From assembly GCA_963788085.1 (NCBI GenBank), contig CAWBFS010000016.1, positions 4,639-68,638 on the forward strand: a stretch of DNA of 64,000 bases, read 5' to 3'. Under the pieces are notes generated by a model. The model saw only the letters and a program-made list of their open reading frames with translations, ran no database searches and was not told the origin of the DNA. The stretch comes from an uncultured Alphaproteobacteria bacterium (GTDB taxonomy: Bacteria > Pseudomonadota > Alphaproteobacteria > ATCC43930 > CGMCC-115725). Positions 1-64,000 of this stretch are shown here, in pieces. Positions within the stretch are counted from its first letter, which is position 1; every line of letters begins with the position of its first letter. A program made the translations under genes and the position numbers.

Positions 1-96
1 GCCTCGCAAGAGGCCCAAGGGCGGCAGGCGCATTACGAGACGATCGGCCGCATCCTCTTCGGCCTCGCGCCGGATACCGCGATGTTCGCCTTTTAG
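1..96 (+). CDS. 3' end of an unidentified CDS entering from the left edge (partial)
   Basis: Frame 1 is open from nt 1 to TAG at 94-96 with GC-rich third positions. Too short to assign a family. Confidence 0.3.
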   Translation, partial: ASQEAQGRQAHYETIGRILFGLAPDTAMFAF

Positions 97-174
97 CGCA
101 ACGCGAAATCGTGCAATTCTCGCGCTGTCTCTCTACATTCTTCCCAGCCTCTTACAAGAAAGGAGTGTCCGGAC

Positions 175-1110
175 ATGACACCAGCATCACAGAAATTTAC
201 CGCCGGCCCCCTGACATTCGTCGTCAGGCACGAGTTGTGGGACGGCAACATCCAGGATCATGCCGACCAGGGTGTCTCGATCGCCGTGATGGCGGATGTC
301 GCCGGCAAAGCGACGACCCTCTTGCGGTTCAACTGCTTCGACTTTGAAAAAAGCTACGAGTACGGCCCGGAAAATCCCGATCTGAAAGTTGCCGGGCCGG
401 AGATGCTGGGTGGCGCATCCCTGACGAACCTCTACCGGATGGACCCCGTCACTGACGGGAACCCGATCGGCTGGACGATCAAGACGCTCGGGACGAAGCT
501 GCCGAAAATGCTGGAGCGGGCCGGCTATCCGCAAATCGCCAAGGCGACCGACATGTCAGAGGTTCGGGATATCCTGCCCGATCTGGAGGCCTGCGCTCGT
601 GAGCTCTATGCGACCAAACGGAATACGGTCAAACACAACCGCGGCACGCACATCTTCGAAGCCGGCAACATCCGGTTCGGGCTCGAGATGCGGCGGCTGC
701 CGATGGGCGATGGCGGCCTCGCGATCCATGTCCTGGCCGATATCGGCGGCACGCCGGGCAAGGCCTACACGGAAGAAACCGAGCTCCTGGCCTTCGACCA
801 TTTCTGGAACGGCGCGCATTACCACTACGGGCCCCGCAACAAGAACCACCGCATCTATTGGGACCGGACATTGGTCGAAGATCCGCTCGCCTGGACCTTG
901 GAGCAGTTCGAGACCGGAAAATTGCGGGCGATGATCGAGCGCGCCGGCTATCCGGGGATTGCGGCCGATCTCGATGCGGACAAGATCGCCTCCGTTCTTC
1001 CGGCGATGAAGAAGCAGGCGCTCGAGATGTGGGCGGAAGGCGAGAGATTGACGGGTCACCCGGGGTTGCCGCTCGAGCCGACACCCAACCTGGCTGCCGC
1101 CGCCGAATAA
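175..1110 (+). CDS. Hypothetical protein made of two tandem homologous halves
   Basis: 311-aa ORF with AAAGGAG Shine-Dalgarno about 10 nt upstream of the ATG. The halves (about aa 8-150 and 160-300) share motifs GxxIxVxADxxG, LLxFxxF, YGP and ERAGYPxIA. No family recognised. Confidence 0.7.
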   Translation: MTPASQKFTAGPLTFVVRHELWDGNIQDHADQGVSIAVMADVAGKATTLLRFNCFDFEKSYEYGPENPDLKVAGPEMLGGASLTNLYRMDPVTDGNPIGWTIKTLGTKLPKMLERAGYPQIAKATDMSEVRDILPDLEACARELYATKRNTVKHNRGTHIFEAGNIRFGLEMRRLPMGDGGLAIHVLADIGGTPGKAYTEETELLAFDHFWNGAHYHYGPRNKNHRIYWDRTLVEDPLAWTLEQFETGKLRAMIERAGYPGIAADLDADKIASVLPAMKKQALEMWAEGERLTGHPGLPLEPTPNLAAAAE

Positions 1111-1156
1111 GCGCACGACGCAGAGCCGCGCGTCTGCACCGGAGGCCTTGCTCAGA

Positions 1157-1182
1157 CAACCCGGCTCGACGCGGCCGGGTTG
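1157..1182 (+). terminator. Hairpin downstream of the 175-1110 CDS
   Basis: Perfect 9-bp stem CAACCCGGC / GCCGGGTTG with a 8-nt loop, followed by TTG; the T-tract is weak. Confidence 0.45.
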
Positions 1183-1234
1183 TTGCGCTCTATAAACCCA
1201 GCCACGCATCCGTAGCACCCTTGGAGGTTTAGGA

Positions 1235-2113
1235 ATGACCGACACACCCGAATACACGCCGCCCAATGTCTGGACTTGGAACAAGCCGAGCGGCGGCAGA
1301 TTCGAGAACATCAACCGCCCGATCGCGGGTGCCACGCACGAGAAAGAGCTGCCGATCGGCCGCCACCCCCTGCAGCTGTACTCGCAGGGCACACCGAACG
1401 GTGTCAAGGTCACGATCATGCTCGAAGAGCTGCTGGCCCTCGGTCATAAGGGCGCGGAGTACGATGCCTGGCTGATCCGGATCGGTGAGGGCGATCAGTT
1501 CAGCAGCGGCTTCGTCGCGATCAATCCGAATTCGAAGATCCCGGCGCTGGTGGACCGCAGCGGCCCGAAGCCGATCCGGATCTTCGAGACCGGCGCAATC
1601 CTGATGCACCTCGCCGAGAAATTCGGCGAGTTTCTGCCGACGGAGCCCGCCGAGCGCGCCGAATGCCTGTCGTGGCTGTTCTGGCAGATGGGGAGCACGC
1701 CCTATGTCGGCGGCGGCTTCGGCCACTTCTACGCCTATGCACCAGTCAAGATCGAATATGCGATCGACCGCTTTACGATGGAGACGAAGCGCCTCTTGGA
1801 CGTGCTCGACCGCCGCCTGGCGGAAAGCAAGTATGTCGCGGGCCCGGACTACACGATCGCCGACATCGCGATCTTCCCGTGGTATGGCGGGCTGGCGAAA
1901 TTCAACCAGTACGGGGCGGCCGAATTCCTCGCCGTCCACGAGTACAAGAACGTGCAGCGCTGGGCCGACACGCTCCTCGAACGGCCGGCCGTGAAGCGCG
2001 GGCGCATGGTCAACCGCACCGCCGGCGAGCCCTCGAGCCAGTTGCACGAGCGCCACGACGCCAGCGACTTCGAGACGAAGACGCAGGACAAGCTCGCCGC
2101 CGCCGCGGAATAA
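1235..2113 (+). CDS. yghU: Nu-class glutathione S-transferase YghU
   Basis: 292 aa, collinear with E. coli YghU as I remember it (VWTW.K..GG.F.NINRP..G.THEK.LP.G.HPLQLYS.GTPNG.KVTIMLEELLALG, HERHDASDFE). GGAGG Shine-Dalgarno. Confidence 0.9.
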   Translation: MTDTPEYTPPNVWTWNKPSGGRFENINRPIAGATHEKELPIGRHPLQLYSQGTPNGVKVTIMLEELLALGHKGAEYDAWLIRIGEGDQFSSGFVAINPNSKIPALVDRSGPKPIRIFETGAILMHLAEKFGEFLPTEPAERAECLSWLFWQMGSTPYVGGGFGHFYAYAPVKIEYAIDRFTMETKRLLDVLDRRLAESKYVAGPDYTIADIAIFPWYGGLAKFNQYGAAEFLAVHEYKNVQRWADTLLERPAVKRGRMVNRTAGEPSSQLHERHDASDFETKTQDKLAAAAE

Positions 2114-2126
2114 GCAAGGTGCCTCC

Positions 2127-2151
2127 CTCTCTGCCCCTTAGGGGCGGAGAG
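2127..2151. repeat. GC-rich REP-like hairpin
   Basis: CTCTCTGCCCC-TTA-GGGGCGGAGAG, an 11-bp stem with one mismatch, just after the yghU stop. Same style as the element at 48654-48677. Confidence 0.5.
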
Positions 2152-2177
2152 CGCGCAGACTGTGGTCAAGGCAGTTG

Positions 2178-2567
2178 TCAAAGCCCTCCCCCTCGATGGG
2201 GGAGGGTTGGGAGGGGGTGACACCGCAAGTTTTCGGCGATCGTCGAACGCACGCCTTCGAGGTTCGACAGCACCTCGTTATTCCAGAAGCGTACAACCCG
2301 GTAGCCCTGGGCTTGGAGGAAGCGGGTTCGCTCTGCGTCCTGCGGCGCCGACCCTTGGTGTGGGCCGCCGTCAATTTCGATAATCAGGCGCGCGTCGTGG
2401 CAGACAAAATCGGCAATGTAACGCCCCAGAGGCACTTGCCGGCGGAATCTGTGTCCGTCGATTTGATACAACCGCAAGATCCGCCAGACGCTTTTCTCGG
2501 CGTCAGTCATATCTCGTCGTAAGGATCGGGCACGCTCCCGCGCCCCGGCAATCGGACGCTTCTTCAT
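2178..2567 (-). CDS. DUF559 (Vsr-like, PD-(D/E)XK) endonuclease-domain protein
   Basis: Family-typical sequence RSLRRDMTDAEKSVWRILR...GHRFRRQVPLGRYIADFVCHDARLIIEIDGGPH...RTRFLQAQGYRVVRFWNNEV. I chose the ATG at 2567; the longer ORF to 2768 only reads through repeats. Confidence 0.8.
   Translation of the reverse strand: MKKRPIAGARERARSLRRDMTDAEKSVWRILRLYQIDGHRFRRQVPLGRYIADFVCHDARLIIEIDGGPHQGSAPQDAERTRFLQAQGYRVVRFWNNEVLSNLEGVRSTIAENLRCHPLPTLPHRGGGL
2181..2221. repeat. Left 41-nt inverted repeat flanking DUF559
   Basis: AAGCCCTCCCCCTCGATGGGGGAGGGTTGGGAGGGGGTGAC equals the reverse complement of 2590-2630 at 40/41 positions. It contains its own hairpin CCCTCCCCC-N5-GGGGGAGGG. Confidence 0.9.
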
Positions 2568-2589
2568 TTCGGCATTAGCCTTTCCACTT

Positions 2590-2630
2590 GTCACCCCCTC
2601 CCAGCCCTCCCCCATCGAGGGGGAGGGCTT
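2590..2630. repeat. Right 41-nt inverted repeat flanking DUF559
   Basis: GTCACCCCCTCCCAGCCCTCCCCCATCGAGGGGGAGGGCTT, reverse-complement partner of 2181-2221. It starts 23 nt upstream of the DUF559 ATG. Confidence 0.9.
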
Positions 2631-2637
2631 AACCGCT

Positions 2638-2677
2638 CCCTCCGCCTTGATGGGGGAGGGCTGGGGTGGGGGTGATG
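2638..2677. repeat. Third, degenerate copy of the same repeat (orientation as the left copy)
   Basis: CCCTCCGCCTTGATGGGGGAGGGCTGGGGTGGGGGTGAT, about 31/37 identical to the left copy and head-to-head with 2590-2630. Confidence 0.7.
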
Positions 2678-2754
2678 TGGCGCACGGGTCCTGATCATCG
2701 GGATCTGGGATAACGGCGATTGAAATCATCGGCTCCAGCGCTCTGCGACGGCGG

Positions 2755-5700
2755 TCAGCCGGCAGCATCGAGACCGGCGGGGCTTTCGAGGTTGTCGAGG
2801 AGGGTGCGTGCGGCTTGCAGGTCGGCGGTGTCGAGGCCTTCGGTGAACCAGGCGAGGATCGGGGCGAGCAGGGCGACCGCTTCTTGCGGCCGGCCCTGCT
2901 GTCGGCGCAGGCGGGCGAGGCTCATGGCACCGCGCAATTCCCAGGACTTTGCGTTCTGCCGGCGCGCGACGTCAATGCCCTTCTCGATGGCCGCCTCGAC
3001 CTCGCTCACCGTCCCCGCGCCGGCGAGCAAGGCCTCGCCCCTGAGCCGATAAAGCTCCGCTTCGAGCGGCGCTCCCCCCGCCTTTTCGACCGCCTTCAGC
3101 CCGGCAGCGGCCGATACAAGCGCCGCTTCGGGCTTGCCGATCGCCAATTGCGCATCGGCCTGGAACGCCAACAGCATATGTTGGCAAGACCCAAGACCGT
3201 AGCCGTCCACCCCTTGTCCAATTTGGGCCAGTCCCTTCTCGCTTTCGCCAGAGGCGCCGAGCGCCCATCCGTTCGCGCAAAGGGCGACCGCGTGATACTG
3301 CGCGATGCGGTGCTCCTCGCAGATCCTCAAAGCCCGTCCGGCATAGTCGGCGGCCGCCGACGGCTCGCGGCGAAAGATGTGAACGAACGCAACGAAACAC
3401 AGCGTTTGGGCGAGGGTATACGGGTGCCCGAGCGTCTCGGCGCTTCTGACCGCTGCTCTCAGCTCATCGAGGGACCGATCCAGGTAACCGAGCATCCAGG
3501 AAATTTGCGCCAGGTAGAACTGGCATTGCACGCCGGGGTTAGCACCCGGCCAATCCGGGAATCCCATGTTCAGATCGAACATCTCAAGGCCACGCCGAAA
3601 TTGTGCAAGCGCCAGCTTGAGTTTCCCCTGCCAATACAGCGTCACGCCCACCATCATGTGCGCCCCGACAAGACGGGCCGCATCGTCAAGCCGTTCGGCG
3701 ACAAGCAACGCCTCCTCGGCGAAATGCTGCGCCTTCTCCATTTCGAGTAGGTTCAAATGGTTGAGCTGCAGGCCGCGGAGCGCCGTGAACTCGCGGGAGT
3801 GATCCCCGAGTCTGCCGACAGAGTTCCCATGCCCGCGCATAGGCTCGGCCGATGTCGGGGTGGCGGAGATTCTTGGTCGCGACCAGGGCGGGACCAAGCG
3901 CCATTTGCAAGTCCAGCTCGCGCTCGGCCCGCTCGCGCATATCCGATAGCGCTTCGACCAGCGCCAGGCCTCGGCGAAATTGGTCGATCGCTTCGAGGTT
4001 CGCCGACTTGCTCGCCGCGGCCACGCCGGCTGTGAGCCAGTACGCAATCGCCTGCGCCGGGCAGTTCGCTTCGGTGTAGTGATGCGCCACCAATTCCGGT
4101 TGCGTGCTCGCCACCTCGGGAAAGCGCTCCTCCAGCAGCTTTGCCACCTGCTGGTGATATTGCTGGCGGGTGCGCTTCAGCAGCGATTGGTAGGCCGCAT
4201 CCTGAATCAGCGCATGCTTGAACAGATAGCGCGACCGCGGCGGGCGGCCGCGCTGGTAGAGCAGCTCGTCGACCACCAGCTGGCCGAGACCGCTCTGCAA
4301 CATCTCTTCCTCGATCCCGGCCAAGGCGCTGATCATGTCATAGGCAAACTCGCGTCCCAGCACGGAGCCCAATTGGGCGACTTCGCGCAGCCGCGGCGCC
4401 CGATCGAGCCGCGCCATCAGCAAATCCTGCAATGTCTCCGGGATGTGCAATTGCGCCAGCGCGCCCCTGAGCACGTAGGCCTCGCCGCGGGCCTCGAGCA
4501 CCCCCGAACCGAGGATGGCCTTGGTCAGCTCCTCGACGTAGAGCGGCACGCCGTCGGCCTTGGCGACGATATGATCGACCACCTCGCCGGGCAGCGGCCG
4601 GCCGCCGGAGAGATGACTGACCATCGTCTCGACCTCCGGCCGCTCCAGGCGGTTGAGCGTGATCGGAATCATGTGCGAGCGTTGCGGCCAGGGCGGCGTC
4701 AATTCCGGCCGATAGGTCGCGACGACCAGCATCGCCGCGGTCGGCGCCTGCTCGATCAGCATGCCCAACGTTTCCAATGTCGTCGGATCGGCCCAGTGCA
4801 AATCCTCCCAGGCCATCAGCACCGGGGTGCGCTCGGCCGTTTCGATCAGCCAGGCAACGATCGCATCGAGGGTCGCATCGCGCTGCTGCTGCGCCGTCAT
4901 CTGAAGGCGCGGATAGCGGTCCTCCGGCGCCGGCACAGACATCAAATCGGCGAATAACCTGACACTCTCGGAGCGGGGCAAGGTCTTGAAGCCGGCGAGC
5001 CCGGCTTCGAGCTTCGCCAGGTGCTGCGGTGCGGTATCCTCCGGCTGCCAGCCGAACACGCGCTTCAAATGTTCGATGATCGGATGGAAAGGCGCTCGCC
5101 GTGTGAAACGGCGAGCAGCGGATCGCCACCCAGATGTGGTCCTTGCCGGCCGCCTCCCGCAATCCTTCCACCAGGCGGGACTTGCCGACCCCGGCTTCCC
5201 CCTGGATCAGCACGACCTGGCCGCGGCCGTGGCTACTGCCGTCCCAGGCGCGCAACAGCAGCCCCATCTCCTCCTGGCGCCCGACGAGGGGTGCGCGACT
5301 CCCGGTCCGGGTTGCGGCAAACCGGCTCTCGACATCCCGCGCCGACAGGACGCGCCACGCCGGCACCGGCTCGGCGAACCCCTTGAGCTCATGAGGCCCC
5401 GAGATCCTCGAGGTCGAAGTGATCGCCGAGCATCGCGCGCGTCGCCGCGCTGACGACGATCTGGTTCGGCTGCGCCAATGCCTGCAGACGCGCCGCCAGG
5501 TTCGGCGTCTCGCCGACGACCGCGGTCTCCGATGCCGTTCCTTCGCCGATCTGGTCGCCGACGATCACCGGTCCGGTGGCGATGCCGATCCGCACCGCGA
5601 GCTCGACCCCGGGCGGCCTCGGGACCGCGGCATTCAGCTCCGCCATCGCATCGACGATATCGAGACCCGCCCGCGCCGAACGCTCGGCCTCGTCCTCATG

Positions 5701-6190
5701 GGCGCGCGGGTAGCCGAAATAGACGAGGATGCCGTCGCCCATGTACTTCGCGACAAAGCCGTCGTAATGCCGGATCGCCGCGCTGCACCGGCTCTGAAAC
5801 GACGCGATCACATCGCGCAAATCTTCGGGGTCCATCCCGGTCGAGAGTGCGGTCGACCCCACCAGGTCGCAAAACATCACGGTCAGCTGGCGGCGCTCGG
5901 CCTCCGGCGCCGCGGCGATCGCGGCCGGCGCAGGCGAAACCGGCGGCAGGGCGATCGGCGCGGCAACCGGTGCAAATGCCGGAGGCGGGGCATCGCCGGT
6001 CTCGAAGAGGGCCGCGCCGACGAAGGCAAGCCCTTGTCCGCCCTCGTCGACCGCCAGGCGCTTGACGATCAGCTCGTGGCGGACGTCCTCGAGCGTCTCG
6101 TCGTCGAGCCCGAATTCCTTCTGCAGCCGCCGATAGCTGACCCGCTTCTCCAGGTACAGCAGGCCGACGACGAAGGTCAGGGTCTGCGAG
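2755..6190 (-). pseudogene. Class III adenylate/guanylate cyclase - AAA ATPase - TPR signalling protein, disrupted
   Basis: Four collinear ORF pieces: the cyclase domain (LTVMFCDLVGST...YMGDGILVYFG...VVGETPNLAARLQ), a P-loop (GEAGVGKSRL), an NTPase core and TPR repeats. Single-nt frame changes lie near 5397-5400, 5086 and 3811. No usable start codon precedes the conserved N-terminus HNFSQTL. Confidence 0.8.
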
Positions 6191-6220
6191 AAGTTGTGAT
6201 GGCGCGCACCCGCTCCAATT

Positions 6221-7216
6221 TCAGTCCAGCACTTCCTTGTTGACGACGTTGTCGCGGATCGGCTTGCCGTCGAGGACGCTGAGGATGTTCTCGACGGCGG
6301 CGACGCCCATGCGGTCGACGGCCTCGCGCGTGACGCCGGCGACATGCGGGGCGGCGATGAAGTTCGGCAGGGTCAGGAGCGGGTTGTCCTGCGGGGTCGG
6401 CTCCTGGTCGAAGACGTCGAGCGCGGCGCCGGCGATGCGGTTCGCCTTCAGCACCTCGTAAAGCGCCTTCTCGTCGATGATGCCGCCGCGCGCGGTGTTG
6501 ACGATGAAGGCGGTCCGTTTCATATGCGCGAGCCGTGCGGCGTCGAAGAGGCCGGTCGTCTCCGGCGTTTTCGGGCAGTGGATCGTGATGAAATCGGCGC
6601 GCGCCACCGCCGCGTCGAGATCCTGTACCGGCTCGTAGCCCATGCCATGGATCGTCTCCGAATACGTATACGGGTCGTAGACCAGCACGTGGGTCTCCAT
6701 CGCCGCGAAGCGCTTGGCCGAGCGCGTGCCGATCTTGCCAAAGCCGATGATCAGCACGGTCTTGCCGTAGAGATCGACCGGCATCTCCTTGTAGCGGTCT
6801 TGCCAGCGCCCTTCCCTGACCAGCCTGTCCATCGCCGCGCCGCGGCGGGCCAACGACATGATGAGGAAAACCCCGGCCTCGGCGACAGTGACCGAATTGG
6901 CGGTGCCGCCGATCATCAACGGGATCTTGCGGCGGGTAAGCGCCGGCACGTCGACCGCGTCGTAACCGACGCCGATGCGCGAGACGACTTCGAGCTCGGG
7001 CGCGGCGTCGAGCTCGGGGTCGCTGAACGGCTGCACGCCGAGCGCGACCCCGGCGACATCTTCCAACAGCCGGTGGAGCTCGGCCTTGGGCACGGTAGGC
7101 ACGAAGGAAACTCCCTCGACATCGTCGCGCCCCTCGACGAGCGCCCATCCGGCCTTCGACATCGTCGTCGGCAGCAGCAGCTTTTTTCTGTTGGTCCCCG
7201 TGGTACTGGTCGCCAT
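6221..7216 (-). CDS. D-isomer-specific 2-hydroxyacid dehydrogenase (PGDH-like)
   Basis: Motifs GKTVLIIGFGKIGT, ARGGIIDE and NFIAAPHVAG. ATG at 7216 is preceded by GAGGA. Confidence 0.8.
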   Translation of the reverse strand: MATSTTGTNRKKLLLPTTMSKAGWALVEGRDDVEGVSFVPTVPKAELHRLLEDVAGVALGVQPFSDPELDAAPELEVVSRIGVGYDAVDVPALTRRKIPLMIGGTANSVTVAEAGVFLIMSLARRGAAMDRLVREGRWQDRYKEMPVDLYGKTVLIIGFGKIGTRSAKRFAAMETHVLVYDPYTYSETIHGMGYEPVQDLDAAVARADFITIHCPKTPETTGLFDAARLAHMKRTAFIVNTARGGIIDEKALYEVLKANRIAGAALDVFDQEPTPQDNPLLTLPNFIAAPHVAGVTREAVDRMGVAAVENILSVLDGKPIRDNVVNKEVLD

Positions 7217-7302
7217 TTTCGGTCCTCGGATGGTTGGGGTTAGAGGTTGCGCGAACAAGAAAGCAGCACTGCGGCGTCTGGCCTGACCCCGACCCGTTCA
7301 GC

Positions 7303-8232
7303 CTAGGTCCTGCCCCGTCTGGGGTCCTGCGTCTGATAACCGGGCACATCCGTCGCCGGCGCGCGGAGCTCGGCGCCGGCCATCGCCTCGAGGATCCGCG
7401 CGGCGATCGGAAAGCCTTCCTGCCCCCAGCCCCGCGCCTGGGCGCGGCTCAGCACGTCATGCGCGAGGAGCCCGAGATGGGCGGGCGCACCGACCTCACG
7501 CGCCAAGCCGCAGGCGAGGTCGAGATCTTTCGCGACGATGTCGAGGGTTCCGCCGGCGGTGAACGTACCCGGCAGAACCGAGCGCGGGATATTGTCGAAG
7601 GTCCGGCTGGCACCAGCGCTCACCGGAACGATCTGCGCCAGCACGCCGAGATCGATGCCCGCCTTGGCGCCGATCAGCATGCCTTCGAGCGCCGCGATGA
7701 AATTGGTATAGCCGAGATACTGGGTGACCAGCTTCGCGATGCAGCCGGCCCCTGCCCCGCCGACATGGAAGATGTTCCCGGCCATCGCCGCGAGCAGCGG
7801 CCGGTAGCGAGCGAAGGCCGCCTCGTCGCCGCCGACCATGACCGTCATCGTCGGGGGACGACCGCTGACCGGCGCGTCGAGCATGTCGACGCCGCGCGCC
7901 CGGCAAGCCTCGGCGACGCGCCGCGCCACCGATGGCGCATTCGTGGTCATATCGATATAAGCGCCACCGTCCTGCTGTAATCCGGCGAGGATCCCGTTCA
8001 TGGGGTCGAGCGCGGCATGCTCTACCTCGGTCGGGCCGGGCAATGAGGTGAACACGACCTCGCTCCGGCGGGCGACGGCAGCCGGATTTTCGGCCGAGCG
8101 TGCGCCACGGGCACAAAGCTCGGCGATGGCATCGGACCTGACATCGTAGACCGTCAGCTGGTGGCCGGCATCGATCAAACAGCCGGCCATTGGCGCACCC
8201 ATCGTCCCCGTACCGACAAAACCCAGCCGCAT
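7303..8232 (-). CDS. NAD(P)-dependent oxidoreductase, 3-hydroxyisobutyrate dehydrogenase family
   Basis: N-terminal MRLGFVGTGTMGAPMA Rossmann motif; 309 aa, family-typical length. Confidence 0.8.
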   Translation of the reverse strand: MRLGFVGTGTMGAPMAGCLIDAGHQLTVYDVRSDAIAELCARGARSAENPAAVARRSEVVFTSLPGPTEVEHAALDPMNGILAGLQQDGGAYIDMTTNAPSVARRVAEACRARGVDMLDAPVSGRPPTMTVMVGGDEAAFARYRPLLAAMAGNIFHVGGAGAGCIAKLVTQYLGYTNFIAALEGMLIGAKAGIDLGVLAQIVPVSAGASRTFDNIPRSVLPGTFTAGGTLDIVAKDLDLACGLAREVGAPAHLGLLAHDVLSRAQARGWGQEGFPIAARILEAMAGAELRAPATDVPGYQTQDPRRGRT

Positions 8233-8305
8233 CGGATTTGCCTCTCGCTCGAGGCAAAGAAGCTAACCTGCGGCGTCGATCGAGACAACCGGCGGCCGGC
8301 AGCCG

Positions 8306-8791
8306 CTAGTCGCGGAAATTCACGTATTGCAGCGGCTGCTCTATCTTCATGCCGCGGGCGACAGAGATCGCCGCCTGCAGATCGTCGCGCTTCTTGCCGG
8401 TGACGCGCAGCTCGTCGCCCTGGATCGACACCTGCACCTTCAGCTTGCTGTCCTTGATCTCGCGGATCAGCTGCCTTGCAAGATCGGCGTCAATGCCTTG
8501 CCGCAGCACAATCGTTTGCTTCAGTGTATTGCCCGACGCCTTCTCCGGCGCCTTGTAGTCCAAAGCCGCGGGATCGACCTTGCGCCGCGTCATATGCACC
8601 TTCAACAACTCATGCATCTGCTTCAGCTTGAGATCGTCGTCGGCGATGACGTTGAGCACGCTTTCCTGTCGCTCGACCTTGCATTTGCTGCCCTTGAAGT
8701 CGAAGCGCGTGCCGATCTCGCGGGTAATTCCGGCAAGGGCGTTGTCGACTTCGGCAAGCTCGATCCGCGAAACGATGTCGAAGCTCGGCAT
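8306..8791 (-). CDS. yajQ: YajQ-family nucleotide (c-di-GMP)-binding protein, UPF0234
   Basis: MPSFDIVS...FDFKGS...LKVQVSIQGDELRVTGKKRDDLQ over 161 aa. GGAGGA Shine-Dalgarno before the ATG at 8791. Confidence 0.85.
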   Translation of the reverse strand: MPSFDIVSRIELAEVDNALAGITREIGTRFDFKGSKCKVERQESVLNVIADDDLKLKQMHELLKVHMTRRKVDPAALDYKAPEKASGNTLKQTIVLRQGIDADLARQLIREIKDSKLKVQVSIQGDELRVTGKKRDDLQAAISVARGMKIEQPLQYVNFRD

Positions 8792-8850
8792 GGCCGCCTC
8801 CTCCGCTTCAAAAACATTTCTGCCCGATATAGCGCGCCGGCGAACCAAAA

Positions 8851-9174
8851 TCAGCGCCGATCAGGTGGCTCCTGTCCAGGTCGAGTAAAGACCGGCTGAT
8901 CCATGATCGATTGAAGGTAAGCCTTGATCCGCCGGTAGCCGGCGTCGCACGGCAACCGCCGTGGCGGCACGGTCGTCGCCTCGCCGCTTTCGGCGAGCCG
9001 ACCCCAACGCGCGACCGCCGCGCGCAGCTCCGGGTCGGTCAGAATGAATTCCACCACCTGGTTCTGCGTACCCAGGCTGGGGGCGCCATTCTCCTCGCTC
9101 AACTCGCGGTAAACCTCGATGGCATAGGCGAGCGCTTGCCGGATCAATACGGTGTCTTCGGTGATGGCGGGCAT
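8851..9174 (-). CDS. Hypothetical protein
   Basis: 107-aa ORF on the same strand, ending 60 nt upstream of the yajQ ATG. No family recognised. Confidence 0.4.
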   Translation of the reverse strand: MPAITEDTVLIRQALAYAIEVYRELSEENGAPSLGTQNQVVEFILTDPELRAAVARWGRLAESGEATTVPPRRLPCDAGYRRIKAYLQSIMDQPVFTRPGQEPPDRR

Positions 9175-9231
9175 GGGGTCTCGGTTCTGGATGCTCTCAT
9201 TGCGAACACCGCGGCACCCGGCGGGTTCTCG

Positions 9232-10167
9232 TTACGACCGGTCGCGAAAGGCTGTTGCCGTCGCTGCCAGCCCGATTTCCGGCGAGACCGGAGGCCGCCA
9301 ATCGAGCGCGGCGCGGGTCTCCGCGTCATCGACCTGCAGAGAGAGGGTTAGCCGCGTGAACAATGGCCCTAGCATCGGAAGACGGCGAAGCACAGCAAAT
9401 GCGGGCTGTGGGACGCCGAAGAGTCGGGCCGGCCTGTCCAATCCGGCGGCCAGAAGCCGGATCAGCTCGGGTGTCGACAGGTCGGCTGCGTCGCGCGCCA
9501 GCAGCGCCCGCCCGGATGCGCCGGGATGCAGACAAGCGCGGCCGACGAGATCGATGAGGTTGTCGATGAAGATCAGGCTGCGGCGATTGTCGATCCCGGC
9601 GAGAGGCAGCGGCAGCCCGCTCGCGACGAGGCGCATCAGCGCCCGGAAATTTGCCTTCACGCCGGGACCGTAGACGAGCGGCGGGCGCAGAATGACGAGC
9701 TCGATCCCGCTTTCCTGCGCCGCGGCCTGCAAGGCGCGCTCGATCGCGAGCTTGCCGCGGCCATAAGGATCGCGCGGGCGCGGTGGGTCGGTCGCGCGAA
9801 GTGGCGCTCCGGGCGGCGTGGCTTCGCCCATCGCGCGGACCGAGCTCATATGGATCAGCCGGCGCACTCCGGCTTTTGCCGCAGAGTGCGCCAGGATTTG
9901 CGCGGCCTGCGCCTCGTTATGATCGCCTGGCTCCCGCCCGGAGCGGTGCGCGCGGTTGGCGAGATGCACGACGATTTCGATGCGGTCGAGATGCCCCGAC
10001 CAGTCGGTCGTGGGGCCGATATCGCCGATGGGGCGAAGTTCGATTTCCGGGATTGGTTCCGCCGGACGCCTGGATAATCCGAGCACGGCATGGCCACGCT
10101 CGACGAGGCCGACGCAGAGCGCGCGGCCGATGAAGCCGGCCGCACCGGTCACTAGGATGCGTGCCAA
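9232..10167 (-). CDS. NAD-dependent epimerase/dehydratase (SDR-extended)
   Basis: MARILVTGAAGFIGRAL Rossmann motif plus YGRGK (YxxxK). Confidence 0.8.
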   Translation of the reverse strand: MARILVTGAAGFIGRALCVGLVERGHAVLGLSRRPAEPIPEIELRPIGDIGPTTDWSGHLDRIEIVVHLANRAHRSGREPGDHNEAQAAQILAHSAAKAGVRRLIHMSSVRAMGEATPPGAPLRATDPPRPRDPYGRGKLAIERALQAAAQESGIELVILRPPLVYGPGVKANFRALMRLVASGLPLPLAGIDNRRSLIFIDNLIDLVGRACLHPGASGRALLARDAADLSTPELIRLLAAGLDRPARLFGVPQPAFAVLRRLPMLGPLFTRLTLSLQVDDAETRAALDWRPPVSPEIGLAATATAFRDRS

Positions 10168-10268
10168 GCGCCACCCTGGGCCCGACCGCCTCGCCGATTG
10201 TCCAACCGATCCGGACGCAGATGCATTAGAGAGATCCCGGTGCCGATCCGACCCTCAGGCGTTTCGAC

Positions 10269-11492
10269 GTGGCCCTATCCGTTATCACAGAACCGCTGAA
10301 CCTGCGGACATCGCCCACGGCTCCCGCTGCGGCGCGGCGGCCAAAGCTGCTCTTTCTCGTCACCGAGGATTGGTACTTCTGCTCGCACCGTCTGCCGGTG
10401 GCACGCGCCGCCCGGGCAGCCGGCTTCGACGTCGTGGTCGCAACACGCGTGCGCGCGCATGGCGATCGCATCTGCGACGAAGGTTTCGGCCTACGCCCGA
10501 TCGGATGGCGGCGGCGCGGGGACGGGCTGATTGGCGCCGCGCGGGCAATCTCCGAAATCGCCGGGCTCTATCGCGCCGAGCAGCCCGACCTTGTGCATCA
10601 GATCGCGCTGAAACCGGTGCTGTTCGGCGGTATCGCCCTGCGTCGCGCCTTCCCCTCTCCGGCAAGTGCTCCGGTGGCGATTGATTCGATCATGGGTCTG
10701 GGTTCCCGTTTCTCTGCCGCGAGCTTTGCCGCGAGGTTGCGGCGACCGTCGCTGGGCATCGCGCTGCGCCTCGCGGCACCTAGAGAGCGGGGTTGGGTCA
10801 TTGTGCAGAACCCGGAAGACCGCGACGCGCTGATCACACTCGGGATCGCGCCTCCACAAATCGCCATGATTAGAGGGTCGGGCGTCGACTGTAACCATTT
10901 TCGAGCGCTACCTGATCCGGACGCCAGGACCGTCACAGTTGCCGTCGTCTCGCGTATGCTGCGGGACAAGGGCGTGCTCGACGCTGCCGCCGCAATCCGC
11001 CTGCTCCGACGGCGCGGCCTCGCGGTCGAACTGTTGCTCGCAGGACCGACCGATCCCGACAACCGTGGCTCGTTGACCGTGGAATTACTGGTCTCGCTGA
11101 CTACCGAGCCCGGTATCGAGTGGCTGGGCCCTGTTGCCGATGTCCGCGCCGTGTGGGGCCGGGCGGCGATCGCGGTGCTGCCCTCGACCTATGGCGAAGG
11201 CGTGCCGAAGGCGTTGCTCGAGGCGGCCGCCTGCGCGCGTCCCATTGTCGCCAGCGACGTAGCCGGCTGCCGCGAGATCGTCCGCACCGGCGAGACCGGC
11301 CTCCTGGTGCCGCCACGCGATATCCAGGGACTGGCGGAAGCCATCGCTGCGCTCGCCGGCGATCCGGTACGCCGCAGAGCGATGGGGCGTGCGGGACGCG
11401 CATTGGTCGAGCGCGAGTTTGACGAGGATATCGTCGCGCGGGAGACGCTCGCGGTTTATGCCGCTGCCTTGCGCGAAAAGGCGGTGCGATGA
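10269..11492 (+). CDS. Glycosyltransferase family 4 (GT1 superfamily)
   Basis: C-terminal EGVPKALLEAAACARPIVASDVAGCREIV..GETGLLVPP motif. GTG start; the exact start is uncertain. Confidence 0.75.
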   Translation: MALSVITEPLNLRTSPTAPAAARRPKLLFLVTEDWYFCSHRLPVARAARAAGFDVVVATRVRAHGDRICDEGFGLRPIGWRRRGDGLIGAARAISEIAGLYRAEQPDLVHQIALKPVLFGGIALRRAFPSPASAPVAIDSIMGLGSRFSAASFAARLRRPSLGIALRLAAPRERGWVIVQNPEDRDALITLGIAPPQIAMIRGSGVDCNHFRALPDPDARTVTVAVVSRMLRDKGVLDAAAAIRLLRRRGLAVELLLAGPTDPDNRGSLTVELLVSLTTEPGIEWLGPVADVRAVWGRAAIAVLPSTYGEGVPKALLEAAACARPIVASDVAGCREIVRTGETGLLVPPRDIQGLAEAIAALAGDPVRRRAMGRAGRALVEREFDEDIVARETLAVYAAALREKAVR

Positions 11493-11860
11493 TGATTCGA
11501 GCGTGGCTCCTTGCGGCGGCCCTCGGCGGGTTCCTGTCAGTCGCGGCAGGCGCCGCCGCGGCGCATTTCGCCGCCGGCGACCGAGTCGCCGAATTGCTGC
11601 GGGCGGGCGCCCTCTACGGCATGGTGCACGCCGCGGCGCTGATCGCCGTGACGGCGATCGCGCAGTCTCCCGGCCGCCTCGGGCTGGCGCTGACTATCGC
11701 GGGTTGCAGCTTTGCCGCCGGCATGCTGTTGTTCAGCCTCAGCCTCTTTGCGCTGGCACTGACCGGACGCGAATGGCTTGGCGTGATTACGCCTTTCGGC
11801 GGCGCGGGTTTACTCGTCGGTTGGGCCGCGCTCGCCTTTCATGGCTCGAGCCGCCGCTAG
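11489..11860 (+). CDS. DUF423 (YgdD/TMEM256) membrane protein
   Basis: 123 aa, four hydrophobic segments, AAGAAAAHF and YGMVHAAAL motifs. Its ATG overlaps the GT4 stop. Confidence 0.75.
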   Translation: MMIRAWLLAAALGGFLSVAAGAAAAHFAAGDRVAELLRAGALYGMVHAAALIAVTAIAQSPGRLGLALTIAGCSFAAGMLLFSLSLFALALTGREWLGVITPFGGAGLLVGWAALAFHGSSRR

Positions 11861-11934
11861 GGAACAGGCGCGCCGAGCCTGTGGTCTTCATCTAAACGGG
11901 TGTGCGACACTCGGCCGGCTGCGAGGATTCTCCG

Positions 11935-12861
11935 ATGACGACATTGCTTTATACGCACCCAGCCTGTCTCGACCATGATCCCGGCCGGCATCATCCTGAA
12001 TCGCCGGCCCGGTTGCGGGCGGTGCTGGCGGCGCTCGACGATCCGGAATTCGCCCGGCTGGAGCGCTGCGAAGCGCCGCAAGCTGCCCGCGACGATCTGC
12101 TGCGTGTCCACCCCCGGCGGCACGTCGAGGGTATTCTCGGCGCCGTGCCCAAAACCGGCCATATCGCAATCGATGCCGATACGGTGCTGTCCCCAGCATC
12201 GGGAGAAGCGGCGTTGCGCGCCGCCGGCGCGGTCGTCGCTGCAGTCGATGCGGTCGTGGCAAAGGAGGCCGACAATGCGTTTTGCGCGGTCCGGCCGCCC
12301 GGCCATCATGCCGAGCCGCAACGGGCGATGGGGTTTTGCCTCTTCAACAATGCGGCGATCGGCGCGCTGCGGGCGCGCGAGGTGCACGGGTTCGCCCGCG
12401 TGGCCGTGGTCGATTTCGACGTCCATCACGGCAATGGCACGCAAGCGGCATTCGAGGCGGACGGCACTCTGTTCTACGCCTCGACGCACCAGTATCCATT
12501 CTACCCTGGAACCGGTGCGGCGAGCGAGACTGGGGTCGGCAATATCGTAAACGTGCCGCTGCGCCCGATGGCCGGCTCGAGCCAGTTCCGTCTCGGCGTG
12601 ACGCAACGCATCCTGCCGGCACTCGATGCGTTCCGGCCCGAATTGGTGCTGGTCTCGGCGGGTTTCGACGCTCACAGGAGCGATCCGCTGGCCCAGCTGA
12701 TGCTCGACGAGGCTGATTATACCTGGGTGACCGAAAAGTTGCTCGAGATTGCCTATCGCCATGCTGCAGGTCGTCTGGTCGCTACTCTCGAGGGAGGCTA
12801 CGATCTGCCGGCGCTGGCGGCCAGCGTCGCGGCGCATGTCCGCGTGCTGATGTCGATGTGA
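11935..12861 (+). CDS. Histone deacetylase-family (acetoin utilisation / HDAC-like) amidohydrolase
   Basis: HPE.P.R, RPPGHHA, DFDVHHGNGTQ and EGGY motifs. GAGGA lies 7 nt upstream of the ATG at 11935. Confidence 0.85.
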   Translation: MTTLLYTHPACLDHDPGRHHPESPARLRAVLAALDDPEFARLERCEAPQAARDDLLRVHPRRHVEGILGAVPKTGHIAIDADTVLSPASGEAALRAAGAVVAAVDAVVAKEADNAFCAVRPPGHHAEPQRAMGFCLFNNAAIGALRAREVHGFARVAVVDFDVHHGNGTQAAFEADGTLFYASTHQYPFYPGTGAASETGVGNIVNVPLRPMAGSSQFRLGVTQRILPALDAFRPELVLVSAGFDAHRSDPLAQLMLDEADYTWVTEKLLEIAYRHAAGRLVATLEGGYDLPALAASVAAHVRVLMSM

Positions 12862-12877
12862 CGGAGCGGCCGTTCGT

Positions 12878-12902
12878 GCTGTTGTAATTCGGCAACAACA
12901 GC
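12878..12902 (+). terminator. Hairpin after the HDAC-like gene
   Basis: 8-bp stem GCTGTTGT / ACAACAGC with a 9-nt loop, followed by CTTATTTC. Confidence 0.45.
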
Positions 12903-12972
12903 CTTATTTCGCGCTCTCGTCATCTGCTAGATGGCAGAACCACTATCGCGTTTTTTGTTAAGAAGAAAGTAG

Positions 12973-13224
12973 ATGGTCGACCCAGGCGTTCCCCCCGATA
13001 TCGCCGCGATGAGTTTCGAGGATGCGCTTGCCGAGCTCGAGCAGATCGTCCGCCGGCTCGAAGGCGGCCAGGTCAAGCTCGACGAAGCAATAATGTCTTA
13101 TGAGCGCGGAGCTCAACTGAAGCGGCATTGCGAAAGAAAGCTGAACGAGGCGCAGCAAAGGGTGGATCGAATTGTTATCGGCCCCGAGGGCGCCATCGGC
13201 GTGGAGCCCGCCAAACTTGACTGA
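12973..13224 (+). CDS. xseB: Exodeoxyribonuclease VII small subunit
   Basis: SFEDALAELEQIVRRLEGG...LDEAI..YERG..L..C over 83 aa. It heads the conserved xseB-ispA-dxs order. Confidence 0.85.
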   Translation: MVDPGVPPDIAAMSFEDALAELEQIVRRLEGGQVKLDEAIMSYERGAQLKRHCERKLNEAQQRVDRIVIGPEGAIGVEPAKLD

Positions 13225-14128
13225 AACGACGTGGTCCGAACCGATTTTTTTCCCGCGCGCTTTGGACGAGGCAGCCAAGCTGACCGACGCTGCATTGGAG
13301 CGGCTGCTCGTCGTACCCCCCGGTCTCGAGGCCAGGGTTTATGACGCGATGCGCTACTCGGCCCTGGCGCCGGGGAAACGGCTGCGACCCTTTCTGGTCC
13401 TGGCCGGCGCCGGGCTTTTTGGGGTCGCCCGGCGCTGCGCCCTGCAGGTAGCGGCAGCGATCGAGATGGTCCACACCTATTCCCTCGTTCATGACGACTT
13501 GCCGGCGATGGACAATAGCGATTTGCGCCGCGGCCGCGCGACCTGCCACAAGCAGTTCGACGAGGCGACGGCGGTTCTCGCCGGAGACGGTCTGTTAACC
13601 GCGGCCTTCGGGGTGCTGGCCGATCCGGATACCCACGGGGATCCTGCGGTGCGCTGCGAACTCGTCTCGGAGCTCGCCACCGCCGCCGGTGCGGCGGGTA
13701 TGGTCGGCGGGCAGATGATCGATCTAATCGCCGAGCGCCAGACCTTGGACATCGGTGCGATCACCCGACTCCAGCGAATGAAGACCGGCGCGCTGATCGC
13801 CTTTTCGTGCGAAGCCGGAGCGATTCTCGCCAAGGCGCCTGGTGAAGCCCGGATCGCGCTACGCGGCTACGCCCACGATCTGGGGCTTGCCTTCCAAATC
13901 GCCGACGATCTTCTCGATGTGGAAGGCTCGGCGGCTGAGACTGGGAAGCCGGTGGGCGCCGACGCCGCGGCCGGAAAAGCCACCTTCGTCTCGATACTCG
14001 GGGCGGACCGCGCCCGAGCTCAGGCCGAGCTGCTGATTAACCAAGCGGTGGCCCACCTTGATTTGTTCGAACAAAGAGCGGAACTTTTACGCGAGGCGGC
14101 GCGATTCGTGATAACCCGCCGTACGTGA
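13217..14128 (+). CDS. ispA: Farnesyl diphosphate synthase / polyprenyl synthetase
   Basis: Both aspartate-rich motifs are present ([11 protein letters not shown] and FQIADDLLD). I chose the TTG at 13217, which overlaps the xseB stop; the start is uncertain. Confidence 0.8.
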
Positions 14129-16080
14129 GGAGCGCAGAATTGGATTCAAACCCAACACGCCCGATTTCCAATCGGACGCCGTTGCTCGACCAGATCGATG
14201 TTCCGGCTGATCTGCGCAAGCTGCGGGAAGAAGATCTGCGGCAGCTCGCCGACGAGTTGCGCGCGGAACTGATCGATGCGGTTTCGATCACCGGCGGTCA
14301 TTTCGGCGCCAGCCTCGGGGTCGTCGAGCTGACTGTGGCGCTGCACTACGTCTTCGACACGCCGCATGACCGGCTCATTTGGGACGTCGGTCATCAGGCA
14401 TATCCGCATAAGATCCTGACGGGCCGGCGCGACCGTATCCGCACGATCCGGCAGGGCGGCGGGCTTTCGGGTTTCACGAAACGGTCGGAGAGTGAATACG
14501 ACCCGTTCGGCGCCGCGCACGCTTCGACCTCGATTTCCTCCGCGCTCGGCATGGCCGTCGCCCGCGACTTCCGCGGCGAGCAGCGCAACGTCATCGCTGT
14601 GATCGGCGACAGCGCGATGAGCGGGGGGATGGCCTACGAGGCGATGAACAACGCCGGGGCGATGGATTCGCGGCTGATCGTCATTCTCAACGACAACGAC
14701 ATGTCGATCGCGCCGGCGGTAGGCGCGATGAGCGCCTATCTGTCGCGCCTGCTGTCTTCGAAGTCCTTCATGTCGCTGCGCCACATCGCCAAGGAGGTGG
14801 CGCGCCACTTCCCGAAGCCGCTCGAAGATGCGGCGCGCCGAGCCGAGGAATACGCCCGTGGCTTTGTCACCGGCGGGACATTGTTCGAGGAACTCGGCTT
14901 TTACTATGTCGGCCCGATCGACGGCCACAACATCGATCATCTACTGCCGGTCCTGAAGAACGTCCGCGACAGCCAGGAACCGGGACCAGTGCTGATCCAC
15001 GCAGTGACCGAAAAGGGCCACGGCTATCTGTCGGCCGAGCAGGCCGAGGACAAGTGGCACAGCGTCGCAAAATTCGATGTCGTCACCGGCGCCCAAGTGA
15101 AATCGAAGTCGACCGCGCCTTCCTATACTAGCGTGTTCGCCAAATCGCTGATCAAAGAGGCCGAGGCCGATGACCGTATCGTCGCGATCACCGCGGCGAT
15201 GCCGTCGGGAACCGGGCTCAACCTGTTCGGCGACAAATTTCCGAAGCGGTGCTTCGACGTCGGCATCGCCGAACAACACGCGGTGACATTCGCCGCCGGC
15301 CTTGCCGCCGAGGGCATGAAGCCCTTCGCCGCGATCTACTCCACCTTCCTGCAGCGCGCCTACGACCAGGTCGTCCACGACGTCGCGATCCAGAAATTGC
15401 CGGTGCGCTTTGCCATCGACCGCGCCGGTCTGGTCGGGAATGACGGCCAGACTCATGCGGGCTCCTTCGATGTAACCTATCTCGGCTGCCTGCCCGGGTT
15501 CGTCATTATGGCTGCGGGCGACGAAGCCGACCTTTTCCACATGGTGGCGACCTGCGCGGCGATTGACGACGCGCCCTCGGCGGTGCGCTATCCGCGCGGC
15601 GACGGCATCGGCGTGCGGCTGCCGGAGCGGGGTGTGCCGCTCGAGATAGGTCGTGGCCGCATCATGCGCGAGGGCACTAAAATAGCGCTTTTGAATCTGG
15701 GTGGGCGCCTTACGGAATGCATGAAAGCGGCGCAGGAGCTCGGCACATATGGGCTGTCGACGACGGTCGCCGATGCGCGTTTTGCCAAGCCCCTCGACAC
15801 CGAGCTGATCAATCGCCTGGCGCGCGAGCACGAGGTCATGGTTACGGTCGAGGAGGGGGCGATCGGCGGCTTTGGTAGCCACGTTCTGCACCACCTCGCG
15901 ATGACCGGGATGCTCGACCACGGGGTGAAGATCCGCACGATGGTGCTGCCCGATGTCTTTCTCGACCACGATTCCCCGCAGGCGCAATATGACCAGGCGG
16001 GGCTCAACGCCCGCCACATTGTAGCAATGGCGCTGTCGGCGCTCGGCCGCGAACTCACCGAGCAGCCGGCCCGCGCCTAG
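14125..16080 (+). CDS. dxs: 1-deoxy-D-xylulose-5-phosphate synthase
   Basis: 651 aa with GGH.G..LG..EL..ALH, GDG....GM..EA.N and full-length collinearity. The GTG overlaps the ispA stop. Confidence 0.95.
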
Positions 16081-16228
16081 CCCGGGTCGTGATCCTTCAT
16101 TTCCGCGAAAGCGCAGGGCTGCCCGGGGCAAATTTGCGGGTCGGATCAAGCGAGGAAATCGGCCGGGCCAACTTCTTCTTGGCCGGCTTGGCCCGGCCAC
16201 GCCTCGGCATCTGAAACAAAGGCGTGGA

Positions 16229-16249
16229 TGCGCGGATCAAGTCCGCGCA
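16229..16249. repeat. Perfect palindromic hairpin (REP-like)
   Basis: TGCGCGGA-TCAAG-TCCGCGCA in the convergent dxs / enoyl-CoA hydratase spacer. A related CGGATCAAG motif occurs about 80 nt upstream. Confidence 0.45.
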
Positions 16250-16308
16250 AGACGACTTGGGGTTGATCCCTCCGGGGCGCCCCCCAGGTGAGGGTGCCTA
16301 TAAGCGGA

Positions 16309-17109
16309 TCACCGGCCCTTGAACGCCGGCTTGCGTTTTTCCATGAAAGCGGTGCGGCCCTCGGCGTAATCCTGGCTGGCGAAGCACTCGTCGACCAAGC
16401 GCTTGCACAGTGCCAAGTCGCGAGTCGACTCGTCCTTGAGCGCCTCGCGGACGGCGACCTTGGCTGCACGCACGGTCAGCGGCGCGTTGTGCGCGATCAT
16501 CGCGCAATAATTGTCGACATACGCCTCCAACTCGCCGTCCGGCACCACTTGGTTCACGAGGCCCATGCGCAACGCCTCCTCGGCGGTGAACTGGCGCGCG
16601 GTAAAGAAGATCTCGCGGGCATGGGCCGGGCCGACCAGGTCGATCAGCTTCTTGATGCCGTCATAGGCGTAGCCGAGACCGAGCTTGGCCGCGGGAATGC
16701 CAAATTTCGAGTTCTCGGCGGCAATCCGCATGTCGCAGGCAAGAGCGGTGCCGACACCGCCGCCGATGCAGTAGCCGCGGATCATCGCGATGGTCGGCTT
16801 CAGGGTTTCCTGCAGGCGCATCCGCGCGCCTTCCGAAATCTTCGAATAGGCGGCAGCCGCTTCTTCGGAGGCGCGCCGCTCCTTGAATTCGGAAATGTCG
16901 GCGCCGGAGACGAAAGCCCGGCCACCCGCTCCACTGACGACGATGACCCGGATCGCGTCGTCGCGCTCGAAATCATCGATGATATGCGTCACCGCTTCCC
17001 ACATTTCGAGCGAGACCGCGTTGTGCCGCGCCGGGTTGTTGAAGATCAGGCGGCCAATACCGTCCGCCTTCTCGGCGATCATCTTGCTGGTGATGGGCTG
17101 GTCGAGCAT
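16309..17109 (-). CDS. Enoyl-CoA hydratase/isomerase (crotonase) family
   Basis: 266 aa with VVSGAGGRAFVSGADI and IAMIRGYCIGGG motifs. Confidence 0.85.
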   Translation of the reverse strand: MLDQPITSKMIAEKADGIGRLIFNNPARHNAVSLEMWEAVTHIIDDFERDDAIRVIVVSGAGGRAFVSGADISEFKERRASEEAAAAYSKISEGARMRLQETLKPTIAMIRGYCIGGGVGTALACDMRIAAENSKFGIPAAKLGLGYAYDGIKKLIDLVGPAHAREIFFTARQFTAEEALRMGLVNQVVPDGELEAYVDNYCAMIAHNAPLTVRAAKVAVREALKDESTRDLALCKRLVDECFASQDYAEGRTAFMEKRKPAFKGR

Positions 17110-17121
17110 GGGTTTCGCTCC

Positions 17122-18310
17122 TTAAACGACTTCGCGGGCGCGCAGCTCGGCGATCGCCGCGTCGTTGTAGCCGAGCCCGCGCAATATCTCCTCGGTATGC
17201 TGGCCGAGATCGGGGGTCGGCCGCAGTTTTGCGGGCTCCGGGGTGCGGGTCATGTTGATCGCCTGGCCCACCACTTTGATCGGCCCGAGCTTCGGATGAT
17301 CGACGGGACGGGCCATTTCGAGGTGCTGGACCTGCGGGTCGGCAAAGGTCTGGTCGATCGTATAAATCGGCCCGCACGGCACACCGACCTCGTTCATCAA
17401 CTCGACCCAATAGGCGGACGGGCGCTTCTTGGTGATTTCGCCGATCCGTTCGTTGAGCGCCTTGCGGTTCTTTGAGCGTTGTGCGCCGGTCGCATAATCG
17501 GGATCGTCCAGCAACGCCATCGCATCGGCCGCCTCGCAGAAGCGGCGGAACATGTGGTCGCCTGAAGCGGCGATGTTGATCTGCCCGTCCGAGGTCGGGA
17601 AGACGCCGGTCGGGATGCCGGTCGGATGGTCGTTGCCGGCCTGCTTGGCGACCTCGCCAGCAATCAGCCAGCGTGAGGCCTGGAAGTCGAGCATGAAGAT
17701 CTGCGCCTCGAGCAATGAGGTGTGGACCCATTGCCCGACGCCGCTCGTTTCGCGCTCGATCAGCGCCATCATCATTGCCTGCGCGAGCAACAGACCGGCG
17801 CAGAGATCGTCGATCGGGATGCCGACCCGCACCGGCCCATGGCCCGGCAAGCCGGTAATCGACATAAGCCCGCCCATGCCCTGGGCGATCTGGTCGACAC
17901 CAGGCCGCTTCGCATAAGGCCCGCTCTGGCCGAACCCGGAAATGCTGCCGTAGACGATGCGCGGATTGACCTTCTTGACCGAACTCGTAATCGACGCCGA
18001 GGCGGTATTTTACCTCGGAGCGGAAATTCTCGACGATGACGTCAGCCTTCTCCGCCAGCTTAAAAAAGATTGCCTTGCCTTCCTCGGTCTTCAGGTTGAG
18101 CGTCAGGCTGCGCTTGTTGCGGTGCAGGTTCTGGAAATCAAACCCGTCGCGCCGCGAGCCGGTGACATCGCCTCTGGCCTCGCCCGGCTGCTCGATCTTG
18201 ATCACATTGGCGCCCCAATCGGCGAACTGGCGGACCGCAGTCGGCCCGGCCCGGGCATGACACAGATCGAGAACGGTGTAGCGGGCGAGAGGCAGCGATC
18301 CGATGCTCAC
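17122..18310 (-). pseudogene. Family III (CaiB/BaiF) CoA-transferase, one frameshift
   Basis: The N-terminal part (RYTVLDL...GPTAVRQFADWGANVIKIE) and the C-terminal part (QGMGGLMSITG...) are in different frames. Reading through an extra base at about 17982 restores DYE.VKKVNPRIVYGSISGFGQSGPYAKRPGVDQIAQGMGG. Confidence 0.8.
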
Positions 18311-18374
18311 AACGAGGTTCCTTTGGTCTTGGTGGAGTCAGTTGCCGAACTTACACCCGCCGCGCGCGGCAAGG

Positions 18375-18974
18375 TCAAGTATCCGCGCCGATCGCGCGAC
18401 GGAAGCGGTTCTTGAGGAAGACGCCGTCGCGGGGCGGCAGAACGCGCGGCGGTTCGTCCGCGCGGATCGCGACGCGTGCGAACAGACTGGCCGCCGAATT
18501 GTGGAGTTGGGCAGCGAATTCGCGCAACCCGACTTCGTCGTTGATGTCGAAAGCCTGCTTGAAGCCGCAGGCCCGGGCGACTTCGACCAGCGAGACACCC
18601 TCAGCGGTATGGCTCGCCTGCATGCCGGTTTCGCCGTAATGACCGTTGTCGAAGACGGCAATCGCCAGGTTTGGCGGGCCCTGCACGCCGATGGTTGCGA
18701 GCGCGCCGAGCCCCATCAGCATCTCACCGTCGCCGGTGACGACGAGAATGCGGCGTTCCGGCCGAGCGATCGCCAGCCCCAGTCCGACCATCGCCGCCGC
18801 TCCCATGGCACCCCAGAGATAGAAATTGCGATCATCGTCGGTGACCGAAGCGGCATCCCAGGTCGTCGAGCCGAGCCCGGTGACGAGCAGCAGATCGCCG
18901 CGATTTTCGAGCAGGATGCGGATTGCCGCGCGGCGGGCGAGACGCTGATCAAGTCGGGGCTCGTTCGAGATCAT
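18375..18974 (-). CDS. TPP-dependent decarboxylase, beta subunit (sulfopyruvate/phosphonopyruvate decarboxylase-like)
   Basis: TPP-binding motif VVTGDGEMLMGLGALATI...NLAIAVFDNGHYGETG. The ATG at 18974 forms an ATGA overlap with the alpha-subunit stop. Confidence 0.75.
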   Translation of the reverse strand: MISNEPRLDQRLARRAAIRILLENRGDLLLVTGLGSTTWDAASVTDDDRNFYLWGAMGAAAMVGLGLAIARPERRILVVTGDGEMLMGLGALATIGVQGPPNLAIAVFDNGHYGETGMQASHTAEGVSLVEVARACGFKQAFDINDEVGLREFAAQLHNSAASLFARVAIRADEPPRVLPPRDGVFLKNRFRRAIGADT

Positions 18975-19507
18975 TTCACCCACCGTTTTGCGCCGATGAG
19001 CCGTTGCGACAGCAGTACCGCCGTTGCGAGATCCCCGTTGAAGGCGATATCGAGCGCGGCGGCGACCGTCTCAGCGGCGTCTTCGGGCCGGTCGACCCGG
19101 TAGACGAGAACATCGCACAGTTCGAGAGCCGCCTGGGTCCGAGACCCCATCGGCACCTGCCAGGGATTGAATTCGGCCCACTCGCCGCGCATCGTCACCA
19201 GCATCGTAAGCGGGAAGCGGCAGGTTTTGGTCATCGACAGCATGTTGATGCAGTTGCCGACCCCGCTCGACTGCATCAACAAGGCCCCGCGCTGACCACC
19301 GAGCCACGCGCCGGCGAGCAGCCCCACCCCCTCCTCTTCGCTCGTCAGCGGTACCGCGCGGATTTCCGGATCGTCTCGGCACAACTCGATCAATCGCGCA
19401 TGCCCGGCATCCGGGACGTAGCCAACCTGCTGAATTTCGGCGGCCTTCAGCGCCGCGAAGATCTCTTCCCGCCAGTCGGAGCCTTCCGCCGCCGTGGGTT
19501 CGCGCAT
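18971..19507 (-). CDS. TPP-dependent decarboxylase, alpha subunit (ComD-like)
   Basis: VGYVPDAGH..LI and SEEEGVGLLAGAWLGGQRGALLMQSSGVGNCIN motifs. The start is uncertain (19507, or as far as 19588). Confidence 0.7.
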   Translation of the reverse strand: MREPTAAEGSDWREEIFAALKAAEIQQVGYVPDAGHARLIELCRDDPEIRAVPLTSEEEGVGLLAGAWLGGQRGALLMQSSGVGNCINMLSMTKTCRFPLTMLVTMRGEWAEFNPWQVPMGSRTQAALELCDVLVYRVDRPEDAAETVAAALDIAFNGDLATAVLLSQRLIGAKRWVK

Positions 19508-19599
19508 GCTGGAATCTTCCCGCCACTCCGAGATGGCAAACCTAGCACGATCCCTATCTTCATTGAATTCCAACACCGGATCGTCCATACGGGTGAGCC

Positions 19600-19857
19600 G
19601 TGAGCGAAGAGCCCGATGACTTGGTCCTCGTTTACCTGCGCAGGATCGACACGAAAGTCGATCGGCTGACGGATGATGTGCAGGATCTCAAGCACCGAAT
19701 GAGGTCGCTAGAGGGGCAAGTCGCCGGGCTGCGCAGCGAAACCGCGAGCATCCGCGGGACATGGCGGGCGGCGATGTCTCTGAGGATCGACCGCATCGAA
19801 ACCCGGCTCGATCGGATCGAGCGGCGGCTCGACCTCGTAGCTGCACCTACAGCTTAG
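19600..19857 (+). CDS. Small predicted coiled-coil protein, unknown function
   Basis: 85-aa GTG-initiated ORF with heptad-like charged repeats (DRLTDDVQDLKHRMRSLEGQV..., RIDRIETRLDRIERRLD) and coding-like third-position GC. Confidence 0.4.
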   Translation: MSEEPDDLVLVYLRRIDTKVDRLTDDVQDLKHRMRSLEGQVAGLRSETASIRGTWRAAMSLRIDRIETRLDRIERRLDLVAAPTA

Positions 19858-19858
19858 T

Positions 19859-21042
19859 TCAGGAACCCTCCGCAGGCTGCGGGCCGGTATAGCGCGCACG
19901 GGGGCGGATCAGGATGCCGCTCTCGTATTGCTCGATCGCGTGGGCGATCCAGCCGACGGTGCGGCCGGTGATGAAGATTGCGAGCGCCGCGTTCCGCGGC
20001 AGGCCCAGCGAGGTGGCGGCCGCGGCGAGGGCAAAATCGACATTCGGGTGACGCCCGGTCAGGCGCGTACCCGCGGCAGCTGCGCTTTCGATGAGGGCGC
20101 GGGCTTCCGGTGATGTCCGCGTGATGGCCGTCAGGATCGTTGTCGCGCGCGGGTCGCCGGCCGGATAGAGGAAATGACCAAAACCCGGCAGATCTTCGCC
20201 GCGCGCGAGACGGCCGGCCATCACGGTCATCGCATCGCCGCCTCGGGCGAGTTCGGCAAACAGCGCCTCGGCGCGGGCCGAGGCGCCCCCATGACGCCGG
20301 CCGGAGAGGGCGCCGAGCGCCGCCGACACCACCGCGTAGGGCGTGGCACCGGTCGAGGCGACGCAGCGCGCGACAAAGGTCGATGCATTGAGTTCGTGAT
20401 CGGCGATCAAGCACAAGGCAGCGCCGCAGAATTTCCGCTCCCGCCTGATCCAATCTCCAGGCCGCGGCGAGCCGGCGGTGAACGGGTTCGGGCAAAGACG
20501 GCAGGAGGGCGACGCTCGCGGCGAGCACGCGCAGAATCCGCCGCCCGGTGCGGATCACGCCGGTTCGGGTCAGGTCGACCGCCGGCAGATCCTTGTCTGC
20601 CACGGCGGCGAGATTTATTTGACAGCGCTCGATCAGACCGGATGCCGAGATGTCACCGGGGAAGGCGTCGGGGCGGCCGTCATCCAATTCGGCGCCTTCC
20701 TCGGCGCGCCAGAGCAGGGTGGCGACATCCTCGAGCGTGGCCTCCTCGGAGAGGCGGATCGCATCTTTCCCCCGGTAGAACAGGCGGCCGTTCTCGATCA
20801 GGCAGATCGACGAGCCGATCACCGGCATCAGCGCCTCGGATTCGGCTGCTGCGGGCCGGCCTCTCACCCTCGCGCGTGGCCAGCAGGGCCTCGACATCCT
20901 CTACCCGGTAACGCCGCTCTCGGCTGCCCGGCAGGCTGACCGACTGCAGCCGGCCGCGGCTGACATAGGCATAGAGCGTATCGAGCTTGATCCCCAGCCG
21001 CTCGGCGGCCTGTCGCGCGGTGAGCAGATCGAAATCGGCCAT
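19859..21042 (-). pseudogene. Excisionase/MerR-type HTH fused to a citrate-synthase-family domain, two frameshifts
   Basis: Three collinear pieces: the HTH (LLTARQAAERLGIKLDTLYAYVSRGRL), the middle of the citrate-synthase domain (SICLIENGRLFYRGKDA...) and its C-terminus (ADHELNASTF...LPGFGH..Y..DPRA...NVDF). Frame changes lie near 20845-20865 and 20409. Confidence 0.75.
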
Positions 21043-21194
21043 ATTAGGTTGATTGATACCGACAATCAAGGTTGACAGACTTGAGATATGCCCGTCTATT
21101 CAACCTCTCTATCGGAGGAAGCCATGTCTGCAATGCTAAAACTCGACCCGCTGAGCGCACAAACTCTCGTTGGCTGAATTAAGGAGCAAGTCCC

Positions 21195-21680
21195 ATGAAA
21201 AAACGGATCGATATGTCCGCGCTGACCTCGGTCGTCGGCACCCTTTACCCGTCGCCATACGACGTGCCGTGCCGCCCGCGTGAGCGCACCAAGCTCGGCG
21301 ACGCCGCCGGGCTGACGCAATTCGGAGTGAACCTGCTTCGACTGCCGCCGGGCGCGTGGTCGAGCCAGCGTCATTGGCATACCCGCGAGGACGAGTTCGT
21401 CTATGTCCTCTCCGGCGAGGTGGTGCTCGTTACCGACGGCGAGGAAGAGGTCCTGCGCGCCGGCGACTCGGCCGGGTTCCGGGCCGGAGACACCAACGGG
21501 CACTGCCTTCAAAACCGCTCGGGCGATGACGCCCGGGTGCTCGAAATCGGCACTCGTGTTCCCGGCGACTCGGCGTTTTATCCGGATATCGATATGGTTG
21601 CGCCGGCCGATGGCAAGCCCGCCATCTACACCCGCCGCGATGGCACACCCTACCCGGACATCAGACGGCGTGGCCCCTGA
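21195..21680 (+). CDS. Cupin-domain protein
   Basis: 161 aa with the cupin motifs HWHTREDEFVYVLSGE and GDSAGF.AG...GH.L.N. Confidence 0.8.
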   Translation: MKKRIDMSALTSVVGTLYPSPYDVPCRPRERTKLGDAAGLTQFGVNLLRLPPGAWSSQRHWHTREDEFVYVLSGEVVLVTDGEEEVLRAGDSAGFRAGDTNGHCLQNRSGDDARVLEIGTRVPGDSAFYPDIDMVAPADGKPAIYTRRDGTPYPDIRRRGP

Positions 21681-21752
21681 GCGCATTGCAGAACAGCGAA
21701 TTCTCGGCATCGTGATAGACTGACGCGGGCGGCAACAGTATCGGAGTCGGAA

Positions 21753-22696
21753 GTGCCGAGCCTTCATCCACAGATCCGGGAAGTGTTGAGGGTGATGGCC
21801 GAGGCGAAGCTTCGGCCGATCGAGGAAATGACGCCGGCCGAGGCGCGCGAGCAGATGGAAGCGACGGCCCGGGCGCGCAAGGCCGAGCCGCTGCCCGTCG
21901 CCCGGGTCGAAGAACGCATGATACCGGGCCCCGCCGGCGAGATCCGCTTGCGCCTCTACTGGCCGCGAGCCGCGGCGCCGGTGCCGGCGATCGTCTATTA
22001 CCATGGCGGCGGCCATGTGATCGGCAGTCTCGACACCCACGATTTCGTCGCCCGCAACCTCTGCAGCGGGGTCGGGGCATTGGTCGCCTCGGTCGATTAC
22101 CGGATGGGTCCCGAGCACAAATTTCCCGCGGCGGTGGACGATTCCTGGGCCGCCCTCCAGTGGGTCGGCGCGAATGCCGAAAGCCTCGGCGCCGATCCGG
22201 CCCGAATGGGCGTGCACGGCGACAGCGCCGGCGCCAACCTCGCAGCGGTGGTGGCACTGCTCGCCCGCGATGCCGGCAGCCCGAGATTGTCGCTGCAATC
22301 GCTCGTCTACCCGATCGCCGATTACGGCCTGGTCGGCGACAGCTATGAGAAATACGCCAATGGCTATGGCATCCTGACCAGGGGCGCGATGGAGTGGTTT
22401 CGCGACCACTATCTGCGCAGCCCGAGGACGCGCAGGATTGGCGCGCCTCGCCGATCAAGGCGGCCAGCCTCGCCGGAGCGGCGCCCGCAATTGTCGTAAC
22501 TGCCGAGTGCGACGTGCTGCACGACGATGGTCAGCGCTATGCCGAGGCGCTGCAACGCGCCGGCGTGCCGGTCGAATACAGGGAGTTCCCCGGTATGATC
22601 CATGCCTTCTTTGGCATGGTGCCGGCGGTCGACGATGCGATGAACGCCCAGCGCCTCGTTTGGGCCGCGTTCAAACAGGCTTTCGCTGGCGCTTGA
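21753..22696 (+). pseudogene. Alpha/beta hydrolase, hormone-sensitive-lipase-type esterase, one frameshift
   Basis: HGGG oxyanion motif (VYYHGGGH) and nucleophile GDSAGAN. The C-terminal part (ECDVLHDDG...FPGMIHAF) is in another frame; the change is at the CCC run 22421-22423. Confidence 0.8.
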
Positions 22697-22791
22697 CGTA
22701 TCCGGCGCTGCAGCGCGCGGGCGTCGCTGTGTAGTGCACCCCAAAAGTGAGACACGGAAAATAGGGGACAGTTTCTCGAGGAGAGGAACTG

Positions 22792-23196
22792 ATGAAGCAC
22801 CGGGAGTATGCGACGGCATTGAAGCAGGCCGCGCTGGCGCGCCTGGCGGCAGGGGAGAGCGTCGCCGCGGTTGCGGGGGATCTGCAGCTTCGGGGGCGGC
22901 TTTTGTATGCGTGGCGGGACAAGGTTCGCAAGGGTGGGCCGGCGGCGTTGCGCGGGCTGGGCCGCCCGCGTAAGCGAGCAGCGGCGGTGGCGGGCCCGGC
23001 GGCATGTGAGGCGGCCGAGATGGGCGAGGACGAGCTGGCGCGGGCGCAGCGGCGGGTCGCCGCGCTGGAGCGCAAGATCGGCCAGCAGCAGGTCGACCTG
23101 GATTTTTTTCGGCGAGCCTTGCGGCATGTGAGGGAGAGGGTGCGACCCAGCGTCGTGCCTGGCGTCGTGCGGTCTACGAAGTCATCCAGACGATGA
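22792..23196 (+). CDS. IS3-family transposase OrfA (HTH plus leucine zipper)
   Basis: 134 aa: AVAGDLQL....LY.WR.K and a coiled-coil tail RRVAALERKIGQQQVDLDFF. The ORF is intact. Confidence 0.75.
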   Translation: MKHREYATALKQAALARLAAGESVAAVAGDLQLRGRLLYAWRDKVRKGGPAALRGLGRPRKRAAAVAGPAACEAAEMGEDELARAQRRVAALERKIGQQQVDLDFFRRALRHVRERVRPSVVPGVVRSTKSSRR

Positions 23197-24130
23197 CGAG
23201 CGCGATGCCGCAAGGCCAAGTCACGATCGAGCGCCTGTGCCGGCTGGCGCGCGTGAGCCGCGCCGGCTATTACCGCTTCTGGCAGACCAGCGCGCCGCGT
23301 CAGCACGACACCGCGGCGCGCGACACGATCCAGCGGCTGGTGCTGGCCAACGGCCGCTATCGTCGCGGCTACCGCTACATCACCCAACAGCTGCGCCGCG
23401 AAGGCCTGATCGTCAACCACAAGCGCGTGCTGCGCCTGATGCGCGAGGACAATCTGCTGGGTCTGCGCCGGCGGCCGTTCGTGCCGCTGACGACCGATCG
23501 GCGGCACCCCTGGCCGGTGGTGCCAAACCGGGCGCGCGACATGCAGCTCAGCGGTCTGGACCAGCTGTGGGTCGCCGACATCACTTACATCCGGCTGCAG
23601 GAGGAATTCGCCTATCTGGCAATCATCCTCGATGCCTTCAGCCGCCGCGTCGTCGGCTGGGCGATGGCCGATCATCTCGGCGCCGGTCTGGCGGTACGGC
23701 GCTGACCATGGCGCTGACGGCGCGCCGCCCGCCCTGGGCAGCCTGGTCCACCATTCCGATCGCGGCGTGCAGTAGGCCTGTGCCGAGTACACTCGCCTGC
23801 TCGACGCGCACGGGATTGCCGCCAGCATGAGCCGGGTCGGCAATCCCTACGACAATGCCAAGGCCGAGCGTTTCATCCGGACGCTCAAGAGCGAAGAGAT
23901 CGATCCAGCACCCGGTACCGCGATCACCGCGACGCGGCGGGCCGTCTCGGCGCCTTCATCGACCACGTCTACAACAGCCAGCGCCTGCACTCGGCGCTCG
24001 ACGATCAGACGCCCGTCGCGTCGAGGCCGAGCACCGAGCGCGGTCCCGCGCCACCGCGCTCTCTCACCACGGTGGGTTTTCAAGGGATACGGAAATCTAC
24101 GGTGATGCCCGATGCCAACCGACGCCATGA
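23193..24130 (+). pseudogene. IS3-family transposase OrfB (DDE), multiply disrupted
   Basis: WVADITYI, HSDRGVQ*ACAEY with an in-frame TAG at 23773-23775 where Tyr is expected, and NPYDNAKAERF. At least four frame changes lie between 23690 and 24030. Confidence 0.85.
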
Positions 24131-25226
24131 ACGCCGACGCCGGCGAGCATCGCCCGTCGGCGTCGGCCGCATCACCGTGAGTTTCCGGCCGGCTATTCCT
24201 CGGCGGGTTGCTCCCCAGCAGAGCCCGCCTCCGCTTCGCCGGCCTCGCCAGTGTACGTCCATCACCATTCCGGCACAATCCAACGCCGGTCAACCTGTCC
24301 TCATTTTCCTGTCTCACTCATGGGGTGCAGTTCACTGATATCGCTGTAAATCCCGCAAAATACAGCCAGGAGGCCGGCCTCAGCCGCAGAAACCCTCGCA
24401 TTTTGACTGGCGCCAGCGGCAGATAACAGCCAGGAACAGCGAGCAAGAACAGCGAAAAAACAGCCAGCAAGCGCCGTCATCTCGGTACAACGCGATTCGA
24501 GTGCTAGCGCGGGCCGGCGAGGGCAGCAGATCGCATTACGATCCCGGTCCTTCCGCACTCGCCCTTCGAAAAAATTGCACTACCCGATATCACGAAAAAT
24601 ATCCTCTCAATCCGGCCCCGCAGCCACAATGTTCACGTTCAAGCACTCGGTACCATGCCATTATGGCAACTTTCGGGTCCGCGTGTGCGCTCGCCGCTCG
24701 CCCTCCACCTGAACGAAGCCTCTCAGTCTAAATAATTTCTGCTGTCGACCCTGAGCGCCACGCGGCCACCGCCGTCGAACGGCAGGATTTGCCCCAAAGC
24801 CGACCCCTGTGATCACCCTCACGAACGGCGAGGTAGGGTGGAAAGCTGCCCTCGGCCGGCTGCCGTGAAGCGGACCTTTGAGACCAAGTCCCGAGACACC
24901 ATCATGTCCTACTAACGGTGATTGTCGCGGTGTCGCGAAGTGCGATTTCAGGCCAGACGGGTTTCAGACTGGGCGTTTTGCCACGCCCTGATCGGAGCGA
25001 TTTCCAAGACACGATTTGCAGCCGGTTGCATGGCCCGGAAACCAAACAAAGCGGAGCCGGCTCTTCGCGGCTCTGAACTCGGTCGAGATGATCTTCAGCG
25101 GCCCGTGGAGCCTCATGGCGGTCTTTCCCGAGACCCGAAGATGACGCTCTACTGGCGGCGGATCCGCGCGCCTCCGCGGCGGCTAGCAACGCACTTGAAG
25201 CGCGAACAGATCGTGATGCATTGTTT

Positions 25227-26620
25227 TTATTCGATCACACTTCCCATTCTTGGCGCTGCGCCAGTGCGAGCGTCCTTGTGGATCTTGCCGTCCTTCATTA
25301 TGACGACAAGGTTCTTGTCCGGTTCGGCGAGCAGATTGAGGTCCTGGAGCGGATCGCCCGCCACCACGAGCAGGTCGGCGTAGGCGCCGTCCTCGATAAC
25401 CCCGAGCTTTCCAGGGTAGGGATGCGCGGACCGGACAGCGCCAGCAGCTCGGCGTTGCCGGCCGTTGCCATCCTGAGAGCCTCGGCGTTGCTGTACCAGC
25501 GCGACATATGAGTCGAAGCACCCCCTGCCGCTCGGCGACTTCAGATGAGAAGAGCAGGTCGCTCCCCCACGCCGTCTTGATCCCGTACTTCTTGGCGTAT
25601 CCGTACATAGTGGGAGTTCCGGCCAGCACCTGCAGCAGGTTGATGCGGCTTTGGCCGGTCATCGGCGCGTTGTCGGTCTCGTCGATGAACGGCTGGGTAC
25701 TGAGCCACACGCCCTTGTCCGCCATCAGCTTCGCGGTCGCCTCGTCCATCAGGTGACCGTGCTCGATGCTTGGCCCCCGGCATCATCGCCCTTTTATGGC
25801 GGCCGGGGGATAGGCGTGCACCGCGACGTAGGTGTTGCGATCGGCGGCCGCTTCGACACCGACGCGCAACTCCGGGACCGTGAAGGTCACCATGTCCAGG
25901 GTCGTACGGGCGAGGCGACCCCACCGCCGCTAATCATCTGGATCTGCGAGGCCCCGAGGAACAGCTGCTCGCGCACGCGCAGGCGCACCTCGTCGGCGCT
26001 GTCGGCGATGGCAGCGGCGCCCAGGCTTCGAGTTGGCTCAGGGCCGCCGGGGCTTCTCGGAACATCCGAATTCATGCGCATGTCGCCGTGGCCGCCGGTC
26101 GTCGTGATCATCGCCCCGCACGGATAGATGCGAGGACCGACGGCCAGCCCGGAATCGATCGCCTTCTTCAGCGGGAAGGAGGGTCCGCCCAGATCCCGTA
26201 CGGTCGTGAAGCCCCGCATCATAGTTCGCTCGGCCTGGGCGCTGGCGGAAAGGAAGACGAAGCCGATGTCGGCCGTCAGCAGCTGCGCCGGGTTCAGGCT
26301 GGCGAACATCACGTGCCAGTGCGCGTCGATCAGGCCAGGATCAGCATGCGCCCGCCGCAATCGATCAGCCGCGCGCCCTCAGGCGCGCCCTGGCCGGCCC
26401 CCAAATCTGCTTCCATCCGTCCGTCCTCGATCCGCAGGCTCTGACCACCGCGCAAACCGAGGATTTGCCGTCGAACAGCTGGAAAGTTAGTGATGACGGT
26501 CGGCGGCGCGGCCCGCGTCGCCTGCGCGCTCGCCCTGGGCGCGAAACCGAGGCCGGCGAGCGCGCCGGCCGCGCCTGCGAGCATACCGCGGCAGAAAGCT
26601 CCCGCGTGATCCGTCGATCC
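25227..26620 (-). pseudogene. Secreted amidohydrolase-family metallohydrolase, multiply disrupted
   Basis: Signal-like RGMLAGAAGALAGLGFAPRASAQA, then PGLIDAHWH, GFTTVRDLGG, SIEHGHLMDE and GSD motifs spread over at least four frames. An in-frame TGA or a compensating indel pair lies near 25790. The 5' limit is approximate. Confidence 0.7.
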
Positions 26621-27333
26621 GCGGATCGTACCGTCGGTTGGCAGCAAAGGCAGTCCGCCGCGACCGCGTCGGCCTCGCCATCCGCAACGCAAGTAAAACA
26701 ACGGCGACCTCACTGCCAGAGAAAGACGCCTGCCGACTTCCCGGGTATCATTGGCTCAATGCGTGGCTCGGGAGTCGCCGTCTCGCTCGCCCCAACCTGT
26801 ACCGGAGAGGGGGACTGGGTTAATTAGGCGAAACACCTAGACGCCCAGGTGGCCAAGGCGCCCCGAGGGACTGGCGCGCGTTGGAGACTCGACGTCGGGG
26901 GAAAGGGGCGCCGCAACCCAGGCCGCAGCCTCGCTCACCGCAAAACCAGGGTCTCCCAAGGTCGGCTGTGGGTCGGCCTCCAGCGGTTCGATTGCGGTCC
27001 CGCGAACGGCGGTTTCGGCGCTACCGCGGCATCCGATAAGCAGCAGCGCGGGTCGGCTCGCCACCGTAGCGGACTTGTAAAGGGAGACCTTGCCGCTTTG
27101 AGATTGGCCGAGCCGCCCCGATGGCGTTATTAATGCTGGCTTGCCTCAGCTTAAGCCCGCCTCATGCAGGAGCGAAGGTGACCCGCCCCCGTGCTGCCGA
27201 TCGCGCCGGACCCGAACGCAGGCGCTGCGGCCGCTTATCGACGTCGAGAGACGATCGAAGGAGCGGCGCGAGGGCGCGCCGCCCGCGCCGCCGCCCTGCG
27301 TGCCGACGATCTTCTGAAGCGGCAAGCCCGCCG

Positions 27334-28101
27334 TCAAATCGCCATCCAGCCGCCATCGACATTGTAGGCGGCGCCGGAGACATAGCTCGCGCGGTCGGAG
27401 CAGAGCCAGACGACCATTTCGGCGATCTCCTCGGGGTTCCCCATGCGGTGGAAGGGGACCTGCGCGAGGATCGCCTCGCCGCGCCGGCGCATGGTTTCCT
27501 CGGTCATCGGCGTCTTGATGTAGCCGGGGCACACCGCGTTCACCCGGATATTGGCCTCGGCATATTCGATCGCGGCGGTTTTGGTCAGGCCGAGAACGCC
27601 GTGCTTGGCGGCGACATAGGCGGACGAGGTCGGCAATCCGACGAGCCCGGCGATCGAGCCGGTATTGACGATATTCCCGCCGCCCTGGGCCTGCATCTGC
27701 GGGAGCTCGTGCCGCATGCACAGCCATACCCCCTTGAGGTTGACCGCGATCATGCGGTCGAAGGCCTCCTCGGACCATTCGGCGGTCTTCTTGCCGGCCG
27801 CTTCGACGTGCCAGCCGGCGATGCCGGCATTGTTGAAGGCGCAGTCGAGCCGGCCATAGGCGCCCACCGTGCCTTCGATCATGGCGCGGACATCCGCGTC
27901 GCGGGTCACGTCACCCGACAGCGATATCGCCTGACCCCCGGCCGCGTTGACCTGCGCGACGGTTTCGCGGGCGGCTTCGGCCGACACATCGGCGACCGCG
28001 ACGCGCGCGCCTTCGCGGGCAAAGGCCAAGGCCGTGGCGCGGCCGATCCCGCCCCCGCCGCCTGTGATCAACGCCGATTTCCCGTCGAGCAACCCGGCCA
28101 T
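27334..28101 (-). CDS. SDR-family oxidoreductase (classical, glucose/3-oxoacyl reductase-like)
   Basis: ALITGGGGGIGRA, NNAG and YVAAKHG motifs. GGGAGGG Shine-Dalgarno before the ATG at 28101. Confidence 0.85.
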   Translation of the reverse strand: MAGLLDGKSALITGGGGGIGRATALAFAREGARVAVADVSAEAARETVAQVNAAGGQAISLSGDVTRDADVRAMIEGTVGAYGRLDCAFNNAGIAGWHVEAAGKKTAEWSEEAFDRMIAVNLKGVWLCMRHELPQMQAQGGGNIVNTGSIAGLVGLPTSSAYVAAKHGVLGLTKTAAIEYAEANIRVNAVCPGYIKTPMTEETMRRRGEAILAQVPFHRMGNPEEIAEMVVWLCSDRASYVSGAAYNVDGGWMAI

Positions 28102-28286
28102 CGCGCCCTCCCATCCGATCCGCTGCGATCCTGCCATAACCGCCGCGGCCGTGCCCAGGGCCGAAATGAACCCGCCCCGGCTGATTGGGAATGTGAGCTA
28201 TCTCACACTCCGCGACTGATCCGTGAAGCATTCTGTTCAGCCGGCCCAAATCGGACAAGCCGGGCAGCACTCTCAGGGAGGAACCC

Positions 28287-29343
28287 ATGGTTGACGACGC
28301 GAAACTGCATCAGTTTATGGGACAAATGTTGTCGGATCTCGGCGGCGCGGCGAGCGTTGCACTGGTCCGGATCGGTGATGCGTTGGGGCTCTACAAAGCT
28401 CTGCACGAGCGCGGCCCAATGACCGTAGACGAGCTTGCTGCCGCGGCCGGCAGTCAACCAGCGCTATCTGCGCGAATGGCTGTCGCATCAGGCAGCCTCG
28501 AACTATCTCTCATATGACCCGGCGACGCAGAAATTCACTCTGCCGCCGGAACAGGCGATGGTCTTCGCGATCGAGGACAGCCCCGTCTACATGATGGGGG
28601 CGTTCGACCTGATGACATGGATAACCGAGAGCAAGGATCAGATCCAGGCGGTGTTCCCGGCCGGCGGCGGCGTGCCGTGGAGCGACCACACGAGCTGTTT
28701 CTTTTGCGCGGTCGCGCGCTTTTTCCGCCCCGGCTACCACAACAATCTGGTGAGCAACTGGCTGCCGGCGCTTGACGGCGTCGTCGAAAAGCTCCAGCGC
28801 GGTGCCAAAGTCGCCGATGTCGGATGCGGCCACGGCTGGTCCACCGTGCTAATGGCCAAGGCCTTCCCCAATTCGCAATTCATCGGCTACGACTTCCATC
28901 CGAATTCGATCGAGAACGCGGCGGCGCATGCTCGTGAACACGGGGTCACGGCGAACACCCGTTTCGAGGTCGCCACGGCCAAGGGCTATCCGGAGAAAGA
29001 CTTCGATTTCGTGGCTTTCTTCGACTGTCTGCACGATATGGGCGACCCGGCTGGCGCGGCCGCCCACGTTCGGCAATCTTTGAAGCCGGACGGTTCGTGG
29101 ATGATTATCGAACCAATGGCGGGCGATCGGCTCGAAGACAATTTGAACCCGGTCGGGCGGATCTATTACGCGGGCTCAACGATGGGCTGCGTGCCGACCT
29201 CGCTCTCGCAAGAGATTGGCGCCGCACTCGGCGCGCAAGCCGGCGAGGCGAGACTGCGCGATGTCATCAGCACGGGTGGGTTCCGCAGTGTCAGACGCGC
29301 CGCTGAAACGCCGTTCAACATGATCCTCGAAGCGCGCCCGTAA
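28287..29343 (+). pseudogene. Class I SAM-dependent methyltransferase with N-terminal winged-helix dimerisation domain, one frameshift
   Basis: The N-terminal 55 aa (LGLYKALHERGPMTVDELAAAAG) are in one frame. The continuation VNQRYLREWL...VADVGCGHGWST...FDCLHDMGDP is in another, with the change near 28452. Confidence 0.75.
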
Positions 29344-29370
29344 TCCCGACAAGTCGGACGCTCGTGCAGG

Positions 29371-30003
29371 TCAGGCGGCGCGAGATGGAAGCAGACCGAG
29401 CGCGATGAGCTCCTCCCGCAATTTCGCTGGCGTCGTGAAATGGATAGTGTGGATGCCGAAGGGACGCGCGGCGGCGACGTTCGCCTTGACATCGTCGATG
29501 TAGACGGCGCGCTCCGGCTCTATCGCGAACCGCTCGATCAGCAGCGCGAAAATCCGCGGATCCGGCTTGATCACCTCGACCTCGCCCGAGACCAGAATTC
29601 CCCGGAACCAGCGGAGAAACGCAAACCGCTCCAACGCCGCCGGATAGGTTTCGGCCGACCAATTGGTGAGGCCGTAGAGCGGCGTGCCGCGATCCCGCAG
29701 CTCGGCCAGGATCTCGACCGAGCCGGCAATCGGGCCGGCCAGCATCTCGTCGAAGCGGTTGCCATAGGCCTCGATCAGCTCGGCCTTGTCGGGATGGTCG
29801 GCCTTCAGCAGTCGGGCGCCTTCGGCGAAGCTGCGGCCGGCATCCTGGCAGCGGTTCCATTCATGAGTGCACACCGTTGCCAGAAACTGTTCCATCGCCG
29901 CCTCGTCGCCGGCGAACAGCTTGCGGTACAGATGCCGCGGGTCCCAGTCGATCAGAACCCCGCCGAGGTCGAACACCACGATGCTGCGGCCCGCCTCGGT
30001 CAT
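29371..30003 (-). CDS. HAD-superfamily hydrolase (subfamily IA)
   Basis: VVFDLGGVLIDW (DxG nucleophile motif), LTNWS and YIDD motifs over 210 aa. Confidence 0.8.
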   Translation of the reverse strand: MTEAGRSIVVFDLGGVLIDWDPRHLYRKLFAGDEAAMEQFLATVCTHEWNRCQDAGRSFAEGARLLKADHPDKAELIEAYGNRFDEMLAGPIAGSVEILAELRDRGTPLYGLTNWSAETYPAALERFAFLRWFRGILVSGEVEVIKPDPRIFALLIERFAIEPERAVYIDDVKANVAAARPFGIHTIHFTTPAKLREELIALGLLPSRAA

Positions 30004-30048
30004 TCAGAAGCGGCCCTTGGCTCGGTAAGCTGAAAACCGAAAAGCTCG

Positions 30049-30124
<76 letters not shown>

Positions 30125-30186
30125 GCGCCGGCGAGGGGCGCTTATAGAAGAAACGCCGCAACCCTGTCCAGCCGGACGTTCCCTCC

Positions 30187-31284
30187 TCAATCGAAGACGA
30201 TGACGCCGCGGGCGACCTCGCCGGCCAGCATCAGCGCGAAGCCTTCGTTGATCTCGTCGAACCGGTAGGTCCGGCTGATCAGATCGTCGAGGTTGATCTT
30301 CTTTTCCAGGTCGAGATCGGCGAGGATCGGGAAATCGATGTTGGGCCGCACCGAGCCGTAATAGGTGCCGCTGATGACCTTCTCGCCATAGACGATCTGC
30401 GACGGGTTGATCGGCGCCCGGGTCGCGAAAGCCGGGATGCCGACCAGCACCGCCCGCCCGCCGGGCGCGACGGCGTCGATCACCTGCAATGCAGTCTGCT
30501 CGCTGCCGATCGCATCGAAGGCGTAGTCGACGCCGAGCCCTTCGGTCATCTCCCGCACCCGTTCGACGACGTTCCCGTCGGTGGCATTGATCGTGTGCGT
30601 CGCGCCAAAATTCCTCGCATAGTCGAGCTTGTTGTCGCGTAAATCGCAGGCGATGATCGGGTTTGCTCCGGCGAGTTGCGCGCCTTGGACGACGTTGAGC
30701 CCGACGCCGCCGCACCCGACCACCAGCACGCTGGAGCCGGCCGGGACCCGGGCGTGTCGGATCACCGCGCCGATCCCGGTCGCGACGCTGCAGCCGATGA
30801 TCGCGGCATGGGTAAACGGCAGGTCGTCGCGCACCTTGACGACCTGCTCGGCGGGACAGACGACCTCTTCGGAGAACGTTCCGATACGCGCCATCTGATT
30901 GACCGGCTCGCCGTTCAGCCTGACGCGGGCCGTCCCGTCATGCATGCGCCAGCGCGGCGTGTCGTTGTGGCCGATGCACAGCACGCTCTGGCCGGAAGAG
31001 CAATAGCGGCAGCGCCCGCAATGTGGCCGGAACGAGAAGATGACGTGGTCGCCGGGCCTCACATTGTCGACGCCCGGCCCGTTCTCGACGACGATGCCGG
31101 CGGCCTCGTGCCCGAGCACCATCGGCAGCGGCAACGGCCAATCCCCGTTCATGATGTGCCAGTCGCTCATGCAGACGCCGGCTGCCTTGACCTGGACGCG
31201 GACCTCTTTGGACTTTGGCGGCTCCTGCTCGAGATCGAGGATCTGCAAGGGTTTGTTAACTTCCGTGAGAACCGCGGCGCGCAT
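30187..31284 (-). CDS. Zinc-dependent alcohol dehydrogenase (MDR family)
   Basis: GVCMSDWH, GHEAAGIV, a structural-zinc CGRCRYC cluster and VVGCGGVGL over 365 aa. Confidence 0.85.
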   Translation of the reverse strand: MRAAVLTEVNKPLQILDLEQEPPKSKEVRVQVKAAGVCMSDWHIMNGDWPLPLPMVLGHEAAGIVVENGPGVDNVRPGDHVIFSFRPHCGRCRYCSSGQSVLCIGHNDTPRWRMHDGTARVRLNGEPVNQMARIGTFSEEVVCPAEQVVKVRDDLPFTHAAIIGCSVATGIGAVIRHARVPAGSSVLVVGCGGVGLNVVQGAQLAGANPIIACDLRDNKLDYARNFGATHTINATDGNVVERVREMTEGLGVDYAFDAIGSEQTALQVIDAVAPGGRAVLVGIPAFATRAPINPSQIVYGEKVISGTYYGSVRPNIDFPILADLDLEKKINLDDLISRTYRFDEINEGFALMLAGEVARGVIVFD

Positions 31285-31603
31285 GAAGCCCTCCCTCGGC
31301 CGGGATTAGCCGGATCGAACGGCATATAACCTTAGTTCCGCACGCCATCGGGTTCGCGTCAACTGGCCAGGCGGGCGGAGACGTCCAGCCCCTCGCGCCC
31401 GGATTCGCAAAATCGGCCGGATTTTAGTTGACTTGGTTCCTGATTCGTTCTAGGGTCCAAAACATAAACATGCAGTCCGAATTCAACCGTGGCGACCGCT
31501 TTTTCAATCTGCGTTGGGCCGAGGCCGTTTCGATAAGAGGGACAAACGGGCCGGCAGATACCGCGTCATTCGCATAATCATTTTCATTCTGGAGTACTAT
31601 GCA

Positions 31604-32374
31604 ATGTCACATATTTCTAATATCGACTTGACTGAGCGCGAGGAGATCGCGCCGCGCTCGGACGCACTCGATGAATTCCCGGTCGCGATAAGCAGACTTG
31701 CCGAGCAGCATCGCCCGTCGCGGATGCCATTTTTCCGCAATCTCGCGGCCCTCGACCACGCGGCCGCCAGCGATCCGGCATTTCTCGGTCAGATACATCT
31801 TGTCTATCAGGCGGCGATGCACGCCACGCGTGCCGCCGTCTATTATCTGCCGCATCTCGACAGCCCGGCCCTGCGCAAGCGCAAGCTTCAGATATTCGTC
31901 GACGACGATGGCCTGCCGGGCGGCGATACGCACCATTACCAACTGACGCGAGCCTTTCGCAATATCGGCGCCAAATGCGTGCTCGACGACGAGGCGTTCG
32001 CGGAGCCGGAGGAGTTGTGCCGCCATCTCGATGGCGAGGCGGCCCAATTCGTGCGCCTCGCCAAAACGCTCTATTCGCGCTCGCTGGGCCCATGGTGCGC
32101 GATCGAGGTGATGTCGGTCGATTGGATGCGCGCGCTTGCCGATGCCTTGTCGGTCCATTTCCCGCAATTCGCCGATGAGCCGTATTTTGCGGAGTGCTTT
32201 TCCGAGATGGTCGAAGAGCGCCACGCCGAGGAGTCGCTGTCGGTGACCCAGATGGTCCTGAGCGCGCGCCCGGACTTGCTGCCCGCAACGATCGAGGACG
32301 CCAAGATCATGGCCGAGGCGCTCGACGGGGTATGGACCCATCTCGACCGAATTGTCGAGATCGCCCGACAATAG
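31604..32374 (+). CDS. Heme-oxygenase-like fold, iron-containing redox enzyme family (DUF3865/Haem_oxygenas_2-like)
   Basis: 256 aa from the ATG at 31604 (GGAG 9 nt upstream). All-helical, with carboxylate/His pairs spaced as in HO-like di-iron enzymes (DTHHY, AIEVMSVD, EMVEERHAEE). The family call rests on my recollection of the fold family. Confidence 0.55.
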   Translation: MSHISNIDLTEREEIAPRSDALDEFPVAISRLAEQHRPSRMPFFRNLAALDHAAASDPAFLGQIHLVYQAAMHATRAAVYYLPHLDSPALRKRKLQIFVDDDGLPGGDTHHYQLTRAFRNIGAKCVLDDEAFAEPEELCRHLDGEAAQFVRLAKTLYSRSLGPWCAIEVMSVDWMRALADALSVHFPQFADEPYFAECFSEMVEERHAEESLSVTQMVLSARPDLLPATIEDAKIMAEALDGVWTHLDRIVEIARQ

Positions 32375-32575
32375 GCGGCGCAGTCGTACTAGCGTATTGG
32401 CCTGAGTTGCCGGCGCGGTCCTAGCAGGATCTCGACCCCCTGCCGCTTCTGGCCTGATAGCAAAAGCGGTCAGCTGCAGCCGCGACGCGGCTAGTGGCGG
32501 TCCACCGGCAACACGCGGGGCGGCTGCTCCGGTGTGGCGCCCGGACGGCCGCACATCGTCAAGGACTCGATTTCG

Positions 32576-33739
32576 ATGCGAATTAACGCACCGGCCAGAT
32601 TGGCCGTGGCCTGGCTGACCATGTTTCTGGTCGGAACCGAGCTGTTCGTCTTTTCTCCTTTGCTGCCAGTGCTGGCGGCCGATTACCACATCGCTCCGGC
32701 CTTGGCGGGGCTGTCGGTGACGATGTTCTCGGTGGCCTATATGGTGAGCGCTCCGCTGTTCGGGTATTTCTCGGATCGGATCGGACGCCGGCGGGTTTTG
32801 ATCTGTTCCCTCCTCGCCTTCGCACTCGCCAATATCCTCACCGCCGGCGCCGCCGATCTGGCGTCCCTGCTCGCAGTCAGGCTTTTTGCCGGCGCCGCGG
32901 CGGCGGGTGTGTCGCCATCGATCTATGCGCTTGTCGGCAGCGCCGCCCCGCCAAGCCGCCGGGCCACCTGGCTGGCGCTGGTGGTCTCCGGTCTGTTGGT
33001 CTCCCTTGCACTCGGCGCGTCGGCGGGCGGCGTGGTGGGAGTCCTCTTCGGCGGTCCGCCGGTATTCCTCGCGCTCGCCAGCCTCGGTCTGGTGCTGGTC
33101 TGGCTGAACCGATGGGTCTGGCCATGCGATCACGGCAGCGCCGAAGCCGGTCTCGACGCCGCCGCTCGCGATCCGCTTGCGGCTCTTGTTCTGGTGCGGC
33201 GCTTGATCCCGATGGTGCTGTGGAGCACCGGCCTTTACGGCGTCTACACCTACCTCGGCGCGGGCCTCGCTGCCGTAGGGTTCTCGACCGGACAGACCGC
33301 CGCGGCCATCCTATTTTATGGCTGCGGCGCAATTGTCGGGGTTCTTGTCGGCGGCCGCGTGGCCGATCGGCTCGGCTGTCGATTTACCGCGACCGCGAGC
33401 TTTGCCGGCCTGTGCGCTTGCCTGCTGCTGGTGCGGCTGGCGCTCGACGCAGGCAGGTTGGTCGAACCCGCCCTGGGCGTCAGCTCGGCGGTCGCGCAGC
33501 TGTTCTTTCCGGCCCAGCAAGCCGGTCTGGCAAATGATTTCCCCCGCCAACGCGCTGCGGTGCTCGCCTGGAACAACAGCGCGCTGTTCTTGGGCATTTC
33601 GCTCGGCTCCCTTATCGGCGGGGAAGCGATTGCACTGGGAAGTTTCGGAGCTGACTTGATCATCTCTGCCGGCATCGCTTTGGCAGGATGCATTATCAAC
33701 GCGATCCTGGCCCCGGGTCGGGTACGAGCGAGCCGGTGA
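32576..33739 (+). CDS. MFS transporter
   Basis: About 12 hydrophobic segments and the MFS signature GYFSDRIGRRRV between TM2 and TM3. Confidence 0.85.
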   Translation: MRINAPARLAVAWLTMFLVGTELFVFSPLLPVLAADYHIAPALAGLSVTMFSVAYMVSAPLFGYFSDRIGRRRVLICSLLAFALANILTAGAADLASLLAVRLFAGAAAAGVSPSIYALVGSAAPPSRRATWLALVVSGLLVSLALGASAGGVVGVLFGGPPVFLALASLGLVLVWLNRWVWPCDHGSAEAGLDAAARDPLAALVLVRRLIPMVLWSTGLYGVYTYLGAGLAAVGFSTGQTAAAILFYGCGAIVGVLVGGRVADRLGCRFTATASFAGLCACLLLVRLALDAGRLVEPALGVSSAVAQLFFPAQQAGLANDFPRQRAAVLAWNNSALFLGISLGSLIGGEAIALGSFGADLIISAGIALAGCIINAILAPGRVRASR

Positions 33740-33886
33740 CGCACCGCACCCAGACGGTTTTTTGACGCCGTGCTGACACCGAATTGACGAATATACGATA
33801 AATTTGCATGAAACCGGTTGCGACAGCGGCCTGCCCGCTGCGCCCCGGCGGCGACGAAGCTCTCGCCGGGGGCATCAGTGGGCAAT

Positions 33887-34699
33887 ATGGATAACGAAAT
33901 CACTCCCGAAGCGCGAAACCGCGGCGCGTCGATCTGCTCGATGGTGCAAACGGCGCTGCGCCAAAACCGGCTGCTTTTCGCATTCCAACCCGTGGTTTGC
34001 GCGGCGACGGGAGAAACGGATTATTTCGAATGCCTGCTGCGCATGCGCGATGTGAGGGGAGGCATCATCGCCGGCGGCGAATTCATCACGCCCATCGAAC
34101 AACTGGGTCTGATAGGATTCATTGACGATTACGTTCTCGAACTCACTGTCCGGGAACTCGCCAGGCATCCCGGGCTAAGGCTCGGGCTGAACATATCCGG
34201 GCTCACGGCATGCATCGGGCCGTGGCTGCAATCTTTGGTTTCGGCGTTGCAGTATCGGCCCGATGTCGCCCACCGGCTGGTCGTGGAGATCACGGAAACT
34301 GCGGAACTGTCCGACCTCGAAGAGTCGGCGCGCTTTGTCGCCGCGCTGCGTGGCGCCGGATGCCGGGTGGCGCTCGACGATTTCGGCGTCGGTCACGCCT
34401 CGTGGCAGCACCTCGAGAATTTGTCGGTCGACACCGTCAAGATCGACGGTTCGTTTGTGCGAAACCTGGCAGATAGCCACGAAAGACGCGTTCTTTTGCG
34501 GGATCTGCTCCGACGCATCAGCGGTCTCGGCTGCATTACCGTGGCCGAAGGAGTGGAGAACGCCGCCGACGAGGCGGCCGCGCGGGCAGAGGGGTTCGGC
34601 TATCTGCAGGGTTATCATCTGGGTGCGCCTACAATCGAGCGCGCTTGGCTCGATCAGACATCGACCGCTGAATGGCTGGCAGCGGTCCTGCCCGGATGA
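33887..34699 (+). CDS. Stand-alone EAL-domain protein (c-di-GMP phosphodiesterase-like)
   Basis: FQPVV......YFECLLRM, VVEITE, ALDDFGVGH, VKIDGSFV, AEGVE and LQGY motifs. Confidence 0.85.
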   Translation: MDNEITPEARNRGASICSMVQTALRQNRLLFAFQPVVCAATGETDYFECLLRMRDVRGGIIAGGEFITPIEQLGLIGFIDDYVLELTVRELARHPGLRLGLNISGLTACIGPWLQSLVSALQYRPDVAHRLVVEITETAELSDLEESARFVAALRGAGCRVALDDFGVGHASWQHLENLSVDTVKIDGSFVRNLADSHERRVLLRDLLRRISGLGCITVAEGVENAADEAAARAEGFGYLQGYHLGAPTIERAWLDQTSTAEWLAAVLPG

Positions 34700-37600
34700 T
34701 CGAAGGCGAGCGCCGATCGAGGCCTTGGCCCGTGGTGCGGATCGGTTTGACCGGAAGGATCCTGATTCTGGTGATCTTTGCCGTCGTTCCGGCGCTCGTG
34801 ATCCAGGCCTGGAACGAATACGATCTGCGCATCGCTCGTGAGTCCGATATCCGCCAGCAAGTCGTGCAGACTACCAAGCAATTCGGCGAGGAAATCGGCG
34901 AGCTGCGTGAAGGTGCTCGCCAACTGCTTCTAGCACTTGCTCAGCTGAACACCGTCAAAACCCGGCAACCGGGCGCTTGCAGCCCGCTTTTCGCGAAACT
35001 GAAGGCACGCTTTGCCAATTACGGTCTGCTCGGAGCGGCCGACACCAGCGGCCGGATCTTTTGCACCAGCGAGCCGACATCGTATTCGTCTGTTGCGGAC
35101 CAACCCTTCTTCGGGCGTGCTATGGCCCAGCCCGGGCTCGCCGTCGGAAATTATTGGGTCGATCCGGCCAATGGCCAGCGGATGATCCATTTTGCCGAGC
35201 GCTTCGAGGACGACGAGGGCCGCACCGCCGGTGTCGTATTCGCCGGCCTCGACTTGGCGTGGCTTTCCGACCACCTCGCAAAGCGCGGCTTGCCGCCGAC
35301 CGCCTCGATCTTGATCGCCGATCGCGAGGGCAACATCATTGCGAGGTTACCTCATCCGGAACTCCTCGTCGGCAAGAACATGAGGAAGTCCCATGAAGCC
35401 ATCATGGATGGGGAGCAATCGGGATGGGAAGAATCGGTCGGCGTCGATGGGACGACGCGGATTTTCGGATATCTCCCGCCTGCTTTGCCGCCGAAGGATT
35501 TCTTTCTCAGCGCCGGCCAGACCAAAGCCGAAGCCTTTGCCGCGATCGACAGCGCCACTCGGCGCGGCGTTGGGCTGATCCTGGCCGGTCTCTTGGCGGC
35601 AGTGTACGCGGCCTGGGCGGGGGGCCGCAATTTCATCCGCCGGCCGATCGGAGGGCTGCTCAAGGTCACCGCCGAATGGCGTAAAGGCAACTACGCCGCG
35701 CGCGCACATCTGGAAGACCGGTCTTCGGAAATCGGCCGACTTGGAGCGGCGTTCAATGAGATGGCGGACGCACTCGCGGCGCGGCATGCGGCTCAGCAAA
35801 GCGCCGAGGAGGAGCTGCACGGGCTGAATGCGACGCTCGAATCGCGGATCGAGCAGCGCACCGTCGAGTTGGAGGGAGCGGTTCGGGCCAAATCGCAGTT
35901 CCTGGCCAATATGAGCCACGAAATTCGCACGCCGCTGAACGGCGTCCTCGGCATGCTCGAACTCGTCCGCCAAACCGAGCTTGGACCGCCGCAGCAACGC
36001 TTTATCGAGACCGCACGACGCTCCGGCGAGACCTTGCTCGGGGTCATCAATGGCGTTCTCGACCTCTCCAAGATCGAGGCCGGCAAGCTCGAACTCGAGC
36101 AAAGCGCTTTCGATCTGCGGATCGTTGTGGAGGAGGTGACCGAACTCTTCAGCGAGTTGGCGTATGGCAAAGGGCTCGAATTGGCCTGCTTCGTCCCGGC
36201 AACTGTGGAAACCGCATTGATCGGCGATGCCGGACGCTTGCGCCAGATCTTGACGAACCTGATCGGCAATGCAGTCAAGTTCACCGAGCGAGGAGAGGTC
36301 GGTGTTCGCGCCTGCGCATTGGAACGCGATGCATCCTCGGTCTTGATGGCCTTCGAGGTCGTCGATACCGGGATAGGCATTCCGGCCGAAAAGTGCCGGC
36401 ACATATTCGAAGCGTTTGCCCAAGCCGACAGCTCGACGACACGCCGATACGGCGGAACCGGACTTGGGCTGTCGATCGCCAAACATTTTTGCGAGACGAT
36501 GGGCGGTTCGATCGACGTCGCCAGCGAGCCGGGTGCCGGGTCGAAATTTCGCTTCACCGCCAGGCTCGGATTGCAGCCGTCTGCGGCCGATAGAACCCGG
36601 TCACCTCTGCGGCCTCGAGCCGGAGAACCGGCCTTGGTGGTCATCGGCAATGTCCTCAACCGAGAGATACTGGACGACCAGCTGTCAGCCGGGAACATTG
36701 CGATGACGCACGCCCAGACCGGCTTGGCCGCCCTCGGCGCGCTGCGCACCGCAGCCTTTAACAACGAGCCGTTCGGGCTGGTGATCATCGATCACTCGCT
36801 GCCCGACATGACGGGCGTCGAGCTGGCGGATGCCATCATTACCGCCTCCGAGGGGGTCGATCAGCAGATCATTCTCCTCACCTCGCTCGATCAGGACCTC
36901 CGACAGATGGCAGAAGGTGCGCTCAGGCGCCTGACGAAGCCGATACGACAATCGGCGCTGTGGGATTGCATCGCGGCGAGCGTTCAGCCGGTTCCGGCAA
37001 TTACCTCTGTGCCGAAAGCGCCGGCGGCGGATCAGCCCGGTAAAGGCCGGGCGCCGGTCCTCGTAGTGGAAGACAACCCCGTCAACCTGGAAGTCGCTGT
37101 CGCCATTCTCGAGAGCATGGGGTGCATCGTCGAGACCGCGGCCCACGGGCGGCACGCGCTCCACCGTCACGCAAGCGGCGAATACGGCCTGATCTTCATG
37201 GATTGCCAAATGCCCGAGATGGACGGGTTCGAGGCGGCGGCAGAAATCCGCCGGCGCGAGGCCCTCTCCGGGAGGCATACCCCGATCGTTGCACTGACTG
37301 CGAGCGTTGTGGAGGACGGTCGTCGGAGGTGCCTAGCGGTGGGTATGGACGACTATCTCGCGAAACCGTTCACGCTGGAGCAGATGAGGGCAATGCTGAC
37401 GACGTGGCTGGGTCCGCGCGAACGCCCGGCTACGCGAGAGCACTTGTCGCTCGTCACGCAGGCGGTGGCAGCTCCCGACCCGATCGATGAGCAGGTATTG
37501 GCTTCACTGGGGCGACTGCAAACGGAGGGGCGGCCCGACATCGTGCAGCACCTCATCGAACTGTTTTTCAAGGACGGGGCAGATCTCCTGATGGATTTGG

Positions 37601-37830
37601 AGAGCGGCGCGGCAACAGGTGACGCCGCGCTCCTCTACCGCGCCAGTCATGCGCTGAAGTCGGCGAGCGCGAATCTGGGGGCGATTGCGTTGTCGGCGCA
37701 TTGCCAAGAGCTCGAAGCGCTCTCGAAATCGGGCACGGTTACGGACGCCGCGCGGCTGGTCAAGGCAATCCGCGAAGACTATCGCACCGTCGAAGCGCGA
37801 CTTTCTGACCGCCTGCCACAGGTCGCCTGA
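34696..37830 (+). CDS. Hybrid sensor histidine kinase: TM-dCache-TM-HAMP-HisKA-HATPase-REC-REC-Hpt
   Basis: SHEIRTPLNGVLG H-box, GGTGLGLSI G2 box, two receiver domains (IIDHSLPDM, IFMDCQMPEMDG) and a C-terminal Hpt (SHALKSASANLGA). The ATG at 34696 forms an ATGA overlap with the EAL stop; an alternative ATG is at 34672. Confidence 0.9.
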   Translation: MIEGERRSRPWPVVRIGLTGRILILVIFAVVPALVIQAWNEYDLRIARESDIRQQVVQTTKQFGEEIGELREGARQLLLALAQLNTVKTRQPGACSPLFAKLKARFANYGLLGAADTSGRIFCTSEPTSYSSVADQPFFGRAMAQPGLAVGNYWVDPANGQRMIHFAERFEDDEGRTAGVVFAGLDLAWLSDHLAKRGLPPTASILIADREGNIIARLPHPELLVGKNMRKSHEAIMDGEQSGWEESVGVDGTTRIFGYLPPALPPKDFFLSAGQTKAEAFAAIDSATRRGVGLILAGLLAAVYAAWAGGRNFIRRPIGGLLKVTAEWRKGNYAARAHLEDRSSEIGRLGAAFNEMADALAARHAAQQSAEEELHGLNATLESRIEQRTVELEGAVRAKSQFLANMSHEIRTPLNGVLGMLELVRQTELGPPQQRFIETARRSGETLLGVINGVLDLSKIEAGKLELEQSAFDLRIVVEEVTELFSELAYGKGLELACFVPATVETALIGDAGRLRQILTNLIGNAVKFTERGEVGVRACALERDASSVLMAFEVVDTGIGIPAEKCRHIFEAFAQADSSTTRRYGGTGLGLSIAKHFCETMGGSIDVASEPGAGSKFRFTARLGLQPSAADRTRSPLRPRAGEPALVVIGNVLNREILDDQLSAGNIAMTHAQTGLAALGALRTAAFNNEPFGLVIIDHSLPDMTGVELADAIITASEGVDQQIILLTSLDQDLRQMAEGALRRLTKPIRQSALWDCIAASVQPVPAITSVPKAPAADQPGKGRAPVLVVEDNPVNLEVAVAILESMGCIVETAAHGRHALHRHASGEYGLIFMDCQMPEMDGFEAAAEIRRREALSGRHTPIVALTASVVEDGRRRCLAVGMDDYLAKPFTLEQMRAMLTTWLGPRERPATREHLSLVTQAVAAPDPIDEQVLASLGRLQTEGRPDIVQHLIELFFKDGADLLMDLESGAATGDAALLYRASHALKSASANLGAIALSAHCQELEALSKSGTVTDAARLVKAIREDYRTVEARLSDRLPQVA

Positions 37831-37875
37831 ATCCAAGTCGCCTGAATCCAAGTCGCCTGAATCCAAGTCGCCTGA
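37822..37875. repeat. Perfect 15-bp tandem repeat, 3.6 copies
   Basis: (GTCGCCTGAATCCAA) x3 plus GTCGCCTGA. The first unit contains the last two codons and the TGA stop of the hybrid kinase. Confidence 0.95.
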
Positions 37876-38160
37876 TAGCAAACGGATGGTCAGCGCACCG
37901 ATCCCGTCGCGCTGCTCGCCGGATGGTGCGAGGCGGCCTAGGCTAAACTTGCGGAATTTCGCCAGTCCGATGCGGCAAAGGTCTCTCTCGATTTTCCGGT
38001 CCCGACGCCCAGAGGCCGGAGCGAGATCCTGGCGAAGGACGTTTTTTTGACGGATCTCGGCGTAGCCCCGGCGTGAAAATGTAGACGGGCGACGCATTTT
38101 GCGCTCGAGACGGCGCCGAGCCCAACGCCGCGGAAAGATGGGCGAACCAGAGGTTTCTCA

Positions 38161-38712
38161 ATGAACAACTTCTACCTCGAAGTGATTTCGCTGGTCGAGC
38201 GCCTTCATCGCCAATTCTTGGAGGTCGTCAAGCTCGAGCTGGAAGGACTCCGCGTCCACGACATCAACAACGTCCAGGCAATGATGTTGTTCAATATTGG
38301 GGACGCGGAGATGACGGTAGGCGAGCTCACCTTGCGCGGCTGCTATCTCGGGTCCAACGTCTCCTACAACGTCAAGAAAATGGTCGAGAACGGGTATCTG
38401 GCGCATGAGCGCTCGGTGCACGACCGGCGCTCGATCCATGTTCGATTGACCGAGAAAGGGGGCAAACTGCGGGACCGCTTGAGCGCCATGCATCAGCGCC
38501 ACGGCCAGATGCTTTCACAGGCGACGCTCACCGGCGACGATCTGCAGAATACCAGCGTTACGTTGCGCAAACTCGAACGCTTCTGGATCCGCGCTGCCGA
38601 CTTGGTTCAGCGCGCACCACCACAGTTTGAGGCGAACGTGGCCGAGGTCCCCGCTTCCGGCACGAACCCCAACCGCAATGATTTCGGCCCCAGAATCTCT
38701 TCCGGAGGCTAG
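38161..38712 (+). CDS. MarR-like winged-helix transcriptional regulator
   Basis: 183 aa. A wHTH core (MTVGELTLRGCYLGSNVSYNVKKMVENGYLAHERSVHDRRSIHVRLTEKG) is followed by a low-complexity tail. Confidence 0.65.
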   Translation: MNNFYLEVISLVERLHRQFLEVVKLELEGLRVHDINNVQAMMLFNIGDAEMTVGELTLRGCYLGSNVSYNVKKMVENGYLAHERSVHDRRSIHVRLTEKGGKLRDRLSAMHQRHGQMLSQATLTGDDLQNTSVTLRKLERFWIRAADLVQRAPPQFEANVAEVPASGTNPNRNDFGPRISSGG

Positions 38713-38725
38713 AATCTCCTCCGGA
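38701..38725. terminator. Bidirectional hairpin between the convergent MarR-like gene and recA
   Basis: 8-bp perfect stem TCCGGAGG / CCTCCGGA with a 9-nt loop that spans the MarR-like stop codon. Confidence 0.5.
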
Positions 38726-38735
38726 ATCTGACTGA

Positions 38736-39803
38736 CTATTCTTCGGCTGCAGCCTCTCCCGGGGCTGCCATCATCGCTTCGGCGACGAGACCGGCATTGC
38801 CGCGTATCGCGTGCTCTATCGTCTCGCCGATCTCGGCATGCTCCTTTAAATGAGCCTTGGCGTTTTCACGTCCTTGGCCAATGCGCTGGCCATCATAGGA
38901 AAACCAAGAGCCTGACTTCTCGACGACGCCAGCCTGAACGCCCAGGTCGATCAGTTCGCCACGCTTCGATATCCCCTCGCCGTACATGATATCGAAATCG
39001 ACGACCTTGAAAGGCGGCGCCATCTTGTTCTTGACGACCTTGACGCGGGTTTGGTTGCCGATGACCTGGTCCCGCTCCTTGATCGCGCCGATGCGCCGGA
39101 TGTCGAGACGGACCGAGGCATAGAATTTGAGGGCGTTGCCGCCCGTCGTGGTCTCCGGATTGCCGAACATCACGCCGATCTTGTGGCGGATCTGATTGAT
39201 GAAGATCACCATTGCGCGGGAACGGGCGATCGAGCCGGTCAGCTTGCGCAATGCCTGGCTCATCAGCCGGGCGTGCAGCCCCATATGGCTGTCACCCATT
39301 TCGCCTTCGAGTTCGGCGCGCGGGACGAGGGCCGCCACCGAATCGATGACGAGCACGTCGATAGCGCCGGAGCGGACGAGCGTGTCCGCTATCTCCAGCG
39401 CCTGCTCGCCGGCATCGGGCTGGGAAATCAGCAAATCGTCGATATTTACGCCAAGCTTGCGGGCATATGCCGGGTCGAGCGCGTGCTCGGCGTCGATGAA
39501 GGCGCAGGTGCCGCCGCTGCGCTGGGCTTCGGCAATCACATGCAGGGCAAGCGTCGTCTTGCCGGAGCTCTCCGGCCCGTAAATCTCGATAATTCGCCCG
39601 CGCGGCAGTCCGCCGATGCCGAGCGCGATGTCGAGACCCAAAGATCCGGTCGATATTACCTCGCTATCGGCGGCCGCCTCGCGCGATCCGAGCTTCATGA
39701 TCGAACCCTTGCCGAAAGCGCGTTCGATTTGCCCGAGCGCCGCGTCCAAAGCCCGCTGCTTGTCCATTGCTTCCTTGTCCAAGAGGCGCAATGCGGTCTG
39801 CAT
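38736..39803 (-). CDS. recA: Recombinase RecA
   Basis: 355 aa with [10 protein letters not shown], the L1/L2 regions and full collinearity with RecA. Confidence 0.97.
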
Positions 39804-39875
39804 TGTTCCGTGTCCTTATTCCATACCCGATGATGCCGTGCAACGCGGCCCGGGAACGCCGCCCGGACTACCTGT

Positions 39876-39890
39876 GTACACGTTTTGTTC
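39876..39890 (-). promoter_or_regulatory. Candidate alphaproteobacterial LexA (SOS) box upstream of recA
   Basis: GTAC-N7-GTTC on the plus strand, one mismatch from the GTTC-N7-GTTC direct-repeat consensus, 73-87 nt upstream of the recA ATG. Confidence 0.4.
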
Positions 39891-39919
39891 GAACAACGCA
39901 ATACCCGGAAGTATGCGCT

Positions 39920-42493
39920 CTACGCGACCCCTGCGGCGAGAACGTCTCTCACCTTGGCCGCGAGCTCCTTCAAGCTGAACGGCTTGGGCAGAAACTCGAT
40001 ACCTACATCGCTGTCGAGGCGCTGACGGAACGCGTCCTCGGTATATCCCGAAATGAAGATCACTTTAATTTCCGGATTTATCTCCCGCACCTCACGGACG
40101 AGCCCGGGCCCGTCCATATGCGGCATAACCACATCGGTGATTAACAGATTGATCCTCTCTGCGGCGTTGCGAATCAAATCGAGAGCCGCTTCGCCACTTC
40201 TCGCCTCTATTACCTTGTACCCTTTGTTGCGCAGAGCGCGGGCGCCGAAGATCCTGACCGGATCGTCATCCTCGACGAGCATGATGGTACCGTGCCCGGT
40301 CAAATCCTTTGCCGCGGCGACTTCAACCATATCGGGCCGGGCGGGCTGTGCCGCATCCGCCGGCTCGCAGCGCGGCAGGTAAATCTGAAAAACCGCGCCT
40401 TGGCCCGGCGCGCTGCTCGCGAAAACGAAACCCCCTGTTTGCTTGACGATGCCGTAGACCGTCGACAAACCAAGGCCAGTTCCGGAGCCGACTTGCTTGG
40501 TCGAAAAGAAAGGGTCGAAAATGCGAGCCAAGTTCTCCTGGGAGATGCCGACCCCGGTATCCGTCATCTCGATCAGTACATAGTCGCCGGCCGGCATTGA
40601 GTCGTGCCCGCGTCGCAACTGACGCTCCTGGTGAACATTTGCCGTGCGAATTGTGAGCGTGCCGCCGCCGGGCATTGCGTCGCGCGCATTCACCGCAAGA
40701 TTGATGACAACCTGTTCGAACTGCCCTTGGTCGACCTTTACAAGGCCGAGATCGCGCCCGTGCACGACGTTCAGGCCGATGTGTTCGCCGATCAGCCGTT
40801 CGATCAAGTGCCGTAATTCGTAGAGAATGTCGGTAATGTTGAGGACTCGCGGCTGCAGCGTTTGCTGTCGTGAGAAGGCGAGCAGCTGCCGCACGAGATT
40901 GGCGGCGCGGTTCGCATTCTGCTTGATCTGCATGATGTCCGCGAAGGACGGGTCGCTCGGTGGCGAGCGCAGCAGCAGCAGATCGCAAAACCCGATCATC
41001 GCCGTCAACAGGTTATTGAAATCATGGGCGACGCCGCCGGCGAGCTGCCCAATGGCCTGCATCTTTTGCGATTGCGCGAATTGGATTTCGAGATTCTTCT
41101 GCTCGGTGACATCGATGAAATGGAGGGTAAGTCCCTCCCCCGGTTCAACCCCAGCGTCCCCAGTGCCGACATCGGGGCGAAGCGCCCCATCCGCGGGGTC
41201 GTCGAGGCGGCCGAGATACACGACCAGAGTCTTATCGCCAGGCCGCATGGGCCGGACCTCGACCGGCTCGGGATCCGCCGGCCCATCCGCAGCCGCGGCA
41301 AGCTTGGCGGCGATGCGGTCGCGGTCCTTCGCGTCCAACAACTCGATTAGCTGCCGCCCCTTCAGAAGTTGCGGTGTGGCGCCGAACAGCTCACCGACCG
41401 AGCGGTTCGCCTCCTCGAAGCGCCCCGAGGGGTCGAGCAATGCGATGCCCACCGGGGCGTTGGCGAAACAACGCCGAAAGCGTTCGGACGATCTGAGGGC
41501 AGTCTTCCACTCGCGCTCGGGCGTCAAATCGCACACGACTGACCGTGTATTCAGCTCGGCACCCGATCCGACGACGTTCTGCGCGATCCAGGCCGGGACC
41601 ATCCGGCCCTGACGGGTCTTGAGCACGACCTCGCCCCGTTGCGAGCCCGCCCTCTGCGCACGAAACGGATTCCAGGCTGCTGTCCCAGCAGCTGGCGGGC
41701 AGGCCAGAAAATCACGCAACCGAAAGCCATTGGCAGAGAATTCCGAGGGAGTGCTGCCAAGCCATTGCGCCAGTGTCCGGTTTACAAAGCGGAAGCGTCC
41801 CGCATCATCGACCGAATAGAATCCGATCGGCGCATTGTCTAGAAGGTCGGCAAGAATCTTCCGCTCCTCTCGGAGCGCCGCCTCGGATCGATGAGACGCG
41901 CTGACATCCTGAACACTCCAGAAGCTAAATCCCGGATAACCTGCGATCGGGTCCATCCTGACTTTCAAATGGCCGGTCTCAGCGGTCGATGTCTGGCTCA
42001 AGGAGAGGATTGCGGTGGCCGGGACTCCAGCGGCGGCACGGCCGCGGAGCCGGCGAAATTGCGCCTCTGATTCTGCATCCGAGCATAAGGCTTGCCTGAC
42101 ACGATCCAGGGCCAACTCGGCGGGGTCGGGGAAGAGTTCGCAGAAGGCGCGGTTGGCATATTGGATACGACCGTCCGCCGCCACGATCGATTGTGCCTCG
42201 GAGGCCGAGTCGAGCGCCCAACTCAACATCTCGAGGCGAGACGCAAGCGCCATTAGCGCCATGTGGCTAGCAAGAGCCGCGAGCCCGGCAAGGCCGAGCA
42301 TTGTAATTACTGCCGCCTCGGCAGGCCAAGCCGCAATGAGCCGCCCTATCCGGGAAATTTCGAGAATGATCGCGACGGCGATCAGGAGCAAGCTCGCCAC
42401 CGCCAGATAGCGGATCCACGAAGCCGTTGAGCGCTCGCCCATCCAACTCGCCCACCCATCGGCCCGCACCGCTTTGGCGACCATTGGCTGCAT
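39920..42493 (-). CDS. PAS-domain hybrid sensor histidine kinase/response regulator, CckA-like
   Basis: Two N-terminal TM segments, PAS repeats, the H-box GQLAGGVAHDFNNLLTAMIG, HATPase (GTGLGLSTVYGIV) and a C-terminal REC (LLITDVVMPHMDG). The CckA assignment is from architecture and neighbourhood only. The start may be as far upstream as 42589. Confidence 0.8.
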   Translation of the reverse strand: MQPMVAKAVRADGWASWMGERSTASWIRYLAVASLLLIAVAIILEISRIGRLIAAWPAEAAVITMLGLAGLAALASHMALMALASRLEMLSWALDSASEAQSIVAADGRIQYANRAFCELFPDPAELALDRVRQALCSDAESEAQFRRLRGRAAAGVPATAILSLSQTSTAETGHLKVRMDPIAGYPGFSFWSVQDVSASHRSEAALREERKILADLLDNAPIGFYSVDDAGRFRFVNRTLAQWLGSTPSEFSANGFRLRDFLACPPAAGTAAWNPFRAQRAGSQRGEVVLKTRQGRMVPAWIAQNVVGSGAELNTRSVVCDLTPEREWKTALRSSERFRRCFANAPVGIALLDPSGRFEEANRSVGELFGATPQLLKGRQLIELLDAKDRDRIAAKLAAAADGPADPEPVEVRPMRPGDKTLVVYLGRLDDPADGALRPDVGTGDAGVEPGEGLTLHFIDVTEQKNLEIQFAQSQKMQAIGQLAGGVAHDFNNLLTAMIGFCDLLLLRSPPSDPSFADIMQIKQNANRAANLVRQLLAFSRQQTLQPRVLNITDILYELRHLIERLIGEHIGLNVVHGRDLGLVKVDQGQFEQVVINLAVNARDAMPGGGTLTIRTANVHQERQLRRGHDSMPAGDYVLIEMTDTGVGISQENLARIFDPFFSTKQVGSGTGLGLSTVYGIVKQTGGFVFASSAPGQGAVFQIYLPRCEPADAAQPARPDMVEVAAAKDLTGHGTIMLVEDDDPVRIFGARALRNKGYKVIEARSGEAALDLIRNAAERINLLITDVVMPHMDGPGLVREVREINPEIKVIFISGYTEDAFRQRLDSDVGIEFLPKPFSLKELAAKVRDVLAAGVA

Positions 42494-42683
42494 CCGAGTG
42501 ACAGGAGCATCGGAGTGACAGGGATTGTCACGCAATCTGCTGCCGCAAATGGGGAAGCGGGGCGCGATCTCAATCGATTTTGGCCGCAATGCTAGAGAAT
42601 TACTGGGGTGACGCCCCGCATTGGCCAGCGATGCGCAGCGCGGTGTTGAAACTCCCTCGAACCGAACGGCAGAGGTTGGCCCG

Positions 42684-43100
42684 TCAGTCGTCGCGGTGAG
42701 TGCGTTCCATCCGCTCGTGCCGCTCTTGAGCTTCGATGCTGAGGGTGGCGATGGGCCGGGCTTCGAGACGGCGAATGCCGATCGGTTCGTCTGTGTCTTC
42801 GCAATAACCGTAGGTGCCGTCGTCTATCCGATGGAGCGCCGCTTCGATCTTGGAGATCAGTTTGCGCTCGCGCGCCCGGGTGCGCAGCTCGATTGCGCGC
42901 TCAGTTTCGAGCGATGCGCGGTCCGTCAGATCGGGTTTGAGCAAACTCTCTTCCTTTAAGTGCTGCAGCGTATCCGACGACTCGGCCAGCAACTGGGCTC
43001 GCCAGCGCAACAGCTTTTGGCGAAAATATTCGACCTGGAGCGGGTTCATGAATTCTTCAGCATCGGACGGATGGTAACCTGGCGGAAGTGACGGACGCAT
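42684..43100 (-). CDS. dksA: RNA polymerase-binding transcription factor DksA
   Basis: 138 aa: coiled-coil DxxDxA region (DLTDRASLETE) and a C4 zinc finger reduced to GYCEDTDEPIG..RLEARP, the alphaproteobacterial type. Confidence 0.9.
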   Translation of the reverse strand: MRPSLPPGYHPSDAEEFMNPLQVEYFRQKLLRWRAQLLAESSDTLQHLKEESLLKPDLTDRASLETERAIELRTRARERKLISKIEAALHRIDDGTYGYCEDTDEPIGIRRLEARPIATLSIEAQERHERMERTHRDD

Positions 43101-43329
43101 CGGTCTCCCCGAAACTCCGTGAACGAAGCGGCGCAGAGTATATAAATCGGGTCTCTCTCCATCAAGCCGGAGGATCGGATCGAGATTATTGATTTGGCTG
43201 AGGTTTCGGTAATGGCGGCGAACCGGGCCGAGGGTGGCCTGCGCCCACGGCGGGGACCGCCGACCCCGGATTTGGCTTCGAGGCTGCGGCTCCGGCCGGC
43301 GAAAATCGAGCGCGCCGCCAAGTTTCCAC

Positions 43330-43344
43330 TTAGGGCTTCTTTAA
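43330..43344 (+). promoter_or_regulatory. Near-consensus CtrA box upstream of the SciP-like gene
   Basis: TTAG-N7-TTAA, one mismatch from TTAA-N7-TTAA, 25 nt upstream of the first ATG of the DUF1153 ORF. Confidence 0.35.
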
Positions 43345-43368
43345 GGTCTCCCGCTCTACTCTACCGCC

Positions 43369-43680
43369 ATGGACCACAATGTTGAGATGTATGAGGTGCT
43401 TCAAGATGAAACTTTGGCGCGCACCGGCGCCATCGCAATGGATTTGCCGCCTCCCAACACGAAGCGCTGGGTCGCCCGGCGCAAGGCGGTGGTGGTCAAC
43501 GCGGTGCGCAGCGGCGCCATCAGTCTGGAGGAAGTTTGCCGCCGCTATGAGCTTTCCGTGGAAGAATTTCTCGCTTGGCAGCGCGCGATCGATACCCACG
43601 GGGTTGCCGGTCTGCGGGTGACCCGGCTGCAGATCTATCGCGATACCCCTCCCGCTCGGCTGGCCAAACCCCGTTTTTGA
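43369..43680 (+). CDS. DUF1153-domain HTH protein, SciP-like (CtrA inhibitor family)
   Basis: LPPPNTKRWVARRKAVVVNAVRSGAISLEEVCRRYELSVEEFLAWQRAIDTHGVAGLRVTRLQ closely matches my recollection of Caulobacter SciP. Start choice is uncertain. Confidence 0.7.
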   Translation: MDHNVEMYEVLQDETLARTGAIAMDLPPPNTKRWVARRKAVVVNAVRSGAISLEEVCRRYELSVEEFLAWQRAIDTHGVAGLRVTRLQIYRDTPPARLAKPRF

Positions 43681-44258
43681 GCTTTTCTCTGTGCCGCCCA
43701 TCTCTGTGCCGCCTGCGGTGAGCAGTCGCGCATGCGGTACCGATCGCCGCACGCGGTCGATCCCTCCAGCAGTTGCACCCATCGTACTCCTTTTACAGTC
43801 GAACAATGTATCACTCCAAGGGGCTGAGCCCTCGCTCGGCTGTATCGGCCAAGGCGACGGCATTTCTCATGTTGTTACAAAGCATTGTTAAGGCTTTCTA
43901 ATTTTAGCTTTTTTGATTATATGTGGAGCTGAGGCACGTCTGGACGCGACGACACCGAGCCCATGGCGCAACCTGATGCAACGGGATCGCTCCCCATGTA
44001 GCCGCGCAGCAAATTCACGCTCGCCGCTTTGAGAGGACGAGTTCCTGGCCGAGCTGCTTTCGCCAATTTAAACAGGGCGGGATAAATGGCAAAGAATATT
44101 GATTAATTTTAATTCAATTGGTTACCAAGTGATAACAATAGGCTTGACCCGGCCGCGAGTCCCGCCGCATTTGAACCGGTGGTTTAAGTAGACCGGGATC
44201 GCGCTTCAGATCGCAAGCTCGGTTCGGCAACCGCAATGCCTCGGCTAGAGGGATTCGA

Positions 44259-46374
44259 TTGCCTTTAAATAATGCTCGATCTTTACGGTTTGTCGAGGCC
44301 AGTGGACCGGACCTGAAATTCCTGGAAACTGCGGTCGCGCGGTTCAACTCGAGACATCCTTATCTATTGTTCGGTGAGCACGCTATCTCCTGGATTCGCG
44401 CACGTGCAAACAGCAATTCAAAGCTTATAACGCGGCTGAAGGCTCATTGCGCCAGACAGGCTCCAGCGTCGGCCGAACAAGAGTTGCGCGCCAGGATCAA
44501 GCGCCAGGGCCGCTGCCTGATACATACGGCTTTTTTGGCGTTAATCAGCGATGGCGAGACTAAAGCCGATGCGCTGTACGCCACGCGCACGGCATTGGCG
44601 CAGCTGAGTGCCGAGCCGAGCTGGAAAGCTCGGCCGGTCATCAAGTCCTTTCTGGATTGCGCTGAGATCGCTGTCGCCGTTTCTCTCGCCTATGATTGGC
44701 TCCACGATGAGTTTTCGGACCAGGAGCGGGGGATTTTCGAGGATTCGCTTTTCCGCCACGTCCTCGCGCCGGCGCTTGCCGCATACGACGATCGCTTCGC
44801 GCAATGGCCGAGGCGAAGAGACAATTGCACGCTGGTGTCGAATTCGGGCATCCTGGTTTCGGCACTCGCAGTTCTCGATCGGTATCCGGATATTTCACGA
44901 CAGCTGATCCAGAAGAGCCTCGTCTCGGCCTGGAACGCCTTCGACGGGTTGGCGCCGGACGGCGCTTGGCCGGAAGGGCCGAGCTATTGGTCGCTCGCCA
45001 TGCGTTATGCCGGTCTGATGGTTGCGGCACTCGAGAGCACGCTGCGTTGCAGCTTTGGCCTCGCGGATCGACCGGGGTTCGCGCAAACCGGAGACTTTGC
45101 CTTGCATGCCGTCGGGCCGTCCGGCGCCGCGTTCAATTTCGGGGATTCCGAACCTCGGTTCGATATGGCACCGCTCGCCTGGTTTGCGCATCGGTTTAGG
45201 CGGCCGATCGATGCTTGGCTCGTGGACCAGTATGACGGCTGGTATCTTCCGTTCACCGTAATATGGCCCGACCGATCGAAGCCCAAGCCATCGGGGATCA
45301 AGGTGCCCACGGGAAAGGTATTTCACAGCAACAATCTCGCATGCTTTCGCAACACTTGGTCGAGCGACCCCGCGGCGCACCCGGTTTTTCTGGCCATCAA
45401 AGGTGGAAATGTCTCTTGGCCCGGCGCCCGATCGCCGCCGCTATCCCGAAGACGTCTTCTTGCACAACCAGGCGGATGCCGGAAGTTTCATCCTCGATGG
45501 CGCGCGACAACGGTGGATCATCGATCTCGGGGCGGACGATTACGATCTGCCCGGTTATTTTGATCACGGCGCGGATAATCGATCCGGATCGCGTTGGCGT
45601 TATTACCGTACGCATACTGCCGGCCACAACACCTTGGTCATCGATGGGAGCAACCAAATACCCGACGCGCGCGCGCCGATCGTCGGCAATTGCGTCGACG
45701 GGGACTGCAAATGGGCAGTTTTCGATTTATCGGCGGCTTATGGAAAACCGACGGGCTCCATTTGGCGTGGAGCGGCTCTGATAGGCCGGCAGGTGGTCAT
45801 TCAGGACGAGGTTCGCACCGAATTATCCGCCAAAATCATATGGGCCGTGCATACCAGCGCAGAGCCGATTTCGGTGGCCGGTTCCGTTGCTCGGTTCCGC
45901 TCGGGTGACGATCGGTGCGTGTTGCGCATCCTCGAGCCGGCGACGGCATGCTTCGAGATCGGCTTCCCGCCGGAGCCGCAAGTCTTTCCCATTGCCGATG
46001 TTCTACAGCTGCACGGTCGGCCGCTGCCTGATGGCAATGCTGCCCAGGTGGCGGAGTTGCCCCGCCGCGTCGATGATGAAGACAGGCGCGCCGCGGGTGC
46101 CTTGATCAGGCGATTACAGATCGTCTGGCCGAAGGGGACGCGCCGGTTGAGCGTCGCATTGTTGCCTGATTGCGATGACGACGATTTGGTCCTGCCAGTC
46201 ACTCCGCTCGACGATTGGCTCGCCAGGCGACCTGTGCGACTGGCGTCCTATTCGCGGCGCGCTTCCCCGATCAGCGCCGCCCGGCATGCCGCGAGGGGCG
46301 CTTCGACCGGTTTAGCGCCACTCCACGGGCGCCTCGTTCGCAAGCCCGCTCCCGAGAGAGCAGCTCTTCGGTGA
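44259..46374 (+). pseudogene. Heparinase II/III-family polysaccharide lyase-like protein, one frameshift
   Basis: The N-terminal (alpha/alpha) toroid part (DGAWPEGPSYWSLAMRY) and the C-terminal part (HNQADAGSFILDG...YYRTHTAGHNTLVIDG) are in different frames, joining near 45405-45430. TTG start, low-GC 5' end. The 3' limit is taken from the ORF track. Confidence 0.7.
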
Positions 46375-46405
46375 TCGAACCGAGCGCCGGGTCGGTTGGA
46401 TCGCA

Positions 46406-47600
46406 ATGTGCAGCGCAACTCATTCTATTCCGCTTCCGGCGCCCGCCGGATGGAACCCGCGAACGGCAATCGCGGTTCGGTTTCCGGAAATGGTCGAGCT
46501 CGCCCGGTCAGCAGATCACGAGATCCGAAGCGCGGAGACTGTGCTGGATCGGCGTGAGGCCGGCGGGGGCGATACTTCCTGCCCGCGGCAAATCCTGCGG
46601 GAGCTGCGCTGGCGGCTCGAATACACCGCCGATCCGAGCGGCATCCGCGCCACGCTCGCGCGCCTGCGCACCCGGGCCGCGTTGTCGTTGTCGCCCGCCG
46701 CGATCTCACAGGAGGCCGACGGAGCTCATGGCGCCTGCACCGATGTATGGTTTTTGAAACTCGACGCCTGCGTCGATGACATGCTCGCTGCCGATTTCGA
46801 CGAACAAGTCAGGCCGCCGCGTTTTCTCGATCGCATCAACGACCCCGGCCGGCTGAAGGATTACCTCGAAAGTCTGCTCGTCTCGCGGCTGGACGAGGAC
46901 GGGATCGACCGCCGCAAAGAGCTCAACTTCGCGACCGCCGACCTCGTTCGGCTGATCTTATGGCGGCGTCCGCGGAATTACCCCTGGGATGCGCGGCTCG
47001 AAACCGTCATCCGCCGCTTCATCATCGAGTGGCAGGACCCGAGCACTGGGTTCTTTGGCGCCGATTATCTGGTCGGCGGACGGCGGCTGCGGACAGCCGA
47101 CCTCAGCCTTACCTTTCACATGGCTCGCTATCTCGAGGGCGCGATCGGATACTGGCCGCAGCTCATCGACACCCTGTTCGCGATTCGTGACCACCGGTAT
47201 CCCAATGGCTGGCTCGACGAGATCGGATTGTCGAACCACAACAATTACGATGTCGCGGTCCTGTTGCAGCTCGGCTGGCCGCATATGCGCGCTGACCAGC
47301 GCCGCCGAGCCGCAGAGGAGCTTGCCGGGCTGCTCGATTGGTGCCTGACCACGGCAATTTCCCCGGACGGCGAGATTTTGGCGCGCGCGGTCGGCAAGTC
47401 GCTTCCCGAAAGCTACTACTTCACGATCGCATTTCTCGACACCGTCGGCTATTTCGATCGCCGCAAAGCGGTTCTGGACCGAGCTCGATTTTCCGGAAGC
47501 GCCGGCGGTCCGGGAGCGGTTGAGGACCGTCTTGTTAATGCTGCCGAAAGGCGATCCAATGGCCCGCATGGCATTTGAACGCCTGCGCCGCGCCGACTGA
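46406..47600 (+). pseudogene. Conserved-looking hypothetical protein, C-terminal frameshift
   Basis: The 390-aa ORF loses sense after ...GYFDRRKA. Shifting one base at about 47470 gives [42 protein letters not shown], ending in TGA at 47598-47600, which overlaps the thyX ATG. Confidence 0.55.
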
Positions 47601-48541
47601 TGAGGCGGTTGACGGCAGAGCAACAGCAAGAAATCGCTGCGCAGCAGGGCGCAGCGCACGAGACGCGCCGTGCCACGGTGCCGGCGCTCGAAGCGATCCT
47701 TTACGAGCCGCTGCCCGTTCTCGATCACGGGTTTGTCCGCGTCATCGATTACATGGGCGACGATGCGGCGATCGTGCAGGCGGCCCGCGTCTCCTACGGC
47801 CGCGGCACCCGCAGGGTCAGTGAGGACCAGGGGCTCATCAATTATCTGATGCGGCATCGCCATACGACGCCGTTCGAGATGTGCGAGATCAAATACCACG
47901 TAAAGCTGCCGATTTTTGTGGCGCGGCAGTGGATTCGGCATCGCACGGCGAATGTGAACGAATACTCGGCGCGTTACTCGATCCTCGACAAGGAGTTCTA
48001 TATCCCGCCCCCCGAGCACTTGGCGCTTCAGGCGACGACAAACCGCCAGGGCCGCGGCGCGGTGCTCGAAGGGGAAGCGGCGCAGCGCGTCCTCGACCTC
48101 TTGCGCCGAGATGCGGAGCACGCCTATGCGGGCTATGCCGAATTGCTCAACGAAGGCGCATCGGGCTCGCCGATCGATCCCGAGCGGTCAGGTCTCGCCC
48201 GCGAGCTCGCCCGCATAAACCTTTCACTCGGCTTCTACACCCAGTGGTATTGGAAGACCGACCTGCACAATCTGATGCATTTCTTGTCGTTGCGCGCCGA
48301 TCCCCACGCCCAATACGAGATCCGCGCCTATGCCGAAGTCATGCTGGAGACGCTTGCGCGCTGGGTCCCGATGGCCCACGCCGCCTTTCTCGAATACCGG
48401 ATGAATGCGGCAACGATTTCGGCGACCGGTGTCGCCGTCATTCGCCGGATGATCGAAGGCGAGCAGGTGGACCAGACATCGAGCGGCCTTTCGGCGCGGG
48501 AATGGCGCGAGCTGATGGCAGTGCTGGGCCGCACCCGTTAA
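47600..48541 (+). CDS. thyX: FAD-dependent thymidylate synthase ThyX
   Basis: [15 protein letters not shown] (the ThyX RHR...S motif) and full-length collinearity over 313 aa. Confidence 0.92.
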
Positions 48542-48653
48542 CGGGGTGCGACCCGTCGCGTTGCCTCCCCCTTCCGCCGCTTGCTTTCGGGGAGAGCGAA
48601 AACGGGGCAGCGGAAGGGATACCTATGCGATGACGATCCGGGACGACGACGAT

Positions 48654-48677
48654 CCCCTCCCCGCTGGCGGGAGAGGG
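48654..48677. repeat. GC-rich REP-like imperfect hairpin
   Basis: CCCCTCCCCGC-TG-GCGGGAGAGGG downstream of thyX, same style as 2127-2151. A second weak hairpin (CCTTCCGC...GCGGAAGG) lies at about 48570-48620. Confidence 0.35.
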
Positions 48678-48722
48678 CTAGGGCGGGCATCGCCACCGAG
48701 ACTGGGCGATGACCCAGCGGGG

Positions 48723-49211
48723 TCAGGCGCGATGGTGCCGATGGTGGTGGGCCCCGATCAGCTGATTGGCCATTTGCTGCTGTTCCGGCGACAAGCTGGC
48801 GTATAGCGGCTTGAATGCAGTCAGAAGACGGGCGTCGTTGTCGGCCCGCATTTTCGCAAATTGCTCGCGCAACTCGAGGCGCTGTACTGCGTCCATGCCA
48901 CTGCGGTTCTGTCGCGCGGTGCCAATGCTCTGATCGAGATTCTTAGCGTTTTCGCGCATTGCCGCCTCGACCTGCTGCCATTGCGTCTCCTGCGCCGGCG
49001 TGATCTTGAGCTCGGCCTTTAAGAACGCGATGCGTCCATCGACGAATTGTCCGGGCATCATCCGGCCCATCTCGTGATGGCGCGCCTCGCTTGGCGCCGC
49101 AGTGGAATTCGCCGGCCCCGGCGGGGTTTGCGCCAAGGCGGGAGTCAGTCCGACCCCAGCAACGCCGGTAAAGAGTGCCGCAGCGAGTAACGGCGTACGC
49201 AACCTGATCAT
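48723..49211 (-). CDS. Spy/CpxP-family periplasmic protein (LTxxQ motif) with His-rich tail
   Basis: Signal peptide ending ALAQ, ITPAQETQW and LSPEQQQ motifs, C-terminal HHHRHHRA. Confidence 0.7.
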   Translation of the reverse strand: MIRLRTPLLAAALFTGVAGVGLTPALAQTPPGPANSTAAPSEARHHEMGRMMPGQFVDGRIAFLKAELKITPAQETQWQQVEAAMRENAKNLDQSIGTARQNRSGMDAVQRLELREQFAKMRADNDARLLTAFKPLYASLSPEQQQMANQLIGAHHHRHHRA

Positions 49212-49328
49212 TTCCGACCTCTGTTATGAACGGGGCTCGTGCCCCTCATCCATGACTTACGGACCAGCGGATCGGCGCATACCCGGCAAAATCGCACATT
49301 ACAGCGATTTAATAAGGCCGCCGGCGGT

Positions 49329-50522
49329 TTACACCACCGTGACCGGGTAGCCCACAATAGCGCTGAAGTTCTTGCGCATGTTGTTGTACCGCGGTTCCAG
49401 TGACTGCACGCGGCCTACCTCGTCGGTGGCCCGGGACATCAGACTGTACGTGCCCCTCCGGCGGGCATCCCAGCGATAGGACCAGCGCACCCACATAAAC
49501 CGGTCGCGCGGCTGTTCGATATGGGCGCAGTGCCAAGTTTCTCCGCCGTCGACGCTCACCTCCACCTGGTCGATGGCGCCGGCGCCGCTCCACGCGTAGC
49601 CCCGGATCATGTGGATGCCGGCGGACATCGTCTCGGTATCGTCGTTCGGTTGGGTAATAATGGATTTCACGCCTATGGTAGTGATCAGCTCCTTGTTGGG
49701 GTCGTCAGCCGAGTTGCCGTAGTAGTAGAACTGGTAGTGGTACCAGCAGTTCGGCTCCGGTTCCATGATCTCGATCTTGGTGAGCCACTTCACCGACCAG
49801 TTTCCCGACCAGCCCGGCACCAGCAGACGTACGGGGGCGCCGTGGAGGTGCTCCAACAACTGGCCATTCTGCGCCCAGGCCAGAATGGTGTCGGGGTGGA
49901 GCGCCTTTTCGATGGGCAAACCCTTGTCGTAATAGAAGGGTTTGGTGCCCTCGGCGGCCGTGGGCGGCACACCGAGATCGTTGCCCTCGGCCCGCACGTA
50001 GAGCGACTTGGCGGTCAGGCCAGCCTCGTGCAGCACGGCCGCCAGTGGCGCGCCGGTCCACTCACTGGCGCTCAGGATCATTCCTTCTTGGGTGCGAGAG
50101 GGTCGCGGGCCTTCGCCCTTGAGATACTCGAAGAAGGTGGCGTCGCTGCCGGAACACTCCATGACGGTGCGGACGCTGCGCCCAGGGAAGCGCCGCAACT
50201 GATCGAAATTGAGGGTCAGAGGAGACTTGACCTCACCGACGATCTTCAGCTCCCACCTGTCGGTCTCCACAACCGGCGGCACTGCGAAATGCTGGACGGT
50301 ATAGTGCAGGTTGGTCGGCGTGATGAGCCCCTCCAGGTCCATTACCGGCGTCCTGATCCGCACCGTGCGGCCCTCGTCGTCCGTCAGAACGACCGGGTTT
50401 ACGTCTTTGGTAGGCCAACCGTGCCAGCTGCCGGTCTTCTTCGCGTTGGCCGGGTCCGAACTGACCGGTTGATCCATGCGCAGAAAACCGGGGACTGCGC
50501 CTTCCTCTTTCACCGCAGCCAT
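49329..50522 (-). CDS. Sulfite-oxidase-family molybdopterin oxidoreductase (no signal peptide seen)
   Basis: VMECSGS (Mo-ligand Cys context), a WTGAPL motif and a C-terminal Ig-like dimerisation domain (AWSGAGAIDQVEVSVDGGETW). Confidence 0.75.
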   Translation of the reverse strand: MAAVKEEGAVPGFLRMDQPVSSDPANAKKTGSWHGWPTKDVNPVVLTDDEGRTVRIRTPVMDLEGLITPTNLHYTVQHFAVPPVVETDRWELKIVGEVKSPLTLNFDQLRRFPGRSVRTVMECSGSDATFFEYLKGEGPRPSRTQEGMILSASEWTGAPLAAVLHEAGLTAKSLYVRAEGNDLGVPPTAAEGTKPFYYDKGLPIEKALHPDTILAWAQNGQLLEHLHGAPVRLLVPGWSGNWSVKWLTKIEIMEPEPNCWYHYQFYYYGNSADDPNKELITTIGVKSIITQPNDDTETMSAGIHMIRGYAWSGAGAIDQVEVSVDGGETWHCAHIEQPRDRFMWVRWSYRWDARRRGTYSLMSRATDEVGRVQSLEPRYNNMRKNFSAIVGYPVTVV

Positions 50523-50531
50523 GCTCCCTCC

Positions 50532-51323
50532 CTAGCTCGGCGAAAGCTTCCGCAGAAACCCGGTGCGCTGGGCCGCGCCGGCCGCCATAAAGGCAGCGTC
50601 CTGGCCCGCCAGGATGAAACGCGCGCCCATCTCGATATAGCGCGGCATGATCGTCTCGTTGTAAACGCCCGCCATGCCCGGAAACTTTCCGTGCTTGCGC
50701 GCGGCCGCAATCATCGCCCGATAAGCGTCTGCCACGCGCTCGTTGCCGAAATCCCCGTGGATGCCCATTTCGGCGCACAAATCGTTGGTGCCGATCAGCA
50801 GCACATCGACTCCAGGCACGGCAGCGATCTCTTCGGCATTGGCGATCGCGGTCGGCGTCTCGAGCATGACGACAGTCAGATTGGCGGCGTTGAGTGCGGC
50901 TGAGGCTTCGCCCGAGCTCGCGGAGCGCAGCCCGTAATGCGGCCCGATGCCGCCCATCGAGCGGTGGCCGACTGGCGGATATTTCAGCCGGTTGACGACC
51001 TCGCGGGCTTCGGCCGCGGTATCCACATGCGGCATTACGATGCCGAGCGCGCCATTGTCGAGCGCCCGTGTGGCGATGGCATATTCGCCGTTGGGCACGC
51101 GCGCGATCGGCGCAATGCCGGCATCGAGCGCGGCGGTCGAGATCTGCGCGCAGGCTTCGAGCGACATGACGCCATGCTCCATGTCGAGAAACAGCCAATC
51201 GAAGCCGGCTACCGCCATCGCCTTGGCGATTTCGACGCTGCGCGTCATGCGCACGCCGACCCCGAGTGACAGCTGGCCTTGATCGAGCTTTTCGCGAGCG
51301 GCATTGCGGACGGTAGCGGGCAT
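50532..51323 (-). CDS. HpcH/HpaI-family aldolase (2-keto-3-deoxy-acid aldolase)
   Basis: FDWLFLDMEHG, RVP and MLETP motifs over 263 aa. Confidence 0.85.
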   Translation of the reverse strand: MPATVRNAAREKLDQGQLSLGVGVRMTRSVEIAKAMAVAGFDWLFLDMEHGVMSLEACAQISTAALDAGIAPIARVPNGEYAIATRALDNGALGIVMPHVDTAAEAREVVNRLKYPPVGHRSMGGIGPHYGLRSASSGEASAALNAANLTVVMLETPTAIANAEEIAAVPGVDVLLIGTNDLCAEMGIHGDFGNERVADAYRAMIAAARKHGKFPGMAGVYNETIMPRYIEMGARFILAGQDAAFMAAGAAQRTGFLRKLSPS

Positions 51324-51334
51324 TGGTGGCTCCC

Positions 51335-52811
51335 TTATGTCAATGTGGCGATGGCGGTGGCGATGACGCGGTTCAGACCCGCCAAATCCATCGGATAATC
51401 GGTCTCATTGGCGACCGCTACCGTCAAGCGGTGGCGGCGCAAGATGAAGATGCGCTGGTCCGACGCGCCGGATGCCCAGGCAGTCTCCGGAGGCAGATCC
51501 GGGAACAGGCGGTCGGTGTTGGCGCGGAAGCACGCCGCGTAGCTGGTGCCGGTATGTGTCGGGGTCAGCGCGTAGTCAGCCCATCCGGGCGGCAGCAGGC
51601 GCTCGCCATCCCAGACGCCGTCTTGCAGGTAGAGAACCCCAATCTTGGCGTAATCGCGCAAAGTGGCAAAGCCAGCGCCAGAGGCGATCAGGTTCCCGGC
51701 GATGTCCGCGGAATGCTGATAGCTCGCCATGCCGAGCCGGTCGGCGAGCAAGCCATAGACGGTCCGGTGATACGGCAGGCCGCGGCGCGCGATCTGGTCG
51801 CGGATAACGGCGCCGAGCACATTGGGTCCGGCATTGATGTAGCGGAACACCGATCCCGGGATCGTCGCAACGATCGAGCGCTGCGCCGCCTCGAACGCGT
51901 CAGTCGCGTCCTGATAGACCGAGCTGTTCTCGAACCCGAGCGTCGTCCGCCCGTCTTCGTGTTGCACCGGAAAGCCGAGCCCCGAGCGCATGCGCAAGAG
52001 GTGATCCAATGTGATCAGCCGATGGATCGGCGCGCGGGTCGCGCCACAGCGGCGCCGGTGCCGGATCATAGACCGAGGCGAGCCAGCCCTCATGGATCAA
52101 GCGGCCGAGCAGGGTGCAGGTGATCGCCTTCGTCATGGACCAGCTCGGCGTCGCGCGACCGGCCATGCCGAATGCACTGTAGCGCTCGCATAAGATCCGA
52201 TCCGGCGTCGCGATCAGGATGCCGTAAGCACCGGCCGAGTTGGCGAAGAAATGGTCCAGGGCATCGGCCAGCGCAGAGGGCGCCGGCGGCGGTGTTTCGA
52301 CCGCCGCGCCCAATGGCCACGGGCGCTCGGCATCCGGCAGCTGACGCGCGATCGGCTGCGGATCGAACAGCGGCGCGGGATGCTCGCCCAGCAGAATGCC
52401 GCCATAACCGGGGCGGGCGATCGCCGCGCCCAGCACCGGCTCGCCGAAATCGGGATCGTTCCACACGATCTTGACGCGGCGATCGCCGTGGTCGGTCTCG
52501 ATCGTGATGTCTCCGGCGCGATGGGCCGCTATCAACGGAGCGGGGTCGTCAGCCGCGGGGCGCGAGGCGAGGTCTCCGGGCGCGGCGACCGGCCGCCAGC
52601 GAAAATGCCGGTCGGCCGTCTCGCGATCCAGGCCGCTTACGTAAAGCATGTCGACCATGCGCTTGGCGGCGAAATTCACGGTGCGCTGGCGCAGCGACCG
52701 CGCCGACGCATCGCATACGATCGGATCGGGCGGTCCGGAGCCGAAGGGCTGCGGCGTACGGTCGAAGGTCGGCTCGACCGGCTGCGTCGGAGCCGCAGGT
52801 TCGTTCTTCAT
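51335..52811 (-). pseudogene. Serine hydrolase (beta-lactamase/transpeptidase-like), one frameshift
   Basis: SxxK motif SMTKAITCTLLG in the first piece. The continuation PIHRLITLDHLLRMRSGL...YINAGPNVLG is in another frame, with the change near 52030-52036. Confidence 0.75.
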
Positions 52812-52867
52812 ATAGCCGCCTCCTCATGATGGGCGAAGGATCCCACGGAAATCTTGGAATCCGTGGA

Positions 52868-53054
52868 TTAGCTTCGGGCTTTGGATTTGTTCAGGTTCAC
52901 GGCCGCGCGAATGAGAGTTTTCAACGCCTCCTCGTTTATCTTCTCGCCCTCCCGAAGTCGATGGCACGCCTTGTGTTCCCACAAGACTGGAGTTGAAGAG
53001 GCCCGAGGGATCCTTCAGAGCCGCCCCTTTGGCGAAGGTCATCTTCACGACGTT
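52868..53054 (-). pseudogene. DUF1801 (YdhG-like) gene, C-terminal fragment left of the IS
   Basis: NVVKMTFAKGAALKDPSGLFNSSL, then two more frame changes to NTRRAIDF and REGEKINEEALKTLIRAAVNLNKSKARS*. Confidence 0.7.
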
Positions 53055-54564
53055 TGCGGCGGCTCCGGATTTTTGGACAGCGGGAGAAGCTAAAGGCTGA
53101 CCGGTCCAGAGGGGGCGTGAGACGTGGGCGAAAAGCGGAAGCAGCACAGCGCAGAGTTCAAAGCCTGCCCCGGCGAAGGCCGGGGCGCGGGTGGCGATGG
53201 CGGCGCTTTCGGGGGAGAAGACCCTGGCGGAGCTGTCGGCGGAGTTTGGGGTTCATCCCGATGATGATCAGCAACTGGAAGCAGGAGCTGGTGAAGCGTG
53301 CGGGGGAGCTGTTTGCGCGCGGCAGCAAGGCGCCGGCGGCCGCGGACGCGCAGATAGAGGGTGATCGACGATCTGCACCGCAAGATCGGACAGCTGCAGG
53401 TCGAGTGCGATTTTCTTGCCGGGCAGCCCGCCATCTCCCGATTACTGCGAGGCGGGCGATGATCGCGCCGGGAGCGGGGCTGTCCGTAAGCCGGCAATGC
53501 GCACTGCTCGCGGTGGCGCGCAGCAGCTTCTACTACCGGCCCCGGCCGGACTAAGGGGAGGAACTCGAGCTTCTGGAGCGGCTCGACCGGATTTTTACCA
53601 ATGATCCGGTCTACGGCAGCCGCCGTCTTCAAGTGGCGCTGTTGCGAGGGGGGACATCCGATCGGGCGTCGACGCGTCCGGCGGCTGATGAGAAAGCTCG
53701 GGCTGTGGGCGGTCAGGCCGAAGCGGAACACCAGCAAGCGGCATCCCGGGCACCAGGTCTACCCGTACCTCCTGCGCGGCAAGACGATCGACCGGGCTGA
53801 ACCAAGTGTGGGCTGCTGACATAACCTACATACCGATGCGGCAAGGGTTTTTATACCTGGTTGCGATCATCGACTGGGCGACCCGACGAGTGCTGTCCTG
53901 GCGGCTGTCGAACACGCTCACGGCAGGGTTCTGCGTCGAGGCGCTGAACGAGGCCCTCGTCCGGTTCGGCAAGCCCGGCATCTTCAATACCGATCAGGGG
54001 GCGCAATTCGCCAGCTTTGAGTTCACCCAGATGCTGCGGATCATGGGATCCAGATCAGCATGGACGGACGCGGACGCTGCCACGACAACATCTTTGTCGA
54101 GCCCTTGTGGTGGACGGTGAAGCACGAATGGGTCTACCTGCGACCAGTGGCCGACGGCATCGAACAGAAGCGCAGCCTTGGCGAGTTCTTCGACTGGTAT
54201 AATCTGCGGCGTCCGCATCAGGCACTCGGCTGGCGAACACCGGATGAGGCTTACCTCGGCCAATCGATGGCGGCGACGGCACTGGCCGCCTGACGCGATG
54301 CCGAGGTGGTGCTATGAGTTGTGGACAGTCGGCTGCGCCGATCCCCGCCTACCCGCGCCAGCGCGGTCCCCTCACGACAAGCCGGGGAAAACGCCATGCG
54401 TTTCCCCCACCTTGCCCACAGGTCGGCGGCTGCCCACAAGCTTCACAGCACCCCACAACAAGACAGGATGAATTTGATTTCGGGAAAACCTGAAACCAGC
54501 AGCCGGCTACCGGCCTTTAGCTTATTCCTCCCCGGAAGCTGTCCAAACAACCGGGACGTCGCTA
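53055..54564 (+). mobile_element. IS3-family insertion sequence, degraded, inserted into the DUF1801 gene
   Basis: Inverted repeats TGCGGCGGCTCCGGATTTTTGGACAGC... and ...GCTGTCCAAACAACCGGGACGTCGCTA. It is flanked by the 3-bp direct repeat GTT (53052-53054 and 54565-54567). OrfA (KRKQHSAEFKA...HPMMISNWKQELV...LHRKIGQLQVECDFL) and the DDE OrfB (WAADITYIPM..., NTDQGAQF..., DNIFVEPLWWTVKHE) are both broken by several frameshifts. Confidence 0.85.
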
Positions 54565-54567
54565 GTT

Positions 54568-54798
54568 CTTTCTAGGTCTCGCCCGTGCAAATCATCCCGT
54601 CGCGATACCAGTTGGGACGCCTCGCCATTTCCATTCCTCAACGACGTCGGGCACTGCCTCCTTGATCAAGGTACGGAGCCGGCTCAGCATCTCGCCCCGC
54701 CAATCGCCGAGCTCCTTGATTCTGGCGTTTATCAGCTGAGAGGGAGATTTGCCTTTCTGCGCGACCTGCTCTCACTTCCGGTCCTTCTTTTGCATCAT
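54568..54798 (-). pseudogene. DUF1801 (YdhG-like) gene, N-terminal fragment right of the IS
   Basis: MMQKKDRK*EQVAQKGKSPSQLINARIKELGDWRGEMLSRLRTLIKEAVPDVVEEWKWRGVPTWYRDGMICTGET*K. There is an in-frame TGA near the start, and a TAG (54572-54574) where the family has Tyr of GETYK. Confidence 0.7.
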
Positions 54799-54876
54799 CC
54801 GATCAGGTTGCGTCTGCCTCATCGCCGCCGCGGAAAGCGGGGTCCAAACGTAACCGTGAGGTCGCTTTCCCCTACG

Positions 54877-54894
54877 TTCCCGCCTTCGCGGGAA
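54877..54894. repeat. REP-like hairpin of the GCGGGAATGACG type
   Basis: TTCCCGC-CTTC-GCGGGAA followed by TGACG, a palindrome type I recall as common in alpha/betaproteobacterial intergenic DNA. Confidence 0.4.
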
Positions 54895-55026
54895 TGACGA
54901 ACCAATATGGTCGGAAGCCGACTTGGTCCCGAGGCTAAGACGACGACGAAGTACGACCCCCATCGCAAGCCCGGCCTCCCCGTCACCCAACTCCATGATC
55001 CCAGCTTTCACCCGTTCCGAAGAGCT

Positions 55027-55436
55027 TCAATCTATCCGCGCCAAGACCTGCTCCAGGCCCGCAAAGAACTCTGCCACCCGCCCTTGGCGCCCTCGTAGTA
55101 CTGCGGCTGATCCGGCCGGAAGCCCGACTGCTCCATGCGCAGGTGGGTCCCCGTGCTCGTAGGGGTGAGAATCCAGGTGACGACACTCTCGAGACCATAG
55201 GCCGCCCACGTATAAGACAGCGTTTTGTTCGGCTCGACTGCCAGAACCTGACAGTCGACAGCGCCCCAGTCTGCGCGAAGATCGAAACGGTGACCGACAA
55301 TTGGCTCGAAGTCGTTCTTCATCAGCCACTCCTCGATCAGGTGTGGTTGCGTGAGCGCGCGCCAGATCTTCTCAGGCGGATAAGGGATTTCTCGTTCGAG
55401 AATGACGGAAAGCGCTCCGGTCGCGGGTTTGCTCAT
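55027..55436 (-). pseudogene. SRPBCC / AHSA1-family protein, C-terminal frameshift
   Basis: REIPYPPEKIWRALT...W family N-terminus. After GAKGGW the sensible reading AEFFAGLEQVLARID* is in another frame (change at about 55074). Confidence 0.65.
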
Positions 55437-55756
55437 TGGTCCATCCTTTTGAGTAGGTCTTCGAGGTGGTCGAACCGGCTCTGCCAGAACCCGACCATGT
55501 GGCTTGTCCAGTCAATCAGCGGGGCCAACGCGCCGAGTTGCGCGCTGTAGTGCGTCCGGCGACCTTCATGGCGGTCGCGCACCAGCCCAGCCTGCTTCAG
55601 GACCCCCAGATGCTTCGAGACGGCCGGCTGCGAGACCCCGGACCGAACCGTCAGAGCCCGGACGGTCTGGTCTCCGTCCCGACACAGCCGCTCGAAGATG
55701 GCCCGTCGCGTCGGATCGGCGAGCGTTCTGAAGAGCACATCGTGATCGTTCGGCAT
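55433..55756 (-). CDS. ArsR/SmtB-family transcriptional regulator
   Basis: FRTLADPTRRAIFERL...VSQPAVSKHLGVLKQAGLV wHTH over 107 aa. Its stop overlaps the SRPBCC start (ATGA), the usual ArsR-AHSA1 pairing. Confidence 0.85.
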   Translation of the reverse strand: MPNDHDVLFRTLADPTRRAIFERLCRDGDQTVRALTVRSGVSQPAVSKHLGVLKQAGLVRDRHEGRRTHYSAQLGALAPLIDWTSHMVGFWQSRFDHLEDLLKRMDQ

Positions 55757-55888
55757 TTGGAATCGATAACCTGCAGGTTATTGATTGACGTATAACCACT
55801 GAGATATGTATGGGTCAAGCGGGAGCGTGGAGCGGCAACAATCGGCATCCTCGCTCGTTTGTGTTTGCTTTACTCACATGAGGATTCG

Positions 55889-55917
55889 TTGACAAATTAG
55901 CAAAAGTCTGCTAATAT
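55889..55917 (+). promoter_or_regulatory. Consensus-like sigma-70 promoter with an embedded inverted-repeat operator
   Basis: TTGACA (55889-55894), a 17-nt spacer, TAATAT (55912-55917). The perfect 7-bp arms ATTAGCA-N6-TGCTAAT (55896-55915) occupy the spacer and the -10 element. Confidence 0.5.
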
Positions 55918-56253
55918 TGAGGTTGGCAATGATCGGGAGTTATCGCCGCGGAGCGTGACCGATTATCGCGCTAATTGTCGTCGGGCGCCGCCCACGTTTT
56001 TCAACTCATCGGGAGAACTTAACCTGATATGCACCTGCTAAAACAGGTGGAACAGGTGACAACGTCGGTTTTGGGAAGGACCGGCGGGCGCTGCACCAGC
56101 ATCCGGCGAATGGGGATCACAGAGGCGGTCGGTTTGTTTGTTATTTCGCTGCAAACAACAGCAATAACAGCCGGGAGGGCCGGGGACGACCGGTTGGGAA
56201 GCTACCTAATTCCGTGCTTTTGCCCAAACCGGATCTTTTGATATCGGGGCTCG

Positions 56254-57351
56254 ATGAGAGAACTGGCGCTCGAAGACATTGAGGCGCTGGCGGTCGGCGC
56301 CTGGATCCTCGGCACCGGGGGCGGCGGCAGCCCTTATCTGGGGCTCCTCAACATGCGGCGGCTCTATGCCGAGGGACATCGCGTGTCGCTGATGTCGCCG
56401 CTCGACCTTGCCGACGAAAATTGGGTGGCGGTGGTCTCGAATATGGGGGCGCCGCTCGTCGGCCAGGAGCGGCTCGCCGACAGCCGCAACATCGCCCGCG
56501 CCGTCGAAATCCAGGAAGGGTTGCTGGGATCGAAGTTCCGCGCGGTGATGCCGCTCGAGATCGGCGGCGGCAACGGCATTCAGCCGCTGATGGCGGCGGC
56601 CCATCTCGGGCTGCCGGTCGTCGACGCGGATACGATGGGCCGCGCCTATCCCGAAGCGCAGATGACCAGCGTCGCAGTCGGCGATCTTCGCCCCTATCCT
56701 TGCGTGCTCTACGATCCGCGCGGCATCGAGGCGGTGGTGACCAAGGTGCCGAGCTGGAAATGGATGGAGCGGGTCAGCCGCAAGATCTGCGTCGAGCTCG
56801 GCTCGATCGCCTCGACCTGCAAGGCGCCGCGCACCGGGCGCGAGGTCAAGGATTGGGGCATTCATTTCACTGTGACGAAAGCAATCGGCATCGGCCGGCG
56901 CGTGCGGCAAGCGCAGCGGCGTCACGAGGACCCGGTGGACGCGATCCTCGACGAAGGGCACGGCAAGCTCATCTTCCGCGGCAAGGTCATCGACGTCGCC
57001 CGCCGCACCACGGAGGGGTTTCTGCGCGGCCGGGCGGTGATCGAAGGCCTCGACGAAGACCGCGGGTCGCGGCTCGATATCGCGTTCCAGAACGAATGGG
57101 TCGTGGCTTGGCGCGACGAGGCGCCGATCGCGATGTCGCCCGAGCTGATTTGCGTGCTGGACACCGTATCGGGCGAAGCATTCGGCACGGAAACAATCGG
57201 GTATGGCCGGCGGGTCTCCGTGGTCGTGCTCCCCGCGCCGCCGGTTTTCCTGACGCCGAAGGGGCTCGATCATGTCGGACCGCGCGCCTTCGGTTACGAT
57301 CTCGACTTCCGCTCCGTCTTCGACCAAGGGCGCGTAAGTGATCGCGCGTAA
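56254..57351 (+). CDS. DUF917-family protein (hydantoinase-associated)
   Basis: GAWILGTGGGGSPY and PLEIGGGNG motifs over 365 aa. It precedes and overlaps a hydantoinase-family gene, the usual pairing. Confidence 0.8.
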   Translation: MRELALEDIEALAVGAWILGTGGGGSPYLGLLNMRRLYAEGHRVSLMSPLDLADENWVAVVSNMGAPLVGQERLADSRNIARAVEIQEGLLGSKFRAVMPLEIGGGNGIQPLMAAAHLGLPVVDADTMGRAYPEAQMTSVAVGDLRPYPCVLYDPRGIEAVVTKVPSWKWMERVSRKICVELGSIASTCKAPRTGREVKDWGIHFTVTKAIGIGRRVRQAQRRHEDPVDAILDEGHGKLIFRGKVIDVARRTTEGFLRGRAVIEGLDEDRGSRLDIAFQNEWVVAWRDEAPIAMSPELICVLDTVSGEAFGTETIGYGRRVSVVVLPAPPVFLTPKGLDHVGPRAFGYDLDFRSVFDQGRVSDRA

Positions 57352-58924
57352 GCCGATGCGGCGGATCGGCATCGATGTCGGCGGCACCAATACGGATGCT
57401 GTTATGCTCGAGGACGGGAGGGTGGCGCACGCCGTCAAGACGCCAACCACGCCGGATGTCACCGCCGGCATCGTGACGGCGCTCGCGGAGCTGACGCGCC
57501 GCCCGGAAATCGCGCGCAGCAGGATCGACGGCGTCGTGATCGGCACGACCCATTTCGTCAACGCCGTCGTGCAGCGCCGCGATCTGGCGCGCGTCGCCGC
57601 GGTGCGGATCGGGTTGCCGGCGAGCGCCTCGCTGCCGCCGTTCTGCGACTGGCCCGCGGATCTCGCCGAGCGGGTCCGTGGCGAGGTCTTCATGATCGAA
57701 GGCGGGCACGATTACGACGGCCGGCCAATCGTGCCGTTCGACGAACTCGCCATGCTGCGGGTGGCGCGGCAAATCCGCGCCAGCGGGATTCGGTCGGTAG
57801 CGATCGCCGCAATTTTCTCGCCGCTCGATCCCGGCTGCGAGGAGCGGGCACGGGCGATCCTGTCCGAGGAGTGCCCGGATGTTTCTGTCACAATGTCCCA
57901 CCGGCTCGGCCGCATCGGTCTCCTCGAACGCGAGAATGCTGCGCTCCTCAACGCCGCGCTGATCGATCTCGCTCGGGCGACGATCGCGGGGTTCATCGCC
58001 GCGGTGCGCGGGGTCGCGGCTCCGCTCTATCTGACGCAGAATGACGGGACGATGATGCAGGCCGAGATGGCGGCGGCGCTGCCGGTCATGAGCTTTGCCT
58101 CGGGCGCCACCAACTCGATGCGCGGCGCGGCCTTCCTCTCGGGGCTCACAGACGCAATGGTCATCGATGTCGGCGGCACGACGACCGATATCGGCCAGCT
58201 GCGCCGCGGATTTCCGCGCGAGGCGAACTCGGTCGTCGAAGTGGGCGGCGTGCGCACGTTGTTCCGCATGCCGGATCTGTTGTCGATCGGGCTTGGCGGC
58301 GGGAGCCTCGTCTCGGCCGATCCTCTCTCGGTCGGGCCGCGAAAGCGTCGGTTACCGGCTGATCGAAGAGGGACTGGTCTTCGGCGGCAATACCGATGAC
58401 TGCGACCGATGTCGCGGTCGCAGCCGGCCTCGCTCGAGATCGGCGACAAACGAGCTGTCTCCGATCTCCCGCGCGATCTTGTGCAAAGGGCGCTGGATCT
58501 AACATGGGCAAAAATCGAGGACTCGGTCGACAGGATGAAGACCGATGCTCGCGAATTGCCACTGATCGCCGTAGGCGGCGGCGCGTTCTTGGTGCCCGAC
58601 CGCCTCGCCGGCATCTCGCAAGTGAGCCATGTGCCGCATGGCGACTGCGCCAATGCCGTCGGCGCCGCGATTGCCCAGGTGAGCGGCGAAACCGACCAGG
58701 TCTATCGCGACCTCAGCCGCGAAGAAGCGATAGCGGTGGCCGAAGCGCAGGCGAGAGAACGCGCGATCGTCGCCGGCGCCGAGCGCGGGACGCTCCAAAC
58801 GGTCGATGTCGAAGACATTCCGCTCGCTTATCTGCCGGGCAATGCGCTCAGGGTGCGGGTGCGCGTCGCCGGCGAATTGGCTTCATCGATAAATCAGAGC
58901 GGGTCGAGCCCGGTGTCCCAATAA
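57338..58924 (+). pseudogene. Hydantoinase/oxoprolinase (HyuA-like) family protein, three frameshifts
   Basis: IGIDVGGTNTDAV and VIDVGGTTTDIG motifs. Between about 58335 and 58432 the sensible reading ESVGYRLIEEGLVFGGNT / MTATDVAVAAGLA / LEIGDKRAVSDL steps through all three frames, and the original frame hits TGA at 58397-58399. Confidence 0.8.
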
Positions 58925-58962
58925 AGATAGTCGCGGCCAGCGCGGCTCCTTGCCTGCGTGTA

Positions 58963-59982
58963 TTATCCGTAACCGGGCAAGTGGCGTAAGTTCCGTTGGA
59001 CCGTTGGCTCACCTGGCCGAACGCCGCGAATTCCGTCGACGCGGGAGGTCCGGTACCACTCGTAAGTTTGGCGTATTCCCGCCTCGAGGCTGATGCGCGG
59101 GCACCAGCCGAGCGCGGTCAATTTGGCGACGTCGAGAAGTTTGCGGGGTGTTCCGTCCGGCTTTGAGACATCGTAGACAAACCGTCCCTTAAAGCCGACG
59201 ATGTCTGCGATAAGCTCGGCGAGTTCGGCGATTGTGACATCTGTGCCGGTTCCAATGTTGATCGGCTCCTCGTCCGACCAGGATTTCAGCAAAAAAATCA
59301 CCGCGTCGGCCAAGTCATCGACATGCAGAAACTCGCGGCGAGGCCGGCCGCTGCCCCAGATCTCAACCGTATCCCGGCCTTCCTGGACGGCTGCATCGAT
59401 CTTGGCGAGCAGGGCCGGCAAGACATGGCTGGAGAGCAGGTCGAAATTGTCGTTAGGGCCATAGAGGTTCGTCGGCATGACCGACACGAAATCGCAGCCA
59501 TGCTGGCGGCGGTAAGCCTGGCACAGTTTGAGCCCGGCGATTTTGGCAATCGCATACCACTCGTTGGTCGGCTCGAGCGAGCCAGTCAGCAAGCAGCTTT
59601 CCGGCATCGGCTGCGGCGCGAGGCGCGGGTAAATGCAGGACGAGCCGAGAAACAACAATTTTGCGACGCCAGTGCGCCGAGACGCTTCGATCACATTTGT
59701 CGCGATTGCCAAGTTGTCGTGGAGGAAATCGCCGGGATGGGTGTTGTTGGCATGAATGCCGCCCACCCGCGCCGCGGCGAGCAGCACCGCCTCCGGGCGA
59801 TGCTCGTCGAACCAGCGGTTGACTGCCGGCTGGTCGCGGAGGTCGACCGTATCGCGGCCGACAGTCAAAATCTGGCATTCCTCCTGCCTCAATCGGCGGA
59901 TCAGCGCCGAACCGACCATGCCGCGATGGCCGGCGACGAATATGCGCCGTCCGCTAAGCGGGAAGAGCGTCGGCGACGTCAT
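58963..59982 (-). CDS. fcl: GDP-L-fucose synthase
   Basis: RIFVAGHRGMVGSAL, SSCIYP and YAIAK motifs. It lies immediately downstream of gmd. Confidence 0.88.
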   Translation of the reverse strand: MTSPTLFPLSGRRIFVAGHRGMVGSALIRRLRQEECQILTVGRDTVDLRDQPAVNRWFDEHRPEAVLLAAARVGGIHANNTHPGDFLHDNLAIATNVIEASRRTGVAKLLFLGSSCIYPRLAPQPMPESCLLTGSLEPTNEWYAIAKIAGLKLCQAYRRQHGCDFVSVMPTNLYGPNDNFDLLSSHVLPALLAKIDAAVQEGRDTVEIWGSGRPRREFLHVDDLADAVIFLLKSWSDEEPINIGTGTDVTIAELAELIADIVGFKGRFVYDVSKPDGTPRKLLDVAKLTALGWCPRISLEAGIRQTYEWYRTSRVDGIRGVRPGEPTVQRNLRHLPGYG

Positions 59983-59986
59983 GTCT

Positions 59987-61045
59987 CTAATCCCTTCCCG
60001 CCACCGCGGCGCCTCGGGCGGTGTCGGCAAACCCAGCCTGGTTCACGGTCCGCTCGCGGCGCGCGAGTTCGATATCGTGCTCGACCATCATCTTGACCAG
60101 CTCTGGGAAGCTAACCCGCGGCTTCCAGCCGAGAACGTCGCGCGCCTTGGTCGGATCGCCACACAAGGCATCGACCTCGGTCGGCCGGAAATAGCGGTGG
60201 TCGACCTCGACATGGCGCCGCCAGTCGAGGCCAGCCGCCGCGAAGGCGAGCTCGACCAGATCGCGCACGCGGTGCGCCTCGCCGGTCGCTATGACGTAGT
60301 CGTCGGGGTTTTGCTGCTGCAGCATCAGCCACATCGCCTCGACATAGTCGCCGGTAAAGCCCCAATCGCGCTGCGCTTCAAGATTTCCAAGATAGAGCTT
60401 GTCCTGAAGACCCTGAGTGATCCGGCCGACCGCGCGGGTAATCTTTCGCGTGACGAAGGTCTCGCCACGGCGAGGGCTCTCATGATTGAATAGAATACCG
60501 TTGCAGATGAAAAGGCCGTGGGCTTCGCGGTAGTTGACCGCAAACCAGTGTGCCGCCAGCTTGCTCACGCCATAAGGACTGCGCGGGTAAAACGGGGTCG
60601 TTTCGCTTTGCGGCGGCGGGGCGGCCCCGAACATCTCAGATGAGCCGGCCTGATAATAACGCACCGGGCGGCCACCATGCAGGACATGGTCGCGCACCGC
60701 CTCGACGAGCCGCAGAGTTCCGACGGCGACGACTTCGGCAGTATATTCAGGGATATCGAAGGACACCTTGACGTGGCTCTGGGCGCCGAGGTTGTAGACT
60801 TCGTCGGGGTTCACTGCTTCGAGCACGCGCCGCAGTCCCGTACCGTCGGTGAGGTCGCCATAATGCAAGGTCAGCCTGGGGCCGGCGAGATGCGGATCGT
60901 GGTAAAGGTGATCGATGCGATCGGTATTGAAGAGGCTGGCTCGCCGCATCAGGCCGTGCACTTCGTAACCTTTCGCCAGCAGGAACTCGGTAAGGTAGGA
61001 ACCGTCCTGCCCGGTGATGCCGGTGATCAATGCCCGCGTTTCCAT
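59987..61045 (-). CDS. gmd: GDP-mannose 4,6-dehydratase
   Basis: [19 protein letters not shown] and [17 protein letters not shown] motifs over 352 aa. Confidence 0.93.
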
Positions 61046-61446
61046 GATGCAGTCTATCGCGCTTCTGTCGCCAGGTCATTCTGAAAACGGAGCCGGGCTC
61101 ACACTCGAAGTGACTGTTGTAGCGGCGGCATTGGTGGCGACGAATATGGGCTGGAGATTCGAAATCTCTTGCCGGCATGGCGCGGATATTGGAACTGCTC
61201 CTTATGGCATTGGTGAAGGTCACTCTCGAACCGTAACGCTCGAGTTAGCGTCCACGCTCGTGGTGGAGTTTCGGGTCAATCCGCAGCGTGAACGGCGTCG
61301 GCCGGGTTCCGGCGCGACCGGCGCTCATCACTGGCAAGCGGCGCAGTTTTCCCGGCCAAAGAGTGACATTTGCGATTTGAGACGGGAATATGGGAAATGT
61401 CAGATAAGATCGCCCGTTAATGTCGTCGGGAGGGGAGCATGCGTCG

Positions 61447-62233
61447 ATGCGCAAGTTTTTGGCCGTGCTATTGGGGCTGGTCATGACTGTAGCGTCCGCC
61501 GCGGCGCAGTCGCCGACAGCGGATCCGGCGCTGATCGAGGACCTCGTCGCCGCCAATCGCATCCTCTATGATCAGGGCGTCGTCGACGGCTTCGGCCATG
61601 TCAGCGTGCGTCACGACAAAATCCCCGAGCATTTCCTGCTGGCGCGCAGCATGGCTCCCGGCCTGGTTACCGCCGCCGACATCATGGAATTCGACCGCGA
61701 CGGCAATGCGATCGACCAGACGGGCCGCGCTGTCTACCTCGAACGATTTATCCACAGCGAGATCTACAAGGCCCATCCCGAGATCAAGGCGGTCGTGCAC
61801 AGCCATTCGCCGGCGGTGATCCCATTCGGGGTGACCAGCGTAAAACTTCGGCCGGTGTTTCATCTGAGCTCGTTCCTCGCGGGCGGGGCGCCGGTGTTCG
61901 AGATTCGTGAGGTCGGGCGGCTTCGCCACCGACATGCTGATCCGCACCCCCGAACTCGGCGCGGCGCTGGCCCGCACACTCGGAGCCGCGCCGGTCGCGC
62001 TGATGCGCGGCCATGGCGATGTCGTCGTCGCCCCCTCCCTCCAGGAAGCTGTCTTTCGCGCGGTCTATACCGAAGTCAATGCCCGGCTCGAAGCCGAGGC
62101 GCTCCAGCTCGGCCAGGGCCAGGTTGTCTTTCTGAACGACGAGGAAGCGGCCAAGGCGACCGCGACCAATGCCGGCGTCCTGGTGCGCGCCTGGGATTTG
62201 TGGAAGGCAAGGGCGCTCGCGGCGGCACGCTGA
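61447..62233 (+). pseudogene. Class II aldolase/adducin-family protein with N-terminal signal peptide, one frameshift
   Basis: MRKFLAVLLGLVMTVASAAAQ, then GFGHVSVR and VVHSHSP motifs. After FEIREVG the continuation GFATDMLIRTPELGAALA...MRGHGDVVV is in another frame (change near 61915-61918). Confidence 0.75.
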
Positions 62234-62255
62234 TCTATACGCCCCGCATATAAAA

Positions 62256-63270
62256 TTAGACCGACAACACGTCGCCAAGATCGCCGGCGGGGAGTGCCGG
62301 ACGGTGGCTGAACTGCACGCAGGCGACCGCGCGGCCGGGCTCTGAGCGGTAGAGGGTAGGCTGCGCACCAAGGCAGTCCGGGCCGGCGAGCGGGCACCGA
62401 TCGACAAAGCAGCAGCCCGCGGAGGTGGTAGTAGCGGCGGGAGCAGCTCGCCCGGCTTCGCCCTCCGCAAGCCAGTCGCGCGCCACTTGGGCACGCGGGA
62501 TCGCCGAGATCAGCAGTTGCGTGTAAGGGTGCTGGGGAGCCTTCACCACCAGCTCCACCTTGCCTGCCTCGGCGACGTGAGCGCGGTAGAGCACGATGAT
62601 TGTGTCGCTCACCTGATAGGCGGTGGCAAGATCGTGAGTGATGTAGAGGATCGAGATGCCGCGCTCGTCGGTGAGCTTGCGCAACGAGCCGAGGATCGTC
62701 GCCCGCAGTGAGGCGTCGACCATCGAGACCGGCTCGTCGGCAACGATCAGCTTCGGCTCGAGCAGCAGCGCGCGCGCCACCATCACGCGCTGGCGCTGGC
62801 CGCCTGACAGCTGGTGCGGGAAACGGCCGAGGATCTCTTCCGGCTGCAACCCGACGACGCGCAGGGTCTCGCCGATCAGCTCCCTTGCCTGCGCGCGCGA
62901 GGCGGCAAGGCGGAAGCGGCGCACCGGCGTCGTAAGCACGTGATCGACCCGATAGAACGGGTTGTAGACGCCGTAGGGGTCCTGAAACACCGCTTGCACA
63001 TCGCGACGGAAGGCGCGTCGCTCGTCGCGCGTCAACTTGCGCAGATCGCTGCCCCGATACCGGATGGAACCGCCGCTGGGCTCGGTCAGGCCAAGGAGCA
63101 GGCGGGCGAGGGTGGTCTTGCCCTGAGCCGCTTTCGCCGACTACGGCGATGATCGAGGGTTTCTCGGCATGGATCGCGAGCGACAGCCCGGCGAGCGCGA
63201 GCGTGCTCTCGCGCCCAAGCCCGCCGGCGAAGCGCTTGCTGACGTCGACGGCTTCGACTAGCGAGACCAT
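62256..63270 (-). pseudogene. Oligopeptide/dipeptide ABC transporter ATP-binding protein (DppF/OppF-like), one frameshift
   Basis: The Walker A motif is broken: VGESGSG then a frame change at about 63120 to KTTLARLLLGL. The signature LSGGQRQRV and Walker B LIVADEPVS are intact. Confidence 0.8.
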
Positions 63271-63274
63271 GCGA

Positions 63275-64000
63275 TCACGCCAGATGGCACGCCACCTGAG
63301 CGCCGTCGATATCGCGCAGCTCGGGTTTTTCGGTCCGGCAACGGCCCACCGCCAGCGTGCAGCGCGGATGAAAGGCGCAGCCGCCCGGCAGGTCGCGCAG
63401 CAGCGGCGCCAGACCGGGGATGCCGCGCGAGGGCGCCGCGCGCGTCGAGCGAAGGCAGCGAGGCGATGAGCGCCCGCGTATAGGGATGGCGCGGCCGGGT
63501 GATGATCTCGGCGATCGGCGCCACCTCGACCAGGCGCCCGGCGTACATGACGGCGAGCCGGTCGACGAACTGCGCCATCAGCCCCATGTCGTGGCCGACC
63601 AGGATCACCGCTGCGCCGAGCTCCTGCTGCACTCGCGCGAGCGTCGCCATGACCTGGCGCTGCACCACGACATCGAGCGCGCTCGTCGGTTCGTCGGCGA
63701 TGATCACCTTGGGGCGCAAGCAGATGGCAATGGCGATGCAGGCGCGCTGCTTCATGCCGCCGGACAGCTCGTGCGGATACATCCGCGCCACACTCTCAGG
63801 CAGAGCCGACCTCCGCCAGCAACGCAGCGATGCGCCGTTCCGCCTCGCCGCGAGTTAGAGGCAGCCCATGCTCGGCGAAGGCATCGCCGATCTGCTCCCC
63901 GATGCGCAGCACCGGGTTGAGCGAGTTCATCGAGCCCTGCGGTACCAGCGCGATGCCGGCGAGGCGCAACGCACGCATCCCATCCTCGTCGAGGTCCCCG
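63275..64000 (-). pseudogene. Oligopeptide/dipeptide ABC transporter ATP-binding protein (DppD/OppD-like), partial at the window edge, two frameshifts
   Basis: LSGGMKQR and IIADEPTSALDV motifs. Frame changes lie near 63795 and 63425; the C-terminal reading GIPGLAPLLRDLPGGCAFHPRCTLAVGRC... ends at TGA 63275-63277. The N-terminus lies beyond nt 64000. Confidence 0.75.

Follow-up and report, generated by a model that had tools for sequence, protein, structure and literature searches.

Inverted repeats of the BoxC/PIT/TM class flank YcjD-type DUF559 nuclease genes in several bacterial phyla

Introduction

A small nuclease gene enclosed by two almost identical inverted repeats raises the question of whether the gene and the repeat belong together. 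The locus considered here lies in a 64-kb stretch of DNA, referred to in its full length as the window, in which the original prediction had seen a DUF559 nuclease gene boxed in by inverted repeats of a REP/RAYT-like or MITE-like kind. DUF559 is a very large protein family without an assigned cellular role, and its member in Escherichia coli K-12, YcjD, still bears the name of a y-gene. Repeats of the type described below have been studied under several names; those called PIT (potential intrastrand triplex) were reportedly the subject of work by Hoyne and Maher in 2000.

First known from 1992 (Bergler et al. 1992, as cited in PMC4666352), the BoxC/PIT/TM repeats are present in hundreds of genomes, where they mark rearrangement-prone loci (PMC4666352), and cyanobacteria are among the genomes rich in them (Holder et al. 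2015, PMC4666352). The survey of 2015 found no function, origin or mobility gene for these repeats, and it contains no mention of ycjD, DUF559 or an endonuclease (PMC4666352). We found no paper in the open-access literature that connects the DUF559 family with BoxC, and the systematic pairing of the two appears to be the new part of the present analysis. A layout of gene between repeats that recurs across phyla joins two entities that are both unexplained.

Architecture of the unit

The features of the locus, together with one solitary element elsewhere in the window, are as follows.

1235-2113: GST/YghU-like gene, one neighbor of the DUF559 unit (Pfam scan)
2124-2165, plus strand: fourth, decayed element copy, with its hairpin at 2127-2151, directly after the GST stop codon
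2178-2567, minus strand: DUF559 gene (YcjD family, Vsr-like PD-(D/E)XK nuclease), an intact ORF of 129 aa plus stop
2181-2222, plus strand: left arm (downstream arm in gene orientation), BoxC/PIT-type, tract towards the DUF559 gene
2589-2630, minus strand: right arm (upstream arm in gene orientation), a 41/42 inverted match to the left arm, tract towards the DUF559 gene
2631-2767, no strand assigned: segment present in the window and absent from the related loci L001 and L081, carrying the third copy
2638-2677, plus strand: third, degenerate element copy, placed head-to-head to the right arm at a distance of 10 nt
48654-48692, plus strand: solitary degenerate BoxC/PIT-like element, CCCCTCCCCGCTGGCGGGAGAGGG-CTA-GGGCGGGC

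The two arms (2181-2222 / 2589-2630) form an inverted repeat of 42 nt in which 41 positions are paired (98%), with 366 nt between them, so that the predicted 41-nt repeats differing at one base are recovered at a slightly greater length. When the 42-mer is searched for in the 64-kb window with up to three mismatches, it returns two sites, which are the arms themselves, and 0.00 matches are expected from shuffled sequences. Each arm contains the perfect hairpin that had been attributed to it, CCCTCCCCC-N5-GGGGGAGGG, without a mismatch in either copy. A query with this hairpin at up to two mismatches gives four matches against 0.01 expected, one of which is a copy with a single mismatch at 2638-2660. 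The left arm reads as the hairpin CCCTCCCCC-TCGAT-GGGGGAGGG, followed by TT, the mirror purine tract GGGAGGGGG and TGA. Calculated for single-stranded DNA and covering the hairpin only, the folding energy is -12.8 kcal/mol for the left arm and -14.7 kcal/mol (z = -4.7) for the right arm.

The arms are placed tightly around the gene, as the original prediction had described. The last 14 codons of the DUF559 gene, which read CHPLPTLPHRGGGL before the stop codon, come from the left arm, and the right arm stops 21-22 nt short of the ATG. The third copy, which had been anticipated as a head-to-head partner of the right arm, is 88% complementary to it (2638-2671 versus 2594-2627), and the resulting 95-nt pair folds as single-stranded DNA to -44.6 kcal/mol (z = -8.8). 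Apart from the copies at the locus, the element at 48654-48692 is the sole further candidate in the 64-kb window. The neighbors also agree with what had been read from the sequence, with the GST/YghU-like gene on one side and a broken cyclase/AAA/TPR gene, here split into overlapping ORFs, on the other. At the unit, Rfam returns no family above threshold; the sub-threshold matches are to long-hairpin miRNA models, which we ascribe to the inverted repeat of ~80 nt. Intrinsic terminators were considered as a role for the hairpins and rejected, as they are not followed by a T-run.

The DUF559 protein

The protein matches Pfam PF04480, the profile of DUF559 (COG2852), over positions 4-108 of 109 (E=1.4e-39, 134.7 bits at a cut-off of 20.6), placing the DUF559 domain at residues ~10-114 of the 129; the other Pfam match, to MTES_1575, is below threshold. 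It also matches PDB entry 3HRL, the DUF559 protein NGO0050 of Neisseria gonorrhoeae, both by sequence (E=1.6e-23) and by Foldseek (TM 0.87). The AlphaFold2 model has a pLDDT of 78.8, with tail residues 123-129 below 50. Foldseek also returns the homing endonuclease I-Bth0305I (3R3P) with probability 1.0 and TM 0.75-0.77 at 21-22% identity. Matches to Vsr itself (1VSR, 1CW0) reach only Foldseek E=0.13-0.4 with probability 0.44-0.54, and the Pfam scan gives no match to PF03852. Among 20 homologues of 65-92% identity, D53, E64, D66, H70 and the stretch R93-F-W-N96 are invariant, and dN/dS relative to three close relatives is 0.29-0.47. Together with the model, this shows an intact and conserved catalytic core of the PD-(D/E)XK type in a Vsr-like alpha/beta fold.

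E. coli YcjD, to which the window protein is 44% identical, NGO0050 (3HRL) and the Caulobacter protein VsrA all belong to the same Pfam family as the window protein, and in the open-access literature no link to a repeat is described for any of the three. VsrA is the only DUF559 protein that has been studied experimentally. It has been proposed to act in the repair of T:G mismatches as an endonuclease, with a functional tie to a solitary cytosine methyltransferase (PMC12907096). Genetic linkage to a cytosine-5 methyltransferase gene, as would be expected for canonical Vsr, is not seen here. The window gene lies between a GST gene and a cyclase/AAA/TPR pseudogene, and a methyltransferase domain was detected neither in the ORFs adjoining it nor in the neighbors of the DUF559 gene at the related loci L001, L081 and L082.

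Identity of the repeat

The original prediction had not recognized the repeat. Judged from its sequence, the repeat is the known family BoxC, also named PIT and TM/TMECO, in a variant form; the feature that reveals this, the mirror purine tract, had been missed. In members of the BoxC/PIT/TM class, a loop of 3-6 nt joins a pyrimidine arm to a purine arm, which is connected by a second, short loop to a mirror purine arm. The window arms follow the same plan, with CCCTCCCCC as the pyrimidine arm, GGGGGAGGG as the purine arm and GGGAGGGGG as the exact mirror purine tract, and the tracts of both are compatible with G*G:C and A/T*A:T triplets. The exact TMECO consensus, CCCTCNCCC-N3-6-GGGNGAGGG-N3-GGGNGAGGG, is not matched by the window copies, in which the second loop is 2 nt long and the third block is GGGAGGGGG (GGGGGAGGG-TT-GGGAGGGGG versus GGGNGAGGG-N3-GGGNGAGGG). 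The window copies thus appear to be a variant of the class other than the E. coli subtype. The window unit also differs from the published elements in that one of its arms overlaps the last codons of a gene.

Triplex compatibility extends well beyond the window. In a near-identical arm at L001, nine of nine triplets are compatible with the purine motif. Among 130 arms, 60 are triplet-perfect, compatibility reaches at least 88% in 79, and the mirror arrangement scores above the direct one in 74 arms, with the reverse in 10. The overall compatibility of the tracts is 0.810 versus 0.740+-0.007 in a permutation control (z ~10). For the E. coli motif, the class II motif of BoxC/PIT/TM, formation of an intrastrand triplex in vitro has been documented by CD and NMR (PMC4666352). 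A G-quadruplex built from the four G-runs was considered as well and is the less probable reading; the published triplex fits the mirror co-variation better, since A-to-T swaps, which are among the changes seen, are allowed only in purine-motif triplets.

Close relatives and synteny

Comparison of the region between yghU and the cyclase gene, which had been suggested as a check, shows that the closest relatives, L001, L081 and L082, all carry the unit with its inverted arms retained, and no empty site is seen among them. Where synteny is lost in four close relatives, the break coincides exactly with an element end. On the cyclase side, the segment 2631-2767 replaces ~24 nt that L001 and L081 have at the 3' end of their cyclase gene; in L001 this gene is intact, with an ORF of 1055 aa. 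On the GST side, synteny with L001 and L081 stops at 2122-2124, at the fourth copy, whose ortholog in L001 retains the G-tract. At a larger distance, synteny on either side of the DUF559 locus is kept among Pseudoxanthomonas species and reaches as far as Luteimonas.

These comparisons bear on a first alternative, in which the arms would act as an invertible switch that turns the gene segment on or off relative to an outside promoter. A match of 41/42 between the arms would suit such a switch, and in a screen for programmed inversion based on inverted repeats, the annotation 'DUF559 domain-containing protein' was over-represented 14-fold among the predicted targets (PMC9881135). That enrichment, however, is expected from inverted repeats alone. 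No invertase or recombinase gene is found near the unit, and the orientation of the gene relative to conserved neighbors is constant in the window, L001, L081, L082, three Pseudoxanthomonas species and Luteimonas, all of which makes a switch highly improbable.

DUF559 loci across phyla

To place the unit in a wider frame, we collected 80 DUF559 loci from Alpha-, Beta-, Gamma- and Deltaproteobacteria, Chloroflexota, Nitrospirota, Marinimicrobia and Dadabacteria, 74 of which are testable on both sides. Hairpins with a C-arm and a G-arm flank the gene on both sides in 62 of these 74, and in 41 of them both tracts are correctly oriented as well. The orientation is fixed, with the tracts pointing inward to the gene and the hairpins outward. 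The 450-bp unit in the window is one case of a layout that is general for YcjD-type DUF559 genes, which lie between inverted BoxC/PIT/TM copies.

The downstream hairpin sits ~30 nt past domain residue 114, in a reading frame that varies between loci or after the stop codon, and the conserved feature is therefore the DNA rather than the protein tail. The tail 'HPxPTLPHRGGG' as a conserved protein motif was rejected accordingly, considering also that this tail is disordered in the model.

Arms are more alike within a locus (identity 0.79) than between loci (0.68), and in 26 of 65 loci the best match of an arm is its own partner. The expectation that other DUF559 genes would be accompanied by co-varying inverted repeats is thereby borne out. 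Elements dispersed around a locus best match the arms of that same locus in 27 of 59 cases; at L017, the arms that enclose the DUF559 gene find no match among the dispersed copies. Within 400 nt of DUF559, full elements reach a density of 1.84 per kb, compared with 0.081 per kb in the flanks, an enrichment of ~23-fold. The repeat is generic and dispersed, yet concentrated near DUF559, and related loci keep their arms, a combination at odds with the outcome named at the outset as a refutation.

The same numbers settle whether a generic GC-rich, REP-like repeat that gathers in intergenic DNA might flank a small gene by chance. Such a coincidence could draw on the dispersed, intergenic nature of BoxC in E. 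coli and on the ~95% of sampled elements that lie away from DUF559 (see below). It is effectively refuted by the enrichment near the gene, by a position and orientation at the gene ends that stay the same in 41-62 of the 74 loci from the various phyla, by the co-variation of arms within loci, and by the 42-mer pair, for which no chance match is expected.

The unit, for which a MITE-like character had also been proposed, does not look like a classical MITE or IS. Terminal inverted repeats are present, but the loci show no target-site duplication outside the arms (3.25 versus 3.19+-0.11 in the control), and the Pfam scan detects no transposase domain in the unit.

Dispersed copies and the relation of gene to repeat

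Seen from the side of the repeat, the picture is one of many elements and few genes. The exact repeat pattern was found in at least 120 metagenome stretches, and grouping was done on the 80 loci listed. Approximately 4 of 90 sampled metagenome elements adjoin a DUF559 gene or gene fragment, while ~95% do not. Among the 80 loci listed, 52 groups consist of single elements, and 24 are gene-less doublets with inward tracts, against 6 in the opposite arrangement. The gene-less inward doublet is the commonest composite form and has the same geometry as the arms around DUF559. Since few elements adjoin DUF559 and most are single or in gene-less doublets, the relation is one of many repeats to one gene, as for REP and RAYT. 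The elements of the kind found around DUF559 share with the published BoxC/PIT/TM repeats a dispersed and mostly intergenic distribution and the frequent formation of inverted doublets with inward tracts; loci of both types are prone to rearrangement.

The resemblance to the REP/REPIN-RAYT system, which the original prediction had put forward, is preserved in the architecture and extends to other DUF559 loci. In both, short palindromic repeats in inverted orientation enclose a gene that is single-copy and passed on vertically; the repeat is dispersed, often as inverted doublets, in a variant that matches the resident gene; and target-site duplications are absent. The comparison fails for the protein, as the REP/RAYT enzyme is an HUH/Y1 tyrosine transposase and DUF559 is an unrelated Vsr-like PD-(D/E)XK nuclease. 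The repeat around DUF559 also differs from REP in its extra mirror tract, which is predicted to be triplex-capable. TnpA-REP acts on REP DNA in vitro, both cleaving and rejoining it. PD-(D/E)XK nucleases cannot rejoin DNA, and for this reason the DUF559 protein cannot be a self-sufficient transposase.

On this basis, we propose that the nuclease may be the cognate enzyme of the repeat, one resident and vertically inherited gene serving many repeats, a reading that in our judgment stands at even chances. More broadly, YcjD-type DUF559 nucleases might be the missing cognate enzymes of BoxC/PIT/TM repeats and represent a second, independently evolved partnership of the REP-RAYT kind, which we put forward tentatively, as a possibility somewhat short of even. 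What we infer here is that the nuclease acts on the repeat, and how the repeat spreads. Each copy, with its hairpin and mirror purine tract, is predicted to fold into an intrastrand purine-motif triplex. The nuclease would recognize the folded arm, as hairpin or triplex, probably on single-stranded or supercoiled DNA, and would nick it. Such a nick could lead to repair, template switching or recombination, by which doublets would be maintained, copied or rearranged, and these nick-induced events could explain the rearrangement hot spots at repeat loci.

The DUF559 nuclease thereby becomes a testable candidate for an enzyme that handles or spreads BoxC/PIT/TM repeats. Should the link be functional, it would add a new enzyme class to the domesticated nuclease-repeat relationships of the REP/RAYT type, and the nuclease would be a natural example of a protein that recognizes DNA by its triplex or hairpin structure. 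If DUF559 is the cognate enzyme, the spread of the repeat and the genome instability at repeat loci would be explained as well.

A different use of the arms would be in cis. Here, DUF559 would be an ordinary Vsr-like repair enzyme that does not act on the repeats, and arms recruited from a generic repeat pool would affect only its own expression, for example by way of an RNase III site or a 5'-3' panhandle in the mRNA, by stabilization of the mRNA, or by a polymerase block that limits a toxic nuclease. If both arms are transcribed, they would form a ~45-bp panhandle around the ORF (-245 kcal/mol, z = -10). The promoter and terminator scan of 2050-2850 returned nothing, and the lack of a predicted sigma-70-type promoter within the unit agrees with such a scheme. 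Tight control could be useful, given that unbalanced VsrA leads to DNA damage in Caulobacter (PMC12907096), and PIT elements stop DNA polymerase in vitro (PMC4666352). Against this, PIT elements have neither promoter nor terminator activity and do not affect RNA polymerase (Maher and co-workers, summarized in PMC4666352), and purine-motif triplexes do not form in RNA (PMC4666352). Regulation in cis also leaves unexplained why, in six phyla or more, one family is combined with one repeat and always in the same orientation, and why gene-less doublets of identical geometry exist, and no methyltransferase gene adjoins DUF559 in the window. We regard it as quite unlikely.

ycjD and BoxC in E. coli

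In E. coli, where the BoxC repeat is dispersed and intergenic, ycjD is present in 3377 of 5426 genomes, as a single copy at one locus and almost never on plasmids. This distribution is informative for the remaining alternative, in which the gene would be a passenger. In that case, the repeats would spread by other means and DUF559 would be a selfish, homing-like cassette; it would cut or use doublets that lack a gene, and repair would copy it into these, so that the gene would always come to lie between inverted arms of the local variant. Several observations are in line with homing: gene-less doublets with the exact arm geometry are common and have the appearance of empty sites, arms are similar to the dispersed copies nearby, target-site duplications are lacking, and similar units of gene and arms in distant phyla are compatible with horizontal transfer. 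The best functionally characterized structural match is, moreover, the homing endonuclease I-Bth0305I, a nuclease of a selfish element, which has the same Vsr-like catalytic fold (EDxHD) and belongs to the same clan. I-Bth0305I, however, is encoded by a group I intron and targets a site in a protein-coding gene, whereas the window DUF559 gene is free-standing, resident and flanked by repeats. The fixed single locus in 3377 E. coli genomes does not suggest a mobile cassette, nor does the synteny across genera in Xanthomonadales, and a second DUF559 copy within 20 kb occurs in just 2 of the 80 loci. Homing genes normally destroy their recognition site, while both arms are intact here, and no polymorphism of occupied and empty doublets was found. 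Taken together, homing seems unlikely.

For the cognate-enzyme reading, E. coli offers a co-occurrence trend. The number of BoxC places is 17-33 in ycjD-positive records (median 22, n=37) versus 2-20 in ycjD-negative ones (median 8.5, n=22), a comparison that is confounded by phylogroup. Some ycjD-negative genomes still hold 19-20 BoxC copies, and every E. coli genome has at least one. TMECO counts of 29 and 1 have been given for strains 55989 and IHE3034, respectively (Holder et al. 2015, PMC4666352). Salmonella is without TMECO. The E. coli gene adjoins the BoxC copy at fabI (envM), and beside fabI the BoxC copy and ycjD come or go as one block; the fabI-sapF locus is the site of a ycjD/eefRABCD replacement. 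Around ycjD itself, the downstream arm has decayed and the upstream side is without BoxC. The E. coli match H38, considered as a ycjD remnant in an eef-carrying strain and rejected as such, proved to be a BoxC doublet between barA and gudD.

The DUF559 unit and its neighborhood

The protein encoded at the center of the unit is a member of the DUF559 family, and its gene is enclosed by an inverted repeat of 42 nt, whose arms match at 41 of 42 positions and stand 366 nt apart. With up to three mismatches allowed, the 42-mer occurs at two sites in the 64-kb window, which are the two arms, and shuffled sequences contained none. The near-identical inverted repeats of the original prediction are confirmed, as is the perfect hairpin inside each arm, CCCTCCCCC-N5-GGGGGAGGG. 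Translation verified that the left arm supplies the final 14 codons of the gene (CHPLPTLPHRGGGL). The predicted degenerate third copy, which faces the right arm at a distance of 10 nt, is 88% complementary to it, and the pair folds as single-stranded DNA with -44.6 kcal/mol.

Features of the unit and its surroundings
2124-2165: fourth element copy, decayed, directly past the GST stop codon
2181-2222: left arm
2567..2178, minus strand: DUF559 ORF, 129 aa, full-length domain (PF04480, E=1.4e-39)
2589-2630: right arm
2638-2660: hairpin of the third element copy, one mismatch

In the close relative L001, the orthologue of the fourth copy (about 10395-10441) still has its G-tract (GGGGTGAGGTGGGG). 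The neighbors are as predicted: a YghU-like GST gene and a cyclase/AAA/TPR gene that is split into overlapping ORFs. The latter, an adenylate/guanylate cyclase-AAA_16-TPR gene (2755-6193, minus strand), is covered by at least three ORFs (2755-4047, 3686-5068, 4338-5366). In L001, the closest relative, it is a single intact ORF of 1055 aa with 89% nucleotide identity to the window, and in the relative L081 it is likewise called as two genes; the split reflects either a pseudogene or sequencing frameshifts. Upstream of the GST gene, 175-1110 encodes a 311-aa DUF7700 protein (PF24777, E=1.5e-63, two repeats) unrelated to the unit.

Conserved architecture across DUF559 loci

DUF559 homologues of only 60-70% identity keep the tail 'HPxPTLPHRGGG', and we therefore collected 80 DUF559 loci from species-representative genomes of Alpha-, Beta-, Gamma- and Deltaproteobacteria, Dehalococcoidia/Chloroflexota, Nitrospirota, Marinimicrobia, Dadabacteria and others. 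A distance of about 30 nt separates domain residue 114 from the downstream hairpin, which is read in a frame that varies by locus (PSPxxGEG, LPHRGGG, others) or sits past the stop; conservation thus applies to the DNA, not the peptide.

C-arm/G-arm hairpins flank both sides of 62 of the 74 genes testable on both sides, and in 41 of the 74 both G-/C-tracts detectably point to the gene. Upstream and reverse-complemented downstream arms are near-identical inside a locus and divergent across loci (identity 0.79 within, 0.68 between); a locus's own partner arm is the best match in 26/65 loci and ranks within the top three in 39/65. Inverted repeats that co-vary at other DUF559 genes, the check proposed with the original prediction, are thus found. 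Full elements number 1.84 per kb within 400 nt of DUF559 versus 0.081 per kb in the other 1.14 Mb of flanks, a 23-fold enrichment. This enrichment and the fixed geometry around the gene exclude a coincidental generic repeat, a reading we regard as extremely improbable.

Several loci (L015, L018, L024, L046, L056) carry a second small GC-rich hairpin, e.g., GGCGCGCG-TCAG-CGCGCC, between main hairpin and G-tract. This variant occurs in both arms of a locus; its hosts are Sphingomonadaceae, Devosia and an uncultured alphaproteobacterial MAG. Immediately 5' of the DUF559 gene, three loci contain tandem-duplicated units of 135-158 nt, each with an element or gene-less doublet (L019 9411-9882, L072 9568-9923, L033 9574-9808). 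In two Dehalococcoidia loci, dense arrays of elements and gene-less doublets surround the gene (L017 5300-6460; L077 800-4450 and 9200-12340), with 15 and 22 oriented copies within 20 kb, respectively; the dispersed L017 copies are a sequence variant other than the gene's own arms.

Identity of the repeat

Adjoining the purine arm of the hairpin is a second, mirror-image purine tract, in the window GGGGGAGGG-TT-GGGAGGGGG. Purine-motif triplets (G*G:C, A or T*A:T) are fully compatible in 60 of 130 arms. Among asymmetric arms, the mirror reading is better in 74 and the direct-repeat reading in 10, and the score drops from 0.810 to 0.740+-0.007 when tracts are permuted between elements. E. coli K-12 ycjD is itself a DUF559 gene (44% identity to the window protein), whose stop codon coincides with a decayed element, followed ~170 nt downstream by a perfect one (L083 4195-4420).

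Matched via the literature, the repeat at DUF559 genes is the known BoxC, also named PIT and TM/TMECO. The TMECO pattern is CCCTCNCCC-N3-6-GGGNGAGGG-N3-GGGNGAGGG, which CD and NMR showed to form a class II purine-motif intrastrand triplex; there are 3610 copies in 262 proteobacterial genomes and 23 in K-12, where five sites are inverted doublets (PMC4666352). The window copies belong to this class as a sequence variant outside the strict E. coli consensus. The first description of BoxC came with the envM (fabI) sequence (reference 46 of PMC4666352), and envM is the gene adjoining ycjD; Holder et al. mention neither ycjD, DUF559 nor an endonuclease (PMC4666352). In the open-access literature searched, we found no description of the pairing. 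What appears new is the systematic pairing of two known, unexplained entities, DUF559 and BoxC/PIT/TM.

An imperfect stem, CTCGCCCC/GGGGAGAG, which would carry a G.A mismatch on hairpin extrusion, occurs in the K-12 ycjD region (L083 4204-4242) and in arms of L046, L047, L053 and L067. It is the commonest K-12 BoxC type ('A mm') and is found again in arms from Devosia, Desulfobacterota and Ferrovibrio. Conservation of a stem mismatch beside genes for mismatch-nuclease-like proteins may be meaningful.

Repeats without the gene

An exact-pattern scan of metagenome contigs gave at least 120 stretches, of which 80 loci with 90 elements were examined. Among the matches listed, about 4 of the 90 elements adjoin a DUF559 gene or gene fragment, and all four DUF559 genes met have element-type hairpins beside them. 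The listed matches group into 52 single elements, 24 gene-less doublets whose tracts point inward and hairpins outward, and 6 of opposite arrangement; their doublet spacers (25-64 nt) have no sequence relation to one another. K-12 doublets share this geometry, and similar gene-less doublets lie in the flanks of DUF559 loci, at times amplified (L017, L077, L033, L072). Since few elements adjoin DUF559 while singles and gene-less doublets of like geometry dominate, there are many repeats per gene, and the DUF559 gene occupies the spacer of one doublet.

The arms could pair as an mRNA panhandle of roughly 45 bp and act purely on expression of their own gene. This would leave both the gene-less doublets and the phylum-wide specificity unaccounted for, and we consider it unlikely. 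Among the matches listed, gene-less doublets (L088-L163) tend to join one arm whose tract is A-type (GGGAGGGGG) to a T-type arm (GGGTGGGGG), paralleling the published E. coli rule by which every type A element has a type B partner (Table 1, PMC4666352).

Residency and proposed partnership

The DUF559 gene acts as a resident and not as a jumping element. The window shares the unit with three close relatives, whose DUF559 is 90-92% identical, and both flanks of the locus stay collinear across three Pseudoxanthomonas species and Luteimonas. No target-site duplications were found flanking the units. With these and a transposase lacking, the unit falls outside classical IS/MITE elements, and the suggested MITE-like alternative was not borne out.

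Among the window and these relatives, synteny breaks exactly at element ends, on the GST side at 2122-2124 (for L001 and L081, the outer edge of the fourth copy) and on the cyclase side within 2611-2630, in agreement with the published proneness of TM-bearing loci to rearrangement (PMC4666352). The window has a private 137-nt segment holding the third copy (2631-2767), where L001 and L081 have about 24 nt; this indel, exactly at the repeat boundary, alters the final codons of the cyclase ORF.

With a dN/dS of 0.29-0.47, the protein is under purifying but relaxed selection, and its catalytic residues are invariant among the homologues compared. In the structural model (pLDDT 78.8) the repeat-encoded tail is disordered; the structures it matches best are 3HRL and I-Bth0305I, a homing endonuclease, and Vsr itself matches only weakly. 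The I-Bth0305I match and the existence of gene-less doublets favor a passenger gene inserted by homing into doublets already there, but single-copy residency and conserved synteny speak against this origin, which we consider rather doubtful. Inversion of the gene segment between the arms is very unlikely: DUF559 is enriched in an inverted-repeat-based screen (PMC9881135), but a recombinase is absent nearby and the orientation is the same in all relatives compared.

The evidence best supports a REP/RAYT-like partnership, with a resident Vsr-like PD-(D/E)XK nuclease gene inside an inverted doublet of its associated repeat family. The predicted likeness holds for the nuclease gene boxed by inverted repeats, which recurs in 62/74 loci; the enzyme class is not that of RAYT, which places the unit outside REP/RAYT proper. 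The DUF559 enzyme might recognize and nick the folded arm, and subsequent repair or recombination might maintain, copy or rearrange doublets. The pairing is of high interest, since through it both long-standing unknowns become testable in E. coli K-12.

ycjD and BoxC in E. coli

We compared K-12 ycjD and its BoxC, as one query, with 5426 complete E. coli genomes, and drew 59 records evenly across them for counts of matching places. ycjD occurs in one copy at the fabI-sapF locus in 3377/5426 genomes and is essentially never plasmid-borne; this site holds ycjD in phylogroups A, B1 and C and eefRABCD in other groups (PMC12817139). Sampled records with ycjD have 17-33 BoxC-matching places (median 22, n=37) versus 2-20 in those lacking it (median 8.5, n=22), with 2 in the ST131 strain JJ1886 and 14-15 in O157:H7 strains. 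Published TMECO counts are 29 for strain 55989 and 1 for IHE3034 (PMC4666352). The co-occurrence fits the partnership but is confounded by phylogeny and not absolute, as some genomes lacking ycjD hold 19-20 places. In genomes lacking ycjD, homology on the fabI side stops about 40 nt short of BoxC, and therefore BoxC and ycjD are gained or lost as one block.

On the upstream side of ycjD, an unrelated perfect 17-nt palindrome, TCACCTCATTCTGACAA, overlaps the start codon (L083, NC_000913.3:1347000-1353000). In E. coli ETEC6 (match H61, NZ_CP041627.1:1404428-1406505), ycjD is cut by IS1 into two annotated DUF559 fragments.
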